A stretch of 64,000 nt of DNA, taken from the IMG/VR virus record IMGVR_UViG_3300008259_000056. The stretch is one strand, 5' to 3'. The position numbers and the translations under genes were made by a program. This document shows, piece after piece, positions 1 to 64,000 of the stretch; positions within the stretch are counted from its first letter, which is position 1; each line of letters opens with the position of its first letter. The notes under the pieces are model-generated. The model saw only the letters and a program-made list of their open reading frames with translations. It did not search any database and had not been told where the DNA came from. The DNA is from an uncultured virus (IMG/VR IMGVR_UViG_3300008259_000056) (lineage: Duplodnaviria > Heunggongvirae > Uroviricota > Caudoviricetes).

Positions 1-2
1 TT

Positions 3-521
3 AATAATGTTATTGGTGTGTTCTTTAAATCTAATTTGCAGGCTAGAGATTATATCACACCTAAAAGAAATATTTATTCGGGTATAGGTCCTTTTAGTAC
101 AATAAATTGTGCTCTTGAAGACATTCCTGTTTTTAGTCAAAGAGTACCATTCTACATGTGGTCTATTGCGAATAAACCAACAATATTTGGAGGACAAATA
201 AATAATTGGGATACCAATTTAAATTTTTCAACTGAATTATTTTCTCACAGATATCAAGACTTAGATAGATTATTACAATCGTCTAGATATTTTAGACCTA
301 ATAATTTTAACCAAACTGATTATTTTAAAGGATATATATATGCGGTGAATTCTTCAGGTAACATTGACGCTGATGTCTCTTATTGGTACAAACCAACGGC
401 ACCTCAACAATCAATTTTAATGGGAGCTCCTTTTTATTTTTATTTTGGTTTAAGACAAGGTAGAACGGCCTTTGATAAATTTGCAGAATCTTGGGTAGAT
501 TTTGATGATATAACATATTAA
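3..521 (+). CDS. Phage structural protein, C-terminal part (5' truncated by window)
   Basis: Frame open from position 3; stop overlaps next start (TAATG); first of a tightly coupled run of Y/F/N/T-rich virion-type ORFs. Confidence 0.6.
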   Translation, partial: NNVIGVFFKSNLQARDYITPKRNIYSGIGPFSTINCALEDIPVFSQRVPFYMWSIANKPTIFGGQINNWDTNLNFSTELFSHRYQDLDRLLQSSRYFRPNNFNQTDYFKGYIYAVNSSGNIDADVSYWYKPTAPQQSILMGAPFYFYFGLRQGRTAFDKFAESWVDFDDITY

Positions 522-2332
522 TGAGTAGTAGAATAGAAGATAGAGTAGTATTGGGGTCTTTAAGGTACAAGTCAGCACCTAATAGCAACTTATTATTTCA
601 AGTACCGTTAGTACAGACGGTTAAAGAAAATATTGAATTTGATAGAACTATCAATTTTGATTTACAACAGTTATATGATGACGAAAGACAAAGGTCAACA
701 ATATTCAGACCTATCGCTAAATTATCATTATTGTTTGATAACAAATATTCTGGTGTTACATCATATTATCCATATAAATCATCATTGTATTATGAAAATG
801 TACAATCATTAGTTACGAATATTTGTACATTAAGCTCAATAAGTCTTTATTCGGGATATCCTCAATATTATGAATTTGATTTTATGAGGATTGATAATGA
901 TATCTCAGGTTATACTTCTCCTGATGTTACCAATAACATACATAAATTTTTTATTAATAAAAGTGCTGACACATATAATTGGTCCATTAACATGAGTTAT
1001 GCGTATGATAACATTAAAAATAAACAAATGTCCGCATTTGATAAAGATTCTAACACTACTTTAAATTGGGTGGCATCTGATGGAATACCATTTGTTGTTT
1101 ATAGAACCATGGACCAAAATCAGACAGTTATTTCATTTAGGTGTCCTATAACTCACGGACTTTCAGTTGGGGAATATGTTAAATTAAGTATTGATTATTT
1201 AGGTCAAGATACGTTCCAAGTATATTCGTTAGGTGACCCATACTATGGGACTGATGAATATATTTTTAATATTTATGATATTGGATTTACAGGTACCACA
1301 TTTGTAAGTGGTGTGACGGGTACTTTTAAAAGAATAATTGATATTAATAATAGTGGTGATACTATTTCGGAATATTATGTTAGAAGACATAAAATTTTAA
1401 CTGAAAGTGATGATTTAGTATTAGGTAAATCAGGATTTGAGCAACAGATATTTAAACAACAAAAAAAGAATGAAAGGGCAACCTATACACCAAATAAACA
1501 AAGTAGAATATCATTAAAAAATGGTAATACTGTGTATACGGCCTCATTTAATGAAGACATTGACATTTCATCATTAAGAGATAATCAAAATAGACCCTTA
1601 AGTGAATTATTTTACACTATAGTGTGGAAAGGTTATATGGGTTGGACTTTTGGTTTGTTAAGACCTGGTGGTGGTTATTATGGATTAAAACAAGGATGGG
1701 AATTTAATATACAACCATTAAGTACCAACCCTAACGCACCTAATAATTGGTGGGCTAATTCTAACACGAATTCAGATGCGGGATTTTCGGTTTTAAATTA
1801 TACAACTACATTAGGAATACCTGGAAAACCATTTACATATATAAGACCAGTACAAAAGGGAGATATAGTTTTAGGAGATTACTGTGAGTGGAATAACTCG
1901 GAACAAACTGAAAGAGTTATTTCTGATTTATATCATAAATTTAGGTTTAATCCTTATTATTTTAATATTGGACTAACTCCTGACTCAAACCCATTTGGTG
2001 ATAATTGTCGTGGTTACTATTATAAGCCACACTATCCTTTAAAAATAAGGGCGTTCTCTAATTATCTTGAAGAAGCTGATAGCCAAAATGTTGTAGGTAT
2101 ACCTGATTATGCTTATTACTCTACGACAGTTAACCAATTTATTTGGAGGGATTTATACCCATATGGGTTTATTGACACTGAAAATGTTGGGGTTAATTAT
2201 CCATATTTAAATAACGCCCACTACCCATATAGAGATATTATTTTCAGATTAATTAGTGAAGGGGATACTTATGATTATGGGATAACAAATAATACCGTAG
2301 TTGCGGAACCAACTGTTGACGATTGTGAATAA
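521..2332 (+). CDS. Putative virion structural (baseplate/tail region) protein
   Basis: 603 aa ORF, translationally coupled, in structural cluster; no catalytic motif seen. Confidence 0.55.
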   Translation: MSSRIEDRVVLGSLRYKSAPNSNLLFQVPLVQTVKENIEFDRTINFDLQQLYDDERQRSTIFRPIAKLSLLFDNKYSGVTSYYPYKSSLYYENVQSLVTNICTLSSISLYSGYPQYYEFDFMRIDNDISGYTSPDVTNNIHKFFINKSADTYNWSINMSYAYDNIKNKQMSAFDKDSNTTLNWVASDGIPFVVYRTMDQNQTVISFRCPITHGLSVGEYVKLSIDYLGQDTFQVYSLGDPYYGTDEYIFNIYDIGFTGTTFVSGVTGTFKRIIDINNSGDTISEYYVRRHKILTESDDLVLGKSGFEQQIFKQQKKNERATYTPNKQSRISLKNGNTVYTASFNEDIDISSLRDNQNRPLSELFYTIVWKGYMGWTFGLLRPGGGYYGLKQGWEFNIQPLSTNPNAPNNWWANSNTNSDAGFSVLNYTTTLGIPGKPFTYIRPVQKGDIVLGDYCEWNNSEQTERVISDLYHKFRFNPYYFNIGLTPDSNPFGDNCRGYYYKPHYPLKIRAFSNYLEEADSQNVVGIPDYAYYSTTVNQFIWRDLYPYGFIDTENVGVNYPYLNNAHYPYRDIIFRLISEGDTYDYGITNNTVVAEPTVDDCE

Positions 2333-3140
2333 TAAATATAAATTTACTGTACCAGGGACTAATCAAAGTATATCTATTCCCATAGAAATCCAATGGGATT
2401 TTTTAGGGAGAGACGATAGTATTGATGTATATCAAGAAGATGTATTAAGAGTTATTGCGGGTTTACCTGAAGACTTTGAGGTTTTAAGGTTTGCTCATGA
2501 CTCTTATACTAATAAAGAAATAACTTTGATAGATTATGAGTTTTATTTTTATTCTGGAGTCCCATCAAACGTTACCGCATCAACAATAACTGATTGGGGA
2601 AATAGTTATATATCTGAAGGATTTACAGGTCAAGAGTTATATTACAAAGCAAAACCTTTTATTAAATCATTCTTCAAATTAGATTTTTATGATACGACCG
2701 ATAGTGTAAAACAAGTTAATTGCTTCACAATAATTTTACCTGCTTATAATGGTATTTTTGAAAAAATAAATATATCACCAACACTAACAAATGTTAATGT
2801 TGATAAACCTAAATTCTTATTAGATTATATACCATCACCAAGTAAACCGTCAAAAAAAGAAGGGTTTTTTATTTATTGGTTAAAATCAAAAACATTTGTG
2901 GATTTAGATACTTTTTATATGAGTGTTAAATTTTTTGATGCTAAGCAAGGTGTTTATGTAAGAATGATGACAGTTCCACAATCTTCACTACCTAATAAAT
3001 TTGTATTTAATAATGATGATTATTTCTATAATAAAGTAGTCCTAAATTATAATACTAAAACGTATATGATTTATGATTATTTAGGAACTAGAGTGGGTGT
3101 TGGTAACCCAATAAAATGGTATGAATATGTTAACCCATAA
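2325..3140 (+). CDS. Putative virion structural protein
   Basis: GTG at 2325 overlapping the previous stop is a likelier start than 2301; coupled to neighbours. Confidence 0.5.
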   Translation: MNNKYKFTVPGTNQSISIPIEIQWDFLGRDDSIDVYQEDVLRVIAGLPEDFEVLRFAHDSYTNKEITLIDYEFYFYSGVPSNVTASTITDWGNSYISEGFTGQELYYKAKPFIKSFFKLDFYDTTDSVKQVNCFTIILPAYNGIFEKINISPTLTNVNVDKPKFLLDYIPSPSKPSKKEGFFIYWLKSKTFVDLDTFYMSVKFFDAKQGVYVRMMTVPQSSLPNKFVFNNDDYFYNKVVLNYNTKTYMIYDYLGTRVGVGNPIKWYEYVNP

Positions 3141-4312
3141 TGGATGATAGAATATATAATATAAGAATATCCCCTGAAGTAATTAATGGAGATATATTCT
3201 TAGTTAATTTTACTGGTGACTCTTATAATGAAGAATTTGATATTGAGATTTGTTGTGACATTTTCACAAGTGCTGTAACTAAGTATTACACAGGTCAAAC
3301 CTATGTGTATTCGTCAATGACTGAAATACTTTCAGGAGGTACAAATGGAACTTCATTATTAACAGGGTTAACCATCCCAATATTTTTATCTGAAACTTGT
3401 ATAGATATTGGGTATTATTCAACGTTTGATGGAGCTGTTTTACAGAAAGATGTAATGACTAATTTTTTATTTTCATCAACAACTCTAAATCCATATGAGT
3501 ATTATTTTTATAATACATCTGATATTAACTCATTAAATTACTTACAGTTTTCCGATTATAAAGTAGATTGGGGTGATGGAACACCAGCTCAAACGGTTAG
3601 TTTTACTGCACCATTTTTCCAATCACATACGTATGTCCAAAGTGGAGATTATACTATATCTATGTCAGGTATGAGTCCTTGGGGATATAACATTGTGAAA
3701 AAAGATATTACAGTACCTTATACAAATGTAACAATCACAAATCCAAACGGGACTGCTTATTTTGTTCCTGCAGGTGGAAATTGGTCCGCAACTCCAATTA
3801 TGTATGATTATATTTTTAGTGGTGATTCTAATTGTGACTTAGACGTTTATAATTTTTCGGCAACACCAATAACAGTTACAGGTTACACAACATCAAATGT
3901 TAATGGGTTACAAGTTTATGGACCCAAATATAATTTATTTGGGGGTAATTTTAAATTAGGGGTCCAAGTAACGGGAACATCTGGAAATATTGGGACATAT
4001 TGGGGACCTGACCCATCAAATACTTACACCGCCTATACAATTAATGACATTGACTATTATGATTATAACGATGGAACTACAATATTCATTGTTCAAACAT
4101 CGGGAATAACATCAGATATGTTAGTTTGTTCAGCATTAACAAAAAATGAAGTATTATTAAACGTTATTGATGAAGCAGAAGTACAAACTGATGTATTTAT
4201 TGATAGAGGAAAAGTAAGTGCTTACGAAAGAGTACAAAGATTAAATGAAGTTGATAATATTGGTGAACTTACTAATTACGGATATAAGTTCTTCAATATT
4301 GTAAAATATTAA
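3140..4312 (+). CDS. Structural protein with PKD (Ig-like) domain
   Basis: YKVDWGDGT...SHTYVQSGDYTISM is the PKD signature. Confidence 0.65.
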   Translation: MDDRIYNIRISPEVINGDIFLVNFTGDSYNEEFDIEICCDIFTSAVTKYYTGQTYVYSSMTEILSGGTNGTSLLTGLTIPIFLSETCIDIGYYSTFDGAVLQKDVMTNFLFSSTTLNPYEYYFYNTSDINSLNYLQFSDYKVDWGDGTPAQTVSFTAPFFQSHTYVQSGDYTISMSGMSPWGYNIVKKDITVPYTNVTITNPNGTAYFVPAGGNWSATPIMYDYIFSGDSNCDLDVYNFSATPITVTGYTTSNVNGLQVYGPKYNLFGGNFKLGVQVTGTSGNIGTYWGPDPSNTYTAYTINDIDYYDYNDGTTIFIVQTSGITSDMLVCSALTKNEVLLNVIDEAEVQTDVFIDRGKVSAYERVQRLNEVDNIGELTNYGYKFFNIVKY

Positions 4313-4342
4313 ATAAAAATAATAAATTAATAACTAAATAAA

Positions 4343-5251
4343 ATGGCAACTGGCGTTTACGGTACTATAAGACCCGCAGATGTTTCACCTGAAGATGTTG
4401 AGATAATTTTAAATTATACCCCATCTAGAGATGAGACAAACAATTTTCTATTAACAAAATTGGATGCACCATCAATACTTAAACCGTATTTTAATAATGC
4501 TGACACTGGTGGTAATGCTAATGTTGAATTGTTAGGGGGTTTATATAATTTAACATTACCTTCCGATGTCTTTAATAGAATAGGTATATATACCCTTTAT
4601 ATAAGACCTGCTCAAATTAGAACTACAATTTTGGATTGTGGTGTTTTATCCGCACTACCTAATGTTAAAGGTATAGTAATTGATTTAAATGCGGTTCCAA
4701 CTAACTATAGAAATAAATTTGTTAATCAAGGATTAGTTGGTTTTAGAGTTGAGTATTTAAATTCTGATGGTACAAAAGTACCTAATTTTTTTAGATTAAT
4801 TACCTCATCATTCTTTTGTGAGCCTGTGGTTCAAAATTTAACAAATACATCACAAAAAGCGATACGATACAGATATACCGATAGTAATACTAATTTAATA
4901 TTTTGCACTTTATCACCATCATCGGCACCCACAAATAAACCAAATGCCACTCCATACATTGGGCAACCTGACCAAGATATTATTATAACTAATACATTTT
5001 TTAATCCAATAACTTTAGACATTGAATTGGCGGAACACGATTTCTCAACATTGGCAATTGCTCTTTATGGTAACCAAACTAAGTCAATGGATGACGGGAT
5101 TTACACTGTTTACGACAGTAATAACAATATCTACAAACAATACAATCTTTATGAAATTAGAGACCAATTTAATAACCTATTGTATGAAGTTAGAGAAGAT
5201 AGAGGTAATAACATTGATTTTAGTAAAAACTTTACAAATATAACTGAATAA
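4343..5251 (+). CDS. Putative virion structural protein
   Basis: 302 aa ORF in structural cluster, coupled to next gene. Confidence 0.5.
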   Translation: MATGVYGTIRPADVSPEDVEIILNYTPSRDETNNFLLTKLDAPSILKPYFNNADTGGNANVELLGGLYNLTLPSDVFNRIGIYTLYIRPAQIRTTILDCGVLSALPNVKGIVIDLNAVPTNYRNKFVNQGLVGFRVEYLNSDGTKVPNFFRLITSSFFCEPVVQNLTNTSQKAIRYRYTDSNTNLIFCTLSPSSAPTNKPNATPYIGQPDQDIIITNTFFNPITLDIELAEHDFSTLAIALYGNQTKSMDDGIYTVYDSNNNIYKQYNLYEIRDQFNNLLYEVREDRGNNIDFSKNFTNITE

Positions 5252-8200
5252 TGGCGATTAAAAAATATACTTGCCCACCACAAAAAGCGTCAGGAGCGGG
5301 AACATTTTCCGATGAATTAGTTGGATTTCAGTTAGTGCAAGGTGGTGGGTTAACTCAAGGTAATTTTGAGTTCACAACATCGGTTACGGAAAAAGTTAAT
5401 AGAAATTTTAACACAGGAGTTTTCTCCAACCCCATCAATTTAGAAGGGTTAGGTGTGAATAGTATTGATGAATCTAAAGCTTTATTTGAAAACAATTTTA
5501 AAGTATATCCAAATTTTGATTTATCTCAGATTACTAATTTCACACTATATGGGTCAATGGTTAAAAGAATGTCAGTTTCTGTGGAAAAAATCATTAATTA
5601 TTTCCCTGGAGCTATAGAGTCTAATTTTTTAGGTAAAGATTATACTACAGGACCAAGTGCTACTAATATAATATATAACCCTCAATTTGATGAAACTAGT
5701 TTTGATTTATCAATTTCAAAAATAAGTAACCCATTTGGTGTTGATTTTAGTGTTAACGCCACAAGGAATATGGAACTAAATGAAGTTGAAGTTTCCGAGT
5801 TAAGGAATATGACAACTCAATATGGTAAGTATTCATTGTATCTTAACGATAACGGGTATTCCGTAAAAAGAATTGTATCAACAACATCATTGACATCTGG
5901 GATATTAACTATTGTTGTTGAGGGTAACCCATTTTCGGGTGAATCAACCACCAATCAAACTTTAATTATTAGACCTAATGATTTAGAAGTTAATAAAGTT
6001 TTAAATGAATCGTTAGATGAGGTTGAAGATTTTTTACTGAATAGAAATGTAAACCCAAAATATACTGCAACATTCAAGATACCTAAAGTAGGTGATGATG
6101 GAACATATTATACCGAGTATCAAAATTTAACTTGGCCTTTATTAGGTAAGTGGAACTTAGATATCATAACGGGGGCATTCACTAATTACTTAAATAAATT
6201 AAACGAGGTAAGTATATCATTTGACGAATATAAGACAAATTTAATTTCACGGTTCTTAACCACAGGGGCCTTCAATGAGTTTGATACCATTGGTAGAAAA
6301 GTTGAGAAAGTACTACAAATTTATGGTAGAAGTTTTGATGAAACAAAAAAGTTTATTGATGCGTTAGCATATATTAATTCTGTTAATTACAATGTTGGTA
6401 ATGACATACCGTCACAACTTTTAAAAAATTTAGCACAAACATTAGGATGGAGAACAAATATCTCACCAATATCTAATGAGGAATTATTAAATTCTGTTTT
6501 TGGTCAAAAAAATACTGATAAGTCGGCATTTAGTGGTGTTGATAGTGTAATGACACCTGATGAATTAAACTATCAATATTATAGAAACTTAGTTTTAAAT
6601 TCGGCTTACCTATTTAAATCCAAAGGTACTAGAAAATCAATTGAAACTTTATTAACACTAATTGGTGCACCTGAAGCGTTGGTTGAATTTAATGAGTATG
6701 TGTATTTAGCAGACCAAAAAATTAATATGACTCAGTTTGATTCATACTATGCTCAAATATCGGGAGGTACGTATGTTCAAAATACGCCAGCATTAGACCC
6801 AAGTTATTTGTACTCTATAATGGGGGTTACGTATACAGGGTTCACAACTCAAGTCACGTTGCAAGATGTTAATATTGGTAGAGAAGAATATCCGATAGAT
6901 GATAACGGTTTCCCATCGGCACCTGAAGATACGGAAGATTATTTTTTCCAAATAGGTAGTGGATGGTTTGAACAAACACCTCAACACAGGGCGTTAGAAC
7001 AAGTTGATTTAACTAATAGCGTGTTTACTGGGTCCAACCCTAATTACCAAACGGTTTTAGAACCGTATTCATATGGACAAGTTTATTTAAATAGATTCCG
7101 TGAGTTTCCGTTCATGGATATCGGGTTTAGATTAAGACCAACTATTGATAATAATAAAAGTTGGACTGATAGAGAAATTGGTTTAAGAAGTAATTTAGAT
7201 GGTAATTATAATGCAAGATATTTTACTAGTGATGATAAGTTAGTATTAAATGTTAAAAACGTTGATTTATTTTTAAATCCTGCCCAAGGAATCGCATACG
7301 ACATATGGTATATGTCAAGACAATATAATTTCCCAATACCTAATGAAGGGTTAAATTATGTACCACAAATTAGTCAATTTTACAGTATTAGCTCAATATA
7401 CCAACCAGGTTCTGTTGATATAACTTATAGTGCTTCTACTATCATACCACCATTGTTTGATATAACATTTAATTTTACAAATGTTTTAGGTACAATAAGT
7501 GGTGACGTAAGTGTAACTACAGGTATAACAATTTCGGCGGGTAGTACAACAGGTGTTACTAATGTAATATTACCTGATGATTATAGTGGGTTAACATTGA
7601 CCAGTACGTTTACAAATATAAATGCAAATCCTAGTGAAATTTCATATGGACTTAGTGTTGTACCGTCATTCATTTCGGGTACAAGTGAAACGGTATTACC
7701 AACGCAATTTTACACTGTTTCACCGATAAACATTTACCCTAATAAAGGAGGTATTGATTGGACCGAAATAAATCCACAGCCAAAAATACAAACATTTTTT
7801 GAGTTCGCTCAAACTTTTTGGACTAATACCATTAATGTTAGAGATAGACAATTCAACTCAACTAGAACTGGAGGTTACCCAACATTAGGTTCTATTTTTT
7901 GGAGGTATTTAGAATCTGAAGGCAGAATTGGTGTAAAGAACGATAATTTTTCATACAAAACAATGATAGAATATGTCAATGGTCTTGGTGATTATTGGAT
8001 TAGACTTGTTGAACAAATGATACCTGCGACAACCATATGGAATACAGGTGTTAAATATGAGAATTCAATCTTCCATAGACAAAAATTTGTATGGAGAAGA
8101 CAAAGAGGATGTGAAATCATTCCTGTACCTTGTAAACCTTGTGAATTAACGACAAATATATTTCCTGTTGATTGTCCTGTACAATCTACTGAATGTCCTG

Positions 8201-8607
8201 TTTATCCTTGGGATACAAATCCACAAATACAACAATTTAGTGGTGTTTTGGCTTATTTATTAAATCAATATTTGACCGCCAACGGTTATACATTAAATGA
8301 TTGTTTAATAAATTCATTAAACTCAAGTTGGTTTGTTGATATTAGAATAAATGATGTGGTAATTGTTCAAACACCATTCTTTAATGGGGTGGGATTAACA
8401 GTACCTAATATTAGTTATCCGACTACAACTACGGCTTGGTTATCAGGATTAACTGATTCATTAGAATCTTTAAAAATCTATGGATATGATTATTATTTTA
8501 CAACTGAAGATACTGTTGTTGTATTTAATAATATTTGTTCTGAAGATGATGATGGTGTTAATTTAAAAATTAATGTCGGAATAAATTTTAATATATTATG
8601 TAATTAA
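5251..8607 (+). CDS. Baseplate wedge-like protein (P2 gpI / T4 gp7-type motif)
   Basis: LLKNLAQTLGW ... YLFKSKGTRKSIETLL matches the KGT motif of contractile-tail wedge proteins; Cys-rich C-terminus. Confidence 0.55.
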   Translation: MAIKKYTCPPQKASGAGTFSDELVGFQLVQGGGLTQGNFEFTTSVTEKVNRNFNTGVFSNPINLEGLGVNSIDESKALFENNFKVYPNFDLSQITNFTLYGSMVKRMSVSVEKIINYFPGAIESNFLGKDYTTGPSATNIIYNPQFDETSFDLSISKISNPFGVDFSVNATRNMELNEVEVSELRNMTTQYGKYSLYLNDNGYSVKRIVSTTSLTSGILTIVVEGNPFSGESTTNQTLIIRPNDLEVNKVLNESLDEVEDFLLNRNVNPKYTATFKIPKVGDDGTYYTEYQNLTWPLLGKWNLDIITGAFTNYLNKLNEVSISFDEYKTNLISRFLTTGAFNEFDTIGRKVEKVLQIYGRSFDETKKFIDALAYINSVNYNVGNDIPSQLLKNLAQTLGWRTNISPISNEELLNSVFGQKNTDKSAFSGVDSVMTPDELNYQYYRNLVLNSAYLFKSKGTRKSIETLLTLIGAPEALVEFNEYVYLADQKINMTQFDSYYAQISGGTYVQNTPALDPSYLYSIMGVTYTGFTTQVTLQDVNIGREEYPIDDNGFPSAPEDTEDYFFQIGSGWFEQTPQHRALEQVDLTNSVFTGSNPNYQTVLEPYSYGQVYLNRFREFPFMDIGFRLRPTIDNNKSWTDREIGLRSNLDGNYNARYFTSDDKLVLNVKNVDLFLNPAQGIAYDIWYMSRQYNFPIPNEGLNYVPQISQFYSISSIYQPGSVDITYSASTIIPPLFDITFNFTNVLGTISGDVSVTTGITISAGSTTGVTNVILPDDYSGLTLTSTFTNINANPSEISYGLSVVPSFISGTSETVLPTQFYTVSPINIYPNKGGIDWTEINPQPKIQTFFEFAQTFWTNTINVRDRQFNSTRTGGYPTLGSIFWRYLESEGRIGVKNDNFSYKTMIEYVNGLGDYWIRLVEQMIPATTIWNTGVKYENSIFHRQKFVWRRQRGCEIIPVPCKPCELTTNIFPVDCPVQSTECPVYPWDTNPQIQQFSGVLAYLLNQYLTANGYTLNDCLINSLNSSWFVDIRINDVVIVQTPFFNGVGLTVPNISYPTTTTAWLSGLTDSLESLKIYGYDYYFTTEDTVVVFNNICSEDDDGVNLKINVGINFNILCN

Positions 8608-11483
8608 TGTCTTGTCCTTTATCATATAGTTTAAATATAACAGGTGATTGTTCTAATATAAATGTTGGGACTTTTGAACTTAGTATTCTTGGTACGGCAC
8701 CTGATTATACAATACAATGGATTAGTCCTGCATCTTATGGTACAATTGCTTTAGGACCTGGGGTTACAACATATAGTGAGAGTGGATTATCTGCCGCGAC
8801 TTACACATTTAATATTATAGATAGTTGTGAACCTAATACAGTAGTTCCTGTTAATGTTTATATATCAAGTGGGACTTGTGTATCTATTGAATCGTTTGAA
8901 GATACTTTATGTGGTGAGAATAATGGTTCTTTAAGTGCTGTTACAAGTGGGTATTATGGGACAGCAACTTTTTCATTGTATGATTCTGTTTATGGTTTTA
9001 TAATGTCAGCATCAACCGCTGGTAATTCTTATCAGTTTACTAATTTATCCGCAAGTACATATTATGTAATTGCTAATGATGGTGGTGGTTGTACAGGTCA
9101 AAGTGAATCTGTTATAATTAAAGACTCAAGTACCATAGATTTTGGTTTTTATGTTGTTAATGATGCGGGATGTGCGGTTAATTCAGGTAAAATATTTATA
9201 ACAGGGTTAACGGGTAATCCTCCGTACACTTATTTATGGTCTAATGGTCAAACAACATCAAGTATTAGTGGATTAACCGCAGGGTTTTATAATGTTACGG
9301 TAACTGATAGTACAGGGTGTGCGGTTAATAAAGTAACTTCAGTTTCAGAAGTACCTAGTGTAGGTATTGCGTCTATTTTAACAACAGACCCATCTTGTTA
9401 TTCTTCGGATGGTGAAATTACTGTTATTGTTACGGGCGGTACTTCACCGTATAACTTCTCCGCCTCAACATTAGGTAATTACTTTACATTTGACACTGAA
9501 TACACATTTACTAATGTATCTAGTGGGAATTATAGTATATTAGTGACTGATGCGGGACTTTGTACTACAAGTGCAACAATAACGGTCACAACTCCAGGAG
9601 GATTTTCGGTTGTATCGTTTTCGTATTCTCCAACGGTATGTGGGGCATCTGGATATGTCACGATAGTATTGAATGGAGGGTCACCACCTTACAACTACAC
9701 TTTAAGTGAAACAGGTGGGCCAACTACAACGCAAACAACAAATAGTTCAACTTGGACCTTTAATAATTTATTCTACGGTGAATATACTTTAACAATATCT
9801 GACGATGGTCCTTGTGAATATAGTAATACCTTCACAATTGAGAATGATAATGCGTTTATTTTGTCAACAAGTGTTACAGGTACTACTTGTGGTGATGATA
9901 ATGGGATAATAACTGTTGAAGTTTCAGGAGGAACACCTTCTTACACATATACTTTAGATGGTAGTGAAATTGTTATTAGTCCTTTAAGTTCGGTAACTTT
10001 TACTAATCTAACATCAGGATTACATAGTATAAATGTTGTGGATGATAATGGGTGTACCCAAACAATATCGGCAAATGTGGCAACATCAAGTGATGTTGAT
10101 TTTATTTTAGTACCGACCGATGCTTTAGGGGGTAATAATGGTTCAGTAACAGCGTTAATAACTAGTGGAGAACCACCATTCACATTAACTTGGAGCCCAA
10201 ACGCTAGCGGACAAACAGGGTCAACTATAACGGGGTTAAGTGCTGGAACCTACTCATTGACTGTTGTTGATGACAATGGGTGTGAGTCAACTACGGAAGT
10301 TATAGTTAATGGTAATGTTTTATTATCATCTTATCAAGTTTATAGCGTTTGTGATTCTGACTTATTAAATTATGGTGAAATAATTTTAAAAGGACCTAAA
10401 CAGATGTTACTTGATGGGTTTTATAGTTTAAGTTCGGGGGATACAAATTGTATTTTGAATCAGGCTATATTTGAAGCATCCGTTACAGTTAGCGGAGTTA
10501 CCACAACCCAAACATTTTTTACGGGAGAAACTTTAAATGATTACCCAACTACCCAACAATGGAATGATGTTATTGGAAGTTTAATATTAGGGTATGATGG
10601 TATTGGTTCTGTTATTTTTGATATTGAAACTAATCAAATGACTATTTTAACTGATTGTAATTCCGAAATTTCATTAAATGATGCTAATATTATAATTAAT
10701 ATGATAATTCATTACGATATTTCGTGTGTCGCTTGTTATTGTCCCGTACCTGAATTTACCCCTATTAATTGTGAAATAACTGAAGAGTATTGTGAAACCG
10801 AAGAAACTAAAGTAATCTATGATATTAAATGGCCTTTATTTGGAATTGATTTATTAGACAATTTGGATATTATACCTACTAGATGTCAAGAGTTACCAAA
10901 TTATCCTGATTGCGGTGTTATTGAGAGTAAACAAATTGAGTTTAGAAATGCTAGAAATGCCTATTTGTCTTATATAAATAATTATCTTTTAGCCCTTTCA
11001 GTGGGTAGAATTAGTTATGCCCAATCCATTCCTGTTGTATTACCACCATCTAGATACGAGGGTGATTATTTTTACAATGGGCCTGAAAATGTTGGGTGGA
11101 CGCAATTCAAGGTAATACAAGGATGTAGTTGTAAAAAAATATTTGAGGAAAATGGTTTAGTTGGGCCTCAATATGACTTTGATATCGTATGGTTAACTGA
11201 AGTCCAATCATATGGTGATTTACCATTAACAGGTAATTTTGGTGAATTTTGTTTTGTTATAGACGATGGTGTTTTTTATAAATGGGACCCTAATACAAAT
11301 ACGTGGATTAATGAAAGTTCACCAATAATAGGTTATCCTGATATTGAAGATTGTGCTGCGGTACAAAGAGCTCAAAGAGATTATTATCTTTTATCATTAA
11401 ACCAACTTATGTTGGTTTGGAGGTCTTTTACTTGGTCGTCATTTCATATCCCATTATACCAAATTTTTAAATATAATAGTTAA
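8607..11483 (+). CDS. SprB-repeat adhesin-like virion protein
   Basis: Repeated units such as GNPPYTYLWSNG, GGTSPYNFS, GGTPSYTYTLDG, GLSAGTYSLTVVDDNGC resemble SprB repeats of flavobacterial adhesins. Confidence 0.7.
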   Translation: MSCPLSYSLNITGDCSNINVGTFELSILGTAPDYTIQWISPASYGTIALGPGVTTYSESGLSAATYTFNIIDSCEPNTVVPVNVYISSGTCVSIESFEDTLCGENNGSLSAVTSGYYGTATFSLYDSVYGFIMSASTAGNSYQFTNLSASTYYVIANDGGGCTGQSESVIIKDSSTIDFGFYVVNDAGCAVNSGKIFITGLTGNPPYTYLWSNGQTTSSISGLTAGFYNVTVTDSTGCAVNKVTSVSEVPSVGIASILTTDPSCYSSDGEITVIVTGGTSPYNFSASTLGNYFTFDTEYTFTNVSSGNYSILVTDAGLCTTSATITVTTPGGFSVVSFSYSPTVCGASGYVTIVLNGGSPPYNYTLSETGGPTTTQTTNSSTWTFNNLFYGEYTLTISDDGPCEYSNTFTIENDNAFILSTSVTGTTCGDDNGIITVEVSGGTPSYTYTLDGSEIVISPLSSVTFTNLTSGLHSINVVDDNGCTQTISANVATSSDVDFILVPTDALGGNNGSVTALITSGEPPFTLTWSPNASGQTGSTITGLSAGTYSLTVVDDNGCESTTEVIVNGNVLLSSYQVYSVCDSDLLNYGEIILKGPKQMLLDGFYSLSSGDTNCILNQAIFEASVTVSGVTTTQTFFTGETLNDYPTTQQWNDVIGSLILGYDGIGSVIFDIETNQMTILTDCNSEISLNDANIIINMIIHYDISCVACYCPVPEFTPINCEITEEYCETEETKVIYDIKWPLFGIDLLDNLDIIPTRCQELPNYPDCGVIESKQIEFRNARNAYLSYINNYLLALSVGRISYAQSIPVVLPPSRYEGDYFYNGPENVGWTQFKVIQGCSCKKIFEENGLVGPQYDFDIVWLTEVQSYGDLPLTGNFGEFCFVIDDGVFYKWDPNTNTWINESSPIIGYPDIEDCAAVQRAQRDYYLLSLNQLMLVWRSFTWSSFHIPLYQIFKYNS

Positions 11484-11494
11484 ATATAATTTAT

Positions 11495-12001
11495 ATGGAT
11501 ATTTGTGATTATCTAAACGGAAATATTATTGGGACTGGTACTACTGAGTCTGATTGTACTACTTGGGGGGATATATATTTATATGCTAATAATTCAAAAA
11601 ACGCATTCATCCAAGCATTAAAACAATTTATAAACGCTGCAACACCATGTACTTCAGGTGAAACTTGTGGTGAGGTATACCAAGAAAAAATATACCAAGA
11701 TTTTTGGGAGGGATGTTTCATTGATTACCATAAAAAATTCCAAGTGTTTTTTAACATGATGCAATGTTCACCACAAACAGGGGTTCAAAATGAAAGTATT
11801 AATTTACCAACAAGTGGAGGTACTATGGTTTCTTATAATTACACTGTGGATTATGGGGATGGTAGTTTTGATTTAACGATAGCCGAAGAATATCAAACAA
11901 TGGAGGCGGAATTTATGTGTTGTATTAAAAACATAATGGTATTAATAATGGGTGAAACTTTTGAAGGTACATCATACGTCAATTTTAATTACATCACTTA
12001 A
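11495..12001 (+). CDS. Cys-rich acidic hypothetical protein
   Basis: 168 aa ORF directly after the SprB-repeat gene. Confidence 0.5.
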   Translation: MDICDYLNGNIIGTGTTESDCTTWGDIYLYANNSKNAFIQALKQFINAATPCTSGETCGEVYQEKIYQDFWEGCFIDYHKKFQVFFNMMQCSPQTGVQNESINLPTSGGTMVSYNYTVDYGDGSFDLTIAEEYQTMEAEFMCCIKNIMVLIMGETFEGTSYVNFNYIT

Positions 12002-12044
12002 AATAAATTGTTGATAAGAAAAACTTCTGAATTATATTTCCTAT

Positions 12045-13028
12045 ATGGTTAATAATTTAAAATTTGTTTCAGCACAACCTGATGTTCCATATTTTCATTG
12101 GCAAATAAAAGTCTACGTACATAATTTTATTGAAAAGGGTATAAATCCAAATAACATTCACGTTCTTTTAGCGATGGTTCACGGAAAAAAAGAACCTAGT
12201 GAAGAATCATTACGTTTAAAAGATATGGGTATAAATGTTCATCATTATGTTGATGAGAGAGAAAAAAAACATTATATCCCTAACATTAAACCGTTTTTAA
12301 TTTATAAATGGCTAGAAGAATATCCTGAATATGGTAAATCTTTTTTTCTGCATGATGCTGACATTATTTTTAGAGAGTTACCCGACTTTGATAAATTAAT
12401 GGGAGATGATGTAATTTATCTTTCCGATACTGTAGGTTATATTGGGTACAATTATATTATGGATTGTTGTGAACGGTATGAGAAACAACACCCAAATTCC
12501 GAAAAAGGTCAGTTAATTCAAGAAATGGTTGATATTGTTGGGATTGACGTTGAATGTGTTAAATGTAATCAACTTAATTCAGGTGGAGGACAATATATAA
12601 TAAAAAACACTGATTCAGAAATTTGGAAAAAAATATATGACGATTGTGTTCCATTATATGACCAAATGTTAAATTATCAAAAGAGATTCCCTATAAGTCC
12701 TGGTGAGATTCAGTTTTGGACCGCTGAGATGTGGTCAGTATTATGGAACTTATGGTATTTTGGTAAAGAAACTAACATTACCAATGATTTAGATTTTTCT
12801 TGGGCGACTGATACTGTTAATTTATATGAAAAAAAACCAATACTTCATATGGCTGGAGTGACTCAAGATTTAAGAAATACAAAATTCTATAAAGGGGATT
12901 ATATTAATCAGGACCCACTTCAAAAACTTGAAGAAAATCCTAACTATTTTAATTATATAGATAAACATAGCTCAACCATTAAATATATTGAAGTTATGAA
13001 GTCATTAATTAATAAAAAAACCAAATAA
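12045..13028 (+). CDS. GT-A fold glycosyltransferase, HPAT/peptidyl-serine galactosyltransferase-like (GT95/GT96-like)
   Basis: Motifs YFHWQ, YIPNIKP..YKWL, DxD (HDADIIFR), GGGQY, WTAEMW, in the same order as plant SERGT1/HPAT motifs. Confidence 0.7.
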   Translation: MVNNLKFVSAQPDVPYFHWQIKVYVHNFIEKGINPNNIHVLLAMVHGKKEPSEESLRLKDMGINVHHYVDEREKKHYIPNIKPFLIYKWLEEYPEYGKSFFLHDADIIFRELPDFDKLMGDDVIYLSDTVGYIGYNYIMDCCERYEKQHPNSEKGQLIQEMVDIVGIDVECVKCNQLNSGGGQYIIKNTDSEIWKKIYDDCVPLYDQMLNYQKRFPISPGEIQFWTAEMWSVLWNLWYFGKETNITNDLDFSWATDTVNLYEKKPILHMAGVTQDLRNTKFYKGDYINQDPLQKLEENPNYFNYIDKHSSTIKYIEVMKSLINKKTK

Positions 13029-13055
13029 CACATTATTTATATAAAAAAAACTGTA

Positions 13056-13913
13056 ATGTCAGAAAACGTTAATGAATGTTCACCTATAACCATTTTCCCT
13101 ATGGGTGTGGTATGTGTTGTGACTAATCCTAGTAAACCTAGAGCATCTAACGGTACCGCAACTTTAATTATAACAGGAGGGACACCACCATATAATATTG
13201 TGTGGGAAAATGGGAATAATACAGTTTCAATAGATAATCTGTCGGAAGGGTCTTATTCGGCAACAATAACTGATTATTATGGTGATTTTATTATTAATAC
13301 AACTTGTGTTCTAACAACTCAGGGGACAACTACTACCACAACAACATCAACAACAACATCTCAACCAACTTATGATTTTTGTATGGTTATTTCATATTAC
13401 GATTATGTTGGTAAACAAGTTACTGAAGTTAACTTGCTAATTCACTTTAACCCTAATGGATTATATGACGGATACCCAACTTGGATTTCAGATGATATGT
13501 TATATTCTATAATATGGGATACAGTTGACAACAGATGGGAATTGGTTGACACATTAACTAATTTAGTTGTTATAAATAATAACCCAGCATACCCACCATT
13601 AAGTGGTTGGAACATATTAGGTGTTGATGGAAGTGTAACTGTTTACGAAGGTGAATGTCAAAATAATGATAATTTAACCATAAGTGCAAGTGTTAATTAT
13701 AAAGGTTGTGATTACAGTTGTTTAAATTCTATCACAATTACTGGTGGCGGAGGGGTACCACCTTATCAATACTCCATAGATGGGGGGGTTACTTGGGTGA
13801 GTAGCCCAATATTCCAAGGAATATGTAATGGGTTATATTCACCACAAATAAAGGATTCATTGGGTACTATCGTCGCTAGCAATAATATAACAGTTATAGG
13901 AATACCTTGCTAA
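13056..13913 (+). CDS. SprB-repeat protein with poly-Thr linker
   Basis: TGGTPPYNIVW and GGGVPPYQYSIDGG repeats; TTTTTTTSTTTS tract; TATTTAT upstream. Confidence 0.65.
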   Translation: MSENVNECSPITIFPMGVVCVVTNPSKPRASNGTATLIITGGTPPYNIVWENGNNTVSIDNLSEGSYSATITDYYGDFIINTTCVLTTQGTTTTTTTSTTTSQPTYDFCMVISYYDYVGKQVTEVNLLIHFNPNGLYDGYPTWISDDMLYSIIWDTVDNRWELVDTLTNLVVINNNPAYPPLSGWNILGVDGSVTVYEGECQNNDNLTISASVNYKGCDYSCLNSITITGGGGVPPYQYSIDGGVTWVSSPIFQGICNGLYSPQIKDSLGTIVASNNITVIGIPC

Positions 13914-13943
13914 TTTTTAAAATAAGATATTTATAAATAAAAT

Positions 13944-16379
13944 ATGAGTTATATAATAAAAAATACATCAGCGTTAATTAATAGTAGGTTAACTGATACG
14001 GGAAGACAAAGGTTATCCGAAGGTAATTTTAATATTTCATATTTCCAAATTGGGGATAGTGAGGTGTCATATGATGTATTACCAAGTTCGTATAACCAAT
14101 ATAATACGATGATATTGGAACCAGCATTTAATGCTCAAAATTCAAGTGGAGTTCCTCAATCAAACAAACAAAATGTTAAATATCCTTACTACGTTGATGG
14201 TTTTACGGGTAATACTTATGGGATTCCTTATATGGATTCAGTAGTAAGTCCTGTATATAATAGGGCGGAGCCTAGAGGTTTTTTTACGGGAATTACGGTT
14301 AATGATTTTACATCTTGGAGTGCTTATACTGATAATAGTCATACTATTAACTCTAATTATATAGTTGATATGACTACATTAAATGGGTCAAATATCATTG
14401 AAATTATTTATTCTGGTTGTAACCTAAATATAGGTAGATTACCTCAAGTTGGTGATTTTATTACAATATATTATGATGGTATGGCTAAACAAGATTGTGG
14501 GTGTGGCACTGAAACTACCACAACAACCACAACCACCACTATACCACCAACCACAACGACAACGACAACAATACCTTGTGAAACAACTACTACTACAACA
14601 ACAGTGTTCCCAACACCGACCCCTGTAGAAGTACCTAATTGTGCGATGTCAATGTATAGCTGTTATCCAATATTAACATATAGGATTATTGATGTATGTC
14701 ATAACCAAATCACATTAGATAGACCTACACCTGACTTTACTTATTTGTTGGGGAATTGTTATTCCCGAACTTTAATATACCCACCAGCAATGGTACCTTT
14801 TTATGATAGTGAAACTCCCTTACAACATTTTGGAATTGATGTGATTGATTTTGAATCAGTTTGTAATACTGACCAATTAGATGTTAAGATATGGAATATG
14901 AATATTCCTTGGTCAGAAACTTTAGCTGGTATTAATAATTCGGTATATAAAGGATTTAGTGACTTTGGTTCGGTTGATTATATTGGAACTAAAGAATATT
15001 TGGGGTATCAATCAAGTTCAGGTCAGACCGATACTGATTCGGTATATTTTTATAATTCATTTGATGAAAAGGTTGTGGTAACACCTGAAGAACAAAAGGC
15101 TATTGCTATTATTCATTACACTAATCAAACTATTGATTTTGTTTATGGTGAAAAATTCGCATTAGAACCATTAGACCCGAATGTACCTGAAGATACTTTA
15201 GGACAAGCAAGAAATTTTAAAATGTGTTTACCTTGGTTAATGTGGCATAAAAACCCTGATTGTTGTCAAGGGCAATGTTTTTATGTGGACCCTCCAGGAT
15301 TTGAGGAGTTTGATTTATTTCAAGTAGAATATATTGAGTCTAAGAAAAACATTGATATGAATTTACCTGGTATTCGTTACTATCATCTTTGGGATACTAA
15401 CCCTAATAGTAACGGATTACCTAATAGAATTGGGAAAGTATTTCCTGACCACAAAATTGTGGTTATAGACGATGAGGAGATTATAGCTGCAATGTCGTAT
15501 AAATCAAATAGAAACTGGACATTACCAGCACCTAAAACATCTTTAGTTACACCTAATACTTGTGGAAGTGAAAGTCAATCAACCCAAGGAGTTTTAACGG
15601 GTAATACTGAATATATGTATGTTACTTATAGATTAAGTAATGATATGTCATTTACCAATTCATTACATTGCAATTATTACATTAAACAACAGGGTCCTAA
15701 TCTAAATTGTAATGATATTTCATCACAAAATGTTGCGGTGAGATTCGGAGGTGAATTTGGGTGTTTAAATTACCAACCGTACAATCCATCTACAACAACT
15801 ACCACAACAAGTGTCTATACAACAACTACAACAACCATTTGTCCGACGAATTGTGATATTACAACAGGATATTTAGGAACCAAATTTGAAATAATTTGTC
15901 AAAAAGTAACTGGTGATGGAAGACCTGACCCTACGGATTGGAAAATTATTGATTTCACCGATTTATTATCTGCAACCACAATTAATGGTCACATTACTCA
16001 AGATGGATTGACAGGTACAACATTTGTGATTACTGATGATTTATATAACAATGCCCCCACTTATGATTTAAGTGATTATCTTGATTTAACAACACTTGGT
16101 GATACTGGTACCCAACTTAATTTTGGTGATGAGTTTTATTTTTATGGAACACTTGAAACGGATATTCAAGCAACTATATATGAGATGAGGTACAAAATTA
16201 ATTTAAGTCAAGCCGAATTCCAAGCAAGTTCAAACCCTGGATGGGTCAATGGTACAACATCTTACATAACTGAAGTTGGACTTTATAATTCTAAAAAAGA
16301 GCTTATGATTATATCAAAATTGCAATCACCAACACCAAGACAAGGGATTCAGCAATTTGTTATAAAATTTGATTTTTAA
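13944..16379 (+). CDS. Tail/baseplate protein (tail-collar/DUF3751-like ends) with Thr-rich, Cys-rich inserts
   Basis: N-term LTDTGRQRL..ISYFQIGD and C-term ITEVGLYN..ELMIISKL..P typical of tail-fibre/baseplate attachment domains; two poly-Thr tracts. Confidence 0.55.
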   Translation: MSYIIKNTSALINSRLTDTGRQRLSEGNFNISYFQIGDSEVSYDVLPSSYNQYNTMILEPAFNAQNSSGVPQSNKQNVKYPYYVDGFTGNTYGIPYMDSVVSPVYNRAEPRGFFTGITVNDFTSWSAYTDNSHTINSNYIVDMTTLNGSNIIEIIYSGCNLNIGRLPQVGDFITIYYDGMAKQDCGCGTETTTTTTTTTIPPTTTTTTTIPCETTTTTTTVFPTPTPVEVPNCAMSMYSCYPILTYRIIDVCHNQITLDRPTPDFTYLLGNCYSRTLIYPPAMVPFYDSETPLQHFGIDVIDFESVCNTDQLDVKIWNMNIPWSETLAGINNSVYKGFSDFGSVDYIGTKEYLGYQSSSGQTDTDSVYFYNSFDEKVVVTPEEQKAIAIIHYTNQTIDFVYGEKFALEPLDPNVPEDTLGQARNFKMCLPWLMWHKNPDCCQGQCFYVDPPGFEEFDLFQVEYIESKKNIDMNLPGIRYYHLWDTNPNSNGLPNRIGKVFPDHKIVVIDDEEIIAAMSYKSNRNWTLPAPKTSLVTPNTCGSESQSTQGVLTGNTEYMYVTYRLSNDMSFTNSLHCNYYIKQQGPNLNCNDISSQNVAVRFGGEFGCLNYQPYNPSTTTTTTSVYTTTTTTICPTNCDITTGYLGTKFEIICQKVTGDGRPDPTDWKIIDFTDLLSATTINGHITQDGLTGTTFVITDDLYNNAPTYDLSDYLDLTTLGDTGTQLNFGDEFYFYGTLETDIQATIYEMRYKINLSQAEFQASSNPGWVNGTTSYITEVGLYNSKKELMIISKLQSPTPRQGIQQFVIKFDF

Positions 16380-16383
16380 AATT

Positions 16384-16992
16384 ATGAGTAAAACCTTAAA
16401 AGAAAGCCCAAAAGTTTTGGGTTTAGATATCTCAACTCGTACCATAGGGTGGGCGTTATTTGATATAAAAAATCAAGAATTATTAGAATTGACTCACATA
16501 TCGCCAAGACCAAAATCAAAAGATAATGGTGAGAATAGTAAAATAAAAGAACTATTATTAAAGGCCGAGATATTTAGAACCAAATTACTTGAATATAAAA
16601 ATTTAGGTATCGTTAAAGTCATTATAGAAGAACCATTATTGAATTCAAACAATATTAATACGGTCCAAACCCTATTAAGATTTAATAGTTTTCTTTGTAA
16701 AGAAATATATGATATGTTAGGGATTGTACCTGAGTTTATTTCTACGTATAATTCAAGAAAGTTTGCATTTCCTGAACTAGTCCAACAAAATGATAAAGGG
16801 AAATATGTTTTATTTGGTGGTTTACCAAAAGATATTGATAAGAAAATGATTATATGGGAAAAAGTTGCAAAACTTGAACCACAAATTCAATGGTTGTATA
16901 CTAAGAACAATACCCTTAAAAAAGAAAATTTTGACCAAACAGATGCCTATTGTTGTGTCCTTGGTTATATGAAACAACTTGAAGTTTGGTAA
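16384..16992 (+). CDS. RuvC-like Holliday junction resolvase
   Basis: VLGLDIS..IGWA, IIEEP, DQTDAY RNase H-fold acidic residues. Confidence 0.75.
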   Translation: MSKTLKESPKVLGLDISTRTIGWALFDIKNQELLELTHISPRPKSKDNGENSKIKELLLKAEIFRTKLLEYKNLGIVKVIIEEPLLNSNNINTVQTLLRFNSFLCKEIYDMLGIVPEFISTYNSRKFAFPELVQQNDKGKYVLFGGLPKDIDKKMIIWEKVAKLEPQIQWLYTKNNTLKKENFDQTDAYCCVLGYMKQLEVW

Positions 16993-17232
16993 TTATACAC
17001 TTTCAGTAAACCATTCTGGACCTGATAAAATAGTAATCATTTCTGAGTTATTATACGGACCTTCCATATAACTTAAATCAATAAGAAATGTAGGGTCAGT
17101 TTCCGATTGCCATCTTATAAAAGTTTTAGTACCGTCAATACTAAATCCCAATTCAGAAATACTTCTTTCTAAAATTTGATTAAAATCAACTTTGCTAAGT
17201 TCTGATGTTAAAATAATTAAATACTTTCTCAT
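16993..17232 (-). CDS. Small hypothetical protein, last gene of minus-strand adhesin operon
   Basis: 79 aa; start overlaps stop of the 1741 aa gene. Confidence 0.6.
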   Translation of the reverse strand: MRKYLIILTSELSKVDFNQILERSISELGFSIDGTKTFIRWQSETDPTFLIDLSYMEGPYNNSEMITILSGPEWFTESV

Positions 17233-20200
17233 AAACCAAATCTATCTTTTTCTGAATTAAAATTATTGGTGACCTCAGTAGAGCTTAATTCTCTGTTATA
17301 TATTCTAATAATAGCGATATAACCTTGGAAATATTCTTGAGGCGAACCTGCTTGGAACCTACCAACCCGTAAACTAGAAACGTTTGTAACTGTCCCAAAA
17401 GGGTCCCCATTACTACCAACTGAAGTACCGTTAAGATATAAATTACCACCACTTGGGCCGTGTGTTGCAACAACGTGAGCCCATGTATTTGCGGTTAATA
17501 CTGTTGGTGATGATGTATAATTAATTGCCGAACCATCAGCAATAAAATTAATATTTCCCGATGTATTAATTCTCAATCTATAACCGTTATTACTATCTTT
17601 TGAAATTATATTAGGGCTATTAGTAAACCCTGTTGGTCTAATAAACGCCTCAACAGTACAACCCGTTGATAATTGTATTGATGCGTTATTACCATCTAAC
17701 CCATCATCACCAGCACCATCAAAAAGTAAACTACCATAAACTTGAGGTATATTTGGAAAATACGTAACACCCGAACTTAAGACGGTATCGTTATTATTTG
17801 TTGTTAAATCAAGTAAATTGGTACTCCCTGAATAAGAATTTTCATTACCCGCATCATACCATAAAACTAATCCTGACTGAGTTAGATTACAACTTGGACA
17901 ACACCCCACGGCTGTTACAGACCCAGCACCTGAACGGGATGGGGTAGTACTGGAACATACATATACAGGACTCTGAAAATTATTTATAATAATTGGTGAT
18001 GTTGCGGCCTCATCACAACAAGGGGTAAATGTAAATGTTGTATTCGCAGGAAATGAGTTTGACACCAATTCATACTGAAGACAACTACAAGTTGGTGTTG
18101 GTGTTGGTGTTCTTGTTGGAGTAACGGTTCTTGTAGGTGTATTTGTTGGTGTTCTTGTTGGAGTAAGAGTTCTTGTTGGTGTATTAGTAGGTGTTCTTGT
18201 TGGAGTAACGGTTCTTGTAGGTGTATTGGATGGTGTTCTTGTTGGAGTAACGGTTCTTGTAGGTGTGTTGGTAGGTGTGTTGGTAGGTGTATTTGTTGGT
18301 GTTACAGTATTAGTTGGGGTATTAGTTGAAGTTCTTGTAGGTGTATTTGTTGGTGTTCTTGTTGGAGTAACGGTTCTTGTAGGTGTATTTGTTGAGGTAT
18401 TGGTTGGTGTAACGGTTCTTGTAGGTGTATTTGTTGGTGTATTTGTTGAGGTATTGGTTGGTGTGTTAGTAGGTGTCCTTGTAGGTGTTACAGTATTAGT
18501 TGGGGTATTAGTTGAAGTTCTTGTAGGTGTGTTGGTTGGAGTATTTGTTGGAGTAACGGTTCTTGTAGGTGTATTTGTTGAGGTATTGGTTGGTGTAACG
18601 GTTCTTGTAGGTGTATTTGTTGAGGTATTGGTTGGTGTGTTAGTAGGTGTCCTTGTAGGTGTTACAGTATTAGTAGGTGTCCTTGTAGGTGTTGCAGTAT
18701 TAGTAGGTGTTTGAGTGTTACTTGGTGTTGGTGTAGGAGTTACATCATCAGTACAGATTATTAAAGTTGCGCTTGATAACGTACCAGCATCTACTACCGC
18801 AAAATCTTGGATATATAATGACCAAGTACCATTTGAATTTGGTGGTTGTATTCCGTCAAATACAGTAAACTCAGGTGAGTTACCAGGAGCCACCAAAGGA
18901 GGTACTGGACAAGGGGCACTAAACGTCATTGAGTTTTGTATTGTAGAGTTATTACCAAATGTACCTGAACTAAATCCATTCCAATCAGGCGTTGAGAAAG
19001 ACGTTAATGTAACTGTTACATTAGTTGCGGTTGTAACACCACCTATTCTACCCGCAATTAATGAATAAGTTGAATTATCAGGTGCAACTAAAACCATCCC
19101 AACGTCCCCAACCGCATTGTGAGAATAACCACTAAGTACAAATTTAACATCTGTAATTGGTGTAACTAAACCTGATACTGTAAAAGTTATAGGGTATACT
19201 GATGCGGTTGTATTATCGTTAATTATAATATTTGTCTGATTTGAAGGGAATGAAAAACAGAATTGTGAAGGGGTTTCAGTTAATGTAGGTGTGTTTGTAG
19301 GTGTTGATGTTCTTGTAGGTGTATTTGTAGGTGTTGATGTCCTTGTAGGTGTGTTTGTTGATGTCCTTGTAGGTGTTGATGTCCTTGTAGGTGTGTTTGT
19401 TATAGTGTTAGTAGGTGTTTGGGTAGGTGTTTGGGTAGGAGTTGGTGTATTAGTTGGTGTTCTTGTTGGCGTCACCGTATTGGTCGGGGTGTTAGTTGAG
19501 GTTCTTGTCGGAGTGTTAGTTGGTGTAGATGTTCTTGTAGGTGTATTAGTCGGAGTATTTGTATTAGTCGGAGTATTAGTCGGAGTATTAGTTGGTGTTG
19601 GTGTTGGAGTTGGTGTTGGACATATACCTCCAGAACAAAATCCACCTATAGTGAATTCTAATTTAGGACTACTAACAATAGGATTACTACCACAAACTCT
19701 AAATGAATCATTACCTGGATTTGTAACACCTGTAACGGTAACATTTGAACAATCAACATAACTATATGTGATAAAACCCTCTATTGTTGTATCTAAAAAG
19801 TCAATACAATTACATGGGTATTGAGTTGGTGTTGGTGTTACAGTATTAGTTGAAGTGTTAGTTGGTGTCTGAGTATTTGTTTGAGTTGGTGTCTGAGTAC
19901 TTGTTTGAGTTGGTGTTACAGTATTTGTAGGGGTATTAGTTGGTGTATTCGTTGCGGTTCTTGTAGGGGTATTAGTTGGTGTGGATGTTCTTGTAGGGGT
20001 ATTCGTTGAGGTATTCGTAGGAGTGTTAGTAGGAGTGTTAGTAGGAGTGTTAGTAGGAGTAACGGTATTTGTTGGTGTATTCGTTGCGGTATTTGTTGGT
20101 GTATTTGTTGAGGTGTTAGTAGGTGTAACAGTATTTGTTATCGTGTTTGTTGGCGTATTAGTTGGTGTATTTGTCGGTGTTATAGTGTTAGTAGGAGTAT

Positions 20201-22454
20201 TAGTTGAGGTATTCGTTGGAGTATTAGTAGGTGTAACAGTTCTTGTTGGTGTGTTAGTCGGAGTTTGAGTTGAAGTAATAGTTGGAGTTACGGTATTTGT
20301 AGGAGTGTTTGTTGGTGTCTGAGTTAATGTGTTCGTTGGTGTTAAAGTATTAGTCGGTGTATTGGTTGGAGTTTGTGTTATTGTACCTGTAGGTGTAATT
20401 GTGTTTGTAGGTGTGTTCGTAGGGGTTTGAGTAATAGTGTTGGTTGGTGTTAAAGTATTTGTAGGTGTATTTGTAGGGGTGATAGTAGATGTTACAGTAT
20501 TTGTAGGTGTATTGGTTGGTGTTTGAGTTGATGTATTAGTAGGTGTTATAGTGTTAGTAGGTGTAACAGTTCTTGTTGGAGTATTAGTAGGTGTGTTAGT
20601 CGGAGTTTGAGTGGAAGTATTAGTTGGCGTTACAGTATTCGTTGGAGTATTTGTAGGTGTGTTGGTCGGAGTTTGGGTTGAAGTGTTTGTTGGGGTTACA
20701 GTATTAGTTGGAGTATTCGTTGGTGTGTTAGTTGCAGTTCTTGTTGGTGTAACGGTATTCGTTGGAGTATTTGTTGATGTGTTCGTAGGTGTTTGAGTTG
20801 ATGTGTTTGTTGGGGTAATAGTATTTGTCGGCGTATTAGTTGGTGTATTTGTTGATGTGTTTGTAGGTGTATTTGTTGGAGTACCTGTGTTAGTGGACGT
20901 ATTAGTCGGAGTTTGTGTTGAAGTTATTGTCGGTGTAACAGTATTTGTAGGTGTATTTGTTGGAGTTTGAGTTGAAGTATTAGTTGGTGTGACAGTATTC
21001 GTAGGTGTATTAGTTGGTGTTTGAGTGGGGGTCTCAGTATTAGTTGGGGTTATCGTGTTAGTTGGCGTTTGAGTAGGTGTTTCAGTATTAGTTGGGGTTA
21101 TGGTATTAGTTGGCGTTTGAGTAGGTGTCTCTGTGTTTGTTGGTGTGATTGTGTTTGTCGGTGTGACTGTGTTAGTTGGTGTTTGAGTAGGTGTTTCAGT
21201 GTTAGTTGGAGTAATAGTGTTAGTTGGGGTAATAGTGTTAGTTGGTGTTATTGTGTTCGTAGGGGTGTTCGTGGGAGTTTCAGTGTTAGTTGGTGTTATT
21301 GTGTTCGTAGGGGTGTTCGTAGGGGTCTCAGTATTGGTTGGTGTTATTGTGTTCGTAGGGGTGTTCGTAGGGGTCTCAGTATTGGTTGGTGTTATTGTGT
21401 TAGTCGGCGTTTGAGTAGGGGTCTCAGTATTGGTTGGGGTTATCGTGTTAGTTGGGGTAGGTGTAGGAGTTTCAGTGTTAGTTGGTGTTATTGTATTTGT
21501 TGGGGTGTTCGTAGGGGTCTCAGTATTGGTTGGTGTTAATGTGTTCGTTGGAGTGTTCGTTGGAGTTTCAGTATTAGTTGGGGTAATGGTATTAGTTGGG
21601 GTATTAGTAGGTGTTTCAGTCGGAGTTGGGGTAATGGTATTAGTTGGCGTTTGAGTAGGTGTTTCAGTATTAGTTGGAGTTATTGTATTAGTTGGTGTAA
21701 TTGTGTTAGTCGGTGTTTGAGTAGGAGTCTCAGTATTAGTAGGTGTTAATGTATTCGTAGGTGTGTTCGTAGGGGTCTCAGTATTGGTTGGTGTTATTGT
21801 GTTAGTCGGTGTTTGAGTAGGAGTTTCAGTAGGTGTATTCGTCGGAGTTTCAGTAGGTGTGTTCGTTGGTGTTTCAGTAGGTGTATTTGTTGCAGTTTTT
21901 GTTGGTGTGTTCGTCGGAGTTTCAGTTGGTGTGTTAGTTGGTGTTTCAGTTGGAGTGTTAGTTGGCGTCTCAGTTGGAGTGTTAGTAGGGGTCTCAGTTG
22001 GTGTATTTGTTGCAGTTTTTGTTGGGGTGTTAGTAGGTGTTTCAGTTGGGGTGTTAGTAGGTGTTTCAGTTGGGGTGTTAGTAGGTGTTTCAGTTGGGGT
22101 GTTAGTAGGTGTTTCAGTTGGGTTAGTTGGAGTTTCAGTTGGGGTGTTAGTTGGTGTTGGAGTTGAAGTTGGAGTCGGTGTTGGAGTCGGTGTTGGAGTT
22201 GGGGTTGGGGTTGGGGTCGTAATTAGTGATATACAATAAACAATTTCAAATCGTTCACAACCATCATTTGTTATAATTTTAATACCAACTGCAGGTGCGC
22301 TATCAAATTGACTGGGTAATAAAAATGTTGTACTTGGAGGTACTAAAGTATTAATTGTTGCAATTAGAACACATTGATTACCAAATACGTCACAAACGTA
22401 AATCTGATATGGGTTTGGTAAACCTGATATGTTACTTATTTCAATTGAAGTCAT
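17229..22454 (-). CDS. Mucin-like Thr/Pro-repeat adhesin with P-domain and C-terminal LamG/ConA-like domain
   Basis: Three (x-T-x-T) tracts; [20 protein letters not shown] (proprotein-convertase P-like); [34 protein letters not shown] (LamG). Confidence 0.8.
18090..22220 (-). repeat. Degenerate coding tandem repeats (12-nt/4-aa unit, [12 protein letters not shown]) in three blocks: ~18090-18740, ~19270-19620, ~19825-22220
   Basis: Strongly G/T-skewed periodic sequence on + strand; third codon positions vary. Confidence 0.9.
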
Positions 22455-22505
22455 TATATTACATAAATATTTAATTCACTTTTTTATATCTGAATAAAAC
22501 TAAGT

Positions 22506-24593
22506 TTATGCGAGACACTTTTCACAGGATGCTGTAACGGATATAATCGGTGAACCTAAAATTATGTTAGGGTATGTAATTGAACAAAAACTAATTGAAC
22601 CTTCATCAAAAGTATATGGTGACGGTAATGATTCACCACAACATGGAGTATATTCAAATGTGATAGAATTGCCTTTTGTTGTATTAACAGTATAAGTATA
22701 ACACTCAGAAAAAGTTGTACAAACAGCACAACCACCTAAATTAGATAATCCTAAAGGACCAACATTTAAAATTATATTATTAACCCCGATTACTTGAGTT
22801 GTAATCCCAACATATGAAATACATTTAGTTAATCCGTCAACAGTTGAATAGAATACTTGATATTGTTCTAAAGTCCCTCCTGATGGGATAGTTACGTTAT
22901 TAGTGGTATAATACATTGTTCCATTGTAACAATCTTGAAATTGTTTACTCACAGGACAATTAATCATTTCATTAACCGTATTAAATGTTACATCACCAGA
23001 GTATTGACACGGCCTTTCAACAATACCCGAAGGTGTTGGTGTTATTGTAGGAGTCGGGCTTGGTGTTGGCGTAAACGATAAAATAGTTGCACCAACATTT
23101 ACACCTCCACAAACATTTGTTGGACTTGGTGTTGGGGTAGGTGTGGGTGTTGTTGTTTGAGTTGGGGTGGGGGTAGGGGTTGGCTCAAACTCGCAATTAA
23201 ATAACGATTCAAAATCAAAAGTATCACAAGGTGACGTTGTTGTAGTTGTGGTTGAACAAGTTCCTTCAGAAAAATATTCTGAAAGTAAATCAGGACAAAC
23301 ACTAACACAAGGTGATTTACCTGAAAGAAAGCAAGGACCGTCTAAAGACATCGCTAAACACCATTGAGTGTTACCTGTTGAATAATAAATAAATAAACCA
23401 TTAGATTCCCCAACCCAATAAGGTTTACCGTTATGTAAACCACTCTCAATGTAGTTATCATCATATGATATATTTTCCGTATTTGAAACACAATAACCTG
23501 ATGTGTTACATATATCACCACAACAATCACTTTCTTCAGAACAATTTTCTTCTTGTAAAACAAATTCACTTAAAACACTTTCACCTGAAACTATTATATC
23601 ATCTTGATAATAATAAAGTGTTGGTGACATTGGTGTTTCGCAGAATTCATATGAAACACAAGTTCCACTACATTCAGAATAAACATATCCTGAAGGACAA
23701 GTATAACCTGATGAATCGTAATTACCTAATGTGTCTTGAACTATAGTAAATTCTGTTTGGCCTGATGTTGTGAATATTATATAAGGTTCTAATGCCGCAT
23801 AAGTCGTTAAACCAGTTAATGTTGCTAAATCACCATCATAAATCTCACATCCAAAACCACCTTGACTACCAGCATTTAATCCGTAAACCTCCAAAGTATG
23901 GTCACCTGCACCAATCTCAACGGGGTATACGTTCCATCTTTTAAAGGATTGACCGTTACTCGTTGTGAAAGGATTAGGAGGTAAAGAAGTATCTACAATA
24001 AGATTACCATCTAAGACAAGTCTAAAATCATCATCAGCCCCAATTCCAACCCAGTATGTTTTTGTTTCAGTAATCCCTGATAAACAAGATGAAAATCCTA
24101 ACCATTTGTTGAATGGTGGTGCACTTCCACCTGTTGTTGGCCAAATGGCACATCTATTTAAAGGGCCTTCAGAAATAGTGTCACCAACATTTTCCCACGA
24201 ATCAACACCTGTAACTATAGTATATGTTGCACCTGAACCACATTGACAAAATCCTGGTTGGTAAAAATAACTACCAAATTGTGAATACACAAAAAATGAT
24301 GTGGCAACCGCCGATAATGGTGATACAGGAGGTGTTGCGGCTGTTGTAATTTCTCTGTAGCAAGATGTTTCGTCATAAACGACCCATCCGTCACCCGCAC
24401 AAATACTACAATCTGCGGAAGTTGTCATACAATAACAGTAATACCCTCTATCTGTAAATTCATTTACAACAGGGGTTGACTCACAATCTAAAAAACCATC
24501 AATAAAGACGGTATTATCGGTGTATAGGGTATTACCTGTTGATGAACTAATATCATTAGGGTCAATTCTGACTAATAAACAATTACAACTCAT
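22506..24593 (-). CDS. Cys-rich virion protein with PA14-like domain and Thr/Pro linkers
   Basis: GIGADDDFRLVLDGNLIVD...GDHTLEVYGLNAG resembles PA14; TTTTTT and PTPTP linkers. Confidence 0.6.
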   Translation of the reverse strand: MSCNCLLVRIDPNDISSSTGNTLYTDNTVFIDGFLDCESTPVVNEFTDRGYYCYCMTTSADCSICAGDGWVVYDETSCYREITTAATPPVSPLSAVATSFFVYSQFGSYFYQPGFCQCGSGATYTIVTGVDSWENVGDTISEGPLNRCAIWPTTGGSAPPFNKWLGFSSCLSGITETKTYWVGIGADDDFRLVLDGNLIVDTSLPPNPFTTSNGQSFKRWNVYPVEIGAGDHTLEVYGLNAGSQGGFGCEIYDGDLATLTGLTTYAALEPYIIFTTSGQTEFTIVQDTLGNYDSSGYTCPSGYVYSECSGTCVSYEFCETPMSPTLYYYQDDIIVSGESVLSEFVLQEENCSEESDCCGDICNTSGYCVSNTENISYDDNYIESGLHNGKPYWVGESNGLFIYYSTGNTQWCLAMSLDGPCFLSGKSPCVSVCPDLLSEYFSEGTCSTTTTTTSPCDTFDFESLFNCEFEPTPTPTPTQTTTPTPTPTPSPTNVCGGVNVGATILSFTPTPSPTPTITPTPSGIVERPCQYSGDVTFNTVNEMINCPVSKQFQDCYNGTMYYTTNNVTIPSGGTLEQYQVFYSTVDGLTKCISYVGITTQVIGVNNIILNVGPLGLSNLGGCAVCTTFSECYTYTVNTTKGNSITFEYTPCCGESLPSPYTFDEGSISFCSITYPNIILGSPIISVTASCEKCLA

Positions 24594-24808
24594 TATGGTA
24601 TTAAATTTTCTTCAACCGAGCAACCGTTATTATCCACAATTTTTAAATTATATGATGATTGACCATCCAATAATGTAGGTACGTTAAATACATAAGGAAC
24701 AGTTGAAATTGTACTTATATATATGCAAGTTGTGATTGGGTCATCACATATGTATATATCGTATGGTTGAACTCCCGAAATTGTGTTTATGGTTATTTGC
24801 GTCGGCAT
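24593..24808 (-). CDS. Small protein paralogous to N-terminal domain of the mucin-like protein
   Basis: ISG..PY.IY.CD....C.....KI..N.GC pattern shared with residues 1-75 of 17229-22454. Confidence 0.7.
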   Translation of the reverse strand: MPTQITINTISGVQPYDIYICDDPITTCIYISTISTVPYVFNVPTLLDGQSSYNLKIVDNNGCSVEENLIP

Positions 24809-24893
24809 TTATTTTGTTTTTAAAATAAATATAAAGGAGGTCAAAAACTTGTGAAGGTTGATTCATATATTATTTATTCTTATTTTAGGTGTA

Positions 24894-25793
24894 ATGTCAG
24901 ACGATAAAGAAATATTGGTTGAATTGCTCAAAGAAATTTTGGGTGATGAGAAACTTCACTACGAACATAGGGGTCAAATCTCATTTGATTGTCCTGTTTG
25001 TGATGAGGATAGACACAAGGGTAATCTTGAGGTTAATTATTTCTCACATGTTTATAAATGTTGGTCTTGCGGCGATAGCGAGGGGACTCACGGACCTTTG
25101 GGTAAGTTGTTTGATAAATATGGTAATCGTAAACAAAAAAAGGTTTATAAAATCCTCCAACCAGAGGAAAATAAACCCAAAGAAAAGAAAGTTAAAAAAT
25201 TAACATTACCACCAAATTTCACCCTCTTCAAGGATTCAAACCCAAGATACCCTATATATCAACAGGCATATAACTATCTTAAAAGTAGAGGTATTACTAA
25301 TGATATAATTGAAAAGTATGGGATTGGGTTTTGTGATAAGGGTAGTCATTCAGGTAGAATAGTTGTTCCGTCATATGATAAGAAAGGTGAATTGAACTAT
25401 TATATTGCGAGAAGTTGGGACCCCCACACCAAAGCTAAATACAAGAACCCAGAGGCTGAAAAAGATAAGATAATCTTTAACGAAAACCTAATTGATTGGA
25501 ACAAAGATATCTATTTGGTTGAAGGCGCGTTTGATTCGGTGTTCTTACCCAATAGTATTGCAATGCTTGGTAAACATATGTCGGATTTACTATTTGAAAC
25601 GATATATAATAAAGCCAAAGGTAACATCATAATATGTTTGGATAGTGACGCTTGGAGTGATGCCACCAAGTTATACCACAATTTAAATGGTGGTGATTTA
25701 TATGGTAGAGTTAAGATTATAAAATTAACGGGAGATTCGGATGTTGCCGATTTAAGAGGGGAAATAAATGAATATTATTATAATATGCGATGA
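24894..25793 (+). CDS. DNA primase (Zn finger + TOPRIM)
   Basis: CPVC...CWSC zinc finger; YLKSRGI; LVEGAFD; CLDSDA. Confidence 0.88.
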   Translation: MSDDKEILVELLKEILGDEKLHYEHRGQISFDCPVCDEDRHKGNLEVNYFSHVYKCWSCGDSEGTHGPLGKLFDKYGNRKQKKVYKILQPEENKPKEKKVKKLTLPPNFTLFKDSNPRYPIYQQAYNYLKSRGITNDIIEKYGIGFCDKGSHSGRIVVPSYDKKGELNYYIARSWDPHTKAKYKNPEAEKDKIIFNENLIDWNKDIYLVEGAFDSVFLPNSIAMLGKHMSDLLFETIYNKAKGNIIICLDSDAWSDATKLYHNLNGGDLYGRVKIIKLTGDSDVADLRGEINEYYYNMR

Positions 25794-26647
25794 ATTTATA
25801 CGAGATTAGAGATGAGATTAATGAAATAATCAAAAAGAAACAAGAAGAACTACAATTAACATTCGTTGAGGACACACACACTTATACGATGTTAGATAAG
25901 AAAGGTGAGTTAAGGTCTGATTGGCCATCTGTATCAAAAGTTATGAAACTTTTTTATACTGAGTTTGACTCTGATGGAATTGCTGATAAGAAAGCCGCTG
26001 GAGACCCTGTTGAGAAAGAGAGGTTATTGAAGGAATGGTCCCAAGCTGGTACATATTCCACAAATATGGGTTCCAGAGTCCACTATTTTTTGGAGAAGAA
26101 GTCAGTTGAGATGTTTGGTTTGGACAAAGAAGTGAGGGAACCAATATTTGAGGTTGATTTTACTCAGATATTAAAAGGGGATTCTATGATATCTGCGGGT
26201 AGTAGATATTTGGAATTGATGTTAGAAAGAGAAGGTGTTCTATTGGATACTGAAATTGTGTTAGGAAGTAATGAACTTGGATATGTTGGACAACCTGATA
26301 AGAAGTGGTTGTTCTTTAATAAAGACAAAACAGAGGTAGGTATTGTGGTAACAGATTGGAAGACAAATAAGAAGAAGAACTTTGAAGCGAATCACTTTAC
26401 CAAAAAGATGAAATACCCCTTCAATAACTTGGATGATACCGCACTTGGACACTACTTCACTCAATTACCATTTTATGGTAAATTACTTTTAGATATGTTG
26501 AAAGGTAGTAAATACGAGAACATTAAGATATATGGATGTATTGTTGTTCACTTAAGTGATGAGGGTGAATATGAGGAATATAGAGTCCCCAAACAAGTTT
26601 TAAACACAATACTTGATATGGATATGTCAAAGTATTTGACAAAATAA
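25790..26647 (+). CDS. PD-(D/E)xK exonuclease
   Basis: SVSKV, GSRVH, GQPD, DWKT, QLPFY motifs. Confidence 0.75.
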   Translation: MNLYEIRDEINEIIKKKQEELQLTFVEDTHTYTMLDKKGELRSDWPSVSKVMKLFYTEFDSDGIADKKAAGDPVEKERLLKEWSQAGTYSTNMGSRVHYFLEKKSVEMFGLDKEVREPIFEVDFTQILKGDSMISAGSRYLELMLEREGVLLDTEIVLGSNELGYVGQPDKKWLFFNKDKTEVGIVVTDWKTNKKKNFEANHFTKKMKYPFNNLDDTALGHYFTQLPFYGKLLLDMLKGSKYENIKIYGCIVVHLSDEGEYEEYRVPKQVLNTILDMDMSKYLTK

Positions 26648-26670
26648 AACAAATTTAATATTATTAGACT

Positions 26671-26760
26671 ATGGAATCTACAATTACAATTGCATGGTGG
26701 TATAACACATCGTGGGATAAAGAAGTTGGAAAAATAAACATCAAATATATAATAAAATGA
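26671..26760 (+). CDS. 29-aa small ORF (not in ORF track)
   Basis: MESTITIAWWYNTSWDKEVGKINIKYIIK; ATGA overlap with next gene; promoter-like sequence upstream. Confidence 0.45.
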   Translation: MESTITIAWWYNTSWDKEVGKINIKYIIK

Positions 26761-27005
26761 AACTTTACATGACCAAAACCTATGAGGTTTACGAATCTTA
26801 TGGACCAATTGAAATTAACTTAGAAGATTATCCTGAACTTGAAGGGAAAACTGAAGAAGAAATTGTTGAACATTTTAACGAAATTATGTACGAAGAAAAC
26901 ATTAAAGGGGGTTCTGAAAGTACATTATCGGACGAGTTTCAGTTTAATACTGAAATGATTAAACAAAAATACACAAATGAGGAAGAAGAAATAGTAAATT
27001 ACTAA
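26757..27005 (+). CDS. Acidic hypothetical protein
   Basis: 82 aa ORF in operon. Confidence 0.6.
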   Translation: MKLYMTKTYEVYESYGPIEINLEDYPELEGKTEEEIVEHFNEIMYEENIKGGSESTLSDEFQFNTEMIKQKYTNEEEEIVNY

Positions 27006-27007
27006 TT

Positions 27008-27223
27008 ATGGAAGATTTAATACAACCTAGAATTGACTTAAAGAAACAACCTACGGTAGTTTGTGAGGAATGTGGTAGTACCTATTTTAAAGAAGTGGTT
27101 TTAATTAAAAAAGTTGCGGCGTTATTAACTGGTAGTTCTGAAGACACTATAGTACCATTCCCAACATACAGATGTGATGATTGTGGTCATGTTAATGAAG
27201 AATTTAAATTATTTGATAATTAA
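27008..27223 (+). CDS. Zinc-ribbon protein
   Basis: CEECG ... CDDCGH. Confidence 0.7.
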   Translation: MEDLIQPRIDLKKQPTVVCEECGSTYFKEVVLIKKVAALLTGSSEDTIVPFPTYRCDDCGHVNEEFKLFDN

Positions 27224-27366
27224 TGGAAATTGGTAAAATGAAATATAGTGATGTCAAACCATATTTAGTTGTGATTGCACACACTTATGGTCTAAAATTA
27301 AATAGGGTTAAAGAATTTAAAATGGCTCGGTTGATATTAGCTAATTTATATAATATGGGGGTATGA
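27223..27366 (+). CDS. 47-aa basic hypothetical protein (not in ORF track)
   Basis: MEIGKMKYSDVKPYL...; TAATG and ATGA coupling on both sides. Confidence 0.6.
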   Translation: MEIGKMKYSDVKPYLVVIAHTYGLKLNRVKEFKMARLILANLYNMGV

Positions 27367-27593
27367 CACATAAGGAATTTTATATTTGGTTGGAAGGATA
27401 TCTATATGGGAAGTTGGAGAACAAACATATAGATATAGCGCCAATTATTGAGAAGATGAGTCAGGTTAAAGATGAGATTGACCTTGATACATTTAAACAT
27501 TTAGGTAGAAAAACCGCACCTATATTTGAACCTATCACTATTAAACCCGACGAATATGATGACTTGGGTAAACCACCAAAAATTGTAATGTAA
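27363..27593 (+). CDS. Hypothetical protein
   Basis: 76 aa coupled ORF. Confidence 0.6.
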   Translation: MTHKEFYIWLEGYLYGKLENKHIDIAPIIEKMSQVKDEIDLDTFKHLGRKTAPIFEPITIKPDEYDDLGKPPKIVM

Positions 27594-28372
27594 TGATACA
27601 GAAATTAGTACACTTTTCAGACTTACATATCCGACTTTTCAGGGACCACGATTTATATCGTGGGATATTGGTGGATATGTTTGAACAATTTAAGGAAATC
27701 AAACCTGATAGAATTGTTTTTACTGGTGATTTGGTTCATTCTAAAAATCAAATGACACCTGAACTTATTGAGTTTGTTGCTTGGACTTTAACTGAATGCT
27801 CAAAGATTGCAAAAACAATTCTTATTATTGGTAACCACGACTTTTTGGAAAACAACATGTCAAGATTGGACGCTCTAACACCTATTATTGATTCATTACA
27901 AGATGAGAACATTGTTTACTTAAAAAGTAGAGGTGTATATGAAGACCAAAATATTGATTGGTGTGTTTATTCTTTGATGGACCACAACATTCCACCCGAC
28001 ATTCAAAAGTCAGACCAAGTTAAGATTGGTTTGTTCCACGGACCAGTACAAGGATTAACGACCGATATTGGGTATAAATTTGACACAGGATTTGAAACTG
28101 ATAAGTTTGCAGGTTGTGATATTGTACTTTGTGGGGATATTCATAAAAGACAAGTATTCAACATACCAGGAGGTAAGAAAGCATACATGGTAGGGTCAAC
28201 CATTCAACAAAACTATGGTGAAACAATAAAGAACCATGGATATGGAATTTACGATGTTGAAAAGGATAAATATGAATTTGTTGATTTGGAAAATCCTAAA
28301 CCTTTCTTATCATTTAAGATAAAATCATTTGAGGATATCATTAATGGTGATGAGGTTTTAAGTAATGTATAA
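27593..28372 (+). CDS. sbcD: SbcD/Mre11-like metallophosphoesterase nuclease
   Basis: HFSDLH, FTGDLVH, IGNHD, LFHG, GDIH, VGS motifs; SbcC-like gene nearby. Confidence 0.85.
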   Translation: MIQKLVHFSDLHIRLFRDHDLYRGILVDMFEQFKEIKPDRIVFTGDLVHSKNQMTPELIEFVAWTLTECSKIAKTILIIGNHDFLENNMSRLDALTPIIDSLQDENIVYLKSRGVYEDQNIDWCVYSLMDHNIPPDIQKSDQVKIGLFHGPVQGLTTDIGYKFDTGFETDKFAGCDIVLCGDIHKRQVFNIPGGKKAYMVGSTIQQNYGETIKNHGYGIYDVEKDKYEFVDLENPKPFLSFKIKSFEDIINGDEVLSNV

Positions 28373-29054
28373 TGTTAATCCAAAATATAATTCAGACATA
28401 CTTGACTATTGTAAATTAAATAATATTGATGATGTTGAGTTATTCGTGTCCCAGTGTTTCAAACAAGGGTTTGACATAAAAAAGTATGGACTTTTGGGAA
28501 AAACACTTAATGAAGGTGAAAAAGACTTAATAAAAGAAGTTATTGTTGAAAAACTAGTGGAAGTCCCTGTTGATAGGATTGTTGAGGTACCTGTTGAAGT
28601 TATTGTTGAAAAAGAAAAGATTGTTGAGGTACCTGTTGAAGTTGTGATTGAGAAGGAAATTATTAAAGAAATACCCGTTGAAAAAGTTGTCACAAAAGTT
28701 GAGTATATTAGTGACAAAACAACTGAAGATGAACTTGGCGGAGTTATTGCCGAGTTAAAAAATGAAATGTCTAAAAAGGATGAAAAATTAGACGAACTTA
28801 GACGAAGTTTAGACATTGCTTTAGACAAACCACCTGTTGAAATTATCAAAGAGGTGGAAGTAATTAAGGAAGTTGAAAAACCAAATGATAAGGTTATTAT
28901 GCTTCAGGATACATTACAAAAGTTAAGAAGTGAAATGAAAGATAAGAACACCGAAATAGATGGTTTGAAGGGTCTTATTAAACAATTAGAATCAAGATTA
29001 AATCCGACAGGTGCGGTATATATGAAAGGTTCAAACATAAACGAAAATTTATAA
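28365..29054 (+). CDS. Protein with EKIVEVP/VPV repeats and coiled coil
   Basis: VEKLVEVPVDRIVEVPVEVIVEKEKIVEVPVEVVIEKE. Confidence 0.65.
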   Translation: MYNVNPKYNSDILDYCKLNNIDDVELFVSQCFKQGFDIKKYGLLGKTLNEGEKDLIKEVIVEKLVEVPVDRIVEVPVEVIVEKEKIVEVPVEVVIEKEIIKEIPVEKVVTKVEYISDKTTEDELGGVIAELKNEMSKKDEKLDELRRSLDIALDKPPVEIIKEVEVIKEVEKPNDKVIMLQDTLQKLRSEMKDKNTEIDGLKGLIKQLESRLNPTGAVYMKGSNINENL

Positions 29055-29058
29055 AGTT

Positions 29059-29466
29059 ATGGTACAATTATTAGCGTGGTTCATTTTAAGTTATGGTTTA
29101 ATGAACATTATGGTTTACGGCTCAATATTCCAAGGATTGAGGGATGGGTTAAGAAAATGGGGTGAGAATGAACTAACACCATTTAGTGAGTTAGGTACAT
29201 TTTTACATGGTATTATATCTTGTCCAATGTGTTTCTCAACATGGGGTGGATTCTTTTTGGGATTTTGTGTATATTCACCAGTAAGTTCTTTATTTGGTAT
29301 TGCTGATGAAATTTCTTGGTTTTTTGATGGTATACTTTCATCAGGAGCTGTATGGGCAATCAATGCAATTGTAGAATGGTTTGAGGAAAATAGAATGTCA
29401 AATCAAAAACAAGAGTTAACATATATTGTTAAAGATGAGAATGGTGAAGAAATTATTAATGGTTAA
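29059..29466 (+). CDS. Membrane protein with CxxC (DUF1360-like)
   Basis: Hydrophobic helices; ISCPMCFSTW. Confidence 0.55.
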   Translation: MVQLLAWFILSYGLMNIMVYGSIFQGLRDGLRKWGENELTPFSELGTFLHGIISCPMCFSTWGGFFLGFCVYSPVSSLFGIADEISWFFDGILSSGAVWAINAIVEWFEENRMSNQKQELTYIVKDENGEEIING

Positions 29467-29478
29467 TTTAAAATAAAA

Positions 29479-29736
29479 ATGGGAAAGAAAGCTAAAGAAC
29501 ACAGAAAAAAAGTTGTTAAAAGAAATCAACGAATTGCTATTGAAAAAAAACAATTTCAGAAAACTTATAACGAGTTAATGAAAATGAAGTTTGATGAGTT
29601 GGCGAAAAACTTTAATGAAATTGAAGGTGCGGAAGTTGTTGACATGATTGAGAATGGTGTTTCTGTTATGGAAAAATCTGAAGAAGTTGAAGATGCAACA
29701 ATCGTTGATGAAACATTACCAGACCAAGAAGGATAA
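29479..29736 (+). CDS. Hypothetical protein (basic N-term, acidic C-term)
   Basis: 85 aa ORF. Confidence 0.6.
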   Translation: MGKKAKEHRKKVVKRNQRIAIEKKQFQKTYNELMKMKFDELAKNFNEIEGAEVVDMIENGVSVMEKSEEVEDATIVDETLPDQEG

Positions 29737-29742
29737 TAAACT

Positions 29743-32115
29743 ATGGATTTATTTAATCCACCACCAAAATTTAATTATACAAAAATGACAGAAGAAGTAA
29801 CATTAACAACTTTAGATAACCCATATGTCCAAGTGGTATGGGAGGACTACGCTGAAAACTTTACACAAGAGAAGATTAAAAGTGTTAGACACTATTTCCA
29901 AAAGAAATATGAAACAACTAATGTTAATGTAATTACTAAAACCAAAGTTGATAAGGAAACAACCCATAATGTTGACATCTCATTCAATATCTTGGATAAA
30001 AATTATCAACAAGAATTAGCTAAACAATATCTAGAAAACAAGAATTTAGATGATTATTTAGATAAAGTTTTAGATATTGATTCCGCAGTTGACAACAAAA
30101 TGTCATTGAACGATGATGAGGCTCAACCATTTAAAAGATGGTTCATTAAGAATATTGAGTTTTCAAACTTCCTTTCTTATGGTGAGAATCAAAAGATTGA
30201 TTTTGATAAGTGTAGTGGGATATCGGTGGTGGAATCAAATCCACCTAACTTTGGAGGTAAGACGGTCCTTACCGTGGATTTATTATTATTCTTATTCTTT
30301 AACGAAACAACGAAGACAACTAAAGCAGAAGAAATCTTTAATAGATTTACAGATAAGAACAAGGTTGCGGTTAAAGGTGAGGTATTAATAGATGGTGAGG
30401 AATATATCATCCTAAGAAACATTGAGCGTAAAAAATCTAAGAGTGGTGATTGGAATGTTAAAACTGAGTTGGATTTCTACAAAAGATTATCTGATGGTAG
30501 CTTACAAAATTTCACTGGTGAACAGAGAAGGGAAACTGAAAAATTTATTAAGACATCTATTGGTACAAAAGAAGATTTCTTAATGACGATTCTTACCACC
30601 GCAACAAACTTGGAGGACCTGATTGACTCAAAACCAACGGCTAGAGGTCAGGTCCTATCAAGATTTATGGGTCTTGAGTTCTTAAAAAGAAAAGAAGAGA
30701 TTGGTAAAGAAATCTATGGAGAGTTCTCCAAGTCCATGATATCAAATGTCTATAGTAGTGAAAAACTTAAAAGTGATAATGAGGAAAAACAGAAATCAAT
30801 TGATGAGTTAAAAGTTGAGATTGAAACTGCTAATACAACATTGATTGATATCCAAAACAGGATTATCAAAGGACAAGAATATCGTGATGATTTATTGAAA
30901 CAAAAACATACTGATATTGATACTGAAATAAGTTCATTAATACCAACAACCGTAACAACTGAGATTGAGACACTTGAAAAGACAAAAGAGGGTATTATCA
31001 AACAAATTGAAGAACTTAATGTTGTTGAACCAAGTGAGTTTTATAAAGAGGACAAGCATGATGAGGTTAAGGAAGAATATGCTAAACTTAATAAAGAGTT
31101 AATTCAACTTGAAACCAAAATAGAAGAAGTTGAGAAGTTAAAAACTTCAGTTGAGGGTGGAATTAAATGCGAACATTGTGGTATTGAGTTAATGAATGCG
31201 GCAATTACCAATGCAAAAATTGCGGAACTTGACGGATTTATCGGGCAAAAAGATACTATTTGGACCACAATGCAGGTTTTATCAAGCATGGAACAAACTT
31301 TTGTAAGGTTAAAAAAAGAATTTGATGAGTATGAAAAGAACAAACTTATCAAAGAAAAATATGAACTTAATATTGAAAGTTGTGACCTAAAAATTAATAA
31401 CCTGAGAGATAAGATTAAAAAATATAACGAGATTCAGGATAAGATTAAGGATAACGAGAGAATTGATGGTTTATTGGTGAAATCAAGTTTGAGAATGGAT
31501 GAACTTAGTACATTAAAAAGTGCGACAGAAAAGACCATTTCAACAGGAAATTACAAAATAGAAACTCTAACTCAAGAGATTAATAATAACCTTGATAAGA
31601 TTAAAAAAATTGAAGAGGAGAGTGAAAAAGAAAAGGTATACAAAATATATTTAGAAATTTATGGTAAGAATGGTATAACCAAAATGATTATGAGAACCAT
31701 GATGCCATTGATTAATTCTGAATTACAAAGATTACTTGAGGATAGTTCTCACTTCAGATTGGAGATTAGAATTAACGATAAAAATGAAGTGGATTTTGTT
31801 ATGATTGATAACAATACTCAGGTTGAAAAGAATATGGTTTCAGGTTCTGGTTATGAACGAACTATTGCGTCATTATCATTAAGAGCTGTTTTAAGTAAGA
31901 TTTGTTCGTTACCAAAACCAAACATTATCGTCTTTGATGAGGTGTTTGGTAAAATATCAAATGAGAATATGGACATGGTTTCTGAGTTTTTTACAAAAAT
32001 TAAGGAATATTTTGAAAAAATATTTGTAATTACACACAATCCACTAGTAACAAATTGGGCTGACAATGTAATTAAAATTAGGAAGGAAGAAAATGTTAGT
32101 TTTGTGACCCAATAG
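29743..32115 (+). CDS. sbcC: SbcC/Rad50-like ATPase with N-terminal extension
   Basis: IEFSNFLSYG, NFGGKT Walker A, coiled coils, CEHC zinc hook, SGSGYE signature, IIVFDE Walker B, ITH. Confidence 0.88.
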   Translation: MDLFNPPPKFNYTKMTEEVTLTTLDNPYVQVVWEDYAENFTQEKIKSVRHYFQKKYETTNVNVITKTKVDKETTHNVDISFNILDKNYQQELAKQYLENKNLDDYLDKVLDIDSAVDNKMSLNDDEAQPFKRWFIKNIEFSNFLSYGENQKIDFDKCSGISVVESNPPNFGGKTVLTVDLLLFLFFNETTKTTKAEEIFNRFTDKNKVAVKGEVLIDGEEYIILRNIERKKSKSGDWNVKTELDFYKRLSDGSLQNFTGEQRRETEKFIKTSIGTKEDFLMTILTTATNLEDLIDSKPTARGQVLSRFMGLEFLKRKEEIGKEIYGEFSKSMISNVYSSEKLKSDNEEKQKSIDELKVEIETANTTLIDIQNRIIKGQEYRDDLLKQKHTDIDTEISSLIPTTVTTEIETLEKTKEGIIKQIEELNVVEPSEFYKEDKHDEVKEEYAKLNKELIQLETKIEEVEKLKTSVEGGIKCEHCGIELMNAAITNAKIAELDGFIGQKDTIWTTMQVLSSMEQTFVRLKKEFDEYEKNKLIKEKYELNIESCDLKINNLRDKIKKYNEIQDKIKDNERIDGLLVKSSLRMDELSTLKSATEKTISTGNYKIETLTQEINNNLDKIKKIEEESEKEKVYKIYLEIYGKNGITKMIMRTMMPLINSELQRLLEDSSHFRLEIRINDKNEVDFVMIDNNTQVEKNMVSGSGYERTIASLSLRAVLSKICSLPKPNIIVFDEVFGKISNENMDMVSEFFTKIKEYFEKIFVITHNPLVTNWADNVIKIRKEENVSFVTQ

Positions 32116-32147
32116 TTTGGGGGATTGGATAAAAGTTTATATATTTG
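32116..32147 (+). promoter_or_regulatory. Bacteroidota-type host promoter (-33 TTTG / -7 TAnnTTTG)
   Basis: TTTG 32116-32119, 20-nt spacer, TATATTTG 32140-32147. Confidence 0.7.
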
Positions 32148-32162
32148 TTAAAAATAAAGACT

Positions 32163-32696
32163 ATGAAAACAAAAAACACATACATCTTATTCGTTTTTGC
32201 TGTTGATGAAGACCAAGATAAGTTTGTTACAACGTTAGGTGAAGAAATATCAATGTTAGCGTTGTCAACTGATGTGAGATATTATTACGGACCACAATCG
32301 GCGGTATATGTATTCACATCAGATGAAAAATTTAAAAATTTATCTGAATTCATTAAAATTATGTTTGAGGTGGAAAATATTCCATTTATGTTACTACCTT
32401 TGGATAAAGAAAATATGGCTTCAGGTTTTGGAAAAGAGGTTGACAAGCATTTATTTGGGAATACTCCTTTAGTAATTAAACCTACAAATATTTCTAAAAT
32501 AAATAGGATTAATGAGATGTTTGAAGATTTAATACATGAAGATTTTGATGAAGAAGATGATGAAATTGAGAAATTAAGGTCAAAATCTTATGAACCTTCA
32601 GTTAATGATATTCTTGATAAAATTAGAGATGTCGGTATTAAGTCATTAACCAAACAAGAGAAAACTATTTTAGATAATTACGCAAAACAACTATAA
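32163..32696 (+). CDS. Hypothetical protein (C-terminal VNDILDKI...SLT..EK..L motif)
   Basis: ATG 32163 lies downstream of the promoter; the TTG at 32145 is inside the -7 box. Confidence 0.6.
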   Translation: MKTKNTYILFVFAVDEDQDKFVTTLGEEISMLALSTDVRYYYGPQSAVYVFTSDEKFKNLSEFIKIMFEVENIPFMLLPLDKENMASGFGKEVDKHLFGNTPLVIKPTNISKINRINEMFEDLIHEDFDEEDDEIEKLRSKSYEPSVNDILDKIRDVGIKSLTKQEKTILDNYAKQL

Positions 32697-32700
32697 TAAT

Positions 32701-33501
32701 ATGAAAGAGAAAAACTTATCAATTCCGATTAATCAAGAAGAAATCCAACTTTATCTTAAAGATATTCGTAAGATAAAAGTTATGACACCTGAAAGAGAAA
32801 GAGAGCTTTCCAATCTAATGAAGACAGGAAATCTTTCCGATACTCAAAAAGAAAGGGTGTATAAAGAATTATTAGAGGGTAATTTACGTTTTGTTATCAC
32901 GGTTGCTAAACAATATCAAAATCAAGGTTTAGATTTTCCTGACTTAGTTGCTGAAGGTAATTTAGGTTTAATGAAAGCGATTAAAAATTTTGATTGGGGT
33001 AAAGACCTTAGATTTATTTCTTATGCGGTTTGGTGGGTTAAACAATCAATTTTACAATCTTTAAATGATAATGCGAGAACAATAAGACTCCCAGTTAACG
33101 TTGTACAAGATTTACATAAGGCAAAAAAAGAGATTGAATCCAATGGGGGTAAATTAGATGATAAATTTCAAAACTTACCAAGCATGATTGATTTAGATAT
33201 GAATATCAATGAAGATGGTGATACATTGGTTGATATTATAAAAAACGATGATGCTGAAATGCCTGATGAGGTATTCAATAGTAAGGACATGTTGAAACAA
33301 AAAATGTTTGAAATTTTAAACATTCTTGATGAACGTGAGAAAGTTATCATTGGTGATTATTTCGGGTTAACTGGTACTCCAAGAACGTTAGAAGACATTG
33401 GGTCTGATTTTGATTTGACTAAAGAAAGAGTTAGACAGATTAAAGAAAAGGCTCTTAGAAAATTAAGGAATGAAAGTTCGGTTTTGTTTGACTACCTATA
33501 A
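32701..33501 (+). CDS. Phage-encoded sigma70-family factor, Bacteroidota RpoD-like
   Basis: YLKDI, NLRFVITVAKQY, EGNLGLMKA, RFISYAVWW..QSI, RTIRLP, TLEDIG..LTKERVRQIKEKALRKLR. Confidence 0.92.
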   Translation: MKEKNLSIPINQEEIQLYLKDIRKIKVMTPERERELSNLMKTGNLSDTQKERVYKELLEGNLRFVITVAKQYQNQGLDFPDLVAEGNLGLMKAIKNFDWGKDLRFISYAVWWVKQSILQSLNDNARTIRLPVNVVQDLHKAKKEIESNGGKLDDKFQNLPSMIDLDMNINEDGDTLVDIIKNDDAEMPDEVFNSKDMLKQKMFEILNILDEREKVIIGDYFGLTGTPRTLEDIGSDFDLTKERVRQIKEKALRKLRNESSVLFDYL

Positions 33502-33508
33502 AAAAAGT

Positions 33509-33549
33509 AAAACCTTCTATTTATTATGGTAGAAGGTTTTTTTATTTTA
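33509..33549 (+). terminator. Intrinsic terminator after sigma gene
   Basis: AAAACCTTCTA / TAGAAGGTTTT stem followed by T-tract. Confidence 0.75.
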
Positions 33550-33564
33550 ATAAAAATTATTGTT

Positions 33565-33894
33565 ATGAAAAAAGTTATTGATTTTGTTAAAAAGTTTAAA
33601 ATTCATATTTTGGCTACGCTTTTATTTATTTTCCTTATGCGTTCTTGTATCAAGTCAGGTGAAGTTAGGAAATTAGATAAAGTTAAAACCGCTAATGAAA
33701 ATGTTATTGATAGTTTAACACGACTTGTTAATGGTCAAAAAGATACAATTAATAATATATCTGAAGTTATTAGACAAGAAAAAATAAAAGTCCATAGAGA
33801 TTACGATGACTACATTTCCTCAAAAGATAGAGGACCGCAACTTATGGAATTACATGCGGTTGTTAAGAAAAATATTCAAGAACTTGAAAAATGA
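33565..33894 (+). CDS. Single-TM coiled-coil protein (spanin-like candidate)
   Basis: Hydrophobic helix ending FLMRSC, then helical region; near amidase. Confidence 0.5.
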   Translation: MKKVIDFVKKFKIHILATLLFIFLMRSCIKSGEVRKLDKVKTANENVIDSLTRLVNGQKDTINNISEVIRQEKIKVHRDYDDYISSKDRGPQLMELHAVVKKNIQELEK

Positions 33895-34721
33895 AAAAAA
33901 TATTTAATTGGGTAAAAGATAATCCAAATAGAAGTATGTTTCTGTTACCAATTATTTTGGTTGCGGGTATTTCTATTTCACACGTTGTAAGTTGGTATGA
34001 TATTGCAAACCCTTTTAGTTGGGCGATATATCTATCAATAGCAATTGAAGTTGGGGCGATGACCGCACTTGTTGCTGCGACCAATAAAATCAAAGGAGGG
34101 GTATGGTTTATGTTTGGTTTAATAACATTAATCCAAATGATTGGTAATATCTTTTTCTCATATAAAGAAATTGATGGTAATGGAACTTTATTTAAATCTT
34201 GGGTTGAGTTAACAGGTCCATTATGGGAAATGATGGGGTCAGACCCGACAGATGTAATATCAATGAAACGATGGTTGGCCTTCCTAGAAGGTGGTTTATT
34301 ACCCGTTATCTCATTAACATCATTACATTTCTTTGTTAAATATGAAAGTAATAATACCGTAAAGGAGACTGTAAACGAGATTGTAAATGAGGAAATAACT
34401 GAGGATAATGATAATGAATATCCAGAACCAAATGAAAAAATAATAAACGCTAAAAAAGTTTGGGAAAAAGTTAATGAATTAAGACAAGAAGGTAAATTAC
34501 CTGAACCCCCTACTGAGGAAGAACTTGCAGAAGAACCGACATCATTAGCATTTACCCCTTATGATACTCAAGAAATGGAAGAGGAGATTGAGGAGGAAGT
34601 TGAATTAACAGAAAATACAAAATTTCCGATAGATAGAATGTTAGAGTTTGATGATATTATGACAACTACAACAACTACCGATGATGGAATTAGAAGATTG
34701 AGTTATGTTAAAAATACATAA
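33891..34721 (+). CDS. Multi-TM membrane protein with acidic C-terminal tail
   Basis: About four hydrophobic segments in the N-terminal 150 aa. Confidence 0.6.
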   Translation: MKKIFNWVKDNPNRSMFLLPIILVAGISISHVVSWYDIANPFSWAIYLSIAIEVGAMTALVAATNKIKGGVWFMFGLITLIQMIGNIFFSYKEIDGNGTLFKSWVELTGPLWEMMGSDPTDVISMKRWLAFLEGGLLPVISLTSLHFFVKYESNNTVKETVNEIVNEEITEDNDNEYPEPNEKIINAKKVWEKVNELRQEGKLPEPPTEEELAEEPTSLAFTPYDTQEMEEEIEEEVELTENTKFPIDRMLEFDDIMTTTTTTDDGIRRLSYVKNT

Positions 34722-34744
34722 TGATAAAATTTTTATAAATCATT

Positions 34745-35347
34745 ATGGAAATTATAAAACACGGAGATTTTAAACCAACAGGTAAACAAAAGAAAAAACA
34801 TCAAATAATTTTAACCCACACATCAAGAAATGTGAATGAGTATCTTCAGGGGTTAAAATATCGTTATAATGGGGATTTTAAAAGAATCCCCAATTATATT
34901 ATAAATAGAGAAGGTAAGATACTTAAGTTATTGGATAATAACGAACACACAAATTACTTCAAAGAACCCAATATCAATAGAAATTCAGTTATTATATGTT
35001 TAGAAAATTTGGGTTGGTTACAAAAAGAACCCCTATCAGACTATTACGTTAACTGGATTGGTGATATTTATAAAGGTAAAGTGTACGAAAAAAAATGGAG
35101 AGACTATTATTTTTGGCAACCTTACACCGAAAAACAAGTTGATTCAACAGTTAATCTGTGTAAAGAAATATTCAAAAATATGTCAATAACTCCAAGTATT
35201 ATCGGACATAATACAAAAATAAATGGGGCTCATAAGTTTGAAGGTGTGGTAACAAGAAGTAATTTCTATACAGATAAAACTGATTTAAGTCCAGCATTCA
35301 ATTATGAAGAGTTTTTAAAAAAAATAGAACATGAAGAACAAGCATGA
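34745..35347 (+). CDS. Amidase_2 / PGRP-fold N-acetylmuramoyl-L-alanine amidase-like protein
   Basis: IILTHTS, NYIINREG, SVIICLEN, YTEKQV, IIGHN, KTDLSPAF. Confidence 0.7.
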   Translation: MEIIKHGDFKPTGKQKKKHQIILTHTSRNVNEYLQGLKYRYNGDFKRIPNYIINREGKILKLLDNNEHTNYFKEPNINRNSVIICLENLGWLQKEPLSDYYVNWIGDIYKGKVYEKKWRDYYFWQPYTEKQVDSTVNLCKEIFKNMSITPSIIGHNTKINGAHKFEGVVTRSNFYTDKTDLSPAFNYEEFLKKIEHEEQA

Positions 35348-35960
35348 TGAAATAAAAGATTTGTTAAAGGCGACTAGAAATATGTTGTCAAATTCTTTAG
35401 TTAAAGAAGAAACCGAAAGAATTAAAAAAACTTATGGTATGTTAACCGAAGAAGACGTTTTGAAAAAATATAATGTCGGTAAAGCAATTGAAGATTCAAT
35501 TGAAGATGATGAAGACGAGGAAAAAGATGAGTACGAAGTAAGTGATGATAATAAAGAAAAAGAAACTGCGGACGATAAGAAACAAGGTTACAGAATATCT
35601 GGTGGAATATTAGTTTTACACGGTAAAGATAATACTGACTTAGAATTAACTACGGATGAAAAAATGGCCTTCCAAGAAACTATGGACGAGTTCGTTAGTG
35701 AGGTTTCAGATTTAGTTGATTTCAATAAGTTAAACGTCTATTCAAAGAACGTTGAATGGTCAGGTAAAATCATTGATTTTGAGATTGAATTTTTCTACTC
35801 AATAGGTGAAGAAAATGGTGTTTATATTCAAGGGGATATGATTAAGACTGATGAAAAGTTTTTAGATATGGTGAATAAATTAAAAGTTTATTACGATAAG
35901 TTTAAATCTAAGTGGGCTAAAGTTTTAGCATCAAGAAAGAAAACTTCACCAAATGAGTAA
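35331..35960 (+). CDS. Acidic hypothetical protein, probable internal head protein
   Basis: LVKEE and MLTEE motifs near N-terminus. Confidence 0.5.
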   Translation: MKNKHDEIKDLLKATRNMLSNSLVKEETERIKKTYGMLTEEDVLKKYNVGKAIEDSIEDDEDEEKDEYEVSDDNKEKETADDKKQGYRISGGILVLHGKDNTDLELTTDEKMAFQETMDEFVSEVSDLVDFNKLNVYSKNVEWSGKIIDFEIEFFYSIGEENGVYIQGDMIKTDEKFLDMVNKLKVYYDKFKSKWAKVLASRKKTSPNE

Positions 35961-36582
35961 ATTCTTTGAAAAAATTGACACAAAAACAATAATAATTTTC
36001 GGATTAATTATTGTCATTTTTTTATTGAATATGTGCTCAACGGATATCAGTGATGATAAGAAAAAAGTAAAAATTGCGGGAAAAACTTATACTATAATTA
36101 AACACGAAATTGATACTGTATTAGTACCTGTAAAACAAGTTATATATAAAGATGGTAAAGAAATATATCGTGAAAATACGATTTATGTTGATGTACCGTC
36201 AAATGTTGATACAAACGGTATTATCAGAAATTATTACAGTCAGGTTGTTTATAAAGATACATTAAAACTTGGTGATAGTTTAGGGTATATCTCTGTTGTT
36301 GATACTATTTTTAATAATTCCATTTTAAATAGGAAGTGGGAGTCTTATGTGAATAAAATTACCGTTAAAGAGGTTCTTTATCTGAAACAAGACCCACGAC
36401 TACAATTTTTTGTTGGAGGATTTGGTGGGTACAATTCAGGATTAAATAGTGTGTACCTTGGACCTACTATAATGTTAAAAAATAAAAAAGAAAATACGTT
36501 TAATCTTGGAATCGGGGTTGGAACTGGAAAAGAAGTTTTACTTCAAGGAGGTATTTATAGATTAATTAGATTAAAGAAATAA
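35953..36582 (+). CDS. N-terminal TM protein with amphipathic beta-rich C-terminus
   Basis: IIIFGLIIVIFLLNMC; C-terminal alternating Gly/aromatic strands. Confidence 0.55.
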   Translation: MSKFFEKIDTKTIIIFGLIIVIFLLNMCSTDISDDKKKVKIAGKTYTIIKHEIDTVLVPVKQVIYKDGKEIYRENTIYVDVPSNVDTNGIIRNYYSQVVYKDTLKLGDSLGYISVVDTIFNNSILNRKWESYVNKITVKEVLYLKQDPRLQFFVGGFGGYNSGLNSVYLGPTIMLKNKKENTFNLGIGVGTGKEVLLQGGIYRLIRLKK

Positions 36583-36583
36583 T

Positions 36584-36829
36584 ATGGCACTTACTACAAC
36601 TGAAAAAAGAGAGATTGAAACAATGATTCGTAAAGAAATTAAAGATTTCATTGGTAGTAATACCATGAAACAATACGAAGATAAGTTATTAACTATCTTG
36701 GCTAAAGAAATTAGTAGAGGTAAAGTTCAAGGTGATGTTAAAGATGTTGTTATAAAAGTTTTCAGAGAATTCTACAATTTTATGTGGACTCAACGAGGTT
36801 ATTGGGAACCTAGATTAAAAAATGCTTGA
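36584..36829 (+). CDS. Hypothetical protein
   Basis: 81 aa ORF. Confidence 0.6.
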   Translation: MALTTTEKREIETMIRKEIKDFIGSNTMKQYEDKLLTILAKEISRGKVQGDVKDVVIKVFREFYNFMWTQRGYWEPRLKNA

Positions 36830-36832
36830 TAG

Positions 36833-37281
36833 ATGAATTTAAGTGAAGATTTTATGTCAAATTTAAAAAGTGCTATACCTAAACAAATGAGTTCTGCGGG
36901 AGTTTTTAATTCAGGTGTTGAAGGTGGTAATATTGAAGCTATGAAAAGTATTAATACGTATAACCGTGAATTAAGTGAAGAACCCAACAATGGTGAAACT
37001 GATGAGGGAATGGGCGCGGCTTCTGCTGGTGGGTACTCAACACAACTGTTTAGTGCTACAAAGAAAGATATTGAGGACATCACTAAAGTTGAGGCGACTG
37101 AAGCAACTGGCTCTGTATCATCAGGGTCTTTCCTTATTGTAATCAAGGGGATATAAATGCTCTTAAATTAACTAATGAGGGTATTGTTGACAATGTGATT
37201 AAAAAACTTAGTGAGAAATATAATTTAAGTGAGTCGGTGATTAGAACTATTTTAAAAAATCATTTGAATCAAAATAAATAA
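36833..37281 (+). pseudogene. Frameshifted gene: 36833-37128 continues in the -1 frame to 37281
   Basis: -1 frame from 37129 reads FPYCNQGDINALKLTNEG...NQNK* and has no start codon upstream of FPYC (TGA at 37099). Confidence 0.55.
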
Positions 37282-37319
37282 ACCTGATTTTATAGGTATT
37301 TATAAAAAAAAACAAAACA

Positions 37320-39086
37320 ATGAAAAGAAGACTAAATGAAAGTTATATTAATTCTATCGTTAGTAAATTTTTAAATGAGAATTTAGAAGAAAGGGCTGAC
37401 GAACTTATGTCAAAAATAAAGACTAATGTTAACGAACTTGGAGGTATGGAAGACGACCATCCAAAGTTTGGTAAATTAAATTTTTCAAAAATGTCACGAG
37501 AAGAAATTGACGCATTAATGAATGATTATGTTGACTCTGATGAAGAAGAAGATGGAACAATGAGAGGTCGTTTCTTTGATGATGAAGATTCGGGTGACAA
37601 CGAATGGACTGAACTTGATATTGATTCCGATACAGAGTTGGATGAGGGATTTGATGACCCGTATATTCAAAAAGCAAGAGGTGGTAAAGATTATTCTTCA
37701 AGAGAGTTTAAAAAAATACCTAAAGGTAGAGATATTGATATGAGAAATTTAAGAGACGACTCAATAACACCTAGTAAATATTTGGGTAATAAAATGGATG
37801 ATATTTCTGACTTATTTAAAAGAAATTTCCGTGATGATGACGATGATGACTATGATTACAATTTTGACGATGAAGATGGTGGTGATTTAGTGTCAGAAAT
37901 GGAAAAATCACTTTGTGAATGTGGTGGAAATATGTATGAAGGTGAATGTATGGAATGCGGTAAATCATATGGTATGATGGATGAAGACATTTATGATGTT
38001 GATGATTTAGACGATTCTAATGAATTTGACTACGTAGAAGAAGGTGTATTTGATGAAGAAGGTGATGAAGAATTTGATTACACTAGTGATGAGCCAAATG
38101 TTGGTGGATGTAAAGCAGTTAACGATGTAATTCGTAATCAAGGAGGTAAAGTCACTGATTTAGATAAGGAACTTATGAAAAGATATGATTGTAAGTCAGA
38201 AATGACCGAGAGACTTCATGGTAGACAAAGAGTTTTGGACAAAAACAAAAATAATAAAATTGATGATGAGGACTTTAAAATGTTACAAGGTAAAAAATCT
38301 GAAACTAAAGAAGGTAAAAAGTTTCCTGATTTAAGTGGTGACGGTAAAGTAACTCGTAAAGATATTCTTTTAGGTCGTGGAGTTAAACTAGGTAAGAATG
38401 GTAAGAAAAGTAAGATTAAAGAATCTGTAAAACTTACTGAAGATGAAATGATTGAGTTAATTGAGAATATTATCAAAGAAGAAGAGAAGTTAAAAGTTAT
38501 TGGTGGAAAACCTAAAGGTCTTACTAAGTATGAAGAAGTTCATAGAAAAGACGGTAAGGAAAATGATGAATATTTAAAATCGGTTGCTGCTAAAATGAAA
38601 GAATATTTGAAAGACGGTTCAAAAGGTGAGTATACTGAAAGTCCAAAACATTTCCCAAAAGGTAATGGACAGTTAGCCAAAATGGCCGCAAAGAAATATA
38701 CAATGTCAGATGACGGTAAAGATTTTTTAAATAATTATATGAAACCAGGGATGGAAGATTTAGTACCTGAAGAAATTGAATATGATGAAGATTGGGTGTC
38801 CGATACAATTGAAGGGTCCTCAAGAACAGGTAATTCGGATGAATATGCTAATGCTGAACAAACCGAGGTGAATAAAAATGTTAATAAGAAAAGAAAGGCT
38901 AAGAAATTTCACAAGGCGAAAGAAACGGCATATAGAAAATCTAGAGTCCCTGTTACTGACGGTACTGGTGAGAATTCAGGTTCAGGAATTCATATTAAAG
39001 AATCTGATACTAAAGAAAGTAAAGTATTAAACGAAGAGTTCAACAAGATTCAACACCTGATGAATTACGACAGAAAGACTCAATAA
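37320..39086 (+). CDS. Highly charged probable internal head/scaffold-like protein
   Basis: Many L/I-x-E motifs, CECG..CMECG, DKNKNNKIDDED and DLSGDGKVTRKD loops; TATTTAT upstream. Confidence 0.55.
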   Translation: MKRRLNESYINSIVSKFLNENLEERADELMSKIKTNVNELGGMEDDHPKFGKLNFSKMSREEIDALMNDYVDSDEEEDGTMRGRFFDDEDSGDNEWTELDIDSDTELDEGFDDPYIQKARGGKDYSSREFKKIPKGRDIDMRNLRDDSITPSKYLGNKMDDISDLFKRNFRDDDDDDYDYNFDDEDGGDLVSEMEKSLCECGGNMYEGECMECGKSYGMMDEDIYDVDDLDDSNEFDYVEEGVFDEEGDEEFDYTSDEPNVGGCKAVNDVIRNQGGKVTDLDKELMKRYDCKSEMTERLHGRQRVLDKNKNNKIDDEDFKMLQGKKSETKEGKKFPDLSGDGKVTRKDILLGRGVKLGKNGKKSKIKESVKLTEDEMIELIENIIKEEEKLKVIGGKPKGLTKYEEVHRKDGKENDEYLKSVAAKMKEYLKDGSKGEYTESPKHFPKGNGQLAKMAAKKYTMSDDGKDFLNNYMKPGMEDLVPEEIEYDEDWVSDTIEGSSRTGNSDEYANAEQTEVNKNVNKKRKAKKFHKAKETAYRKSRVPVTDGTGENSGSGIHIKESDTKESKVLNEEFNKIQHLMNYDRKTQ

Positions 39087-39133
39087 TTTACATTAACACA
39101 TATTTAATTATTATTTCTCCATAGACGAACTCT

Positions 39134-39604
39134 ATGGAGAATTTTTTTAATTACCTAACAAAACCAATTGCCCACGAAGATGTTTTAGTGTGGTTTGAGG
39201 CTAATAATATTATATATGAAAAATTAGAACTCTTTTCTGATTTTTCATTATCACTTTATGAACTTATAAGAAAAACTTATTTGGGTGAAAGTGATGTTCC
39301 TGTTGACACCAAAATAACTTTAAGTGATGAAGATAATCAAAAACATTTTGAATGGTGTTGGAAAAGAACATTGGATAACTTTGAAAAGGAAGGAATAAAA
39401 TTCTCAAGTAGAGGTGAACATTATGATTATTTTAAATCATTCTTCTTTGAAGTTTTTTATAATCAAAAAGAAGAATATCTTAAAAATTCGGTGGGAGAAT
39501 TTTTTGATGACCTATTTAATATGGAAAAAGGGTTTACCAAGTCAGATTTAGATATGGTCTCAACAATGTATAAATTTTTAGACAAGAGTATTAAAAAATC
39601 TTGA
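39134..39604 (+). CDS. Hypothetical protein
   Basis: 156 aa ORF. Confidence 0.6.
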   Translation: MENFFNYLTKPIAHEDVLVWFEANNIIYEKLELFSDFSLSLYELIRKTYLGESDVPVDTKITLSDEDNQKHFEWCWKRTLDNFEKEGIKFSSRGEHYDYFKSFFFEVFYNQKEEYLKNSVGEFFDDLFNMEKGFTKSDLDMVSTMYKFLDKSIKKS

Positions 39605-39672
39605 TTCTATTTACAATGAGTCAAATAAAATTACATTTTACTTAAACAATAAAATTCATTAAATTATTTTAA

Positions 39673-39852
39673 ATGGAAACATTAGAACAAATTAAAACAT
39701 TGACAGAAGAATTGTCAGTTAATGGTACTAAGTTTTTTAAAGGTGGTAACAAAAGTGCGGGAACTAGAACTCGTAAAATTGCTCAAGAGTTAAAAGATTT
39801 GTTACAAACCCTTAGAAAAGAGGTATTAGAAGAAAGAAAAGGGACTGAGTAA
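39673..39852 (+). CDS. Histone H1-like Hc1-family protein (59 aa, not in ORF track)
   Basis: METLEQIKTLTEEL...KFFKGGNKSAGTRTRKIAQELK...LRKEV; GNKxAGTRxRK motif. Confidence 0.8.
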   Translation: METLEQIKTLTEELSVNGTKFFKGGNKSAGTRTRKIAQELKDLLQTLRKEVLEERKGTE

Positions 39853-40040
39853 TGTACAATATTGAAAGTATATTTTTATTCGTATTTATATTTTCAGTCT
39901 TAACTGTGTTAAGGACAGTTTTTAGGTTTATAAGTACCCTATTACAAAATCAGCCCGAAAGGATTGCATTGAGTAATAGGGTTCTAATTTACCTAGGGTT
40001 ATCAATGTCATACATTATAACATATTTAATTAAATCATAA
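39852..40040 (+). CDS. Small two-TM membrane protein
   Basis: Two hydrophobic segments; TAATG coupling. Confidence 0.55.
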   Translation: MYNIESIFLFVFIFSVLTVLRTVFRFISTLLQNQPERIALSNRVLIYLGLSMSYIITYLIKS

Positions 40041-40041
40041 T

Positions 40042-40485
40042 ATGAGTTTATATAAAGAATTTTCAAGTCTTTTACCACATCTACAATCTGTAAGAAAATT
40101 AAAAGATTATTTTAGTTTTGACGTATCATTTCCATTATCTTGGAAATTACCAAAAAAATATGTTGACGAAGATAGAGTAGTTGAACAGGAAAGTAAAACC
40201 GCAACACATAGGTTTTTTTCTTTTGTATCTGAAATAAATGAACAAGATGTGGACAGAATTACCTCAAACATTAAAAATATTATTAAATATAACTTAGAGA
40301 GAGAAGAAAAAGAACGATTGTTTGAAAATAAGGTTAATGAGTTAAAAGGTATTTTTGAAAAACAAAATTTAAATAGTCTTAAAAATTTAAAGTTTCAGTT
40401 GAATTTAAATAAAATTGAATTAGATGACGATGAAGAAGAAATCAAACCATCTGAAGTGGTTAGAGACACAGATGACAAAGGATAA
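40042..40485 (+). CDS. Hypothetical protein
   Basis: 147 aa ORF. Confidence 0.6.
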   Translation: MSLYKEFSSLLPHLQSVRKLKDYFSFDVSFPLSWKLPKKYVDEDRVVEQESKTATHRFFSFVSEINEQDVDRITSNIKNIIKYNLEREEKERLFENKVNELKGIFEKQNLNSLKNLKFQLNLNKIELDDDEEEIKPSEVVRDTDDKG

Positions 40486-40624
40486 GAAAGAGTTAGAGAT
40501 TGATAAAAATCAAATTATACAAAACATTAAAAAATTAAAAAAAGAGGATATTCTACCCAAAGTAGTTGTACCTAAAAAATTGACATTATGGCAGAAAATC
40601 AAGAGAGTATTGATGGGATTATAG
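40430..40624 (+). CDS. Small basic hypothetical protein (start uncertain)
   Basis: Overlaps both neighbours; ends LTLWQKIKRVLMGL. Confidence 0.45.
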   Translation: MKKKSNHLKWLETQMTKDKKELEIDKNQIIQNIKKLKKEDILPKVVVPKKLTLWQKIKRVLMGL

Positions 40625-40839
40625 AAAAATTAGCCATTATTGCCGATGCTTCAGATACTCTATTCCCAAATGGGAGGAAGGCGATTATCTTTGAACTTAA
40701 AATAGACGACTTTAAGAAAGTACAGAAAAATTTTAGGGAGGTGGACCAATCCTTCAAGCAGTTTAAAATTGAAATATCTGGAACAGAATTCATCTTTTTG
40801 TTGGATGAGTTGTTGACTGACGAAAAAGATAAGATTTAG
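40588..40839 (+). CDS. Hypothetical protein
   Basis: 83 aa ORF. Confidence 0.55.
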   Translation: MAENQESIDGIIEKLAIIADASDTLFPNGRKAIIFELKIDDFKKVQKNFREVDQSFKQFKIEISGTEFIFLLDELLTDEKDKI

Positions 40840-41428
40840 GGAATCCCTTCTCAGTCAGGATGTTATAGAGGTATTTCCTCTGATTAGTATCGTAATCTTT
40901 AATAAACATACAATCCATTCTTTTTAATTCCAAAAAATAAGATAACATTGAGTCAATAAATCTTGATGAATCATCATCATTTTTGAAGGTGAATAATTTA
41001 AATACATCATCATTTTGAACAATAATTTTGTTATTTAACTTGGAAACCATTTTAAGACCTGGCGAGTCTAAATATTTTTTAATAAATGTAGTGGTGTTTA
41101 TTTTTTTCTTAGTGTTATAATCAAGGAAAAATTCATCAATATTATATGGGTTTATTTTAGTTATAATGTGTTCATTTTCATCTAACTCAACTTTTATTTG
41201 CCTACCAATATTGTCTTTTATAAATAAAGAATTGATGTTATTAGATTTTGGCTCTAAAAGACCTAATTCATAATTGGATTCAAATCCGTTATCGTATTGT
41301 TTAGAAAATATAATATTCTCACTTTTATCTATTAGTGTTTTATAAAAATTTTCGGCACGTTTAAATGTTTTAAATTTCTTTATTATTTTCTTTTTTACTT
41401 TATTTTTAAACAGAACAATCATGTACAT
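40790..41428 (-). CDS. Hypothetical basic protein
   Basis: 212 aa ORF, divergent from dnaJ. Confidence 0.6.
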   Translation of the reverse strand: MYMIVLFKNKVKKKIIKKFKTFKRAENFYKTLIDKSENIIFSKQYDNGFESNYELGLLEPKSNNINSLFIKDNIGRQIKVELDENEHIITKINPYNIDEFFLDYNTKKKINTTTFIKKYLDSPGLKMVSKLNNKIIVQNDDVFKLFTFKNDDDSSRFIDSMLSYFLELKRMDCMFIKDYDTNQRKYLYNILTEKGFPKSYLFRQSTTHPTKR

Positions 41429-41462
41429 ACATAAAAAATTAATATAATAGAAAAAAAAGGAA

Positions 41463-42371
41463 ATGGAGAATTTTTACGAGACATTAGGAGTTAAAGAAAG
41501 TGCAACTCAAGATGAAATTAAAAAAGCTTATAGAAAATTGGCCGTTAAACATCATCCTGATAAAGGTGGGTCTGAAGATACCTTTAAGAAAATATCTGAA
41601 GCTTATGACACATTGGGTGATGAGAATAAAAGAAAACAATACGATAATCAAAAAAACAATCCATTTGGGGATATGGGTGGAGGATTTAACCCATTCTCAG
41701 ATATGTTTAATATGTTTAATCAAGGATTTAGAAGAGGGGCTCCCGATAAAATATTACATGTTAATGTTGGAGTAATTGAATCGTTCCTTGGGAAGGATAA
41801 AGAAATTACATATTCAAGAGAAGTAATGTGTAATACTTGTGAAGGGCGTGGAGGTGAAAAAACAAATTGTCCATCTTGTCAAGGGCAAGGTTTTTTTGAT
41901 GTTAAAGTTGGTGGTAGTATGTTTAGTCAGGTTGTTAGACAAACTTGTAATAATTGTAAAGGGTCTGGTCAAGTTTATACCAGTGTTTGTCACGGTTGTA
42001 ATGGTAAGACAACAAAAACTAAAATGGAAAATATTAAAATTAAATTGCCACACGGAATTGATGAGTCACAGTTTTTAAAAATGCAAGGTAACGGGGATTA
42101 CAGTAATGGTAGTTACGGTAATTTAGTTATGAAAATTAATATTATCCCTGAAGATAATTGGGAAAAATTAGGTAATGACCTTATATATAATAAATTTTAT
42201 AATTACGATGAATTAAACTCCGATTCAATTGAGATACCACATCCTAGCGGTCCTATATCATTAAATTTACCTAATGAGTTTAATACATCAATACCGTTGA
42301 GAGTTAAAGGTAAAGGATTTCACGGTGGAGATTTGTTTATAAAACAACACGTTAAGTTTGTTAAGAATTAG
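41463..42371 (+). CDS. dnaJ: DnaJ chaperone (J domain + zinc finger + C-terminal domain)
   Basis: HHPDKGG J domain, G/F region, four CxxCxG repeats, GNLVMKI. Confidence 0.92.
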
Positions 42372-42527
42372 TTATTTTAAATACCCGATAATATCTGAGA
42401 TAATCCTAACAATACCGTAAATCGCCATTATTGAAATAAAAGATGAAAATATAATTATTTTATAGTTTGAATTAACGTTAAGAGGTCCTTTCTGACATTC
42501 TTTACATTCTTTACTTGATGTGTTCAT
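42372..42527 (-). CDS. 51-aa CxxC + TM protein (not in ORF track)
   Basis: MNTSSKECKECQKGP...IIIFSSFISIMAIYGIVRII. Confidence 0.55.
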   Translation of the reverse strand: MNTSSKECKECQKGPLNVNSNYKIIIFSSFISIMAIYGIVRIISDIIGYLK

Positions 42528-42579
42528 AATTAGATTAATTTGTAATAAACAATTATATTACCAATTCTTTTATAAGTAA

Positions 42580-42733
42580 ATAAATTAACCCCACTGAACC
42601 AATGGGGTTTAACTAATTGTTTCACTTATTAAGTTGGGGTAATCAACCCGTATCACCTCACCCGATACTTGATGGTCAGATTGTAAGTTAGGAGTTCTGA
42701 CATCCTGTTGTGTGTCCTCAATCACATCAACAA
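42580..42733 (-). ncRNA. Candidate structured small RNA
   Basis: Four consecutive hairpins plus terminator hairpin, directly downstream of a TAAATTTG promoter box. Confidence 0.5.
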
Positions 42734-42735
42734 TA

Positions 42736-42766
42736 CAAATTTAAGCCTTTGTTTGATATATACAAT
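42736..42766 (-). promoter_or_regulatory. Bacteroidota-type promoter driving the candidate RNA
   Basis: Minus strand TTG (42765-42763), 19-nt spacer, TAAATTTG (42743-42736). Confidence 0.6.
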
Positions 42767-42843
42767 AGGTATAATGATTTTTTTAAAAGTTTTTTTTGGT
42801 TATTGACTTTTTAACGCACTTTACTTATATTTATAATAAAGAG

Positions 42844-43011
42844 ATGAGTATGGAAACTAAAATGGGGAGACCTAAAAAAGAAGATAAAGATAAAAAAGTT
42901 AAGTATGGAATTAGTATTGACCGATATCTTTTTGATAAAATGAAGAACGAGGGGGTAAGTATCTCCAAATTTATCCAGAATTTAGTTAAAGAACATTATG
43001 AAAAAATATAA
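42844..43011 (+). CDS. Ribbon-helix-helix-like small DNA-binding protein
   Basis: GRPKK..KVKYGISIDRYLFDKM...SISKFIQNLV; overlaps endonuclease start. Confidence 0.6.
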   Translation: MSMETKMGRPKKEDKDKKVKYGISIDRYLFDKMKNEGVSISKFIQNLVKEHYEKI

Positions 43012-43609
43012 TTTTAATGAATATTTTTTTCACGAGGTGAATGAAAAATCCGCTTATTGGTTAGGGTTTTTATATGCCGATGGATATACTAGAATGAAAA
43101 ATGGTAAAAGTGGTGAAGTGAAACTAAAATTAAAAGATACTGATAGAAACCATATTGAATTATTTCTTAAAGATTTAGGGTGTGATAAACCTATAAAATG
43201 TGGGGTAGATAAGAAGTCTAAATTTTGTTCCGTAACAGTTTACTCAAACATAATGGTTAAACAATTATTTGAATTGGGGTGTGTTAATAATAAAACTCAA
43301 AAAATACGTTTACCTAAGTTAGATGAGGTATTCATGCCTCACTTTATAAGAGGTTATTTTGATGGTGACGGTAGTATTTCAAAAGTGAAAAATAGACCAA
43401 ATTCTTTTGTTGTAAGTTTGTGTTCTAATAAAGAATTTAACAATGAACTTGTAAAATTCTTAGGTTATGGAAAACCATACATATATGAAAACTATTCGGT
43501 TATTAAAATTAATAAAATAATGGATATTACTAATTTTAGGGATTATATTTACCCAAAGGCGATAACGTTCTTAGAAAGAAAATTACTAAAATTTAAACAA
43601 ATTAAATAA
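42998..43609 (+). CDS. Free-standing LAGLIDADG homing endonuclease
   Basis: AYWLGFLYADG and FIRGYFDGDGS motifs. Confidence 0.85.
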   Translation: MKKYNFNEYFFHEVNEKSAYWLGFLYADGYTRMKNGKSGEVKLKLKDTDRNHIELFLKDLGCDKPIKCGVDKKSKFCSVTVYSNIMVKQLFELGCVNNKTQKIRLPKLDEVFMPHFIRGYFDGDGSISKVKNRPNSFVVSLCSNKEFNNELVKFLGYGKPYIYENYSVIKINKIMDITNFRDYIYPKAITFLERKLLKFKQIK

Positions 43610-43629
43610 ATTAAATAAAATAATATAAT

Positions 43630-44487
43630 ATGTGTGTATCTTATGTCGGTGGTAAATCTAAAATTGCCCCACAATTAATAATTCCAAATATACCTAAAGA
43701 CATTGAGACATTTGTTGAAGCGTTTAGTGGACAATTTTGGACATTTTTTAAAATGAATTTAGATGACTATCCGAATCTTAAAACGGTAGTGTATAATGAT
43801 TTTAATCCATTGAACTATAATATGTATCAATGTTTACAGAAGAACCATCAAAGATTACTTGAAGAATGTGAAAAATTAGTGGTTCAGGAAAAAGAAGTTT
43901 TCCCGACTAATCCGATTTGTAGTGAACAATTTATCAGGTTTCAGGCTGAAATATTTGATGAGAATTTCAGCGTAGAAGCTTACGATTATGTTGTTGCTGC
44001 AAAATATATTTACGTTTTAACTCAAGTGTTTTCGGGTTCGAATCCTTCTAAATCAAAGTTTATTGACTTAAAAGGTAAGTATCATTCAAAGTTTACTTCA
44101 TTTAAAAATAAATTAAAAAAACCTGAGTGGCAAAAAATGTTTGAAAGAATTACTTTCGTTGAAAATATGGATTTTCAAGAAGTTATTGAGAAATATGACT
44201 CTCCGACAACTTATTTTTATGTTGACCCACCGTATTATATTGTTGGTGAAGGGAGTTATTATTCTAACCACGATTTTGGAAGACAAGACCACGAAAGATT
44301 AGCAAATTGTTTAAAAGACATTAAAGGTAAATTTTCATTGTCCTATTATGATTTCCCCTTATTATCTGAATGGTTCCCAAAAGACATTTATACTTGGGAG
44401 ATGAAAGAGTTTGCAAAAGCCGCTGCCGCTAAGAAAGGAACCAAACAAAATATGGGTGAAGAGTTACTCATTATGAATTATAAATAA
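43630..44487 (+). CDS. Dam-like (D12 class) N6-adenine DNA methyltransferase
   Basis: YVGGKS, VEAFSG, YNDFN, ENMDF, YVDPPYY. Confidence 0.85.
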   Translation: MCVSYVGGKSKIAPQLIIPNIPKDIETFVEAFSGQFWTFFKMNLDDYPNLKTVVYNDFNPLNYNMYQCLQKNHQRLLEECEKLVVQEKEVFPTNPICSEQFIRFQAEIFDENFSVEAYDYVVAAKYIYVLTQVFSGSNPSKSKFIDLKGKYHSKFTSFKNKLKKPEWQKMFERITFVENMDFQEVIEKYDSPTTYFYVDPPYYIVGEGSYYSNHDFGRQDHERLANCLKDIKGKFSLSYYDFPLLSEWFPKDIYTWEMKEFAKAAAAKKGTKQNMGEELLIMNYK

Positions 44488-44536
44488 AAATGACTATTTT
44501 TGAAAACTGAAATATTTATTAATAAAAAATGAAACT

Positions 44537-45916
44537 ATGAGATTCAATTCAATCATTAGACACTTAATTAAAGAAGAACAATCAAGATTCCAAGTATTAT
44601 ACGACAAATTAGTTGTACCTAATAAAAAAGACCCTAAAGGAAGAGGTTTAATGGATTTTGATAGTCTGAAACAAATCATATTTGCGGACCCCACTACTAA
44701 GGCACCTCAGAACTTTGATGTTGACGGTGCATCAATCCAAGATATGGATAAAGTTAAAGTGGGTAAGTTCACACAGTGGATGTTAAAGAACTTTGTTAAA
44801 CCATCAAGTCAAGATTTAGATGATATCGGAACATCTGATGTTAATTCACCAGAATACAAAAACACAATTAAAGAGTTTAAAAGACGATTCATTGAAGATT
44901 TATTCAAGTTTACTGATATGTTGAGTAAGTTTGAAAAGATTAAACAATACATCCCTCAAGAACAAAGAGACATTAATAAATTAACTCCTAATTCATTGTT
45001 GAATATTATCATGAATCTTCCTGAAGATGTCAAACAGAAAATCAACAAAAAAGATGTTAAGTCTCAAGCTAGACAAGAAAGGAAGGAAAACAGATTTGCA
45101 CATCCAGGTGGTGAGATTCTGAAAGAAGGTGAAAACTATACTTTAATTAAGATAGAAGGTACAGGACCACAACAACAAGAAGCCGCTCAATGGTATGGTG
45201 GATTCTATGATTATCAAAATGGTGAATCACATTGGTGCACATCACCTCCAGGGTCTAACTACTTTATGACTTATGCTAAACAAGGTCCTTTGTATGTTAT
45301 TATGGCAAACGATGATAAAGGTTTAGTTGGTGCTAGAACAGGATTACCTCAAGAAAGATATCAGTTCCATTTCCCATCTAGTCAGTTTATGGATAGAATG
45401 GACCGTTCAGTTAACTTGGTTGAAATGTTAAACGGACCAATGGTTGAATTAAAAGAGTATTTCAAACCTGAGTTTGCAAAAGGATTGGTTACTGGTAACG
45501 GTGAAAAGGTTGAGATTAACTACCCTCAAAGTTCGGCAGGTAAATTCATTGTTCTTTACGGATTTGAAGAATTGTTTGAGTCATTACCGACTAATATCAA
45601 ATATTTATTGATTAATAATACTTCTAACGAGAAAGTTGCTTGGGATATTCCTGAAAGTCTTGGTAAATTTACAAATGTTGAGGCGTTGATGTTAGTAAAA
45701 CTTGTTAAGAGTCTACCCGATTCTATCGGTAACATGAAGAATCTTCAGTTCTTAACACTATCGGATAATGAAAATTTAAAAGAATTACCTGAGACATTGG
45801 CTGATTTACCTAACTTATCATTTGTAACAATTAGAAATGTCCCTAACTTAGTTATTCCACCAAGATTGGCTGAAAAAATGGTTGAAGAAGGTCAAGGGTT
45901 TTACTACGTTCAATAG
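44537..45916 (+). CDS. Protein with C-terminal leucine-rich repeats
   Basis: IPESLGKF, LPDSIGNMKNLQFLTLSDN, LPETLADLPNL; N-terminal LIKEE; HWCTS core. Confidence 0.65.
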   Translation: MRFNSIIRHLIKEEQSRFQVLYDKLVVPNKKDPKGRGLMDFDSLKQIIFADPTTKAPQNFDVDGASIQDMDKVKVGKFTQWMLKNFVKPSSQDLDDIGTSDVNSPEYKNTIKEFKRRFIEDLFKFTDMLSKFEKIKQYIPQEQRDINKLTPNSLLNIIMNLPEDVKQKINKKDVKSQARQERKENRFAHPGGEILKEGENYTLIKIEGTGPQQQEAAQWYGGFYDYQNGESHWCTSPPGSNYFMTYAKQGPLYVIMANDDKGLVGARTGLPQERYQFHFPSSQFMDRMDRSVNLVEMLNGPMVELKEYFKPEFAKGLVTGNGEKVEINYPQSSAGKFIVLYGFEELFESLPTNIKYLLINNTSNEKVAWDIPESLGKFTNVEALMLVKLVKSLPDSIGNMKNLQFLTLSDNENLKELPETLADLPNLSFVTIRNVPNLVIPPRLAEKMVEEGQGFYYVQ

Positions 45917-45934
45917 AATTAAAAAAAATAAATT

Positions 45935-46219
45935 ATGAAAAATGTTGATATTGAGATTTACATGAATCAATTCATCAACTTTTTTGAAAGTAACCCAAAC
46001 GATTTAATTGATTTAATTGGGGACACTTTAAAAGAAACATTCTACGATAAGGTTAGAATGAGATGTTTTGAAAATTACGAGAAAGGTGAAGACATTTCTT
46101 TAACTAATAGACAAATGATGGAAATTGTTTTAGAGATTAGAAATGAAGAAACACCCGATATTGTTAGAATATCTAAGATATTTGAGTCAACGAAATACGG
46201 AACTATTTGTTTAAATTAA
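45935..46219 (+). CDS. Hypothetical protein
   Basis: 94 aa ORF. Confidence 0.6.
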   Translation: MKNVDIEIYMNQFINFFESNPNDLIDLIGDTLKETFYDKVRMRCFENYEKGEDISLTNRQMMEIVLEIRNEETPDIVRISKIFESTKYGTICLN

Positions 46220-46223
46220 AAAA

Positions 46224-46268
46224 AAATCCTCCAGAGTGTTGGAGGATTTGTTTTTTTGTCTATCTTTG
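46224..46268 (+). promoter_or_regulatory. Terminator hairpin overlapping a Bacteroidota-type promoter
   Basis: AATCCTCCA/TGGAGGATT stem + T-tract; TTG 46239-46241, 19 nt, TATCTTTG 46261-46268. Confidence 0.65.
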
Positions 46269-46292
46269 TAAGACAAATTTAAACAGAGATAT

Positions 46293-47054
46293 ATGAAAGC
46301 AGAATTTACCGTACAAAAAATCAAAGAACTAGCACCATCAGTATTCGCAACAGGACCATCACCAAAGGTATCTGATAAGTACGTATTTGTACCTACAGAC
46401 GAAATCCTTGAAAACTTCCAAAGAGAAGGGTGGGAACTATCTAGCGTGTCTCAAACAGGTAGAGGTATTCATGCTCTACACCAATTGAAATTCCGTAATG
46501 GTGAATTACCTAAAGTTGGTGATACTTTGGTTGAGGCTATTATCCGAAACTCTCATAATGGGACTGCAACATTCCAAGTAAGTGCGGGTCTACACCGACT
46601 TGTATGTTCTAATGGTCTTACGGTTCCTACCGCAATCTCTGACTCCCTTAAAGTTCGTCACCAAAAGTTTGACTTGGATGAGGTTAAACGATTAACTGAG
46701 ACTTTCGCAAAGCGTCTTCCTAAAATTGAGACATCTGTTGGTCGTATGATGGAAAAAATAATGACTACCGACGAAAAGATTGATTTCGTTAGAAAATCGG
46801 CTGAGTTCCGATGGAAGACAGGTAAAGTTCTTTCCGCAATGGAGGTTGAGGGTCTATTGGTTCCTAATCGTGTGGACGATGAAGGTGACGACCTTTGGAG
46901 AGTAATGAATGTGGTTCAAGAGAAGTATGTTCGTGGAGGACTATCTTACGAGACACCAAATGGTAGAAAGACCGCTCTTAAAGGACTTAAAGGTATCTCA
47001 GCGGTGAATCAAATCAATACCCAACTTTGGGAACTTGCTGAAACAATGATTTAA
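46293..47054 (+). CDS. DUF932/DUF945-family protein
   Basis: APSVFA, VSDKYVFVPT, NSHNG, GLHRLVCSNGL, DLWRVMNVVQE, NTQLWELA. Confidence 0.8.
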   Translation: MKAEFTVQKIKELAPSVFATGPSPKVSDKYVFVPTDEILENFQREGWELSSVSQTGRGIHALHQLKFRNGELPKVGDTLVEAIIRNSHNGTATFQVSAGLHRLVCSNGLTVPTAISDSLKVRHQKFDLDEVKRLTETFAKRLPKIETSVGRMMEKIMTTDEKIDFVRKSAEFRWKTGKVLSAMEVEGLLVPNRVDDEGDDLWRVMNVVQEKYVRGGLSYETPNGRKTALKGLKGISAVNQINTQLWELAETMI

Positions 47055-47055
47055 T

Positions 47056-47092
47056 AAGGTGGGGATTAATTCCCCATCTTTTCTTATATTTG
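47056..47092 (+). promoter_or_regulatory. Terminator hairpin plus -7 box
   Basis: AAGGTGGGGA/TCCCCATCTT stem, then TATATTTG 47085-47092. Confidence 0.6.
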
Positions 47093-47096
47093 TGAT

Positions 47097-48758
47097 ATGG
47101 AGAAACTTTTTGAAGATATTAAGGTTACATACGATGTGTGGTTGTACGATAATAACAACTCATTAGATGAGTATATAGATACTCCCCAAGATGACTTATA
47201 CCCCGAACTTTTTGGGGTTAGATTGCGTCAATCTAGACGGTATATGTTAACTAATGGGTTTTTTAAAAATAAAACAATTAGTAATAACGAAGAAGCATTT
47301 ATGGAGAATTATGGTAATCCTTTCGCTAAAGTTTCTATGTCAAGAAGAATTGCCACGGTTACAAAAAACGAGGATAAGATTAGTATTAAAATATTTAGAT
47401 ACAGTAGGGGTAGAAATGTTGGTAAAAAGTATTTCAGAGTAAGAACTAACCTTGAATATATATCATATAACATAAAGACAAATGCCCTGTATTATGGTAA
47501 AATAATAAATTACCACTTAAAGAGAAAGGCGATTAAAAAATGCAACAGGGTTTTATTAACTAGTGATTGGCTTGAGTCAATCAATTGTTATATTAATGGT
47601 AGTTTGGGACACTCAGATAGTCAATCAAATATGCTTGAATCATTTGTTAATGGTATTCCTGGCACTGAAAAGTATTTAGGAAACCCCAAATTAAGATTCT
47701 ATAAATACTTCTTGGAGAAAAGCGGGGCTAAACTACCAAACAATTGGGATGCGTTCATTTGTGTTTATCCACAACCTACTAAAAAGTTACTAAAGAAAGT
47801 TAACTACAAGTTTATAGATTCTTATATGGATTTACATAAACTAAAAGGTGATAAAATTAAAAGATGTTTACATTTGGTTAAAGTTATTAATCTTGAATAT
47901 CTACACTTTGCATATCAAGTATTTGGTGAAAAATATATCCTATCAAAACCTGACGAAGACATTGTTAAAATACTACAGTTTAGTAATTATTATGGTGGTA
48001 CATATTATAATTTGAACGATTATACTAAAGCTGAAAAAAATAATGCTTATGAAATTTTTAAATTGATATTGGATGAAAAGATTGACCTTTCCACATTTAC
48101 AGACCACATAAGGTTTAAACTTAGATTATCGGATATTAATCCTGTGAAATGGAAATCTAAAACTCTTGATGATTTTAATGACGAGCATTACGAATGGAGT
48201 GAGAAAGTTGCGGACCTTAGTAAATGTAGATATGATAGATTTTACGGGAACGATTTCAAGGGATGGGTTGAACAAAATATTGCGGTGAATGAAATTGATT
48301 ATTACCCTGTCTTATTAACCAACAGTTCTGATTATAACTTTGAGTCAATGACACAAAATAACTGTGTTAGAACTTATATTAATAAACCTTCAGCGATGAT
48401 AATCTCATTGAGGGAGGGTTCAAACACAGGTAAAAATAAATTGACTATTGAATATAATTTGGTATGTACTGATTGGGAAACTAAAGAGATAACCTTAAAA
48501 AGAGTTCAAACTAAAAGAAAGTCAAACATGATACCAGAACCTGAGTGGGATGAACCTCTAAGAATTTTGGATTTGAGGATAAAGGAGTTATGTAAACAGA
48601 AATTATTTACCTTACCCAAAATACAAGTTACATTTAAGAATATGTCAAAAATTGAAAGTGGTTTGAATATTGGTGACGATGGTTTTATTCAGTGGGATAA
48701 CCGAGCCGTTCAAGCGGGACATAGTTTAAATTTTTATGAATTTGATGATTTACCATGA
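47097..48758 (+). CDS. PcfJ-like domain protein
   Basis: ESMTQNNCVRTY..IISLR...TIEY...VQ pattern in C-terminal part. Confidence 0.65.
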   Translation: MEKLFEDIKVTYDVWLYDNNNSLDEYIDTPQDDLYPELFGVRLRQSRRYMLTNGFFKNKTISNNEEAFMENYGNPFAKVSMSRRIATVTKNEDKISIKIFRYSRGRNVGKKYFRVRTNLEYISYNIKTNALYYGKIINYHLKRKAIKKCNRVLLTSDWLESINCYINGSLGHSDSQSNMLESFVNGIPGTEKYLGNPKLRFYKYFLEKSGAKLPNNWDAFICVYPQPTKKLLKKVNYKFIDSYMDLHKLKGDKIKRCLHLVKVINLEYLHFAYQVFGEKYILSKPDEDIVKILQFSNYYGGTYYNLNDYTKAEKNNAYEIFKLILDEKIDLSTFTDHIRFKLRLSDINPVKWKSKTLDDFNDEHYEWSEKVADLSKCRYDRFYGNDFKGWVEQNIAVNEIDYYPVLLTNSSDYNFESMTQNNCVRTYINKPSAMIISLREGSNTGKNKLTIEYNLVCTDWETKEITLKRVQTKRKSNMIPEPEWDEPLRILDLRIKELCKQKLFTLPKIQVTFKNMSKIESGLNIGDDGFIQWDNRAVQAGHSLNFYEFDDLP

Positions 48759-49114
48759 TTAAGGTTCCTGAACATATTATTGATTTATATAGGTTTGATG
48801 TTGAATCATACCCGTGCATATCTTATATAAAAATAGGTGAATGGGAAATCTTAAAATCATTATTAAACAAGTCAATCACTATATGGTATTTTGCGGATGA
48901 TAATCAGGATAAATCGCTTATTATTGAAGAGTTTTTACAATACGATAAAACAGGTATCTACATCTACTATAGACTAAATGAAAACAACGAATACGAGGTA
49001 TTTATATTATCTAAAATTGACAAAAGAGATATTGTTAATTTTACATTACACATAATAAAAAAACAAATTAAAAATTATGGAAATAACAGCGAAAGAATTA
49101 CTGGAAAAGATTGA
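48755..49114 (+). CDS. Hypothetical protein
   Basis: 119 aa coupled ORF. Confidence 0.55.
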   Translation: MIKVPEHIIDLYRFDVESYPCISYIKIGEWEILKSLLNKSITIWYFADDNQDKSLIIEEFLQYDKTGIYIYYRLNENNEYEVFILSKIDKRDIVNFTLHIIKKQIKNYGNNSERITGKD

Positions 49115-49391
49115 GAATGGTGAAAAAGTTATGGTTGATTTTTGGGCGACTTGGTGTGGTCCTTGTAGAATGTTAAAACCTATCTTTGAGAAAGTTACTA
49201 CCGAAAATGAAACTGATGTCCAAATGTATACTATGGATGTTGATTTAAATAGAGATTTGGCCGTTTCATTGGGTATTAGAAGTGTACCAACAATTAAAGT
49301 GTTTGATAAAGGTCAAGTTGTTGAAACTAAAGTTGGGGTTGTCCAAGAATCGGAACTTAAACAGATTGCTAAAAACTTGGTAAATGGATAA
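49077..49391 (+). CDS. trxA: Thioredoxin
   Basis: VDFWATWCGPCRML, IRSVPT. Confidence 0.93.
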   Translation: MEITAKELLEKIENGEKVMVDFWATWCGPCRMLKPIFEKVTTENETDVQMYTMDVDLNRDLAVSLGIRSVPTIKVFDKGQVVETKVGVVQESELKQIAKNLVNG

Positions 49392-49668
49392 AATATTAAT
49401 AGTGTTCACAATGAAAGGTTGTCCTTTCTGTGATGTATTTAAAGGTCAGCTTAAAGAACAAAATTTGGAATTCTATGAGAGGGATATTGATGAACATAAA
49501 GACGAGTATGATTTATTTGTTGAAATAACAGAAAACGATTATGTACCTGCATTTATGATTGTAGAATCCCCAAACGAGGAACCTAATTCTCTATTGTTTG
49601 CACCTGGTAGAGATTTTGAAGAGATTGAAGATGGTGTGGAAATAATTAAAGAACACTTTACAAAATAA
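49384..49668 (+). CDS. Glutaredoxin/thioredoxin-fold protein
   Basis: GCPFC, YVPAF cis-Pro loop. Confidence 0.8.
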   Translation: MDKILIVFTMKGCPFCDVFKGQLKEQNLEFYERDIDEHKDEYDLFVEITENDYVPAFMIVESPNEEPNSLLFAPGRDFEEIEDGVEIIKEHFTK

Positions 49669-49700
49669 TAAAAACCCCACTTAAAAGGTGGGGTTTATTT
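49669..49700. terminator. Bidirectional terminator between convergent genes
   Basis: AAACCCCAC/GTGGGGTTT stem flanked by A- and T-tracts. Confidence 0.75.
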
Positions 49701-50515
49701 TACATAATAACTAACTCTTCTAACTTATCTCTTATAAGCCAAGGTTTAGGGGAAAACGGATTATCCAAGTCCTCAACTAAATCATAGGTTGACAGTAAAA
49801 ATTTAAAGTCGCTTAATTTAAAATCAAATACATCCAAAACTAATGACTTAACAACCTTGTCAGGATAATGTTTTGTCTCAGAAAATAATTCAATATCAAA
49901 ATCTTCTTCTTCATTTAGTTTAGTTGAAATCTTAAAGTCTATTTTATTTGATTTTATTACATTAAATAGATGATTACAGATGTATTCGGAGTAGTAGTAA
50001 TGTAATCTACCCATATTTAAACTATGACCGTATGGGAACTCAGATGTTACTGATAGAGGTGAGTAATTAAAATTAACTAAAGAAGGGGTTTTTGCTTCTG
50101 AATAGTCAACCTCAACTTGTAACCCATAGTTATCAGACGCTGACCATACATTAAGGTCGTTTGATTTTATAAACTCAATTAATCTTTTGGAGAATGACGG
50201 TCTTTCAGTATTGTAAAAAGTGAATGAATAGTCAGTCTTACTTTCAAGTTCTACATCATACATAATTAAGTCAATTACATTAATGTTTTCATAACCGAAT
50301 TTTGAAAGTAACTCTTTGTTTTGTTCGGTGAACTCCTCTTGGATTTTTGACATTTCTAAAATATCTTTACGATTTGTCATCCCATTAATAACAAAAAACT
50401 TTCCACAGTCAGTTACTTCAATAACCGAATCGTAATCAAGGGTTAATTTTTTTAAAATGTAATCGGCCATTTTATTAACAAGACCTCTGTTTGAATTTGG
50501 ATTGATATATCTCAT
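49700..50515 (-). CDS. Hypothetical protein with faint MetK-like N- and C-terminal patterns
   Basis: Start at MRYINP; VNKMADYIL..SVIEV...FVING; LVLDVFDF...KPWLIRDK. Confidence 0.5.
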   Translation of the reverse strand: MRYINPNSNRGLVNKMADYILKKLTLDYDSVIEVTDCGKFFVINGMTNRKDILEMSKIQEEFTEQNKELLSKFGYENINVIDLIMYDVELESKTDYSFTFYNTERPSFSKRLIEFIKSNDLNVWSASDNYGLQVEVDYSEAKTPSLVNFNYSPLSVTSEFPYGHSLNMGRLHYYYSEYICNHLFNVIKSNKIDFKISTKLNEEEDFDIELFSETKHYPDKVVKSLVLDVFDFKLSDFKFLLSTYDLVEDLDNPFSPKPWLIRDKLEELVIM

Positions 50516-50622
50516 AATGTTAAATTTATACCAATTAATAACTAAAATTATTAATACCTTAAATAGTAAAATGAAAAAGGAGGACATACAATATCCTCCT
50601 ATCCTTTCTAGAAAACCAAGAA

Positions 50623-50766
50623 TTACTTCTTCTTAGTGTAGTATTTCTCTACAACCTTCTTAATTGACTCCTGAATAGAAGTGTTATTAGTTGGTTGTGC
50701 TTGAGGTGCCGCACTTTGTTGATTTGTTTGTGCTTGGTTACCTTTGTTCTTGCATCCACAACTCAT
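50623..50766 (-). CDS. 47-aa protein MSCGCK... (not in ORF track)
   Basis: TATTTAT box upstream (50812-50806) and AGGAGGA/TCCTCCT terminator downstream. Confidence 0.65.
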   Translation of the reverse strand: MSCGCKNKGNQAQTNQQSAAPQAQPTNNTSIQESIKKVVEKYYTKKK

Positions 50767-50875
50767 TGTTAATTTTTTTTAAACGTTTATTGTTTGTATA
50801 CATTTATAAATATCTAAATGAGATGTAATATGTAAATAAAACCTTGTTTTAATTTATTTTAAAATATTTATGGAT

Positions 50876-52294
50876 ATGAAACCAAATATTAACCACAACA
50901 AATTGCGTAAGTTTATTAATTTATTAGTTGAGCAGGATGGCTCTGATGATGTATATCGTATATCACCTGAAGAATACTTAGAACTATTAAAACTTTCTGA
51001 CAATAGTCCTGGTGTTACTAGAATTAAAAAGTTCGGAGGTAAACCACTTTATATCACAGGTGACTTAGATGTTAGAGGATTACCAATAAAAACACTAGGT
51101 AATGTTGCTTATGTGGATGGTAGATTGGATATAAGTAACACAAAGATTTCTGAACTACCTGATGGTATTGCCAAAGGATACATTTGGGATAGTGGAACGC
51201 CAAGAGAATCCAAACGACTTATTAAACAAGACCAAAAATGGTTGGAAGAAAACCAAGAAAGGAAAGAAAGTGGTGAATGGGAAATAGGTGAAAGTGATGA
51301 AGCAAATAAAGTTAACGCTCTATTTAAATGGTTAGTTGGTTCTGGAGAAATTGAAACATTAGATGATAATGAAAGGGAAGAATTGGTTGAGTTAAAAAAG
51401 AAATACGAAAGAATTGAGAAGGAATATAATGAGACCGAGGATGATGAAGAAGAGAGTGAATTATACGATAAATTAAACGAATTGGAGGGAGACATTGAGG
51501 GACTTGAAGAAAGAAATAATGATTTATATAATACAATTGTTCCTTATGGGAAACATTATGGTTTAGATGACTTCAATATAATACCATTAAGAACTAGAAG
51601 TAATTATGTTGAATATACCGTGGCAACAGAAGATGAAATGGATGAAGCTCTTGAAGAATATTATAAGGGTCGTTTAGAAGATGATGGTGTGGGTTCGTTT
51701 AATAAATGGGTTATTGAAGATTGTCTTGATGAGGATTATATTGTTGAAATGGCTGAGGAAGATTATAATCGTGATGTATGGGATAATCCCGAATCTTATT
51801 TTGATGGTGATGATTATGAATTAAGTGATGAGCAAGAAAAGAGAATTAATGAACTTAATGATTACATCAAAAGTTTGGAAGAATATATTGAAAGAATGGA
51901 AAACAGACAATCTGAGTTAGATTCTGAAATTGAGGAACCCGATGAATACTCTAAAGCCTATGATGAGGTTCAAGGTATGATTGATGACGCTGAGGAAAAG
52001 AAATCTAACGCTGAAGATGAGATTGAAAGTATTAATGACTCGGCTAAAGAAGTTACCCAAGATATGGTTGATAATAAAGTTGACGAATTAGTTAACAGAG
52101 TTAGACGAGACCCATTAGATTATCTTAAAGAATTAGGATATAGTGATAAAGATATAATAAGATTTGTTGATAATGATTGTATACTTAAAACACTTATAAA
52201 AGACGGTGACTATGGTGATATTAATGGATATGATGGTCAATATGACACCTATCGTATTGATGGTCAAGAATATTATATTATGAGAATTAGTTAA
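50876..52294 (+). CDS. Very acidic coiled-coil protein with short LRR-like segment
   Basis: GDLDVRGLPIKTLGNVAYVDGRLDISNTKISELP; LLVEQ; TATTTAT box overlaps ATG 50870, so 50876 preferred. Confidence 0.6.
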   Translation: MKPNINHNKLRKFINLLVEQDGSDDVYRISPEEYLELLKLSDNSPGVTRIKKFGGKPLYITGDLDVRGLPIKTLGNVAYVDGRLDISNTKISELPDGIAKGYIWDSGTPRESKRLIKQDQKWLEENQERKESGEWEIGESDEANKVNALFKWLVGSGEIETLDDNEREELVELKKKYERIEKEYNETEDDEEESELYDKLNELEGDIEGLEERNNDLYNTIVPYGKHYGLDDFNIIPLRTRSNYVEYTVATEDEMDEALEEYYKGRLEDDGVGSFNKWVIEDCLDEDYIVEMAEEDYNRDVWDNPESYFDGDDYELSDEQEKRINELNDYIKSLEEYIERMENRQSELDSEIEEPDEYSKAYDEVQGMIDDAEEKKSNAEDEIESINDSAKEVTQDMVDNKVDELVNRVRRDPLDYLKELGYSDKDIIRFVDNDCILKTLIKDGDYGDINGYDGQYDTYRIDGQEYYIMRIS

Positions 52295-52331
52295 TCTACC
52301 AATTTATGATAATTTTACTTATACTTATGTT

Positions 52332-53111
52332 ATGTCAACAAAAAAACCAAAAAAGAAATTTGATTTTATCATGGATACCGACTGGTTATTCCATGGAGTG
52401 TTAGATGCGGAGCAGAAACAATACGTCCTTTTAAATTATTTCCAAAAGTTAAATAAGTATTTTGAAGAGATGAAGATTTACCCAATGTTTATTGAGTTGT
52501 CTTTGCATTTAGGTAATATTCAGACATTAATAAATTCCAATAAAATCCTTTATACTGAAAAGAAATTCTCAACTAATGATGATGAATTGTTATTATCGGA
52601 CTTAAAAGTTAAAGACATACCAGTGTTAGCCACTGAAGAAGTTGATGAATATAAAAAGATTTTAAAAAATTCACAGCCACAACTTTACGACTACTTCAAT
52701 TTTGCGAAGTCATTATGGACTGTGGTTTATGATTCAATTGATATTAAAGTCAAGAAAAATAGGAATAGTATAAAATCTAAATCAGGGTTTTTTTATTATA
52801 AAAATAATGAAGGGGTTTTATATGTGTGGCAATATACAACAAAAAAAGTTTATAAAACTGAAAATCAAACTAAAACTCATTTAAAACAAATCTATAAAAG
52901 TGAAGAAAACGACTTGACAGTTGATAAAATTATTTCTATGTTTTCTAAAACATATGAAAAAAATGATGAGAAGACGTATCCAATAATTGAAGTTAGTTGT
53001 AGTAGTATTTTTCCTTTAAAAGAAACTTTACTACCTATCTTTAAAAGGAAGATATTATCTCACATTAATCAATATAAAGTTGCAAAAGTAGAAACTAAAA
53101 CTTTGTCCTAA
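52332..53111 (+). CDS. Hypothetical protein
   Basis: 259 aa ORF. Confidence 0.6.
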   Translation: MSTKKPKKKFDFIMDTDWLFHGVLDAEQKQYVLLNYFQKLNKYFEEMKIYPMFIELSLHLGNIQTLINSNKILYTEKKFSTNDDELLLSDLKVKDIPVLATEEVDEYKKILKNSQPQLYDYFNFAKSLWTVVYDSIDIKVKKNRNSIKSKSGFFYYKNNEGVLYVWQYTTKKVYKTENQTKTHLKQIYKSEENDLTVDKIISMFSKTYEKNDEKTYPIIEVSCSSIFPLKETLLPIFKRKILSHINQYKVAKVETKTLS

Positions 53112-53302
53112 TGGGTTTTAATAAGAGAATTTTAAGTAAAGAAAACATCATAAGTAACATTGACAATCTTACCAATTATTTGGGTAATCCTGATGCGGTA
53201 TTTATGACGGATGATTTTTCAAAGGAAGTATATCATATGTTTACCGAAGGTAAATCTGAAGAAGAAATAATAAACTACATTAATAATAATCATGAAAGTT
53301 AA
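53111..53302 (+). CDS. Small hypothetical protein
   Basis: 63 aa, TAATG coupling. Confidence 0.55.
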   Translation: MGFNKRILSKENIISNIDNLTNYLGNPDAVFMTDDFSKEVYHMFTEGKSEEEIINYINNNHES

Positions 53303-54665
53303 ATTAGAATATGTGTGGCTTGATGGGTACACACCAGAACCAAATCTAAGAAGTAAAGTTAAAATTGTTAGTCATGACGATATAAGTGAGGCGTTTTTAA
53401 CAGGTAAATTTCCTGAATGGAATTTTGATGGTTCATCAACTAATCAAGCTGAAACAGGTGATTCTGATTGTATTTTAAAACCTGTAAGACATTATACGAC
53501 TGATAGGTTATCTACGGTATATGTTTTGTGTGAAGTAATGAATTCTGACGGAACTCCACATCAATCTAATACAAGAGCTAAAATAACAGAAGATGATAAT
53601 GGAATGTGGTTTGGGTTTGAACAAGAATATTTTATTCGTGAAGGTAAAAACATGCCAGTGTTGGGTCATAGTGGAAGACATAGTAATCAACAAGGTGAGT
53701 TTTATTGTGGTGTTGGTGCAAATGTTGTTGGTAGAGAATTTGTGGAGAAACATACCAACATGTGTTTAAATTATGGTATTAATATTACGGGAACAAATGC
53801 TGAGGTTGCATTAGGACAGTGGGAATATCAAGTCTTTTCAAAAGGTAAGATGAAAGGTGGTGATGACCTTTGGATGACAAGATATTTCTTACATAAAATT
53901 TCTGAAGAATATGGATATGAGATTGAACTACACCCAAAACCTATCCAACACGGAGAATGGAATGGGTCGGGATTACATACCAATTTCTCAACAGAATATA
54001 TGAGAGAAGTTGGGGGTGAAGAATATTTTCAATCTTTATTTTCAAGTTTTGAGGCAAGACACTATGAACACATCAAAAATTATGGGTCGTCTAATGAACT
54101 TAGATTAACTGGTAAGTTTGAAACACAATCAATTGATAAGTTTAGTTGGGGTGTATCAGACAGAGGAGCATCAATTAGAATTCCACAATCAACCGCAAAA
54201 GAATGGAAAGGTTATATTGAAGATAGACGACCAGCTTCAAATGCTGACCCATACAAAATTATTCATCAGATAGATTTATCCATTAATAATGCTGAAACTA
54301 TATTTGATATGAAGCATAAAATGAATTATGTCGTAAAAGATTATGAGGTCTTAAAACAACATTTAAATGGGGTATTGAGTAATGATGAGTTATTGAAAGA
54401 ATATAGAGATGATGAGGAGTATGAAATTGACTCTGAAACTATGGATGGGTCCAATATAGACACAGAAAAAATTAATTTTAACGCTACGTTTGGAAAAGAA
54501 GGTCCCACAAAAATACCAAAAGAGATTTTAGAAAAAATGATGAACGCGGACAGAATTAAAGATATGGTTACCAAAAATAAAATTGTTGAAGATAGAATAT
54601 CCAAAAAAGAAGAATACGAGGACAAATTAAACCAAATGATTAAAAATTATAAGGAAAATAAATAA
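53292..54665 (+). CDS. glnII: Glutamine synthetase type II with C-terminal extension
   Basis: EYVWLDG, WNFDGSST, FGFEQEY, NAEV..GQWEYQ, WNGSGLHTNFS, RLTG..ET, RGASIRIP, EDRRPASNADPY. Confidence 0.92.
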   Translation: MKVKLEYVWLDGYTPEPNLRSKVKIVSHDDISEAFLTGKFPEWNFDGSSTNQAETGDSDCILKPVRHYTTDRLSTVYVLCEVMNSDGTPHQSNTRAKITEDDNGMWFGFEQEYFIREGKNMPVLGHSGRHSNQQGEFYCGVGANVVGREFVEKHTNMCLNYGINITGTNAEVALGQWEYQVFSKGKMKGGDDLWMTRYFLHKISEEYGYEIELHPKPIQHGEWNGSGLHTNFSTEYMREVGGEEYFQSLFSSFEARHYEHIKNYGSSNELRLTGKFETQSIDKFSWGVSDRGASIRIPQSTAKEWKGYIEDRRPASNADPYKIIHQIDLSINNAETIFDMKHKMNYVVKDYEVLKQHLNGVLSNDELLKEYRDDEEYEIDSETMDGSNIDTEKINFNATFGKEGPTKIPKEILEKMMNADRIKDMVTKNKIVEDRISKKEEYEDKLNQMIKNYKENK

Positions 54666-54666
54666 A

Positions 54667-55179
54667 ATGAGATTTTTTTTAATTGTTTTTTGTTTCATTA
54701 ACACCTTGATTGGGTTTTCTCAAATTAATAATAATATTGATGGGGTTAATGAATTCATCGGAAAACAAAAAAACATAAAATTGTTTGACGGACCATATCA
54801 AATAGATTCAGTCAATTATTTCCTTATCGGTACAATATCTAAAGATACTTTTTATTTTTTCTACAAATATAAAAACGGTGCGTTCAGATTAAATGACACA
54901 TATGAATATCAAGGTGTTGATGATTTAAATAAAAAGTTATCATTTTACCATATCAATAATGAAGTTGAGGTAAATAATACCATTTTTGAGAAAGTTGATG
55001 AATGGGCTTATAGAGACCAACTAATATTAATTGAACATAAAGAAAATCCTGATAAATTTGTTAAAGAAAAAGTAATTAAAGTACCTTACGCAAAAAGGGT
55101 TGGTGGTAAATGGATATATTTAAATTCACCAAGAATAATATGGTTAGATAAAAACGGAAAAGAAATAAAACGAGCATAA
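54667..55179 (+). CDS. Secreted-type hypothetical protein
   Basis: Signal peptide ending GFSQ (Gln after cleavage site, common in Bacteroidota). Confidence 0.55.
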   Translation: MRFFLIVFCFINTLIGFSQINNNIDGVNEFIGKQKNIKLFDGPYQIDSVNYFLIGTISKDTFYFFYKYKNGAFRLNDTYEYQGVDDLNKKLSFYHINNEVEVNNTIFEKVDEWAYRDQLILIEHKENPDKFVKEKVIKVPYAKRVGGKWIYLNSPRIIWLDKNGKEIKRA

Positions 55180-55180
55180 A

Positions 55181-55411
55181 ATGGAACAAAAAGAACAAGT
55201 TAACCACCCAGAACATTACGGAGGAAAAAATAATGAATATGAGGCCATCAAGGTGATAGATGCTTGGGACTTAGGTTTTAGTTTGGGTAATACTGTAAAG
55301 TATATCTCAAGGGCTGGTAAGAAAGAGTCTGATAAAGAATTACAGGACCTTAAGAAAGCTTTATGGTATTTACAACACCACATTGAACAATTGGAGAAGA
55401 AATCAAATTAA
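55181..55411 (+). CDS. DUF3310 (SaV-like) protein
   Basis: VNHPEHY, EAIKVI, GNTVKYISRAGKK, QDLKKALWYL. Confidence 0.85.
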   Translation: MEQKEQVNHPEHYGGKNNEYEAIKVIDAWDLGFSLGNTVKYISRAGKKESDKELQDLKKALWYLQHHIEQLEKKSN

Positions 55412-55941
55412 ATATATTCGGCTCTTAATTGAGGTAAAATTGTGTTAATAATGTTATCATAAACACCTGGTAGATAAACATCCTCGTACCACTGAAGTAA
55501 ATCTTCAATATCTCTAAATTTACTTGGTATCTCTCTACTAAGATAAAAGTCGGGTTGTTCTTCATTAGCCGCATGTAATCCATTAATATTTAATACATAG
55601 TATTCAACATTATATGGTAATATTGCCCTACCATCCCAATATGGTGTTGCGAGTATCATAATACCTTCAGTAAATTGTCTTCCATTATATTCAGTTCTAA
55701 TTGATGTTAAAGGGGTCCAACTAACGGTGCCCTCATAACTATCTGCGGATATAATAAATTCTTTATAACTGGTGGGAATCTCTTGATGACTTATAAGGTC
55801 AAGTAACACCTCGTATGATTCCGTAGGGTATAATGGGTATTTTGTGATAGTTAATATTTCGGTAATACTTAGACCAACCATTTTAGCGGCGTCCCAAATA
55901 CCAACTTTCTCAACCAACCTGAGCAAAGATTCTTTATTCAT
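55408..55941 (-). CDS. Hypothetical protein
   Basis: 177 aa; TATTTAT box just upstream on minus strand. Confidence 0.6.
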   Translation of the reverse strand: MNKESLLRLVEKVGIWDAAKMVGLSITEILTITKYPLYPTESYEVLLDLISHQEIPTSYKEFIISADSYEGTVSWTPLTSIRTEYNGRQFTEGIMILATPYWDGRAILPYNVEYYVLNINGLHAANEEQPDFYLSREIPSKFRDIEDLLQWYEDVYLPGVYDNIINTILPQLRAEYI

Positions 55942-56038
55942 ATTGATAAATATGTATAATATATATAACTGATATGGAAAATTACATCAATCGTTATATT
56001 TATGATTAAAGATAAATAAAACAATATCTCAATTATAG

Positions 56039-58960
56039 ATGGCTAACGAAAAATTAACTCAATTACCTTCATTATCCGCCGCGTCAGGTAATACCTTATT
56101 TTATGTGGTTGATGTCAGTGACCCAACGGATGACCCAACGGGTAGTTCCAAACAGATAACAAGAGATAATATATTAAAAAATATAACAGGATTAACCATT
56201 GATGGGGATGTCCAAATTACGGGTAATACCTATGTGACAGGTAAAACTGAAACTAACGGTATAACATCAACAGGTGGTGTTACATTCAAACAGGTTACGA
56301 TTAATAGTACATATTCTGCAACTACTCAGGATTATATGATTGACGTTACGGGTGGAACATTTACTGTTTATTTACCATCGGCAGTCGGAATACAAGGTAG
56401 GTTATTAGTTGTTAAAAACAATGGTGGTGGTGCGGTAACGGTACAACCAATTTCAGGTCAAGATATTGATGGTAAATCATTTGTGATTTTAGGTGAAACT
56501 AATACAATACAATTGGCAAGTAATGGGTCTAATTGGGTTGCGATTTCGTATAATATATCAACAGTTAACTCATCAACAGGTGTGTTCGAATTTACAGGTT
56601 TAACTATCGCGTCACCAACAACATTTACAGTTGCCCCTGTTAAGGGTTGGATTGTTGATGATACGACAAATCCATTAAGTCCCCAACTATATTATATTTA
56701 TTATAGTGGTGGAACTCATACCGCAACATATGTAACTACCGCAACTGAAACTTGGGTTTACTTAACAAGTGGTGGGACTATTAGTCAATCAAATATAGAG
56801 TTAACTGAAGAACAGAGAAGACAAAATATATTTTTAGGTAAATTAGGTCATGCTAATAAAACAAATATTATTAACGCTTTTAGTCAACCTGATTTTGTGT
56901 TATCACCATTATCCCAACTTAGGGATATGTTTACACCTATAAATCTTATAAATGGGGGGATATACGCATCACCTAATGGTGTTAATTTAAGTTTTAATAC
57001 AAGTGCTGGTTATCTATATGGTTTAGGTATTAATTTCGCAAATGACACATTAAGTCCTAACTCTATTTATGTATCAGGAACTAATCCTTGTACTTTCCAA
57101 TATAGAACACAAACAGGTGGTACTGCATCAAATACTACATTTATTGACCCAACAAATTATGATGTTGGTGGTGCTGTTACACCAATTTCGGGTACAAAGG
57201 CAACCAACCAAAGAATTTATTTGGTTCAGAACGGTATATTTAGGGTTCAATATGGTCAAACAGAATATCAACAGTTAACTGCAGCAATTGAAGGTATTGC
57301 AACAGAACAATTTAACACATTTAGTAATTTTACAAATAATGGAATTTTAATAGGTATATTATCTGTTTTAAGCACTGCGACTGATTTAAGTGATACGTCT
57401 AAAGCCCGATTCTTTTTCGCCTCAAAATTTGGTGAGACAGTTGGGTCCGCTGGTGGTGTGTCAACAACCAATTTACAACAAGCTTATAATAATTCAGTAA
57501 CACCTGAGATAACAACTAACTCAACGTTAGGACCTGTATCAATCAAGAATGGTTCGGGAACTGCCGATAACGTTACAAGTTTATTTGAGACGTTAAATTC
57601 AGGTGGAACTGTAACAATGTTTGTTAGGGCTGATGGTTCTATCAGTGCAAATACTATTACTGCAACCACGGTATCAGCAACAACGTACCAAAATTTACCT
57701 ATTGACCCTGACACATATGTTACAGGTTTTACTTACAATGATAATGAATTTGTGATAAAACAGAATAATGGCCAACCTGATTTAACTGTGGTAATTAATT
57801 CTGTTACAGGTTGGACTGTTAATGGTGATTTGAATGTTACAGGTAACACAACTTTAGATGGATTAACCGCAACCACGGTATCAGCAACAACGTACCAAAA
57901 TTTACCTATTGACCCCGATACTTATGTAACCGCATTTACTTATAATGACAATGTTTTCACAATTAGTCAAAATAATGGTCAACCTGATTTAACCGCACTT
58001 ATTAATACAGTGACAGGATGGACTGTTAATGGTGAATTAACCGTAACGGGAAATACAAGTTTACAAGCATTTACTGGAACATCAGGAACCATTAATGGTG
58101 ATTTAACGGTTACAGGAAACACAACAGTTAGAGGAAATTTAGTCGTTAGTGGTAATACTGGTGTCAATTGGTTTAGCTCCAACACATCCTCAGACTTAGT
58201 TAGGATTACACAAACAGGTTCAGGTAATGCCTTTGTTGTTGAAGATTTGACAAATCCAGATTCTACGCCATTTGTAATTGACAGTTCAGGTAATGTTGCG
58301 ATTGGTAAAACAAGTGTAACTAGTGGAACTTTGGTGGATTTAGAAGTTGCTGGAAAAACAATAGGAATAAATATCGGTAATTCAAATACCAGTTTTATGG
58401 CGGGAACAGGTATTTTTTCTTATGGTAATGGAATTGGAATTAATGGTGTAGGTAGAGATGATTTTGGAACTGTTGTTGGTATTAAAGGTGAATCCGTATT
58501 TGATATTTCCGCTGACCCATCAGCCACATATTATGGTGGTGAATTTATATCATCAGGTCAAGGAGGTAGAGATTATGCTGTTAGATTGTCAGATGGGACA
58601 GAGGGTGTTGGTAAGTTTTTATATTCTGTTGATGCTAATGGTTCGGCGAATTGGACAAGTCAATTAAGCGGGACATCGGCAACAATAAATGGTCCTTTAA
58701 CCGTAACAGGAAATACTACATTACGAGCAACAACTGCTAGCACATTAAATGTTACGGGTAATACAATCGTTGATGGTACGATAAGTGGTGGAACTATGGT
58801 AATCACGACAACACCAACAAATGAAAATACTAACACTCAAATTTTATCTAGAAACCCAACAACAGGAGCCATTGAATATGTTGATGCTTCAAGCACACCA
58901 ATAGGTACTTATAATTATGGGATATCATATACTATGTTCACAGGTAATTATATGGTATAA
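56039..58960 (+). CDS. Tail fibre-like protein
   Basis: N-term KLTQLP; T/G/N-rich NGDLTVTGNT beta-repeats; internal 69-aa duplication. Confidence 0.65.
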   Translation: MANEKLTQLPSLSAASGNTLFYVVDVSDPTDDPTGSSKQITRDNILKNITGLTIDGDVQITGNTYVTGKTETNGITSTGGVTFKQVTINSTYSATTQDYMIDVTGGTFTVYLPSAVGIQGRLLVVKNNGGGAVTVQPISGQDIDGKSFVILGETNTIQLASNGSNWVAISYNISTVNSSTGVFEFTGLTIASPTTFTVAPVKGWIVDDTTNPLSPQLYYIYYSGGTHTATYVTTATETWVYLTSGGTISQSNIELTEEQRRQNIFLGKLGHANKTNIINAFSQPDFVLSPLSQLRDMFTPINLINGGIYASPNGVNLSFNTSAGYLYGLGINFANDTLSPNSIYVSGTNPCTFQYRTQTGGTASNTTFIDPTNYDVGGAVTPISGTKATNQRIYLVQNGIFRVQYGQTEYQQLTAAIEGIATEQFNTFSNFTNNGILIGILSVLSTATDLSDTSKARFFFASKFGETVGSAGGVSTTNLQQAYNNSVTPEITTNSTLGPVSIKNGSGTADNVTSLFETLNSGGTVTMFVRADGSISANTITATTVSATTYQNLPIDPDTYVTGFTYNDNEFVIKQNNGQPDLTVVINSVTGWTVNGDLNVTGNTTLDGLTATTVSATTYQNLPIDPDTYVTAFTYNDNVFTISQNNGQPDLTALINTVTGWTVNGELTVTGNTSLQAFTGTSGTINGDLTVTGNTTVRGNLVVSGNTGVNWFSSNTSSDLVRITQTGSGNAFVVEDLTNPDSTPFVIDSSGNVAIGKTSVTSGTLVDLEVAGKTIGINIGNSNTSFMAGTGIFSYGNGIGINGVGRDDFGTVVGIKGESVFDISADPSATYYGGEFISSGQGGRDYAVRLSDGTEGVGKFLYSVDANGSANWTSQLSGTSATINGPLTVTGNTTLRATTASTLNVTGNTIVDGTISGGTMVITTTPTNENTNTQILSRNPTTGAIEYVDASSTPIGTYNYGISYTMFTGNYMV
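57662..58075 (+). repeat. 207-nt tandem duplication in tail fibre gene
   Basis: ATTVSATTYQNLPIDPDTYVT..TYNDN.F.I.QNNGQPDLT..IN.VTGWTVNG occurs twice. Confidence 0.9.
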
Positions 58961-58987
58961 ATAATAAATAAAAATTAAAAATTAAAT

Positions 58988-59407
58988 ATGGGAACATCAT
59001 TAAATACACAACCAATTTTTACCGCATCAGCGGATACCCAATGGTCGGTTTCTGCGGTTACGGCAAATACAACTAAAGATTTAACATCAGGGACGATATC
59101 ATTAGTTTTTACCGCAGGGTCTAATGGGGGGTATGTTCAAAGACTGAGATTTAGGGCTTTAGGTACAAATGTAGCAACAGTTGCAAGAGTTTTTATAAAT
59201 AATGGCGCAACAACCGCAACTGCATCAAATAATGCATTGTGGGATGAAATTTCATTAGCCGCAACAACATTGTCTGAAACATCTGCACTCTCAACATACG
59301 AAATACCGTTGAACTTTGCATTACCTGCGGGATATAGACTGTATGTAACACTTGGAACTGCGGTGGCAGCTGGTTACACGATAACTTGTATTGGTGGTAA
59401 ATATTAA
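58988..59407 (+). CDS. Small beta-rich virion/tail accessory protein
   Basis: 139 aa T/A/G-rich ORF between fibre and Gly-rich genes. Confidence 0.55.
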   Translation: MGTSLNTQPIFTASADTQWSVSAVTANTTKDLTSGTISLVFTAGSNGGYVQRLRFRALGTNVATVARVFINNGATTATASNNALWDEISLAATTLSETSALSTYEIPLNFALPAGYRLYVTLGTAVAAGYTITCIGGKY

Positions 59408-59412
59408 AAAAT

Positions 59413-59586
59413 ATGGAGTATTATTTATGTGAATTTGAATATGGTTATGAGGGTCAATTCTATCAAGTTGTTGACAATGGTAACGTTATAGATTATGTTG
59501 ATTTAAATAATAATCAATTAATACTTGAAGGTTCTTATGGGTATAATATAATTAATACCGAGACTGTAATTCCTTCTTGGGTTTAA
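59413..59586 (+). CDS. 57-aa Tyr-rich ORF (not in ORF track)
   Basis: MEYYLCEFEYGYEGQFYQ...PSWV fills the gap exactly. Confidence 0.6.
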   Translation: MEYYLCEFEYGYEGQFYQVVDNGNVIDYVDLNNNQLILEGSYGYNIINTETVIPSWV

Positions 59587-59598
59587 AATTAAATAAAA

Positions 59599-60519
59599 AT
59601 GATTGATACGTTTCATTTATCAAATAGTGATTTAAATAATCAAGTCTTCTACACCAATGGAGGAAGTAATTCTTGGCAAATTTGGCAGAAACCAAGTAAT
59701 GCTAAAATGGTTAGTTTTTTAGTTATTGGTGGTGGTGGAGGAGGTGGTTCAGGCCAATCAGGAACTGGTTCTACAACACGTAGAAGTGGTGGTGGTGGTG
59801 GTTCATCTTCAGTTACTTTAGGTATGTTTTCGGCATCACAGATACCTGATACTTTATTTATTCAGGTTGGTCCTGGAGGTATTCCAGGTTCAGGAACTAC
59901 AGGGAGTAATGGTGGTTCTGGCGGTCTTTCATATGTGTCAGTACAACCAAATACTACCGCAATAAATATATTATTACAAAGTGGGGCGGCCGCTGCTGGT
60001 GGTGGAAACTCAGGAACAAATGCGGGAACTGCTGGCTCAGCGGGAACATCTTGGGCTGGAAGTGTTTTGAGTGATTTAGGTTTAGTCACATCAATTGGTG
60101 GCCAATCAGGAGGTGCAGGAACAACGACTACGGCCCCAACAAATATTTCTATAGCGGGTATAACTACGGGTGGGGCTGCTGGTGGAGGAACAAACTTAGG
60201 TTCAGTCTTTAACGGTGCAGATATTAATGGCTCAGGATTTTGTCCAACAATCTCAGGTGGCACAGGAAACGTCAATTTAAATGGAACTGATGGGTCAGGT
60301 GGTTTTATATCGTTAAATCCATCAATAAACGGAATAACATCATTACCATTATTTTTTACAGGAGGTGCAGGCGGTGGTGCATCAAACAATAACACAGGAG
60401 GGTCAGGTGGTGCTGGTGGATACGGCTCAGGTGGCGGAGGTGGTGGTGTTGGTGTAACCAATAACTCAGGCCCTGGAGGTCGTGGTGGTGATGGTATTGT
60501 GATAGTAACTTGTTATTAA
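59599..60519 (+). CDS. Glycine-rich tail-associated protein
   Basis: WQIWQKP...VIGGGGGGGSG ... GGRGGDGIVIVTCY. Confidence 0.75.
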   Translation: MIDTFHLSNSDLNNQVFYTNGGSNSWQIWQKPSNAKMVSFLVIGGGGGGGSGQSGTGSTTRRSGGGGGSSSVTLGMFSASQIPDTLFIQVGPGGIPGSGTTGSNGGSGGLSYVSVQPNTTAINILLQSGAAAAGGGNSGTNAGTAGSAGTSWAGSVLSDLGLVTSIGGQSGGAGTTTTAPTNISIAGITTGGAAGGGTNLGSVFNGADINGSGFCPTISGGTGNVNLNGTDGSGGFISLNPSINGITSLPLFFTGGAGGGASNNNTGGSGGAGGYGSGGGGGGVGVTNNSGPGGRGGDGIVIVTCY

Positions 60520-60523
60520 TTAT

Positions 60524-61468
60524 ATGGATATATTAAATTTACCAAATAAATCACTTTACCACAAAGTGTTTTACGCAACTACAAGTACTAATTGGCAAAC
60601 TTGGACAAAACCATCTAACATTAATTTTGTTTATATGTATGTTATTGGTGCTGGCGGTGCTGGTGGTGGAGGTAGAACAGGTGGTAACAACTCAGGAGGA
60701 GGAGGTGGTGGTGGTGCATCATCATCTATTACCGTGGCTTTATACCCCGCATTTTTATTACCCGATACATTATATATTAGTGTTGGGATAGGTTCTAATG
60801 GGGCCGCAGCGGGTACTGGGGCGGCATCGGGTGTATTATCTTATGTATCAATCAGGTCTAGTACATCACCAATATTTATTGTTGCTCAAAGTGGAGACGC
60901 CGCTGCGGGTGGTGGTGGTGGAGGTACCAACTCAGTTTCAGGTTCAGGAGTTGGTGGAACTGCTGGAACTAGATGGACATACACTAATTACCCTTTGGCG
61001 AATATGGGTATGATTACCTCTGTAAATGGACAAGGAGGTGGTGCTGGTGGTGCTAATACACCAACAGATGGAACGAGCATTACACCATCATTACCTGTTA
61101 CAGGTGGTGCTGGTGGAGGTGGTGTTAGTATATCAGGTGCCAACACAAGAGCAGGTGGTGACATTATAGGTAGTGGTTTTTTACCTAGTATTTTAGGTGG
61201 TAATGCTGATGGGTCAACAGCTGCACTTATTGGAGGTAAGAGTGGGTTTAATGGGATTAACCCAACAACAGAATCTTACTTAAACTTACCTATGGTATAT
61301 ACGGGTGGTTCAGGTGGTGGTTCTAAAGGTGTTAGTGCAGCGGTCGGAGGTATTGGTGGACGAGGTTCTTATGGTTCAGGTGGTGGTGGAGGTGGTGCTT
61401 CATATGCATCAACAGGAGGAAGTGGTGGACGAGGTGGTGACGGTCTTGTTCTGATTTCTTGTTGGTAA
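60524..61468 (+). CDS. Glycine-rich tail-associated protein (tandem paralogue)
   Basis: WQTWTKP...VIGAGGAGGGG ... GGRGGDGLVLISCW. Confidence 0.75.
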   Translation: MDILNLPNKSLYHKVFYATTSTNWQTWTKPSNINFVYMYVIGAGGAGGGGRTGGNNSGGGGGGGASSSITVALYPAFLLPDTLYISVGIGSNGAAAGTGAASGVLSYVSIRSSTSPIFIVAQSGDAAAGGGGGGTNSVSGSGVGGTAGTRWTYTNYPLANMGMITSVNGQGGGAGGANTPTDGTSITPSLPVTGGAGGGGVSISGANTRAGGDIIGSGFLPSILGGNADGSTAALIGGKSGFNGINPTTESYLNLPMVYTGGSGGGSKGVSAAVGGIGGRGSYGSGGGGGGASYASTGGSGGRGGDGLVLISCW

Positions 61469-61519
61469 AATCTATTTGATTTATTGGTTTATAATTATTA
61501 TTCTTTAAAAAAAAGAGTA

Positions 61520-61717
61520 ATGAAATTAAAAGAACTTAAAGAATGGTTAAATTCTCTACCCGAAGAATTTGATGATTATTCTTGCGTCAATGGGGAAGAG
61601 GGTATTATTAACGAAGAATATAGATATAGGGTTGATAAAGCGATAGTTGCTGGCTTTGTTGATGAGGAAAACAAAGAAGTAGTATTGTGTCATCAAGAAG
61701 AAATCAATTTAAATTAA
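61520..61717 (+). CDS. Small hypothetical protein
   Basis: MKLKELKEWLNSLPEEFD. Confidence 0.6.
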   Translation: MKLKELKEWLNSLPEEFDDYSCVNGEEGIINEEYRYRVDKAIVAGFVDEENKEVVLCHQEEINLN

Positions 61718-61718
61718 A

Positions 61719-62240
61719 ATGAAATATTATAAAATTATAATTGGAGGCAGAGGGTCCGAAATATACCCCTTCAAAATCAACGAAGAACAGTTTGATACTT
61801 TCTATAACGAAGATGTTGAAGGTGATAATATGGAATATGACGATATATGTCAAATACTTGAAGTTGAATCTTTTTTTGATAGTCCTGAAGAAACAATTAT
61901 GGGTGTTTATCCTGACGCATTATATTTTAGAGTGGAGAATGAAGATGGTGAAATAATCTATGAAACAGAAAAGGTTGACTATGATAACATAGAATTCCAA
62001 GACAAATATTGTGATGAAGGTTTGTATTTGTTTATTGAGGATTATTGTAAGGGTGAACATGTAATTTATGATATACCATTAGAGGGCGAATTTAATCCTG
62101 AACTACTTAAATTATCTCTAACAAACATTGGCGATATGATTGAATTAGTCACGGGAATTACTTATAATGGTGATGACCATAACATTTATAAAGGTTATGG
62201 TGATACATCAAGTAAAGGTTATCATTACCATTTAAAATAA
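61719..62240 (+). CDS. Acidic hypothetical protein
   Basis: 173 aa ORF. Confidence 0.6.
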   Translation: MKYYKIIIGGRGSEIYPFKINEEQFDTFYNEDVEGDNMEYDDICQILEVESFFDSPEETIMGVYPDALYFRVENEDGEIIYETEKVDYDNIEFQDKYCDEGLYLFIEDYCKGEHVIYDIPLEGEFNPELLKLSLTNIGDMIELVTGITYNGDDHNIYKGYGDTSSKGYHYHLK

Positions 62241-62247
62241 AGTTAAT

Positions 62248-63114
62248 ATGATAGAAAATTATTTAGGAAAAATCACCAATGGTGATTGTGTTAAAGTGAT
62301 GTCGGAAATGCCGATTGATTCGGTTGATTTAATTGTTACATCACCACCTTATGGAGTCGGGATTGCCTATGACGTACACGACGATGATGTATATTTTGAT
62401 GAGTATCTTAAATTTACCAAAGAGTGGTTGACTGAAGCTTACCAAATATTAAAAGATGATGGTAGGATTGCGTTAAACATTCCTTATGAAATTAATAGAC
62501 AAGACAAAGGAGGTAGAATATTTTTTGTATCCGAAGTATACCAAGTAATGAAACGAATTGGTTTTAAGTTCTTTGGTATTGTTGACCTTGAAGAAGATTC
62601 ACCTCATCGTAGTAAAACAACTGCTTGGGGTTCATGGATGAGTCCGAGTTCGCCGTACATATATAACCCGAAGGAATGTGTGATTTTAGCGTACAAAAAC
62701 AAACACATTAAGAAAGTTAAGGGTGAACCACAATGGAAGGGTGAAACCGTAGAGATTGAACAAGAAGACGGAACATTCAAAAAGAAAGTGGTATACGATG
62801 AAATGGATAAGAAAGAGTTTATGGAATTGGTGTTCGGTCAGTGGAAGTATTTTGCGGACACTAAATCATTAACTAAAGCAACATTCTCAATGGATATCCC
62901 AACGAAAGCCATAAAAATATTATCATATAAGAATGATGTAATATTAGACCCATTCGCGGGTTCAGGAACAAGTTTGGTTGCTGCTGAGATATTAGATAGA
63001 AGATGGATAGGTATTGAATTATCACCTAACTATCAACAAATTGCAACAGAACGAGTCCAAGCATTTGTTGAACAAAAAAGACAACAACAATTAGAATTTG
63101 AGAATCCCCAATAA
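62248..63114 (+). CDS. Beta-class N4-cytosine/N6-adenine DNA methyltransferase
   Basis: VDLIVTSPPY precedes ILDPFAGSGTS..WIGIE. Confidence 0.88.
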   Translation: MIENYLGKITNGDCVKVMSEMPIDSVDLIVTSPPYGVGIAYDVHDDDVYFDEYLKFTKEWLTEAYQILKDDGRIALNIPYEINRQDKGGRIFFVSEVYQVMKRIGFKFFGIVDLEEDSPHRSKTTAWGSWMSPSSPYIYNPKECVILAYKNKHIKKVKGEPQWKGETVEIEQEDGTFKKKVVYDEMDKKEFMELVFGQWKYFADTKSLTKATFSMDIPTKAIKILSYKNDVILDPFAGSGTSLVAAEILDRRWIGIELSPNYQQIATERVQAFVEQKRQQQLEFENPQ

Positions 63115-63134
63115 AAGTTGGGGTTTTTTGTTTA
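63103..63134 (+). terminator. Intrinsic terminator after MTase
   Basis: CCCCAA/TTGGGG stem + T-tract. Confidence 0.65.
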
Positions 63135-63159
63135 TTCTAATATTTATAGAATAAATAAA

Positions 63160-64000
63160 ATGTCAATGAATGGTATAGTATTAACAGAGTCAGAACTTAA
63201 ATCAAAGATGACTCAAATATATAAGGAAGAGTTTTTCAACATCTTAGAAGAAAAGTGGTCAAAACTTAGTATTGATGATAAAACTTTTGTTGTTGAATTC
63301 CTAAAAGCAACTTACCCTGAAAAAGCTAAATTAATTAATGAATCTAAATGGTATAATACTATTGGGGATATTGTTGGTATATTTGACCCAACAGGTGTTG
63401 TAGATTTAATTAACGGTATTAGTTATTGGAGACAAGGTGATAAATTATTCGCTTTATTGTCATTTATATCTGTTTTACCTTATTTAGGTGATGTTTTAGC
63501 CAAACCTGTTGTAGGGGCGATTAAGATAGGTGGTGATAGTATGAAAGCGTTTAAAGCGGCAACTGTTGCTGGTGATGCGGTTAAGATGGCGTCTACCGCT
63601 GAAAAAATTGGTGGACCTGTTGCTAAGTTAGTAGAAACAGCTCCAAAATGGGCAACCAAGTTAATTGAAATATTAAGAGCGTCAGTGGGTAAAGTTCCTT
63701 ATTTAGGTCCAAGATTAGTTAATTTGATTGAGGAGTTTATTAGATTATTCACAAAAGGTAGTAGATATATGAAGGCTGAGGGTGAAATACTTAAGTCAGG
63801 ATTAAAAGGTGAAAAAGCATTATCTGCTGCTGAGAAAGAAGAGTTCGCCAAATTAATGGGACAACAAACAGGGTTCAGAGGTTTTAGAGATTACGGTCAA
63901 GGAAAAAATTATTTAAAATATATTACATCAGATGCCTCTTTATGGCAAAAATTTACGGCAGGTGCCCCTAGATTGTTTGGCAATGCTGCAACAAGGTCAT
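63160..64000 (+). CDS. Large protein with pre-toxin TG-like segment (3' truncated; not in ORF track)
   Basis: Open to window end; DIVGIFDPTGVVDLINGISYWRQGDKLFALLSFISVLPYLGD; VLTESE and LINES motifs; TATTTAT at 63141. Confidence 0.65.
   Translation, partial: MSMNGIVLTESELKSKMTQIYKEEFFNILEEKWSKLSIDDKTFVVEFLKATYPEKAKLINESKWYNTIGDIVGIFDPTGVVDLINGISYWRQGDKLFALLSFISVLPYLGDVLAKPVVGAIKIGGDSMKAFKAATVAGDAVKMASTAEKIGGPVAKLVETAPKWATKLIEILRASVGKVPYLGPRLVNLIEEFIRLFTKGSRYMKAEGEILKSGLKGEKALSAAEKEEFAKLMGQQTGFRGFRDYGQGKNYLKYITSDASLWQKFTAGAPRLFGNAATRS

What the first reader, a model, noticed from the sequence alone, without database searches (positions are those of the whole stretch)
42580..42766. Self-contained multi-hairpin small RNA with host-type promoter and terminator
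Seen (plus coordinates): stems 42706-42714/42723-42732, 42675-42680/42696-42701 (GTCAGA/TCTGAC), 42650-42654/42664-42668 (GTATC/GATAC), 42637-42640/42646-42649, and terminator 42587-42593/42603-42609. The region is GC-richer than its flanks and starts just after a minus-strand TAAATTTG box. I do not recognise it as tRNA or a named RNA family. A 38-codon GTG ORF (42725-42609) overlaps it, so a peptide or dual function is possible. Inference: an early-expressed phage ncRNA, perhaps a decoy, anti-defence or regulatory RNA.
Basis: partly seen in the sequence, partly recalled or inferred. Interest (0 to 1): 0.75.

Follow-up and report, generated by a model that had tools for sequence, protein, structure and literature searches.

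The report
New modular small RNA of freshwater phages
This stretch is a real gene for a folded, non-coding small RNA, found only in a group of uncultured giant freshwater phages that probably infect Bacteroidota; it matches no described RNA family and its job is still unknown.

Summary

The RNA lies on the minus strand, about 42732 down to about 42580. It has a Bacteroidota-type promoter (TTG-N19-TAAATTTG), a 5' hairpin, one ~92-nt module of four hairpins (P1-P4) and an intrinsic terminator.

The single-sequence fold is not significant (z -1.6). The support is comparative:
- 28 distinct modules came from about 30 phage or metagenome loci.
- 98% of cells are paired, 8 pairs change on both sides, and 0 of 500 shuffles reach this. 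Slid controls give 33-39% paired.
- G-U pairs favour the minus strand.
- Many relatives carry two tandem modules, of two different origins.

The ORF is not conserved (stops in 27 of 28 units). Rfam 15 and ARAGORN find nothing. There is one locus per phage record, and no convincing host copy.

One freshwater metatranscriptome holds a 202-nt contig that ends at the predicted transcription start and covers only the RNA.

Function is inferred. I favour a trans-acting early RNA that is recognised through its invariant P1 hairpin (loop ACUCCUA...). A cis leader or antitermination role, and a type III antitoxin-like role, are weaker rivals.

It is a new RNA family of a known kind.

The parts
42736..42765 (-). 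Promoter of Bacteroidota primary-sigma type: -33 TTG (42765-42763), 19-nt spacer, -7 box TAAATTTG (42743-42736)
   Evidence: Pattern match (6 matches in the window against 2.16 expected). Exact TAnnTTTG stands at a fixed distance in 15 of 20 distinct upstream regions of homologues, and the full TTG-N18-20-TAnnTTT[GA] in 12 of 20. The consensus is taken from passages of PMC2483708 and PMC7641319.
42707..42731 (-). 5' hairpin (GUUGAUGUG / CACACAAC) at the start of the transcript. The predicted start is about 42729-42732.
   Evidence: Fold. A different hairpin stands at the same place in L010-type loci, and none in L012, L016 and L052 types. The metatranscriptome contig ends at 42732.
42675..42701 (-). 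P1: invariant 6-bp stem (42701-42696 with 42680-42675) and a 15-nt loop ACUCCUAACUUACAA (42695-42681). This is the most conserved part of the module.
   Evidence: All 6 pairs are identical in 28 of 28 units, and the loop positions ACUCCUA and A.AA are invariant.
42671..42674 (-). CAUC segment. It pairs either with GAUG at 42704-42701 (extending P1) or with GGUG in the P2 loop at 42662-42659 (H-type pseudoknot). The invariant AA at 42670-42669 would be loop 1.
   Evidence: Pairing with the P2 loop is possible in 112 of 112 cells, with one-sided changes only. The P1 extension has 10 of 28 A-C mismatches at one pair. Neither pairing is proven.
42650..42668 (-). P2: 6-bp stem (42668-42663 with 42655-42650) and a 7-nt loop GGUGAGG
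   Evidence: 4 of 6 pairs change on both sides, and 100% of cells are paired.
42637..42649 (-). P3: GGGU/ACCC hairpin
   Evidence: The first pair is GC:16, GU:7, AU:4, AC:1.
42619..42634 (-). P4: ACUU/AAGU hairpin (42634-42631 with 42627-42624), followed by the conserved UGAAA
   Evidence: 3 of 4 pairs change on both sides: CG/UA 18/10, UA/CG 18/9, UA/CG 17/5.
42577..42609 (-). Intrinsic terminator (10-bp stem, 3-nt loop) with an interrupted U-tract AAUUUAUUUA
   Evidence: minus strand only. Homologues have stronger terminators, such as CCCCC...GGGGGUUUUUU.
42609..42725 (-). 38-codon GTG ORF overlapping the RNA. It is not a gene.
   Evidence: stops in 27 of 28 homologous units, and no codon-position pattern.
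42372..42527 (-). Next gene on the same strand: a 51-aa CxxC and transmembrane protein, conserved beside dnaJ. It is a neighbour, not shown to be part of the RNA's function.
   Evidence: cluster c3 in 12 loci. No Pfam or PHROG match.

Best explanation
This is a free-standing gene for a roughly 150-nt structured non-coding RNA. It belongs to an uncultured freshwater giant phage (estimated about 290 kb) that most likely infects Bacteroidota.

The host's primary-sigma RNA polymerase starts at a TTG-N19-TAAATTTG promoter, so expression is probably early. Transcription stops at an intrinsic terminator.

The functional unit is a ~92-nt module of four hairpins, with a possible small pseudoknot. The module occurs once or twice in tandem in different relatives.

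Stems P2-P4 are kept only as structure. The P1 hairpin and its 15-nt loop (ACUCCUA....A.AA) are kept letter for letter. I therefore infer that P1 is the surface read by a partner, and that the RNA acts in trans as a binder, decoy or regulator of a protein or RNA of the infected cell.

Shown: gene anatomy, strand, conserved structure, non-coding nature, restriction to one phage lineage, and presence in an RNA library. Inferred: early timing, trans action, and P1 as the recognition element. The partner is unknown.
For: Structure:
- 28 distinct units, 98.2% of cells paired, 8 pairs with changes on both sides, 0 of 500 shuffles as high, slid controls 33-39% paired.

Strand:
- In P2-P4, 15 cells are G-U on the minus reading. 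Only 2 cells (AC, CA) would be G-U on the plus reading.
- The promoter and the terminator U-tract also point to the minus strand.

Gene-like ends:
- A TAnnTTTG box at a fixed distance in 15 of 20 distinct upstream regions.
- G-rich stems with U-runs after the last unit in 20 of 26 loci by a simple pattern.

Stand-alone nature:
- The RNA sits in at least four different gene contexts.
- In L033, L040 and L051 the next gene is on the opposite strand.
- In 15 of 26 loci the next ORF starts 14-20 nt after the U-tract behind a TATTTAT motif. That motif is itself enriched before phage genes (11 of 66 against 1.8% background). So the neighbours may have their own promoter of another class.

Module behaviour:
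- One locus per phage record in 5 of 5 records.
- The two kinds of second unit differ. L010b is 80% identical to its partner and 87% to the single unit of L012. L044b is 93% identical to its partner type and L043b 77% to L010b. L039 keeps only the b-type unit.

Expression:
- In run X19 (metatranscriptome) a 202-nt contig covers 42616-42732 with 0 differences, plus a second unit. It ends at the predicted start. The flanks 41400-42543 and 42752-43479 have no cover in that run.

Host type:
- 1 of 53 ORFs has AGGAG upstream.
- The promoter consensus and the TAAAA-type ribosome site are described for Bacteroidetes (PMC2483708 and PMC7641319, passages).
Against: - The single-sequence fold is not better than shuffles (z -1.6).
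- The units come from one phage lineage plus paralogous copies. Infernal's effective sequence number is 1.15, so cell counts overstate independent events.
- P1 never varies, so its stem has no covariation support.
- Expression rests on assembled contigs of 1 of 4 RNA-labelled runs laid. X18 and X20 show nothing on the RNA, and X16 is probably DNA. Contigs cannot show strand, ends or level.
- No partner was found.
  - Complementarity of the loop to dnaJ mRNA (TTAGGAGTT at 41484-41492) is not kept in relatives.
  - The frequently adjacent 158-aa protein c1 is an ORFan with no fold match.
- In 15 of 26 loci the RNA directly precedes same-strand ORFs, which also fits a cis role.
Confidence: 0.55

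Rival explanations
1. Cis-acting leader. The hairpin module modifies the transcribing polymerase (like HK022 put or lambda nut RNA), or works as a protein- or ligand-controlled attenuator. Either way it sets how much transcription passes the terminator into the genes behind it.
For: The layout is promoter, structured RNA, terminator, same-strand ORFs. In 15 of 26 loci the next ORF (112-163 aa) starts 14-20 nt after the U-tract. Conserved loops and a possible alternative pairing of 42671-42674 would suit a switch. The loop ACUCCUAAC faintly recalls boxA (recalled).
Against: - The downstream genes differ between loci (c0, c1, c3, an 89-aa protein, a 112-aa protein).
- In L033, L040 and L051 no same-strand gene follows.
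- In the window only a 51-aa gene follows before the convergent dnaJ.
- A TATTTAT motif enriched before phage genes lies between terminator and ORF, so read-through may not be needed.
- No known riboswitch or leader family matches.
- The rrn leaders of two Bacteroidia genomes carry GUUCUUUGAA-type boxA, which is unlike the loop.
Confidence: 0.2
2. Type III toxin-antitoxin-like or pseudo-antitoxin RNA. Tandem RNA repeats are followed by a terminator and a ~160-aa toxin (c1 or c0). Where the protein is missing, as in the window, the RNA would be a stand-alone antitoxin mimic that disarms a host abortive-infection toxin.
For: The layout of repeats, terminator and a ~158-166-aa ORF occurs in many loci. 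A pseudoknot is possible. Copy number is variable. The ToxIN architecture and the phage pseudo-ToxI escape are recalled, not read here.
Against: - The unit is 92 nt with 1-2 copies, against the 34-45-nt units recalled for ToxI, CptI and TenpI.
- c1, c0 and c19 have no Pfam match.
- The c1 model (pLDDT 76.5) has no Foldseek hit at E<=0.001. Its best VIA Z is 3.4, and ToxN, AbiQ and CptN do not appear among the rows.
- The RNA also occurs without c1 or c0 (window, L019, L036, L052). c1 was not found in G001, although that record is a fragment.
- No host array of the P1 sequence turned up in 185,579 species genomes at the stringency used.
Confidence: 0.07
3. A ligand-binding or self-cleaving RNA (an orphan riboswitch aptamer or a new ribozyme), present as one or two modules.
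For: Invariant nucleotides are concentrated in loops and junctions (ACUCCUA, GGUG, AA, GGGUU, UGAAA) around covarying stems. The fold may be compact and pseudoknotted. The arrangement is tandem.
Against: The genes downstream fall into no consistent class. No known family matches. The 202-nt RNA contig spans the unit junction uncut (weak evidence). Both strands of the P1 stem are invariant, which suggests sequence-specific recognition more than a pocket.
Confidence: 0.07
4. A small protein gene (the 38-aa ORF), or a DNA-level element (origin, iterons, packaging site) rather than an RNA.
For: An open GTG frame exists in the window. The unit is a direct DNA repeat in relatives.
Against: The frame is broken in 27 of 28 units, and there is no codon periodicity. 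Compensatory changes include 15 G-U cells on one strand only. A promoter and terminator flank it. It is present in an RNA library.
Confidence: 0.02

Closest known systems
Free-standing structured small RNAs of large lytic phages with their own promoter and terminator (for example the four ncRNAs annotated in Pseudomonas jumbo phage PA5oct, PMC7318152, abstract seen in a search listing; T4 RNAs C and D, recalled)
   Same: A short non-coding gene in a variable accessory region of a large phage genome. Discrete ends. Function unknown or only partly known.
   Different: No sequence or structure relation to any Rfam 15 family. Modular ~92-nt unit with copy number 1-2. Bacteroidota-type promoter. 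Known only from uncultured freshwater phages.
Type III antitoxin RNAs (ToxI, CptI, TenpI) and phage pseudo-ToxI (recalled, not read here)
   Same: Tandem RNA repeats behind one promoter, a terminator, then a ~160-aa ORF in many loci. A possible pseudoknot. Carried by a phage.
   Different: The unit is 92 nt rather than about 36-45 nt. Copy number is only 1-2. The downstream proteins show no likeness to ToxN-type toxins in the searches done. The RNA often stands without them.
HK022 put and lambda nut antitermination RNAs (recalled)
   Same: Hairpin RNA transcribed directly from a promoter, upstream of a terminator and further genes.
   Different: No model was available for comparison. Downstream genes are variable or absent. 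The second module is optional. Not tested.
P6 region of OLE RNA, an anti-Shine-Dalgarno mimic bound by ribosomal protein bS21 (PMC12054373, passages read)
   Same: A non-coding RNA that exposes a sequence resembling the 16S rRNA 3' tail. Here CUCCU lies within GAACUCCUAAC, against GGAACACCUCCUUUCU in a Bacteroidia 16S. bS21 biology is central in Bacteroidia and their phages (PMC9976891).
   Different: The match is imperfect: 5 of the 6 letters of CCUCCU, and a 3-nt gap relative to the 16S tail. The element sits in a hairpin loop, not in an SD-ASD-like duplex. No binding was tested. OLE is a ~600-nt RNA of Bacillota.
Bacteroidota primary-sigma promoter (-33 TTTG / -7 TAnnTTTG)
   Same: The window has TTG-N19-TAAATTTG. 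15 of 20 distinct homologous upstream regions have an exact TAnnTTTG. The consensus is quoted in PMC2483708 and PMC7641319.
   Different: The -33 element is TTG(T) rather than the full TTTG in most loci. 5 of 20 regions have only near matches such as TATATTTA.

Membership tests
Any Rfam 15 family (including phage pRNA, riboswitches, ribozymes, 6S, Bacteroidota motifs) | Match to the family covariance model at its gathering score | tested here: not met
   0 matches in the whole window. 0 matches in 18 related loci, 60 kb in all. With E<=10 on 42300-43000 there were only 7 weak, unrelated rows far below gathering scores.
tRNA / tmRNA | Cloverleaf or tmRNA detected by ARAGORN | tested here: not met
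   0 genes in the window and 0 in 20 related loci. The module has no closing acceptor stem.
Type III toxin-antitoxin (ToxIN/CptIN/TenpIN) | Array of short (about 34-45 nt, recalled) direct RNA repeats | tested here: not met
   The repeat period is 92 nt, with 1 or 2 copies.
Type III toxin-antitoxin (ToxIN/CptIN/TenpIN) | Terminator between the repeats and a downstream toxin gene | tested here: met
   A terminator is followed 14-20 nt later by a 112-163-aa ORF in 15 of 26 loci. This does not hold in the window itself.
Type III toxin-antitoxin (ToxIN/CptIN/TenpIN) | Downstream protein is a ToxN/AbiQ/CptN-type endoribonuclease | tested here: inconclusive
   No Pfam match for c1, c0 or c19. The c1 model has no Foldseek PDB hit at E<=0.001, and the best VIA Z is 3.4. 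A missing match does not exclude the fold.
Bacteroidota primary-sigma promoter | -7 TAnnTTTG with -33 TTTG/TTG about 19 nt upstream | tested here: met
   Window 42736-42765 on the minus strand. 15 of 20 regions have TAnnTTTG and 12 of 20 the full pattern.
CsrB/RsmZ-type protein sponges | Many GGA motifs presented in hairpin loops | tested here: not met
   There is one invariant RGGAUGU per unit, at the base of P1 and not in a loop. The P1, P2 and P4 loops lack GGA. The CsrA consensus is recalled.
RNA anti-CRISPR (solitary repeat mimics) or a mimic of a host small RNA | Near-identity to a host CRISPR repeat or host RNA | tested here: inconclusive
   The P1 pattern (19 fixed bases) found only 2 single, chance-like sites in 185,579 species genomes. 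A looser pattern hit 3 of 401 Bacteroidia-class genomes against 1 control hit. No arrays were found. The host is unknown and divergent mimicry is not excluded.
HK022 put / lambda nut antitermination RNA | Acts in cis on the transcribing polymerase to suppress downstream terminators | not testable with these tools
   Only the layout could be compared.
Small protein gene | Conserved open frame with a codon-position substitution pattern | tested here: not met
   Stops in 27 of 28 units. Variable columns by codon position: 17/32, 16/31, 11/32.

The most novel reading that the evidence does not exclude
The invariant P1 loop (GAACUCCUAAC) is a mimic of the 16S rRNA 3' tail and anti-Shine-Dalgarno region of the Bacteroidia host.

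In these bacteria the tail is buried by bS21, and essentially one gene keeps a strong Shine-Dalgarno sequence: rpsU, which encodes bS21. It uses that sequence to autoregulate (PMC9976891, PMC13000453).

The phage RNA would bind either the rpsU leader or bS21 itself. That would switch off the host's ability to replenish its own bS21 while a phage-encoded bS21 with no Shine-Dalgarno sequence takes over the ribosomes. Such a gene is present in the related record G004.

This would be the 'product that facilitates bS21 exchange' that the authors of PMC9976891 speculated about.
Probability: 0.08. Interest if true: 0.85.

Novelty: new member of a known kind. Interest (0 to 1): 0.6.

Why it matters
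Very little is known about small RNAs of phages that infect Bacteroidota, or about non-coding genes of uncultured giant phages.

This family has several useful properties:
- It has clean gene boundaries.
- Its structure is supported by covariation.
- It has a letter-perfect 27-nt hairpin that looks like a recognition site.
- It is modular, with one or two copies.
- It is present in many freshwater metagenomes. Fifteen DNA runs from ten studies hold at least 99% of the sampled words of the 3.1-kb stretch. Any of them may be the source sample.

It is therefore a well-defined candidate for pull-down and reporter experiments in a tractable host such as Flavobacterium johnsoniae.

If the recognition partner is part of the translation or defence machinery, it would show a new way in which phages reprogramme Bacteroidota. 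If not, it is still a new entry for RNA family databases, and an annotation fix, because the 38-aa ORF should not be called.

Tried and rejected
1. Known families. Rfam gave nothing at gathering scores on the window and on 18 loci, nor at permissive E-values on the locus. ARAGORN gave nothing.

2. Cultured-phage relatives. blastn of 489 nt and of the 95-nt unit against 50,697 phage records found no match even at E<=10.

3. dnaJ synteny. Of 5 DnaJ-relative loci, the two close ones carry the RNA: L002 is the same contig as L009, and L005 is the same contig as L019. The three at 50% identity (L003, L004, L006) gave no model hit.

4. Chance pattern hits. L011, L014 and L022 (read) and L025 are coding or unrelated, and were dropped before alignment.
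   - L054 (26 bits), L060 (17 bits) and L061 (14.5 bits) match P1 only and were left out of the alignment.

5. Target search inside the window. The 9-nt complement of the loop in dnaJ codons 7-10 is not conserved in 5 other distinct DnaJ starts. The other 10-12-mers are scattered or lie in a repeat-rich ORF.

6. boxA idea. The Bacteroidia rrn leaders read here (2 genomes) have GUUCUUUGAA, unlike the loop.

7. Partner protein c1.
   - 30 homologues were found, all from the same lineage and none with a Pfam domain.
   - The fold searches were uninformative.
   - c1 was not found in G001; that record is only about 25% of a genome.

8. Host copy. Genome-wide scans stayed at chance level.

9. RNA runs X18 and X20 showed no cover on the RNA. 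X16 is probably DNA.

10. Earlier-findings look-ups by place and by sequence returned nothing. The word look-up returned unrelated Bacteroidota promoter and small-RNA notes.

11. Literature. Searches (listings only) showed no paper describing this RNA. That is not proof that none exists.

12. Type VI-B CRISPR repeat likeness of the 5' hairpin (GUUG...CAAC) was considered from memory only. I dropped it because the hairpin differs or is absent in other lineages.

Full report
**What is there.** The window is AT-rich phage DNA. Its nearest held record (G001) is 73.8 kb, and CheckV rates it 25% complete.

Read on the minus strand, the order is:
- -33 TTG (42765-42763) and -7 TAAATTTG (42743-42736)
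- a 5' hairpin (42731-42707)
- a core of four hairpins, P1-P4 (42701-42624), ending in UGAAA
- an intrinsic terminator (42609-42587) with an interrupted U-tract

A 51-aa membrane-protein gene follows on the same strand (42527-42372). It runs into the convergent dnaJ gene (41463-42371, plus strand).

**Is it more than chance?** Not from this one sequence. The minimum free energy is only 1.6 sd better than shuffles on either strand. The case rests on relatives.

Exact and degenerate patterns from P1 found the element in 8 IMG/VR contigs. A metagenome scan gave 27 stretches, of which 26 carry a full unit. This count rests on model hits for 22 of them. For the four duplicates not submitted (L037, L041, L047, L059) it rests on sequence identity to scored loci. 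Chance hits (L011, L014, L022, L025) were read and dropped.

In all, 47 units collapse to 29 distinct sequences. Of these, 28 are full units and one (L054) matches P1 only.

On the alignment of the 28 (A1), my structure gives:
- 98.2% standard pairs over 672 cells
- 8 of 24 pairs with changes on both sides
- 0 of 500 shuffles reaching the observed pairing or covariation score
- 33-39% pairing when partners are slid by 1-3 columns (a first version)

RNAalifold independently found P1, a six-pair P2, P3 and P4.

By helix: P2 has 4 covarying pairs, P3 has one (GC 16, GU 7, AU 4, AC 1), and P4 has three. P1 never varies.

One caveat applies. The sequences are close relatives and paralogues (effective number 1.15), so cells are not independent events. 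The variety of pair types at eight positions is still hard to explain otherwise.

**Strand and coding.** In P2-P4, 15 cells are G-U on the minus reading, while only two would be G-U on the plus reading. The promoter and terminator agree with the minus strand.

The 38-aa ORF is not conserved. Its frame has stops in 27 of 28 units. Variable columns fall 17/32, 16/31 and 11/32 on codon positions 1-3. In two-unit relatives the second unit is read in another frame, because 92 is not a multiple of 3.

**Modularity.** Many relatives carry two tandem units exactly 92 nt apart.

The second units are of two kinds. L010b is 80% identical to its partner but 87% to the single unit of L012. L044b is 93% identical to the a-type unit, and L043b only 77% to L010b. 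L039 keeps only a b-type unit behind the same promoter and 5' hairpin.

The ~92-nt unit therefore behaves as a self-sufficient module whose copy number has changed more than once. In L033, L040 and L051 a different hairpin replaces the second unit.

**Promoter and host.** An exact TAnnTTTG stands at a fixed distance before 15 of 20 distinct upstream regions. The full TTG-N18-20-TAnnTTT[GA] stands before 12 of 20. The rest have near matches.

This is the -7/-33 consensus described for Bacteroides and Flavobacterium (passages in PMC2483708 and PMC7641319).

Only 1 of 53 ORFs of at least 100 aa in the window has AGGAG upstream. Leaders are A/T-rich, as in Bacteroidia. A Bacteroidota host is therefore likely, though inferred.

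Related records reach 224 kb at 76% estimated completeness, so the genome is about 290 kb. Record G003 encodes two sigma factors. This fits a switch from host-type early promoters to phage promoters.

**Stand-alone or leader?** The RNA occurs once per record in 5 of 5 phage records. It sits in at least four gene contexts:
- between dam/RHH and c3/dnaJ, as in the window
- after a NUDIX gene and before c0-c1-c6-c7
- before an opposite-strand gene
- between c0 paralogues and an 89-aa gene

In 15 of 26 loci a same-strand ORF starts 14-20 nt after the U-tract. That would fit a leader.

However, that gap always holds a TATTTAT motif. The motif lies within 45 nt upstream of 11 of 66 genes in the window, against 1.8% of random positions. 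The neighbours may therefore have their own promoter of another class. I regard the cis role as a live rival (0.2), not excluded.

**Expression.** Four RNA-labelled runs from four studies were laid.
- X19, a freshwater metatranscriptome, holds a 202-nt contig. It matches 42616-42732 without a difference and continues into a second unit. It ends at the predicted start, and the flanks have no cover in that run.
- X18 and X20 show nothing on the RNA.
- X16 is probably DNA.

Contigs cannot give strand, ends or level. This is a hint of a discrete, relatively abundant RNA, not proof.

**What it is not.**
- It matches no Rfam family and no tRNA or tmRNA.
- It has no relative in 50,697 deposited phage genomes.
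- A scan of 185,579 species genomes for the P1 pattern gave two single sites that match P1 only, one of them inside a coding region.
- A looser pattern hit 3 of 401 Bacteroidia-class genomes, against 1 control hit.
- So there is no evidence for a host gene or a CRISPR-like array that the RNA copies.

**Mechanism.** The stems of P2-P4 drift while keeping their pairing. In contrast, 27 nt of P1, including both stem strands and most of its 15-nt loop, are invariant. So are GGUG in the P2 loop, the AA between P1 and P2, GGUU in P3, and UGAAA.

The four bases after P1 (C-R-Y-Y) can always pair with the P2-loop GGUG (112 of 112 cells). Their pairing with the 5' GAUG fails in 10 of 28 units. This suggests a compact H-type pseudoknot, but with one-sided changes only.

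Such a pattern fits an RNA whose P1 is read sequence-specifically by a partner. I therefore favour a trans-acting binder or decoy.

I could not find the partner. The loop's complement in dnaJ mRNA is not conserved. The frequently adjacent protein c1 is a lineage-restricted ORFan with no informative fold match, which also leaves the type III toxin-antitoxin idea without support.

**Boldest reading.** The loop GAACUCCUAAC resembles the 16S 3' tail of Bacteroidia (GGAACACCUCCUUUCU) with three bases missing.

In Bacteroidia this tail is buried by bS21, and rpsU is essentially the only gene with a strong Shine-Dalgarno sequence (PMC9976891 passages; PMC13000453 abstract). bS21 binds an anti-Shine-Dalgarno mimic in OLE RNA (PMC12054373). 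The related phage record G004 encodes a 64-aa bS21 with no Shine-Dalgarno sequence.

The RNA might therefore interfere with host bS21 supply.

Against this reading: the likeness is imperfect, continuous pairing with a canonical rpsU leader would be only 5 bp, and nothing was tested. I give it about 8%.

**Verdict.** This is a real, new structured RNA family of a known general kind (phage small RNA). Its anatomy is confirmed, the peptide idea is rejected, and its function is open.

Noticed in passing
window, upstream of many genes (for example before 13056, 13944, 37320, 44537); also L007-L058 between the RNA terminator and the next ORF: A TATTTAT motif lies within 45 nt upstream of 11 of 66 gene starts, against 1.8% of random positions. 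It sits in the 14-20-nt gap before the start codon of the ORF after the RNA terminator in 15 loci. It may be a phage-specific promoter, possibly for the phage sigma factors, giving very short leaders.
   Followed up: partly
G004:C1:115424-115618 (L086 225-419, minus strand): A related phage record encodes a 64-aa ribosomal protein bS21 homologue (PF01165, 29.4 bits against a cut-off of 27) with no Shine-Dalgarno-like sequence upstream. It was not found in the other four (incomplete) records.
   Followed up: partly
G003 (L074-L079): The related 224-kb phage record encodes the following:
- two sigma-70-family factors
- a GAF-PAS histidine kinase next to a response-regulator receiver
- an RNA ligase, a HAD_SAK_2 'RNA repair' domain protein and a P-loop kinase
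- three adjacent C-5 cytosine methylases
- thymidylate synthase, FKBP and DnaJ

Only the first 149 of 226 ORFs were scanned.
   Followed up: partly
window 50587-50615, minus strand (gene 49700-50587): This is the only gene of 53 with a strong Shine-Dalgarno-like leader (GGATAGGAGGAT, 7 nt before ATG) in a phage whose genes otherwise lack such sites. The 295-aa product has no PHROG match.
   Followed up: no
window 17229-24593, minus strand: The 1741-aa and 695-aa ORFs contain many short periodic repeats (for example a 12-nt TAGGAGTGTTAG period on the plus strand at 20018-20060). This points to low-complexity Thr/Pro/Asn-rich repeat proteins. There is only a weak PHROG match (phrog_15511).
   Followed up: no
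L054 1948-2033, minus strand: A bacterial metagenome contig (M1-type peptidase, CbpA-like DnaJ, AsnC-type regulator) has, 75 nt after the dnaJ-like gene, a hairpin AUCAGA-ACUCCUAACCUAUAA-UCUGAU. Its loop is almost identical to P1 and its stem is extended by a compensatory A-U pair (model score 26 bits). It could be chance or a host-side relative.
   Followed up: partly
window 42998-43609, plus strand: An endonuclease gene (phrog_4645, E 1.5e-40) sits between the small RHH-like gene and dam. In L036, L052 and L056, dam lies directly next to the RNA promoter, so the endonuclease looks like a mobile insertion.
   Followed up: no
L010, L012, L016, L049 and others: A multi-copy family of about 150-200-aa proteins (cluster c0, 19 members in the loci, N-termini such as MKILITENKLDK or MNLKESIKRILKEE) flanks the RNA in several contexts. 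It has no Pfam match.
   Followed up: no
L033, L040, L051 (after the single unit): In these loci the second unit is replaced by another hairpin (GUUGAGG...CUCAAC). A long-stem terminator (GAAACGGAC...GUCCGUUUC) follows, shared with an opposite-strand gene.
   Followed up: no
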